From Octopus sinensis (lineage: Eukaryota), in NCBI RefSeq assembly GCF_006345805.1, contig NW_021826172.1, positions 1 to 13,333 of the forward strand: 13,333 nucleotides of DNA. The letters are read 5' to 3'. The translations under genes were made by a program, and so were the position numbers. Shown here in pieces: positions 1 through 13,333 of this stretch; the first letter of the stretch is position 1; each line of letters opens with the position of its first letter. The notes beneath the pieces are model-generated. The model was not told the DNA's origin. It made no database searches and worked only from the letters and a program-made list of their open reading frames with translations.

Positions 1-442
1 AAATCGATTTCGATTCCTATGGTAGAAGCAAAATATAGAAGAATGAATTAGCAGATCAATCAATTGATACTTCAACATCCATTGTCATATCATTCAGATA
101 CTTTTTACATAGAAAGAAACTACCCAGCATTTAATATGACAAGTGAAAAAATAAAATTCTATCTGAATTAAATGGAACTCCATACAGCATATTTATAAAG
201 GTTTCAGTAAGTCAGATCATATTTAATGCATATAACATATTAATATGCTTAAAACATATTTAGTTCTGCAGCAGCAAAAAAAAAAAAAAATATATATAGA
301 GAAAGAAAGGAAATCTATTGAAAATATTTTTTCGCTATCTATTGGAGGTTTACAATAGCGGACTGCTAAGTCACTAAGTTTGAACACAGACATTAACATA
401 CGCGAACATATTCATAAGTGAAGTAGCTCAATATCATGAAGT

Positions 443-540
443 AGCGCAGCTTGAATTAAAGCTGTTGCACTCACTAATGTAAAGATAGGAGTTCGATTCT
501 CGGGCGGACATCGTGTGTGTCTTAAGTAGAATATGTGTGT
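443..540 (+). mobile_element. Degenerate tRNA-derived SINE head (relic)
   Basis: Good Pol III B-box GTTCGATTC at 491-499, preceded by a decayed A-box-like region (AGCGCAGCTTGAATT) and followed by a GTGTGTCTTAAGTAGA segment reminiscent of SINE bodies. No intact tRNA cloverleaf. Confidence 0.45.
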
Positions 541-708
541 TAATCTTGAAATAGATTGACATCACTTCTTGGAGAAATCTAAGTCTCTCAATCATTTATA
601 TTCTCAAAATAACGTCAGGAAAATATCTGGCTTAATGACCCACATATGCTTGAGAGTTGTAGACTAACCGCCATATTCGAATAACTCTCTGTGCTCGTTG
701 TTTATGTT

Positions 709-749
709 ATGATCATGCTTATATATATATATATATATATTATATTTTC

Positions 750-795
<46 letters not shown>

Positions 796-811
796 CATGC
801 TTATATATATA
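709..811. repeat. Interrupted (TA)n microsatellite with ATGATCATGCTT motifs
   Basis: TA runs at 721-811; ATGATCATGCTT at 709-720 and 791-802. Confidence 0.9.
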
Positions 812-1102
812 GTACACCATAAGAGGCTTCCAAATAGGAAAGTGGTGTGTTAGAAAGAGCACGTAGAATCTTGAAAACCACCAAAAAAGGATAAATTCTC
901 GAAAGGAATGAAAAATTAACGTTTACCATCCAACTATTTCCCAGACCATGGTTCTAAACTATTTCCAAAAAAAAATATTCGCTGAAGGACAGTTTCATCA
1001 GTGGGTAGCCTTAGATTTCAGACTACAGACAGCCAGATCCACATGTAGAAACTAAGGGTTTGTGAATCCTAACTTTCAAACCATTGCAATCTGTCACCGG
1101 TA

Positions 1103-1105
<3 letters not shown>

Positions 1106-1138
<33 letters not shown>

Positions 1139-1283
1139 GTCTCTCTGTCTATCTATCGTACCCCTATATATATATATATCTATATGATACATGCTTTTAT
1201 ATATTATATATATATATATATATTATATATATATATATGATCATGCGTATATATATATATATATATATACGCGCAGCAGCAGC

Positions 1284-1314
<31 letters not shown>

Positions 1315-1490
1315 GAAGAAGAAGAAGAAAGAGAGGAGGAGGGGAGGATGGGAGAGAAGAAGAAGCAGAAGAAGCAAGAAGAGAGAAAGAAGAAGAAGAA
1401 GAAGAAGAAGAAAGAAGCAGAAGAAGAAGAAGAAGAGAAGAGAAGAAAGAAAGAAAGAAGAAAGAAGAGAAAAGAAGAAGAAGAAGAAGA
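1106..1490. repeat. Compound microsatellite: (CT)n, (TA)n, (GCA)n, degenerate (GAA)n
   Basis: (CT)n 1106-1136, interrupted (TA)n ~1165-1270, (GCA)n then GAA/GAG-rich tract ~1273-1490. This explains the poly-E/K/R/F ORFs. Confidence 0.95.
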
Positions 1491-1518
1491 TGGGACTTGT
1501 TATAGTCAACGATTGAAT

Positions 1519-1592
1519 GATTACACATTTTATAGATCTTAGAATGATGGAAGGCAAAACAGATCTGGCTGAATTTTCACTCACATTTGTCT
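1519..1592 (-). mobile_element. Degenerate minus-strand copy of the SINE family found at 8210-9307
   Basis: Reverse complement TGTGAGTGAAAATTCAGCCAGATCTGTTTTGCCTTCCATCATTCTAAGATCTATAAAA aligns by eye to TCTGAGTTCAAATTCCGCCGAGGTCGACTTTGCCTTTCATCCTTTCGGGGTCGATTAAA (8962-9020). Confidence 0.55.
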
Positions 1593-2066
1593 CATTTTGT
1601 GTTTGATAAGATTGCCGGAACTGTTGGCTGGAGACAGTGATCTGAACCCGTGCGATAACATACATAGTATAGTATTAGCAATGCTTCAGTTACACTTAAG
1701 TTCAAGAGATACTTCATATGAATAACTCAATGGCTCCTCTACTAAGACAAGTACTAAGACATTCGGCGCGTATTATTAGCTTAAAATCTAGGTTTAAAAT
1801 TGAAACAGTAATGTTTTAGTATGTCTATGTATAACAAGTTTAGTAAGTTCCCATAATTTATACATCGATTCGAAAAGATAACGTTAGTCTATTCTCTGCA
1901 TAGCAAAGTTTGCTATATGGAAAAGAAGATTCTACAATGTATGCGATAGTGCGGAAATGCAAACATAAGTAATATTATGTATGATTCCAACAGACAATTA
2001 CACGCATATGAACACAAAATGACACACATATATACATGTGTATGTGTGTGTATTTTTGTATGTATG

Positions 2067-2092
<26 letters not shown>
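2067..2092. repeat. (TA)n microsatellite abutting the left end of the fold-back
   Basis: Pure TA run running directly into TATAAAATATTATTAGAGAC, the start of the left arm. Confidence 0.95.
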
Positions 2093-2098
<6 letters not shown>

Positions 2099-2183
2099 TA
2101 TTAGAGACAAAACCACTATTTTGCAAAACAAACAGGAAAAACTTAATCAATACATAAATTTTAATAAATAGTCAAAATAACCG

Positions 2184-2226
2184 CCACTACAATTGTTTCT
2201 TGTCTTGATCGACAATCTTCAGGTGG
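2184..2226 (-). ncRNA. Minimal type I hammerhead ribozyme motif (copy 1)
   Basis: Minus strand reads CCAC-CUGAAGA-UUGUC-GAUCAA-GACAA-GAAA-C-AAUU-G-UA/GUGG: core CUGANGA, 5-bp stem II, GAAA, short stem III, GUA cleavage triplet, 4-bp stem I (CCAC/GUGG). Predicted cut between 2188 and 2187. Confidence 0.85.
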
Positions 2227-2316
2227 ACTTCCAATCTAAAATATCAATATTTTAAAATATAAAAATAATAATTTTTAAAATAATTAAAGTATGAATGAAA
2301 AAAAATATAAATAATA

Positions 2317-2434
2317 ATCCATATATAACCTATATATAATCCATATATAATCAATATATAAACAATATATAAACTAAAATAAACCTATCAACAATTAAAT
2401 ATAAAATATAAAATATAAAATATAAAATATAAAA
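2317..2434. repeat. Short tandem repeats inside the arm: ~11-12-mer (ATCCATATATA-like) and (TATAAAA)n
   Basis: About five degenerate 11-12-nt units at ~2317-2373 and about five TATAAAA units at ~2398-2434. Mirrored in the right arm at ~7094-7210. Confidence 0.8.
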
Positions 2435-2665
2435 CAAAACAAAAAAATAATAATTATATAATAATAAACTATATATACACCCATACACATATACCTAATT
2501 ATATATAACCATATCTAACTACATACACTAAATCACAACCCTATATATATATCCCTATACATACACATAAAAACGTCTAGGCAACTATAAATAATAAAAT
2601 AGCTAAATACTTCAACACAATACTTATTCATACTCCCACACACACACACATACAACCCACATTCA

Positions 2666-4257
2666 CGCTCTAGAAAAACGGACATCACTTAAAATTATGA
2701 ACGGAGAAATGGAATAAATGGAATTAAAAATTATATTCACTTGGTAAAACGAACACTACTTAAAAATTATGAATGAAACAATGCAATAAAACAACAGACA
2801 TCGCAAATAGACACAAATTACTACGAATTCCTTAACAAACCTACCATGATAAACCAAAACTATAAAAACATATAATGATAAAATCTCCCTTTACTAAACT
2901 CTATAACATACCTATATAGCAATCCCCCTAACCTAAACATTCACACACAAATACACACACGTAAACCACACACCCACGACATATACAAATACCCACACCA
3001 CTTACACATACCTATACATACATATAAACCTCAACATATACTCCAAAAACCCACTCAACCCCACACAGACAAATAAACACAAAAATTATGAATGGATTCT
3101 TTTATAAAACTACCATGATAAGCTAAAACTCACAAAACATAAATGATAAAACCTCCCTTTACTAAACACTATAACATACTTATATAGCAATCCCTTTAAC
3201 CTATACATTCACACACAAATACACACACGTAAACCACACACCCATAACAAATACAAACACCCACCCCACTCACACACACCCACAAGTACATATAAGCCTC
3301 AACATATACACCAAACAAAATTACTTTACCAAGGAACTTAACATATGTATAAAAAGTATAACCGCTCTGGAAACGAACATCTTTTAAAATAATGAATGGA
3401 GAAATGGAATAAATGGAATTAAAAATAATATTCACGTGGCAAAACGAACACCACTCAAAAATTATGAATGAAACAATGTAATAAAAAACATCAACATCGA
3501 AAATAGACAAATTACCACGAATTCCCTAAAAAAACCATGATAAACCAAAACTCTTAAAAACATATAACGATAAAATCTCCCTTTGCTAAACTCTATAAAC
3601 AAACCTATATAGCAATCCCCCAAACAAACATTCACACACAAAAACACACACGTAAACCACAGACCCACGACTTATACACATACCTATACTAACTTATAAA
3701 CCTCAATATACACCAAAAACCCACTCCCCTCCCCCACAGACAAATTAACACATACATCCCAAAACCTAAATAACAAACCCATATACACATTCACACACAA
3801 AACACACACACACGCAAAACACACACACACAAACAGATACATATACTCCCTCACATATACGCATATACATACTCACTAAACTCGATATATACAACAATAT
3901 TTACACACCCACACTCATACAGATAAATAATTATACAACTAAAAACTCACACACAATCTCATATACATAAACACTCCAAAAAAAAACAACATTAAATACA
4001 TCGTAATTAACCAGAATATCAAAAATAACAATATGACATAAGGAGAAATAAAATACATACTTACAAGTCAGTTTCAAATTATGAAGTGAAATTAAATTCT
4101 TAGCCGTTAAAAAACCAAACCAAAATTACGTTACCATAGAAATATAACTTATGTAAAAAAAGAATACGCGCCATGGAAAGTAAACGTCATTTAAAATTAT
4201 GAATGGAGAAATAGAATAAATGGAACTAAAAACTATAGCCACGTGGCAAACCAACAC
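2666..4257 (+). repeat. Hierarchical diverged direct subrepeats (mirrored in the right arm)
   Basis: Module A (..AAAATTATGAAYGGAGAAATRGAATAAATGGAA..) at ~2666, ~3363, ~4167. Module B (CCATGATAA..CTCCCTTT..TATATAGCAATCCC) at ~2843, ~3113, ~3535. Each B is followed by CATTCACACACAAA..ACACACGTAAACCAC and a CCTCAAYATA.. module. Confidence 0.9.
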
Positions 4258-5273
4258 ATGCAATTCCAGGTACGCGCGAATTGCATGTGAGCCTCAACAT
4301 ATACACCAAACGGCCACTCCCGCCTTATACGGACAAATAAACACATACATCCCCAAAAATGGGCGTAATCCCACTCACACCAATCATATGTATACAATTA
4401 TACACACTAGAATAATACATAACTAACCCAAATATACAGAACATATTAAAAATCACCAACAAACCACCATCACAAATGAAACCTACACCCATACAATGAC
4501 AAAACTCCCCCCTCTATACCCAATTACACCCACATAGCAATCCCAATATATTCATCCATACATGGACGCACGTGCGTGAAGCACATGCACACAATAAATA
4601 CGTACAACCCCCCAATACACACTCATATACATACGTATCAAGCTCGACATCCACAGCAATACGCTTACACCCATCACACCCAGATGGGTGAATTGCACAA
4701 CCAGTGAACGCACACACACACGTGTGCGTATTTTGATTGTGCAACTCGCCCATATGCATGTATGTATGCGGGCGCGATTACATTGTTGCACATATCGAGC
4801 CCAACTAGCATGCATATGTACATGTGAGGGGGTACACGTACATGCCGTGCGCGTGTACCCCCTGCATTTATACCCGTGCGTGAATATACACATGGAGACT
4901 ACCACACAGGTACAAATGTGTATAGTAATGGGAGCCCCATCACTACACTCAATGTATACTCTCACCCATCCGCACGGATTGAAAGCGAATCTCCGGTGTA
5001 TATGTTGAGGCTTATATGTAGCGCTGTGGAGTTGAACGTCGTTGAAATTGTGAATGAATGGGTGGAGTTGGGAATTGTAACGGGTGGTGGGCTAGCGTTG
5101 CTTGGAATTGGGAATGGAATAGTGTAGTAGTAAGGCAGGCATCGAGAATAGATTTGGGTTACTGCAAGTTGTTTGTTAGAGAGCTGCTAAGATGAGCTAA
5201 AGCTCATAATTGTACATAATTTATTATGGTAGTTTTATTAAAGAATCCATTCATAATAAATTTTTTTTAAGTA
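4258..5273. other. 1016-bp spacer/loop of the fold-back, CpG- and hairpin-rich
   Basis: Not symmetric overall. Contains several local stem-loops, fragments of arm modules and the point where strand skew reverses. Confidence 0.85.
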
Positions 5274-7431
5274 GTGTTGGTTTGCCACGTGGATATAGTT
5301 TTTAGTTCCATTTATTCTATTTCTCCATTCATAATTTTAAATGACGTTTACTTTCCATGGCGCGTATTCTTTTTTTACATAAGTTATATTTCTATGGTAA
5401 CGTAATTTTGGTTTGGTTTTTTTAACGGCTAAGAATTTAATTTCACTTCATAATTTGAAACTGACTTGTAAGTATGTATTTTATTTCTCCTTATGTCATA
5501 TTGTTATTTTTGATATTCTGGTTAATTACGATGTATTAATGTTGTTTTTTTTATTGGAGTGTTTATGTATATGAGATTGTGTGTGAGTTTTTAGTTGTAT
5601 AATTATTTATCTGTATGAGTGTGGGTGTGTAAATATTGTTGTATATATCGAGTTTAGTGAGTATGTATATGCGTATATGTGAGGGAGTATATGTATCTGT
5701 GGTGTGTGTGTTTTGCGTGTGTGTGTGTTGTGTGTGTGTGAATGTGTATATGGGTTTGTTATTTAGGTTTTGGGATGTATGTGTAATTTGTCTGTGTGGG
5801 GGGGAGTGGTTTTTGGTGTATATTGAGGTTTATAAGTTAGTATAGGTATGTGTATAAGTCGTGGGTCTGTGGTTTACGTGTGTGTTTTTTGTGTGTGAAT
5901 GTTTAGGTAGGGGGATTGCTATATAGGTTTGTTATAGAGTTTAGCAAAGGGAGATTTTATCGTTATATGTTTTTAAGAGTTTTGGTTTATCATGGTTTTT
6001 TTTAGGGAATTCGTGGTAATTTGTCTATTTTCGATGTTGGTTGTTTTATTACATTGTTTCATTCATAATTTTGAGTGGTGTTCGTTTTGCCACGTGAATA
6101 TTATTTTTAATTCCATTTATTCCATTTCTCCATTCATTATTTAAAAGATGTTCGTTTCCAGAGCGGTTATACTTTTTATACATATGTTAAGTTCCTTGGT
6201 AAAGTAATTTGTTTTTGGTGTATATGTTGAGGCTTATATGTACTTGTGGGTGTGTGTGTGAGTGGGGTGGGTGTTTGTATTTGTTATGGGTGTGTGGTTT
6301 ACGTGTGTGTATTTGTGTGTGAATGTATAGGTTAAAGGGATTGCTATATAAGTATGTTATAGTGTTTAGTAAAGGGAGGTTTTATCATTTATGTTTTGTG
6401 AGTTTTAGCTTATCATGGTAGTTTTATAAAAGAATCCATTCATAATTTTTGTGTTTATTTGTCTGTGTGGGGTTGAGTGGGTTTTGGAGTATATGTTGAG
6501 GTTATATGTATGTATAGGTATGTGTAAGTGGTGTGGGTATTTGTATATGTCGTGGGTGTGTGGTTTACGTGTGTGTATTTGTGTGTGAATGTTTAGGTTA
6601 GGGGGATTGCTATATAGGTATGTTATAGAGTTTAGTAAAGGGAGATTTTATCATTATATGTTTTTATGAGTTTTGGTTTATCATGGTAGGTTTGTTAAGG
6701 AATTCGTAGTAATTTGTGTCTATTTGCGATGTCTGTTGTTTTATTGCATTGTTTCATTCATAATTTTTAAGTAGTGTTCGTTTTACCAAGTGAATATAAT
6801 TTTTAATTCCATTTATTCATTTCTCCGTTCATATTTTAAGTGATGTCCGTTTTTCTAGAGCGTGAATGTGGGTTGTATGTGTGTGTGTGTGGGAGTATGA
6901 ATAAGTATTGTGTTGAAGTATTTAGCTATTTTATTTATTTATAGTTGCCTAGACGTTTTTATGTGTATGTATAGGGATATATATAGGGGTGTGATTTAGT
7001 GTATGTAGTTAGATATGGTATATATAATTAGGTATATGTGTGTTGGGTGTATATATAGTTTATTATTATATAATTATTATTTTTTTGTTTTGTTTTATAT
7101 TTTATATTTTATATTTTATATTTTATATTTAATTGTTGATAGGTTTATTTTAGTTTATATATTGTTTATATATTGATTTATATGGATTATATATAGGTTA
7201 TATATGGATTATATATTTATATTTTTTCATTCATACTTTAATTATTTTAAAATTATTATTTTTATATTTTAAATATTGATATTTTAGATTGGAAGTCCAC
7301 CTGAAGATTGTCGATCAAGACAAGAAACAATTGTAGTGGCGGTTTTTTGACTATTTATTAAATTTTATGTATGATTAAGTCTTTCCTGTTTGTTTTGCAA
7401 AATAGTGGTTTGTCTCTAATAATATTTTATA
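5274..7431 (-). repeat. Right arm of long inverted repeat (2158 bp)
   Basis: Reverse complement of 2089-4257; 5274-5510 vs 4021-4257 showed only one substitution by eye. Confidence 0.97.
7297..7339 (+). ncRNA. Minimal type I hammerhead ribozyme motif (copy 2)
   Basis: CCAC 7297-7300, CTGAAGA 7301-7307, stem II TTGTC 7308-7312 / GACAA 7319-7323, GAAA 7324-7327, C-AATT-G 7328-7333, TA 7334-7335, GTGG 7336-7339. Predicted cleavage after 7335. Identical to copy 1. Confidence 0.85.
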
Positions 7432-7442
7432 ATATTTTACTA

Positions 7443-7500
7443 TAAAATTGGATTTATCCTAAATCTGATTTTTTCCCTGTAAATTTGGATTATTCCCTAA
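7443..7500 (+). repeat. Three degenerate ~17-21 bp direct repeats just outside the right arm
   Basis: TAAAATTGGATTTATCC / TAAATCTGATTTTTTCCCTG / TAAATTTGGATTATTCCCTAA. Confidence 0.65.
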
Positions 7501-7562
7501 TATTTATATTATATATATTATATATATATATATAAATACATACATATATATACATATATATT

Positions 7563-7597
<35 letters not shown>

Positions 7598-7700
7598 ATA
7601 TTAGTATGTATTGTGTATGTAATATGTTTATATGTATATATGTATGTAAATGTATATGAATGTATGAGTATATATGTGTGTATGGGTGTGTACATGTTGA
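7501..7700. repeat. Degenerate (TA)n/(TATG)n/(TG)n microsatellite
   Basis: Direct inspection. Confidence 0.9.
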
Positions 7701-8084
7701 TGTGAGAGATTGTATGTGTGCTGATGTCTATAAAGCACTCAATGTTAAACGAATTTGGTTGAATACATCCAATAATCAGATACATATAAATACAAGAAGA
7801 ATGCACGTCCAGGTTAATTCCAGGTGTATGACTAGTAAATCCAAATATCGTTTAGAAGAATTCCAAGAATTTCGGAATTTAAGACGACAAAAGAACACAT
7901 ACACACACAATTTGTGAGGACAATAGATGGACGTAGAAATATTGACTTTCAAAGAATAATTAAGTTGACTGTCACAAAAAATGCTGCTCGAATTAAATTG
8001 ACTCATTATGAAGTATTATCAGGATAATCGAAAAACAATTTAAATGGAAATAGTCTGATACACATACAACAGACGCACAAAAGT

Positions 8085-8158
8085 ACACACAACACACAGA
8101 CATCTCTCTCTGTCAAACACACACACTCGCACACATACACACACACTTACACACACAT
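8085..8158. repeat. Degenerate (CA)n microsatellite
   Basis: Direct inspection. Confidence 0.85.
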
Positions 8159-8209
8159 TGTCAGTATACGTTTGTGAGATCTCTGAAAATTATTCTGAAG
8201 AACACTCGA

Positions 8210-8429
8210 GAAGGTGTGCTGACAGGTTCGTTAGCACGCTGGAGAGGATACTTAGCGGCATTTCGTCTGTATTTGTGTTCTGATTTCAAATTCCTCCGAG
8301 GTCAAGTTTGCTTTCACCGTCTCGGGGATCGATGAAATAAGTACCAGTTGAATACTGGGGTGGGTGAAATCGATTATTCTCTTTCATCACAAAATTCCAG
8401 GCCTTCTGCGTCTAATTGGAGAATTATTA
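8210..8429 (+). mobile_element. Diverged tRNA-derived SINE-like element
   Basis: Head (GTTCGTTAGCACGC..CTTAGCGGCATTTCGTCTG), decayed B-box (TTTCAAATTCC) and body (CCGAGGTCAAGTTTGCTTTCA..AAATAAGTACCAGTT..ACTGGGG) are homologous to the copies at 8734-9307. Confidence 0.75.
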
Positions 8430-8441
8430 CAAAGAACATTT

Positions 8442-8511
8442 AAGCCAACGAGGTGGCAGAATCGTTACTACGACGACAGGAATGCTTTGCCATATTTCGT
8501 CTGTATTTACG
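8442..8511 (+). mobile_element. 5' fragment of the same SINE family
   Basis: A-box-like TGGCAGAATCG followed by AATGCTTTGCCATATTTCGTCTG, matching the heads at 8210 and 9156. Confidence 0.6.
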
Positions 8512-8733
8512 CCACTCTGCGATCGAATTCTGCTGATGTACCACTACAGAATCTGCACTCAACCATTTTGAATGTAAATCATGTATATTTTTCATTAAGT
8601 CATTTATTATATTTTTCGAGTTATTCTCTTGTTGCTATCGCTGTCGTCGTTGCTGTTGCTATCTTTGCTATTATTGTCGCTGCTATTCAATTTCGTGTGG
8701 GCGCCTGCATATTGTTGATAATTCTCACGCCTT

Positions 8734-9123
8734 CACGCCAGGCGAAATGCTTAGCCGTAATTCATCTGCCGCTACTTTCTGAGTTCAAATTCCGCCGAGG
8801 TCAACTTTGCCTTTCATCTTTTCGGAGTCGATTAAATAAGTACCAGTTACGTACTGGGGTCGATATAATCGACTTAATCCGTTTGTCTGTCCTTGTGTGT
8901 CCTCTCTGTGTTTAGCCTCGTGTGGGTAGTAAACAAATAAGTAATTCATCTGCCGCTAGGTTCTGAGTTCAAATTCCGCCGAGGTCGACTTTGCCTTTCA
9001 TCCTTTCGGGGTCGATTAAATAAGTACCAGTTACGCTCTGGGGTCGATATAATCGACTCAATCCGTTTGTCTGTTCTTGCTTGTCCTTTCTATGATTAGC
9101 CCCTTGTAGGCAATAAAGAAATA
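8734..9123 (+). mobile_element. 5'-truncated SINE with a tandemly duplicated 184-bp body
   Basis: Units at 8757-8940 and 8941-9123 both begin GTAATTCATCTGCCGCTA and carry the B-box GAGTTCAAATTCC. Flanked by GATAATTCTCACG at 8717-8729 and 9124-9136. Confidence 0.85.
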
Positions 9124-9155
9124 GATAATTCTCACGGCCTCATTATTTCCAGTAC

Positions 9156-9307
9156 AAAGACGGCGAGCTGGCGGAGTCGTTAGCACATTAGACAAAATAT
9201 TTAGCAGCGTTTCTCCCAAGCTCTTCATGTTCTGGCTCCAAATTATCCTTCCATCCTTTCGATAAAATAAAGTGCTTGGGAAGAACTGAGAGTCGATAAA
9301 ATCGACT
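9156..9307 (+). mobile_element. Diverged, internally deleted copy of the same SINE family
   Basis: A-box TGGCGGAGTCG in AAAGACGGCGAGCTGGCGGAGTCGTTAGCAC, then TTCCATCCTTTCGATAAAATAAAGT and GTCGATAAAATCGACT, matching the body of the 184-bp unit. Confidence 0.7.
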
Positions 9308-9783
9308 ATCTATTCTAACTAAACCCGACTGCTTCTGAGACAAAGCTTGAAATAATTGATTCAAATATGGCGTACCGTTAAGCAAATTATTCTCTTTAAA
9401 ACTGAAAGATACGATTTGTGAAATGTTCGGCTGCTATTTCTAGTCGGACGATTCTCCTTCCATCTATACTCACCTTATTGTTCATATTGTGTATTTTATA
9501 AGGTCAGATTGATCTCAGATCTGCAACATTTATTTAAATTCAATCAGTGGTTATCGTTTTGCAATTTTTCTTCTATTTTATTCGTAATAGCAATTTTTCC
9601 TTGGTTGGCTGGCTGGCTGGTTGGTCGGTCGGCTTACTGTAGTTTTTTTTCCTTTTTTTTTTTACTCATATGAAGAATTATTTTTCATGTAATTTTTGTT
9701 ATTATGGAAGAATCAATATTTACTATAAAAATAAAACAAGCATTTCCAATCCCGTAATCAGCTTCGTTGCCTAATTTAATTTC

Positions 9784-9797
9784 TAATAATAATGATG

Positions 9798-9831
<34 letters not shown>

Positions 9832-9869
9832 CAACAACAATAATAATAATCATAATAACAATAACAATC

Positions 9870-9936
<67 letters not shown>

Positions 9937-9979
9937 TAATAATGATAATAATAATGATAGTAATAAGATAATAATAATG

Positions 9980-10018
<39 letters not shown>

Positions 10019-10039
10019 GTAATAATAATGATAATAATA

Positions 10040-10085
<46 letters not shown>
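9784..10085. repeat. Long (AAT)n microsatellite with AAC/GAT/CAT variants
   Basis: About 300 bp; source of the poly-N/I/Y/L ORFs. Confidence 0.97.
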
Positions 10086-10087
<2 letters not shown>

Positions 10088-10291
10088 CACGATTTTTTAG
10101 TTCTTATTATGAAAAGTTTTCGAAATTGGCCGCTACAAAACATGCTTAAAAAGCAACATATGTGATAAGAAAAGGGGCCAGAAAAAACGCAAATGTAGAG
10201 AGAATATACCTACATACATAAACGTACCTATCTATATACATATACAGGTATAAACATATACATGTTTATATCATTATATTTTGCATTATAT

Positions 10292-10327
10292 ACGTGTTTG
10301 TGTGTGTATGTGTGTGTGTGTGTGTGT
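10292..10327. repeat. (TG)n microsatellite
   Basis: Direct inspection. Confidence 0.9.
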
Positions 10328-10447
10328 ATTTCTTATGAGGAATATCCTTTGCTTGATGTTATATACTGGTCCTGTACTCGACCAGGTGATCCATCGGTTT
10401 TTCTCTGATGCGTGTCGATGGAGCATGGTATGGCAAAGCAAAGCGGA

Positions 10448-10530
10448 GAAGAAGAAGAAGAAGAAGAAGAAGAAGAAGAAGAAGAAGAAGAAGAAGAAGA
10501 AGAAGAAGAAGAAGAAGAAGAAGAAGAAGA
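10448..10530. repeat. Pure (GAA)n microsatellite
   Basis: Uninterrupted GAA run of ~83 nt. Confidence 0.97.
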
Positions 10531-10843
10531 TATGCTTCTTATTTAGGGTAAAGACCAGCATCTTTCGGAGTAATGGGTTAATGATGACAAGCCCTCACCC
10601 TTGTATTTTTACTGATCTTCTTCATTGGCCACAAGCACACTTGCAATAGGATACTAACCGTATTAAACAATAACGCCTTCGCAGAAAGTTGTAATTAATA
10701 TTCATATTTTTCTCCCCACCATTTTAAAATCTAGCTTACACCAAAAGTATGTACCTTGGAATTTCTGATTAGCAGAAAAGTTACATTCTGCGTTTATAAT
10801 TCGGTCAACGCTGACATATTTCTTCTCCACTTCAATAAATTAA

Positions 10844-10844
<1 letters not shown>

Positions 10845-10931
<87 letters not shown>

Positions 10932-11096
10932 GTTTCATTTTTTGTTAATCACTCATTCTCATTTAATTGTATATATTTTAATTGTTTATTATTCATTCGA
11001 TACCCTGACCCCAACGTTTGTTTTGTTGTCCCCATATTGTCCCCTCTTTTTTCTCAACCTTATGGTGAATAAAGAAATACTCTCTCTCTAGCTCGC

Positions 11097-11140
<44 letters not shown>
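10845..11140. repeat. Two (CT)n tracts (10845-10930; 11082-11140 with (CTCG)n)
   Basis: Direct inspection. Confidence 0.9.
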
Positions 11141-11142
<2 letters not shown>

Positions 11143-11559
11143 TTCATTGTCTATCTATTTATCTACCTATCCCCTTCATTTTCTGTCTCTTTGTCTTTCG
11201 CTCAAGATAAGCAACGAAGCGCTGTAATGAAAGACATAGATTGTTTTGTCGGAGCCCATTCTAGCAAGAAGTTTATTTTGCAATGCAAGCGTTTTTCCTT
11301 GTCAAGTATCTGTTAGTGGATGTCATATTATAATGAAGATAACGGTATTAACAAACGCAACATACATGACAGGGCCAACCCTGTGTCCATTGCGATAAAA
11401 CATTATTGTATTTCTCCCCCAAACATGCGTGTGCATAACAGAATCCTATTATCGGTTTCGTGTACATGATCAAGTCCTCTAACTAACATGTCACTTGCAA
11501 TATAAATTTTCTTTATTATCTTAATGCAGCTTACCTAAAATAATATTTATCTATCAATC

Positions 11560-12426
11560 TATGTGTCTATATATTTATTTATCCACCAATCAATTTAGCT
11601 ATACACGTCTATATACGTGTATGTATCTATCTGGTGTATATATCTGTCTATTTATGTTTTTATCTAGCTCCCTGAATTTACAGACACAAGCATACAGACA
11701 CACACTCACACAAAAAATACACATACATATACACATATAAACACACAATAATGCGTATTTATACACGCACAGGGGAGGCTTGTTAGATAGATATATATTT
11801 CTCCAAGAATGTTTATATGTATATGTTCGTGTGTGTCTTAGTATTATGTATGTATGTGTGTATGTATGTAGGTGCATATATACAAATTATAACTGCTTAC
11901 CTAAATATCTAGCTATCAATCTCTTTGTAAGTATATCTATCTACCCACCCATAAATTTATCTGTATATCTATATCTATGAATCTATCTATCTATTTATCT
12001 GTATGTATGTATGTATGTATGTATGTATATATATATATATATACGTTTAAATATTTGTTGTGCAAGATTTTTTATGTATATATATATATACATTTATATA
12101 TATATACATATATATATAAATATATGTACACACATATATATATATATATACATGCATGTATACATATAGATATAAATTTACACATACGTATACGTGTATA
12201 CATATGCATATATAATGTATATGTACGTTATATTCACATATATATATATATATACGTGTGTATATATATGTATATATGCATATACATATATATTGTATAT
12301 AAATGCACACGCTCAGGAATGGCTTGGTTAGATAGATATGCGTGTATGAATATTTCTGTGTATGTGTGTATGTGTCTATCGGTGTCTCTGTGTGTGTGTG
12401 TGCGTGTGTGTGAATGTACGTGTGTA

Positions 12427-12472
<46 letters not shown>
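11560..12472. repeat. Degenerate (TA)/(TATG)/(TATC)/(CA)/(TG) low-complexity region
   Basis: Direct inspection; ends in a near-pure (TG)n at ~12421-12472. Confidence 0.85.
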
Positions 12473-12475
<3 letters not shown>

Positions 12476-12740
12476 ATCTACGTAAATATATGACTGATTA
12501 GAATGACAGACCCTGTTTTGATACATGATTTCGATCAACGCCAATAGAAGCCATTTAACTTTTCCTCCTTGTATCAAACAAAACATATTTTGCTTGGATA
12601 ATGGAACGACCATGCCGTCGCAACCTTCCACATATGAATATGCATGCGCACGCTTATATACAATTATATATTTTTTCATTCGGGCACACATTAACGCACA
12701 TACACAAAACTATAGACACCTACTCAACCATAAAATTGTA

Positions 12741-13115
12741 TACACACACACAAACACACACACACACATACACACACATACACACAAACACGCACACACA
12801 CATACATACACACACTAACACACACAAACATACATACACACAATCACGCACACACACACATACACACTCACACACACCAACACACAGAGAAACACACCAC
12901 ACACACACACATACACAACCACACACACACACAAACACACACGCACACAAACACACACACCAATCACACACACACACAACACAAACACACACACCACACA
13001 AACCACACACACACACAAACACACACACACACACACAAACACGCGCAGCACACACACACACACACAAACACATACACGCACACACACACACATACACACA
13101 CACACACACATACAT

Positions 13116-13146
<31 letters not shown>

Positions 13147-13156
13147 TATATATATA
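12741..13156. repeat. Long degenerate (CA)n array ending in (TA)n
   Basis: About 400 bp; source of the His-Thr and Val-Cys ORFs. Confidence 0.95.
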
Positions 13157-13186
13157 TTATTCTTAAAGAAAAATATTATTGAGGGG

Positions 13187-13221
13187 GACTTTGAAGTTTC
13201 GGCCAACTAATCCATCATCGG
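13187..13221 (-). ncRNA. Possible decayed hammerhead ribozyme relic
   Basis: Minus strand CCGAUGA-UGGAUUAGUUGGCC-GAAA-CUUCAAAG-UC. Has GAAA, a pairable stem III and a GUC triplet, but a U4C change, a weak stem II and no stem I. Confidence 0.3.
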
Positions 13222-13333
13222 ACTGCAATGCGTCGAAGCTAATCCTGACATTATATAATCTCTGTTGTGTGCAAAAAATTCTTTGGTCATGCGAATTTTT
13301 AGTGGTGTTGTAAAAAGCTTGGCGGGTGGTTTG

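What the first reader, a model, noticed from the sequence alone, without database searches (positions are those of the whole stretch)
2089..7431. Near-perfect 2.16 kb inverted duplication: real fold-back or long-read artefact?
Seen: the arms match end to end, and subrepeat-diagnostic variants are mirrored by position (CACTTGGTAAAACG in the outer module and CACGTGGCAAAACG in the middle module on both arms). The inversion therefore postdates subrepeat divergence. Differences are mostly +/-1 changes in homopolymers or doublets (GACAAAACC vs GACAAACC; AAAATTATG vs AAAATATG; AATGGAATA vs AATGAATA), a typical long-read error profile. True identity may thus be near 100%, meaning a very recent event, concerted evolution or a chimeric read. 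A 1-kb non-symmetric spacer with no adapter sequence argues against a simple missed-adapter palindrome. If real, it could form cruciforms or a 2-kb dsRNA.
Basis: partly seen in the sequence, partly recalled or inferred. Interest (0 to 1): 0.7.

Follow-up and report, generated by a model that had tools for sequence, protein, structure and literature searches.

The report
Foldback-style inverted repeat in octopus DNA
A 5.3-kb non-coding stretch of an octopus-like genome consists of two almost identical 2.2-kb mirror-image arms around a 1-kb middle; it looks like a real but ordinary foldback-type repeat, and the small differences between its arms are mostly sequencing errors.

Summary
Arms 2089-4257 and 5274-7431 align end to end in inverted orientation with 2133 matches, 9 substitutions and 37 one- or two-base indels.

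Old divergence in the same window (module vs module, SINE vs SINE) has 3-21 substitutions per indel. The arms have 0.24, and their indels are randomly spaced on both arms. So most arm differences are probably long-read consensus errors, and true identity is probably at least 99.6 %.

A simple read artefact is unlikely. The symmetry stops sharply at unrelated flanks, the turn-around is 1016 bp, and no adapter is present. The "spacer" is made of old, 60-65 % diverged copies of the arms' own ~700-bp module, and their orientation flips near 4720.

The layout matches foldback transposons such as Tetris: terminal domain, tandem-repeat domain, inner domain, non-coding middle. But there is no 7-10 bp target-site duplication, and no other copy could be reached. 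Whether it is mobile is therefore open, as is read-level confirmation.

The host is an octopus-like cephalopod. This is an ordinary kind of feature, and interest is low to moderate.

The parts
2089..4257 (+). Left arm (2169 bp), A/C-rich on the + strand
   Evidence: Inverted alignment to 5274-7431: 2133 matches, 9 substitutions, 37 short indels
2089..2665 (+). Terminal ('flanking') domain of the left arm. About 18-30 % GC, no module homology, short tandem repeats: 23-mer at 2238-2282, 11-mer x5.9 at 2314-2384, AAATATA x5.4 at 2397-2434
   Evidence: TRF, composition profile, self-blast shows no paralogue inside the arm
2666..3362 (+). Module copy A (about 700-bp unit). It includes an internal 266-bp duplication, 2804-3047 vs 3070-3315, at 85 %
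   Evidence: Self-blast: 2666-3081 vs 3363-3752 at 83.6 %; 2804-3047 vs 3070-3315 at 85 %
3363..3752 (+). Module copy B
   Evidence: Diagnostic variant CACGTGGCAAAACG at 3433, mirrored at 6083
3753..4113 (+). Inner CA-rich domain of the arm, a degenerate module tail (3764-3930 matches 2910-3076 at 71 %)
   Evidence: 17-mer repeat at 3792-3831
4114..4257 (+). Partial module copy C. The arm ends in the middle of the unit
   Evidence: 3310-3451 vs 4114-4257 at 81 %; variant CACGTGGCAAACC at 4240, mirrored at 5279
4258..5273 (.). Middle domain ('spacer'), 1016 bp, GC 44-52 % in its centre, non-coding, built from degenerate module copies in both orientations
   Evidence: no Pfam hit in any ORF; no homologues of its 137-aa ORF
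4258..4286 (.). Perfect 9-bp hairpin ATGCAATTC-N11-GAATTGCAT at the inner junction of the left arm. It is filler that replaces about 280 bp which the other side retains
   Evidence: Read from the sequence; the arm-2 side continues collinearly with the module to 4995 while the arm-1 side jumps
4279..4718 (+). Old module remnants in + orientation (60-65 % to the arm modules)
   Evidence: blastn; z = 8.1 against dinucleotide shuffles, and no signal in the opposite orientation
4687..4752 (.). Symmetry centre: imperfect hairpin GGGTGAATTGCACAA...(CA)nCGTGTG...TTGTGCAACTCGCCC, where module orientation switches
   Evidence: Self-inverted alignment 4505-4934 centred at about 4720, z about 12
4829..4862 (.). 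Second local hairpin: GGGGGTACACG / CGTGTACCCCC, 11-bp perfect stems
4995..5273 (-). Old module remnant in - orientation, a collinear continuation of the right arm with no counterpart next to the left arm
   Evidence: 4995-5257 vs 3312-3085 at 64 %; 5220-5269 vs 2853-2808 at 72 %; z = 9.2; 5227-5417 vs 6038-6219 in direct orientation at 76 %
5274..7431 (-). Right arm (2158 bp), mirror image of the left arm with the same domain order
7420..7439 (.). Right tip: 10-bp tandem duplication TAATATTTTA x2 spanning the end of the arm
   Evidence: Read from the sequence

Best explanation
Positions 2089-7431 are most likely a genuine, bounded, non-coding long inverted repeat in a cephalopod (octopus-like) genome, with the architecture of a foldback element.

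Shown:
- Each arm has a 577-bp AT-rich terminal domain with short tandem repeats, then about 2.3 tandem copies of a roughly 700-bp CA-rich module (about 84 % alike), then an inner domain.
- The arms face each other across a 1-kb middle built from much older (60-65 %) copies of the same module. Their orientation flips near 4720.
- The arm differences have an indel-dominated profile, unlike genuine old divergence in the same window.

Inferred:
- The head-to-head arrangement is old. The outer 2.17 kb on each side has been made, or kept, essentially identical, either by a recent inverted duplication or by arm-to-arm gene conversion within the hairpin-forming element.
- A roughly 280-bp deletion next to the left arm created the present asymmetric middle.
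- The apparent 2.4 % arm divergence is mostly residual 1-2-nt indel error of a long-read consensus. The error probably survived because short reads cannot be placed uniquely in the two identical arms. True identity is probably at least 99.6 %.

The element encodes nothing. Any activity would be structural: hairpin or cruciform formation, recombination, and possibly mobilisation in trans as a non-autonomous foldback-type transposon.
For: - Arms and exact boundaries.
- Mirrored module-diagnostic variants. In the four-way module alignment, 66 module-diagnostic columns are mirrored on both arms.
- Internal control: the substitution:indel ratio is 3.0-7.75 between modules and 13.5-21 between SINE copies, but 0.24 between arms. 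In the same four-way alignment, 38 mirrored substitution columns stand against 28 mirrored indel columns, 19 of which are one deletion.
- Indel pattern: spacing is Poisson-like (mean 55.6, sd 52.5) and only mildly enriched in homopolymers. Odd states occur on both arms, 12 vs 9.
- Against a read artefact: flanks are not mirrored (no blast hit; 30 % ungapped identity), there are no Ns, and no adapter is present. The inner ends are 1016 bp apart. Published foldback-artefact reads fold back within about 200 bp and are symmetric about the read midpoint (PMC12870357).
- Middle domain: module remnants with orientation-specific similarity, z = 8.1 for + on the left, z = 9.2 and 5.6 for - on the right. 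Self-inverted similarity centred at about 4720 has z about 12.
- Non-coding.
- Architecture parallels the Tetris foldback element: TIR = flanking domain + tandem repeats about 87 % alike + inner domain, around a non-coding middle (PMC4079207).
- Long inverted repeats are common: 297,317 in 77 invertebrate genomes (PMC8728187).
- Host: the SINE-derived ORF hits an Octopus vulgaris protein.
Against: - No independent reads or assemblies could be reached, so the junctions at 2089, 4257, 5274 and 7431 are supported only by this one sequence.
- An indel error rate of about 0.85 % per arm is high for a finished assembly. The two tandem SINE copies nearby show 0 indels in 184 bp, where about 3 would be expected at that rate. 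Errors would therefore have to be concentrated in the arms; this is inferred, not shown.
- No 7-10 bp target-site duplication is present, and no second copy was found, so mobility is unsupported.
- Recent duplication and ongoing gene conversion cannot be told apart from a single sequence.
Confidence: 0.68

Rival explanations
1. It is specifically a copy of a mobile, non-autonomous Foldback-family DNA transposon. Its 2.17-kb arms are terminal inverted repeats recognised by a transposase encoded elsewhere, and other copies with the same termini are dispersed in the genome. This is a special case of the best explanation.
For: The domain order matches Tetris and other foldback elements: terminal domain, tandem-repeat domain, inner domain, non-coding middle. 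The termini are sharp and identical. There is no coding capacity. A TA or TATA at both tips is compatible with a palindromic TA-type target duplication.
Against: No 7-10 bp TSD is present, as foldback, Tetris and Galileo elements have. The TA/TATA cannot be distinguished from the tip of the inverted repeat in a TA-rich context. There is no second copy in the window or in any reachable collection, although those collections do not hold cephalopod genomes. The middle domain consists of the same module, which also fits local evolution in place.
Confidence: 0.3
2. It is an assembly or long-read artefact. Only one arm exists in the genome, and the second arose from a foldback or chimeric molecule, or from a mis-join, that was carried into the consensus.
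For: The arm differences look like sequencing error, as expected if both arms are noisy readings of one locus. Foldback artefact reads are frequent in long-read data and sometimes carry about 2 kb of sequence between the two segments.
Against: The symmetry ends sharply on both sides at unrelated, non-mirrored flanks of 2.1 kb and 5.9 kb. A single fold-back cannot produce that; two precise switches would be needed. The turn-around is 1016 bp with no adapter. The orientation switch of the module exists independently in the diverged middle domain. The left inner junction carries a deletion plus filler, which points to a multi-step history.
Confidence: 0.15
3. The arm differences are real mutations. 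This would be an older palindrome, about 2 % diverged, whose AT-rich low-complexity arms accumulate mainly small indels.
For: The sequence is rich in short A/T runs. Both arms carry private changes.
Against: Genuine divergence in exactly the same sequence type (module vs module, mirrored on both arms) is dominated by substitutions, about 5:1 or more. Eleven of 37 indels hit non-repeated bases, and the enrichment in long runs is only mild, unlike replication slippage.
Confidence: 0.08
4. The arms are two independent insertions of the same young, roughly 2.17-kb repeat element in opposite orientation 1 kb apart. LIRBase reports this as the commonest origin of long inverted repeats.
For: Both arms have the same start and end points. 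Many long inverted repeats arise this way.
Against: Neither arm has a target-site duplication of its own (sequence at 2088/4258 and 5273/7432). The right arm continues collinearly into the middle domain as an older copy of the module, so 5274 is not an element terminus. The arms end in the middle of a module.
Confidence: 0.05

Closest known systems
Foldback transposons with modular TIRs: Tetris of Drosophila virilis, FB of D. melanogaster, Galileo
   Same: Kilobase-long inverted arms made of a terminal domain, internal tandem repeats (Tetris TIR-220 copies are about 87 % alike inside elements; here about 84 %) and an inner domain. The arms surround a variable, non-coding, AT-rich middle domain (PMC4079207).
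   Different: The repeat unit is about 700 bp with a 266-bp sub-duplication, against 220 bp or 10-31 bp. No 7-10 bp target-site duplication is present. No other copies and no transposase partner are known. The middle domain is itself made of degenerate copies of the arm module. The host is a cephalopod; no paper in the held library links foldback elements with octopus.
Generic long inverted repeats of eukaryotic genomes (LIRBase class)
   Same: The arms exceed 400 nt with at least 80 % match and there is a loop. The total size of 5.3 kb is of the same order as the 3.3-kb invertebrate median. Thousands occur per genome (PMC8728187).
   Different: Most catalogued cases are two adjacent transposon copies. 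Here the arms are module arrays that continue into the loop. Transcription and small RNAs are untested.
Palindromes kept identical by arm-to-arm gene conversion, such as sex-chromosome palindromes (from general knowledge)
   Same: Near-identical arms around a distinct spacer. The arms are far more alike than the paralogous repeats within them, as expected under concerted evolution of the arms.
   Different: The arms are a hundred to a thousand times shorter and contain no genes. Conservation across species and conversion tracts were not testable.
Foldback or palindromic artefact reads in long-read sequencing (PMC12870357; Pacasus, PMC6218980)
   Same: Inverted self-similarity with an error-like difference profile.
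   Different: The symmetry is bounded on both sides, the turn-around is 1 kb rather than under 200 bp, no adapter is present, and the loop has its own diverged symmetry.

Membership tests
Foldback-type DNA transposon (FB / Tetris / Galileo-like architecture) | Long terminal inverted repeats, hundreds of bp to kb | tested here: met
   Arms of 2169 and 2158 bp, at least 97.6 % identical
Foldback-type DNA transposon (FB / Tetris / Galileo-like architecture) | Tandem repeats inside the TIRs, with a domain order of flanking domain, repeat domain, inner domain | tested here: met
   Terminal domain 2089-2665; modules 2666-3752 (84 %); inner domain 3753-4257; short tandem repeats in the terminal domain
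Foldback-type DNA transposon (FB / Tetris / Galileo-like architecture) | Non-coding middle domain of variable content | tested here: met
   4258-5273; ORFs have no Pfam match and no homologues
Foldback-type DNA transposon (FB / Tetris / Galileo-like architecture) | Target-site duplication of 7-10 bp flanking the element | tested here: not met
   A systematic scan of start and end offsets found no 7-10 bp direct repeat. Only the palindromic TA/TATA is shared, and it cannot be separated from the tip of the repeat
Foldback-type DNA transposon (FB / Tetris / Galileo-like architecture) | Several dispersed copies sharing the termini, insertion polymorphism, or an autonomous partner | not testable with these tools
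   No copy in the window or in the metagenome, viral or protein collections. No cephalopod genome is searchable here
Long-read foldback / palindromic chimera artefact | The second segment maps back within about 200 bp of the end of the first (PMC12870357) | tested here: not met
   The inner arm ends are 1016 bp apart
Long-read foldback / palindromic chimera artefact | Mirror symmetry continues to the ends of the molecule, with the breakpoint near its midpoint | tested here: not met
   Symmetry stops at 2089 and 7431. The 2.1-kb and 5.9-kb flanks share no inverted similarity
Long-read foldback / palindromic chimera artefact | Adapter sequence at the turn-around (missed-adapter type) | tested here: not met
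   The best edit distances to the SMRTbell and ONT adapters equal those in shuffled sequence.
Long-read foldback / palindromic chimera artefact | Junctions supported by a single read; arm depth of one copy | not testable with these tools
   No read data available
Hairpin-RNA (hpRNA / endo-siRNA) locus | Inverted arms over 400 nt with at least 80 % match (LIRBase criterion) | tested here: met
Hairpin-RNA (hpRNA / endo-siRNA) locus | Transcription across both arms, small RNAs mapping to the arms, and homology of the arms to a target gene | not testable with these tools
   No expression data. The arms have no coding homology. Rfam gives only sub-threshold simple-repeat hits

The most novel reading that the evidence does not exclude
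The element is one member of an active or recently active foldback-transposon family in octopods, a class not described in cephalopods in the library searched. Alternatively, it is transcribed into a roughly 2.2-kb near-perfect hairpin RNA. In an animal with exceptionally heavy ADAR editing, such an RNA would be a strong double-stranded substrate for hyper-editing or endogenous siRNA production. Either reading would make it a handle on genome rearrangement or dsRNA biology in cephalopods.
Probability: 0.1. Interest if true: 0.55.

Novelty: new member of a known kind. Interest (0 to 1): 0.27.

Why it matters
For genome quality: near-identical inverted arms are places where short-read polishing fails and long-read errors survive. 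Here this creates about 2 % false divergence, which would mislead dating of the duplication. The within-window control used here, the substitution:indel ratio of mirrored paralogous differences against arm-to-arm differences, is a cheap way to recognise that.

For biology: if the structure is real, as seems likely, a 2.2-kb near-perfect palindrome with a 1-kb loop is a potential site of hairpin or cruciform formation, replication stalling and inversion. Foldback-type elements are known to seed satellites and chromosomal inversions in insects. Finding the same architecture in a cephalopod would extend that class. As a class, however, long inverted repeats number in the thousands per invertebrate genome, so a single copy is not remarkable.

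Tried and rejected
- Independent copies via spurious ORFs: the 137-aa spacer ORF and the 104-aa arm ORF have no relatives in the 5.8-billion-protein collection. Exact look-ups of the spacer ORF and a flank ORF are not on record.
- DNA motif scans: the conserved module motif and the terminal-domain 27-mer gave 0 hits in metagenome contigs and viral contigs. These collections do not hold cephalopod genomes, so the result says nothing about copy number.
- Arm asymmetry: a first four-way alignment suggested that arm 2 carries most of the deletions, which would have hinted at single-molecule strand-specific error. Polarising all 37 events against the paralogues removed the asymmetry (12 vs 9; insertions 13, deletions 7). 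One search was a failed script, caused by an aligner end-gap setting.
- RNA genes: none at Rfam gathering score in the window and no tRNAs. A permissive scan gave only sub-threshold miRNA-like hits on simple-repeat hairpins.
- Coding capacity and decayed transposase: no Pfam match for any of the nine ORFs tested, eight inside the element and one spanning its left junction.
- Target-site duplication: none beyond the palindromic TA/TATA.
- Two independent insertions of one element: rejected because the right arm continues collinearly into the middle domain and neither arm has its own duplication.
- Adapters: none found.

Full report
**1. Observation**

The window is eukaryotic. It is AT-rich (mostly 18-40 % GC) and crowded with microsatellites and SINE-like repeats. 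An ORF running through the SINE copies matches a 'Hypothetical predicted protein [Octopus vulgaris]' at 87 % identity over the SINE-derived third. The host is therefore an octopus-like cephalopod.

The reported inverted repeat is real and the coordinates are exact. Positions 2089-4257 align to the reverse complement of 5274-7431 with 2133 matches, 9 substitutions and 37 gap events (31 of one base, 6 of two), about 97.6 % identity. blastn gives 97.5 % with E = 0. The shared tip is TATAAAATATTATTAGAGAC.

**2. Anatomy**

Each arm has three parts:
- a 577-bp very AT-rich terminal domain (2089-2665) with short tandem repeats of 23, 11 and 7 bp;
- a tandem-repeat domain made of a roughly 700-bp CA-rich module. 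Segment 2666-3081 matches 3363-3752 at 84 %, and there is an internal 266-bp duplication (2804-3047 vs 3070-3315) at 85 %;
- an inner domain ending in a partial third module (4114-4257, 81 % to 3310-3451).

Nothing in the element is coding:
- the ORFs are low-complexity read-throughs;
- they have no Pfam match;
- they have no relatives in the protein collection;
- no Rfam family or tRNA is present.

**3. The middle is not an unrelated spacer**

The 1016-bp middle (4258-5273) is richer in GC, but it is built from old copies of the same module.
- 4279-4718 matches the module in + orientation at 60-65 %. Against dinucleotide shuffles z = 8.1, and there is no signal in the opposite orientation.
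- 4995-5273 matches in - orientation (z = 9.2). It is the collinear continuation of the right arm.
- 4720-4994 is weakly - oriented (z = 5.6).
- The middle also shows self-inverted similarity centred at about 4720 (z about 12). An imperfect hairpin lies there (4687-752 region, i.e. 4687-4752), and a second 11-bp hairpin lies at 4829-4862.

Next to the left arm, about 280 bp that the right side retains are missing. They are replaced by about 30 bp of filler that forms a perfect 9-bp hairpin (4258-4286). After that, both sides share 24 bp at 92 % (4284-4307 vs 5018-4995).

So the head-to-head arrangement of module arrays exists at two levels of divergence: 60-65 % in the centre and about 100 % in the outer 2.17 kb. 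That points to a multi-step history.

**4. What the arm differences are**

The window supplies its own control. Differences between paralogous modules that are mirrored on both arms must be genuine and older than the arm identity.
- In the four-way module alignment there are 38 mirrored substitution columns against 28 mirrored indel columns, 19 of which are one deletion.
- Pairwise substitution:indel ratios are 3.0-7.75 between modules and 13.5-21 between SINE copies. Between the arms the ratio is 0.24.

The 37 arm indels also look like random error:
- their spacing is Poisson-like (mean 55.6, sd 52.5);
- 11 hit a non-repeated base and 4 are dinucleotide units;
- long homopolymers are only mildly over-represented;
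- after polarisation against the paralogues, the odd state falls on both arms (12 vs 9), with insertions and deletions on both.

This is the profile of stochastic long-read consensus error, not of replication slippage. Only three isolated substitutions remain (2140, 2159, 4238), so the true identity is probably at least 99.6 % and may be close to 100 %.

I infer, but cannot show, that the errors survived because short reads cannot be placed uniquely in two identical arms. A weak hint supports this. The adjacent tandem SINE pair shows no indel in 184 bp, where about three would be expected at the arms' apparent error rate.

**5. Real or artefact**

Published foldback-artefact reads fold back within about 200 bp and are symmetric about the read midpoint (PMC12870357). 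Here:
- the inner ends are 1016 bp apart;
- the symmetry stops abruptly on both sides, and the 2.1-kb and 5.9-kb flanks share no inverted similarity (no blast hit; 30 % ungapped identity);
- there are no Ns;
- the orientation switch is independently recorded in the diverged middle.

A single template switch or missed adapter cannot produce a bounded internal inverted duplication. I therefore put an artefact at about 15 %. It cannot be excluded, because no reads or second assembly could be reached.

**6. What it is and how it works**

The layout is that of foldback elements as described for Tetris: a flanking domain, internal tandem repeats about 87 % alike, an inner domain, and a non-coding middle of variable content (PMC4079207).

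Against membership, no 7-10 bp target-site duplication is present. The only shared flank is the palindromic TA/TATA, which cannot be separated from the tip of the repeat. Copy number and mobility could not be tested.

I therefore describe it as a genuine long inverted repeat with foldback-element architecture. Its arms were either recently duplicated in inverted orientation or are kept identical by arm-to-arm gene conversion. The asymmetric middle would have been created by a deletion of the kind that stabilises long palindromes; that last point is an inference from general knowledge.

Whether it is a mobile foldback transposon (about 0.3) or a palindrome that evolved in place remains open.

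**7. Novelty and interest**

Long inverted repeats with arms over 400 nt are abundant: 297,317 in 77 invertebrate genomes, with a median size of 3.3 kb (PMC8728187). Foldback-type modular TIRs are a known kind. No paper in the held library links foldback elements to octopus.

At most this is a new member of a known kind. The cruciform and dsRNA suggestions are physically plausible for such a hairpin but untested. The middle alone already folds with long-range pairing.

The most useful practical result is the demonstration that the roughly 2 % arm 'divergence' is largely technical.

Noticed in passing
window 8215-9300: A cluster of at least four tRNA-derived-SINE-like copies: 8215-8373, a partial copy at about 8440-8530, a tandem pair at 8757-8940 and 8941-9124 (period 184, 88 % identity, no indels), and about 9160-9300. 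An ORF through them (8364-8915) matches an annotated 'hypothetical protein' of Octopus vulgaris. That gene model is probably SINE-derived.
   Followed up: partly
window 9784-10083, 10447-10530, 1284-1490, 10844-10931, 12742-13146: Unusually long microsatellites: (TAA) about 100 units, a perfect (AGA)28, (AGA) about 67, (CT)44 and (AC) about 204.
   Followed up: no
window 12339-12501 vs 12684-12897: A (TG)n tract and an (AC)n tract about 210-290 bp apart form a second, low-complexity inverted pair, 71-77 % complementary. It is a by-product of oppositely oriented dinucleotide repeats, not a duplication.
   Followed up: no
window about 710, 795 and 1237: The motif TGATCATGC(T/G)TATATATA recurs three times at the edges of (TA)n tracts. 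It may be a small repeat unit or MITE-like fragment associated with the TA microsatellites.
   Followed up: no
window 7420-7439: The right tip of the element carries a 10-bp tandem duplication, TAATATTTTA x2, that has no counterpart at the left tip.
   Followed up: partly
window 4258-4286: A perfect 9-bp inverted repeat (ATGCAATTC, 11-nt loop, GAATTGCAT) sits exactly at the inner breakpoint of the left arm. It lies inside filler that replaces about 280 bp retained on the other side. It may be a footprint of the repair event that made the palindrome asymmetric.
   Followed up: partly
window 3622-3626 vs 5905-5909: One arm-to-arm difference is a clustered multi-base change: CCCCCAAACAAAC on arm 1 against CCCCCTACCTAAAC on arm 2. 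The arm-2 state matches the paralogous module, so arm 1 carries the odd state. Such clusters are typical of local consensus failure.
   Followed up: partly

What the first reader, a model, noticed from the sequence alone, without database searches (positions are those of the whole stretch)
2184..7339. Two identical, outward-facing hammerhead ribozyme motifs cap a 5.3 kb fold-back
Seen: a 43-nt sequence with every element of a minimal type I hammerhead (stem I CCAC/GUGG, CUGAAGA, 5-bp stem II, GAAA, stem III, GUA cleavage site). It lies at 7297-7339 (+) and 2184-2226 (-), each ~95 nt from the outer arm end, and the two copies are identical. Established: minimal type I hammerheads with very short stem III mark the pseudo-LTRs of Penelope-like retroelements and metazoan non-LTR retrozymes, and Penelope pLTRs can be inverted. 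Inference: this is a large ORF-less Penelope-like/retrozyme-like element whose outward transcripts get self-cleaved 3' ends and which would need an RT supplied in trans. Caveat: pair 10.1-11.1 is U-A rather than the usual G-C, which may reduce activity.
Basis: partly seen in the sequence, partly recalled or inferred. Interest (0 to 1): 0.9.

Follow-up and report, generated by a model that had tools for sequence, protein, structure and literature searches.

The report
Head-to-head Penelope-type retroelement copies in octopus DNA
The 5.3 kb fold-back is most likely two inverted copies of a protein-less, Penelope-type mobile element in an octopus genome, each with the family's usual hammerhead ribozyme motif near its outer end; this layout is already known for these elements.

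Summary
An identical 43-nt type I hammerhead (HHR) motif lies at 7297-7339(+) and 2184-2226(-), about 95 nt inside the outer ends of a 5.34 kb fold-back. The high-identity arms are 2089-4257 and 5274-7431. In 200 Mb of composition-matched random sequence, a motif this good appeared once, and never with the 8-nt palindromic helix III.

No Rfam hammerhead model matches it. That says little, because Rfam also missed the hammerheads in two genuine Penelope-like element (PLE) loci I fetched as controls.

Three of the four control loci (weevil, lamprey, spider) carry an inverted 5'-truncated copy lying head-to-head with the main copy. Two of them carry identical outward-facing hammerheads. The predicted cut site lies 55-91 nt from the element's 3' end in the controls, against 96-99 nt here. 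The weevil locus also shows a tail at one end only and an A/T-rich target.

The window comes from an octopus-like genome, judged by a SINE 92% identical to Octopus vulgaris. Recently active Penelope families are reported in that species. The element has no RT, endonuclease or transposase domain in any frame, so it is non-autonomous. It is not a tandem retrozyme.

I could not obtain other copies, so covariation, copy number and the RT partner remain untested. The 10.1-11.1 pair is U-A rather than G-C. Verdict: a new member of a known kind, of low to moderate interest.

The parts
2089..4257 (-). Left copy of the element (inverted). This is the high-identity arm, with its 3' end at 2089 facing outward.
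   Evidence: Aligns to rc(5274-7431) with 9 substitutions and 38 small indels. The exact common end was found by comparing the termini.
2184..2226 (-). Hammerhead motif of the left copy. The cut is predicted between 2188 and 2187, 99 nt from the arm end.
   Evidence: Exact 43-mer. Found by the descriptor scan.
5274..7431 (+). Right copy of the element. This is the high-identity arm, with its 3' end at 7431 facing outward. The sense strand is G/T-rich.
   Evidence: Strand skew profile.
7297..7339 (+). Hammerhead motif of the right copy: helix I 7297-7300/7336-7339, core CUGAAGA 7301-7307, helix II 7308-7312/7319-7323, GAA 7324-7326, palindromic helix III plus loop ACAAUUGU 7327-7334, and A17 at 7335 (cut after 7335).
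   Evidence: A two-copy cofold of -22.0 kcal/mol forms the double hammerhead with an 8-bp intermolecular helix III.
7340..7431 (+). 3'-terminal segment between the ribozyme and the element end (mirror: 2089-2183). By analogy with PAc, this is the region where the reverse transcriptase would start copying.
   Evidence: The cut-to-end distance is 96 nt here, against 55, 56 and 91 nt in three genuine PLE loci. In PAc, my calculation from the paper's coordinates gives 82-89 nt: cut site 26 nt after the start codon, RT start 111-118 nt into the ORF (PMC11167929).
7040..7296 (+). Very A/T-rich region (11-16% GC) upstream of the ribozyme, with 11-nt and 5-nt short repeats (mirror: 2227-2483).
   Evidence: Its fold is not unusual (z = +1.2).
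5845..6852 (+). Internal non-coding tandem repeats. A unit of about 690 nt occurs at 5845-6157 and 6536-6852 (89% identical). A sub-unit of about 269 nt occurs at 6213-6461 and 6482-6726 (85% identical). The same repeats are mirrored in the left arm.
   Evidence: Self-BLAST and repeat families D14 and D20.
4258..5273 (.). Central junction region. 4284-4358 holds repeat-unit pieces in the left-copy orientation, and 4995-5273 holds pieces in the right-copy orientation. The core 4359-4994 is richer in GC and weakly palindromic around about 4718.
   Evidence: local score 101, against 42 +/- 6 for shuffles; arms 4676-4715 and 4722-4761, 75% complementary.
7432..7500 (+). A 69-nt non-repetitive stretch between the right arm end and the (TA)n tract. 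It could be a one-sided PLE 'tail' or just flanking DNA.
   Evidence: It has no match elsewhere in the window. A one-sided 30-nt tail is seen in the weevil control locus L020.
2057..2088 (.). Left target flank: GTAT/(TA)n microsatellite abutting the element end. A similar tract resumes on the right at about 7500-7657.

Best explanation
The fold-back is one composite insertion of a non-autonomous, protein-less retroelement of the Penelope-like (PLE) kind, in an octopus-type genome. Two copies lie head-to-head with their 3' ends pointing outward.

Each copy carries a 3' module. It consists of an A/T-rich stretch, a minimal type I hammerhead, and about 96 nt of terminal sequence that ends where reverse transcription would have started. 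The rest of each copy is non-coding, G/T-rich tandem repeat.

Inferred mechanism:
1. An RT/GIY-YIG protein from an autonomous octopus PLE binds the element's RNA through the 3' module.
2. It nicks both strands of an A/T-rich (TA)n target.
3. It primes cDNA synthesis from both nicks, so two copies grow inward and are joined in the middle.

The hammerhead is a family motif, not something the fold-back evolved. With a 2-3 bp helix III that is an 8-nt palindrome, it could cleave after A7335 only as a dimer or with protein help. Here each transcript would carry only one sense copy.

Shown directly: the motif, the anatomy, the lack of ORFs, and the match to genuine PLE loci. Inferred: trans-mobilisation, dual-strand priming and any catalysis.
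For: - Motif: all core positions and three helices are present, and chance matches are rare (1 as good in 200 Mb, none palindromic).
- Anatomy: the two copies are inverted with hammerheads facing outward, 96 and 99 nt from sharply defined ends. The flanks are different on each side and are (TA)n-rich.
- Controls: in genuine PLE loci fetched through RT homologues, the weevil locus L020 has identical outward hammerheads. It also has an inverted 5'-truncated copy (99.3% identical), a 30-nt tail at one end only, an 11-nt A/T-rich target duplication, and a cut-to-end distance of 56 nt. The lamprey locus L021 has head-to-head copies (99.4% identical) with identical outward hammerheads and a cut-to-end distance of 91 nt. 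The spider locus L023 has a 76-nt inverted fragment and a distance of 55 nt.
- Literature: inverted 5'-truncated copies, one-sided tails and a microsatellite target bias (with (TA)n reported for Naiad elements) are described in PMC8557442. Short palindromic helix III in invertebrate PLE hammerheads, and pairs of minimal HHRs on opposite strands, are described in PMC4209133. The PAc protein nicks and extends both target strands at A/T-rich DNA and starts reverse transcription internally; by my calculation from the paper's coordinates, that start is 82-89 nt past the hammerhead cut site (PMC11167929).
- Host: the SINE is 92% identical to Octopus vulgaris. That species is reported to have 31 recently active Penelope-like families (PMC13282606).
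- No coding capacity: no Pfam domain in any of six frames, and tblastn with a PLE protein gives a best E-value of 1.
Against: - This is a single locus. I could not retrieve any other copy or an octopus PLE, so family conservation, covariation and the shared 3' end with an RT-encoding partner are untested.
- The 10.1-11.1 pair is U-A, whereas G-C is highly conserved in canonical and PLE hammerheads (PMC4209133), including all three control hammerheads.
- The monomer fold is not more stable than shuffled sequence (z = -0.5), and wider context favours other folds.
- No target-site duplication can be read in the (TA)n flanks.
- Identity between the copies drops abruptly from 99.6% to about 56% at 4257/5274. 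A single dual-priming event from one RNA does not predict this.
- There is no pseudo-LTR.
Confidence: 0.7

Rival explanations
1. It is a fold-back-type DNA transposon or a plain inverted duplication. Under this reading the long inverted arms are terminal inverted repeats built of tandem sub-repeats around a central loop, as in Drosophila FB or sea-urchin TU elements, and the hammerhead-like string is a coincidence.
For: - The 2.2 kb arms contain tandem sub-repeats of about 269 and 690 nt, plus short sub-terminal repeats.
- There is a central non-identical region.
- There is no ORF.
- The (TA)n flanks are compatible with a TA-type target.
- No Rfam hammerhead match was found.
Against: - A motif this good is expected about 0.005 times per Mb of random sequence, with none palindromic in 200 Mb. 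Landing about 95 nt from the end and pointing outward is exactly the PLE position.
- The Rfam negative result is uninformative, because Rfam also misses the hammerheads of the genuine PLE loci L020 and L021.
- There are no recognisable transposase remnants and no readable fixed-length target duplication.
Confidence: 0.15
2. The palindrome is an assembly artefact from fold-back or chimeric long reads. Under this reading the genome holds only one copy of the element, and the hammerhead motif would still be real.
For: The arms differ mainly by 1-nt indels (38 indel events against 9 substitutions, 22 of them in homopolymer context). This is a typical long-read error pattern. By contrast, the lamprey PLE arms differ by 8 substitutions and 2 gaps.
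Against: - The two outer flanks are unrelated to each other.
- The structure is internal to the contig.
- The centre is 1 kb of non-identical sequence rather than a sharp turn-around.
- The right end has an extra 69 nt before the (TA)n tract.
Confidence: 0.07
3. It is an active non-LTR retrozyme locus. Under this reading the hammerheads excise a unit-length RNA that circularises and is copied back into DNA.
For: - Type I hammerhead with a 2-bp helix III and a tetraloop, as described for invertebrate retrozymes (PMC7229834).
- The motif's minimum free energy of -6.5 kcal/mol passes the -5 kcal/mol 'active' filter used in 10.64898/2026.07.22.740005.
Against: - There is only one hammerhead per copy, and the two are on opposite strands, so no transcript carries two sense ribozymes.
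- There is no 170-400 nt tandem unit with a ribozyme in each repeat.
- The 3' module has no unusually stable fold.
Confidence: 0.03

Closest known systems
Penelope-like elements (Penelope/Poseidon-type PLEs) and their composite tandem/inverted insertions
   Same: - Outward-facing hammerhead near each 3' end.
- An inverted copy joined head-to-head.
- A/T-rich microsatellite target.
- A possible one-sided tail.
- A cut-to-end distance of about 96 nt, against 55-91 nt in the control loci L020, L021 and L023, and consistent with PMC8557442 and PMC11167929.
   Different: - No RT/GIY-YIG ORF or remnant.
- No pseudo-LTR.
- The interior is G/T-rich tandem repeat.
- The hammerhead has a looped palindromic helix III (ACAAUUGU) and a U10.1-A11.1 pair. 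The controls instead have the GAAACGUY minimal form with a bulged nucleotide and a G10.1-C11.1 pair.
Metazoan non-LTR retrozymes (tandem 170-400 nt repeats with type I hammerheads; PMC7229834, 10.64898/2026.07.22.740005)
   Same: - Protein-less and of low GC content.
- Type I hammerhead with a 2-bp helix III and a palindromic tetraloop.
- Proposed dependence on PLE enzymes.
   Different: - One ribozyme per 2.2-2.7 kb copy, not one per short tandem unit.
- The two copies are inverted, so double self-cleavage and circular RNA are not expected.
Fold-back DNA transposons (Drosophila FB, sea-urchin TU; from my own knowledge)
   Same: Kilobase-long inverted arms built partly of tandem sub-repeats around a central loop, with no coding capacity in most copies.
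   Different: Those elements carry no ribozyme motif and have fixed-length target duplications. Here the ends carry an outward hammerhead at the PLE position, and no target duplication can be read.

Membership tests
Hammerhead ribozyme, type I | Conserved core: C3 U4 G5 A6 N7 G8 A9, G12 A13 A14, the A15.1-U16.1 pair, and H17 (not G) | tested here: met
   CUGAAGA ... GAA A ... U A at 7301-7335.
Hammerhead ribozyme, type I | Three helices around the core, with helix I open-ended | tested here: met
   Helix I is 4 bp, helix II is 5 bp and helix III is 2-3 bp. Only 1 of 200 Mb-equivalent random hits was as good.
Hammerhead ribozyme, type I | G10.1-C11.1 closing pair of helix II | tested here: not met
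   The pair is U-A here. It is G-C in all three control PLE hammerheads. A U-U mismatch at this position is tolerated in the axolotl HHR_Amex2 motif (PMC7229834).
Hammerhead ribozyme, type I | Match to the curated covariance models (Rfam hammerhead families) | tested here: not met
   No hit at gathering score or at E <= 10. The same search also misses the hammerheads of the genuine PLE loci L020 and L021, so this test has little power.
Hammerhead ribozyme, type I | Compensatory changes in helices among homologues | not testable with these tools
   No homologous copy could be retrieved.
Hammerhead ribozyme, type I | Site-specific self-cleavage | not testable with these tools
   Only folding could be run. 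The monomer hammerhead fold is -5.4 kcal/mol, against a minimum free energy of -6.5. The two-copy cofold of -22.0 kcal/mol adopts the double hammerhead.
Penelope-like element (autonomous) | A single ORF with an RT domain and a GIY-YIG endonuclease | tested here: not met
   No Pfam domain in any of six frames of 4258-7500. tblastn with the Poseidon_Ac protein against the window gives a best E-value of 1.
Penelope-like element (insertion anatomy, including non-autonomous derivatives) | Hammerhead motif in the 3'/pLTR module, tens of nt upstream of the genomic 3' end | tested here: met
   96 and 99 nt here, against 55, 56 and 91 nt in L023, L020 and L021.
Penelope-like element (insertion anatomy, including non-autonomous derivatives) | An adjacent inverted 5'-truncated copy giving inverted repeats with 3' ends outward | tested here: met
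   Arms 2089-4257 and 5274-7431. The same arrangement occurs in L020, L021 and L023 and is described in PMC8557442.
Penelope-like element (insertion anatomy, including non-autonomous derivatives) | Pseudo-LTR formed by partial tandem duplication | tested here: not met
   There is no direct repeat of the terminal 400 nt within the element.
Penelope-like element (insertion anatomy, including non-autonomous derivatives) | A 30-40 nt tail at one end, and an A/T-rich or microsatellite target | tested here: inconclusive
   (TA)n abuts the left end and resumes after 7500. The stretch 7432-7500 could be tail or flank.
Penelope-like element (insertion anatomy, including non-autonomous derivatives) | 3' module shared with an RT-encoding PLE of the same genome | not testable with these tools
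   The RT search returned 4581 hits, and none of the 120 listed was from octopus. No DNA search of octopus genomes is available.
Non-LTR retrozyme | At least two consecutive tandem units (170-400 nt), each with a complete type I hammerhead | tested here: not met
   There are only two motifs in the window, on opposite strands and 5.1 kb apart.
Fold-back DNA transposon | Long terminal inverted repeats with internal tandem sub-repeats | tested here: met
Fold-back DNA transposon | Fixed-length target-site duplication flanking the inverted repeats | tested here: inconclusive
   The flanks are (TA)n-like, so only trivial 2-4 nt matches are possible.

The most novel reading that the evidence does not exclude
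This would be a previously undescribed class of large (about 2.7 kb), satellite-filled, protein-less parasite of octopus Penelope elements. It would keep only the 3' recognition module, with a variant hammerhead (U10.1-A11.1 pair and an 8-nt palindromic helix III). Its head-to-head insertions would create kilobase hairpin loci able to feed small-RNA silencing of the family.
Probability: 0.4. Interest if true: 0.35.

Novelty: new member of a known kind. Interest (0 to 1): 0.22.

Why it matters
If confirmed, it adds a cephalopod example of a non-autonomous element that borrows Penelope-type enzymes. It is neither a short tandem retrozyme nor a SINE. It also adds a hammerhead variant with a non-G-C 10.1-11.1 pair.

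Octopus genomes are reported to hold recently active Penelope families (PMC13282606). Such parasites and the long hairpins they create could matter for repeat annotation, assembly quality and small-RNA production.

It does not change the current understanding of hammerheads or PLEs. The outward-facing pair of ribozymes is the standard by-product of how these elements insert.

Tried and rejected
- Rfam at gathering score and at E <= 10 around the motif gave no hammerhead. I judged this uninformative after the control.
- Pattern scans for other copies failed. IMG/VR gave 0 hits. JGI metagenomes gave 18 loci, all chance matches with no helices or flank homology. GTDB genomes gave 0 hits for both the motif and the 3' terminus.
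- I tried to reach other copies through spurious ORFs of the element, with 0 hits. The protein database evidently holds only annotated proteins for eukaryotes.
- The SINE ORF identified the host lineage, but its 20 kb locus holds no copy of the element.
- The RT search with the Poseidon_Ac core listed no octopus protein. I used its hits as positive controls instead.
- A simple chimeric-read palindrome was rejected, because the flanks differ and the centre is not a sharp turn.
- A viroid-like or retrozyme-like stable fold of the 3' module was rejected (z = +1.2).
- A CUGAUGA...GAAA string at 1001-962(-) was rejected as chance, because it has no helices.
- A full-text search for the SINE sequence found nothing.

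Full report
**Observation.** The 43-nt string CCACCTGAAGATTGTCGATCAAGACAAGAAACAATTGTAGTGG occurs at 7297-7339 on the + strand and at 2184-2226 on the - strand. It occurs nowhere else in the window, even allowing three mismatches. It parses as a type I hammerhead (HHR):
- helix I: CCAC/GUGG
- core: CUGAAGA
- helix II: UUGUC/GACAA, 5 bp, closed by GAUCAA
- GAA
- helix III: A15.1-U16.1 and C15.2-G16.2, capped by AAUU
- A17, with cleavage predicted after 7335

The segment ACAAUUGU is an 8-nt palindrome. A co-fold of two copies (-22.0 kcal/mol, against 2 x -6.5 for monomers) adopts the classical double hammerhead with an intermolecular 8-bp helix III.

To judge chance, I scanned 200 Mb of first-order Markov sequence with the window's composition. 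This gave 10 hits to a relaxed descriptor, one hit as good as this motif, and none with a palindromic helix III. The motif is therefore very unlikely to arise by chance in a 13 kb window. A few such hits would still be expected in a whole animal genome, so context matters.

The fact that the two copies are identical carries no weight. The arms differ only about once per 46 nt.

**The fold-back.** Arms 2089-4257 and 5274-7431 are reverse complements, with 9 substitutions (99.6% identity) and 38 small indels. Of those indels, 32 are single bases and 22 lie in homopolymer context. The outer ends are sharp.
- On the left, the arm abuts a (TA)n tract.
- On the right, 69 nt of unique sequence (7432-7500) precede a similar (TA)n tract.
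- The outer flanks are unrelated to each other, which argues against a chimeric-read palindrome.

Strand composition flips near 4700-4900. The hammerhead-sense strand of each copy is G/T-rich. Each arm contains non-coding tandem repeats of about 690 and 269 nt.

The central 1016 nt is not simply unique:
- 4284-4358 carries repeat-unit pieces in the left-copy orientation.
- 4995-5273 carries pieces in the right-copy orientation.
- The GC-richer core shows weak inverted symmetry around about 4718 (local score 101, against 42 +/- 6 for shuffles; 40-nt arms 75% complementary).

The two copies therefore meet head-to-head near 4718. Their inner ~500 nt are far more diverged than the outer 2.17 kb, and I cannot explain this.

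**Coding capacity.** No Pfam domain is found in any of the six frames of 4258-7500. A tblastn search with the Poseidon_Ac RT-endonuclease protein (supplement of PMC11167929) finds only noise in the window (best E = 1). The element encodes no protein.

**Host.** The window is 32.6% GC and dense in microsatellites. A SINE at 8229-9123 is 92% identical to Octopus vulgaris chromosome OX597819.1. An ORF across that SINE matches only a hypothetical O. vulgaris protein. The source is therefore an octopus or a close relative. O. vulgaris is reported to hold 31 recently active Penelope-like families with 336 insertions (PMC13282606), so RT-encoding partners plausibly exist.

**Rfam and a positive control.** No Rfam hammerhead model matches the motif, either at gathering score or at E <= 10. 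To see what that means, I fetched genuine Penelope-like element (PLE) loci through RT homologues.
- **Weevil locus L020.** The ORF at 4001-6286 is followed by a minimal hammerhead at 6308(+). An identical hammerhead sits at 3309(-), facing outward. An inverted 5'-truncated copy (3219-3762 = rc 5854-6398, 99.3% identical) lies head-to-head with the main copy. A 30-nt tail is present at the left end only. The whole insertion is flanked by an 11-nt A/T-rich duplication, TATTTTGTGTT. The cut site is 56 nt from the 3' end, or 86 nt with the tail.
- **Lamprey locus L021.** Copies lie head-to-head (1612-3380 = rc 4782-6550, 99.4% identical, 8 mismatches and 2 gaps). Identical outward hammerheads sit at 1737(-) and 6425(+). 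The cut site is 91 nt from the end.
- **Spider locus L023.** There is a hammerhead at 6010(+), a 76-nt inverted fragment upstream, and 55 nt from cut to end.
- **Lizard locus L022.** The fourth locus showed neither feature.

Rfam at E <= 10 reports no hammerhead in L020 or L021. The negative result for the window therefore says little.

**Comparison.** The window shows the same anatomy as these controls:
- two inverted copies with 3' ends outward
- identical outward hammerheads 96 and 99 nt from the ends
- an A/T-rich microsatellite target
- possibly a one-sided tail

The literature describes the same features. PLE insertions are highly 5'-truncated and often carry an inverted 5'-truncated copy at the 5' side. 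They often have a 30-40 nt tail at one end and favour microsatellite targets, with (TA)n reported for Naiad elements (PMC8557442). Metazoan PLE hammerheads have a short helix I and a palindromic 15.2-16.2 pair and loop 3. Variants with a small palindromic helix III occur in flies, rotifers, shrimps and mosquitos. Pairs of minimal HHRs on opposite strands were also noted (PMC4209133).

The purified PAc protein nicks and extends both strands of A/T-rich targets. It starts reverse transcription at internal sites 111-118 nt into the ORF, while the hammerhead cut lies 26 nt after the start codon. By my calculation, that puts the start 82-89 nt past the cut. The PAc hammerhead needs protein to cleave and is dispensable for insertion in vitro (PMC11167929). 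Extension from both strands gives a ready mechanism for head-to-head copies.

**What differs.**
- There is no RT/endonuclease ORF and no pseudo-LTR.
- The interior is satellite-like.
- The hammerhead has a looped palindromic helix III rather than the GAAACGUY minimal form of the controls. Its 10.1-11.1 pair is U-A, where G-C is highly conserved (PMC4209133). A U-U mismatch at that position is tolerated in an axolotl retrozyme ribozyme with modest activity (PMC7229834). The deviation therefore lowers my confidence in catalysis but does not exclude it.
- It is not a retrozyme as defined, because that requires tandem units each carrying a hammerhead (10.64898/2026.07.22.740005).
- Its 3' module has no unusually stable fold.

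**Limits.** No other copy of the element and no octopus PLE could be retrieved. The following therefore remain untested:
- copy number
- the 5'-truncation profile
- covariation in the helices
- the identity of the tail
- the link to an RT partner

The excess of indels between the arms probably reflects long-read assembly error, since the lamprey arms show the opposite pattern. This too is unverified.

**Verdict.** It over-reads the pair of ribozymes as a special cap, and the retrozyme label does not fit. This is a new member of a known kind, and the outward-facing identical hammerheads are the ordinary signature of composite PLE insertions. My confidence is 0.7 for this explanation, 0.15 for a fold-back DNA element with a chance motif, 0.07 for an assembly artefact of the palindrome, and 0.03 for an active retrozyme.

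Noticed in passing
window 8229-8376, 8734-9123, about 9140-9300: Several copies of an octopus SINE, including a 184-nt tandem pair. They are 92% identical to Octopus vulgaris OX597819.1. ARAGORN finds no intact tRNA. An ORF across the SINE matches only an annotated 'hypothetical predicted protein' of O. vulgaris, which suggests that annotation includes SINE-derived gene models.
   Followed up: partly
window 4258-5273: Identity between the two copies drops abruptly from 99.6% to about 56% at 4257/5274. The centre is richer in GC (45-50%) and weakly palindromic around about 4718. Possible causes are arm-to-arm gene conversion, two different templates, or rearrangement of the palindrome centre. 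None is resolved.
   Followed up: partly
window 2089-4257 vs 5274-7431: The arms differ by 38 indels against 9 substitutions, mostly single A or T bases. This looks like residual long-read assembly error. The lamprey PLE arms in L021 show 8 substitutions against 2 gaps.
   Followed up: partly
window 720-792, 1165-1490, 7500-7657, 9784-10083, 10447-10530, 10844-11140, 12339-13146: Very dense microsatellites: (TA)n, (AGA)n, about 100 copies of TAA, (CT)n, and a (TG)n tract facing an (AC)n tract that together score as a loose inverted repeat.
   Followed up: no
L021 9369-9466 (Petromyzon marinus CM110130.1): A near-perfect 98-nt hairpin made of two PLE 3'-terminal fragments joined in inverted orientation. 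It scores as several miRNA families in Rfam, but below their gathering thresholds.
   Followed up: no
L020 3189-3860 and 6341-6398 (Sitophilus oryzae PPTJ02000576.1): A textbook composite PLE insertion: an inverted truncated copy with a 30-nt tail, an 88-nt mini-copy, a full copy without a tail, and an 11-nt target duplication. The NCBI annotation calls the inverted ORF fragment a separate 125-aa gene.
   Followed up: partly
window 1001-962 (-): A CUGAUGA...GAAA string without helices I-III. It is a chance match to the core boxes only.
   Followed up: yes
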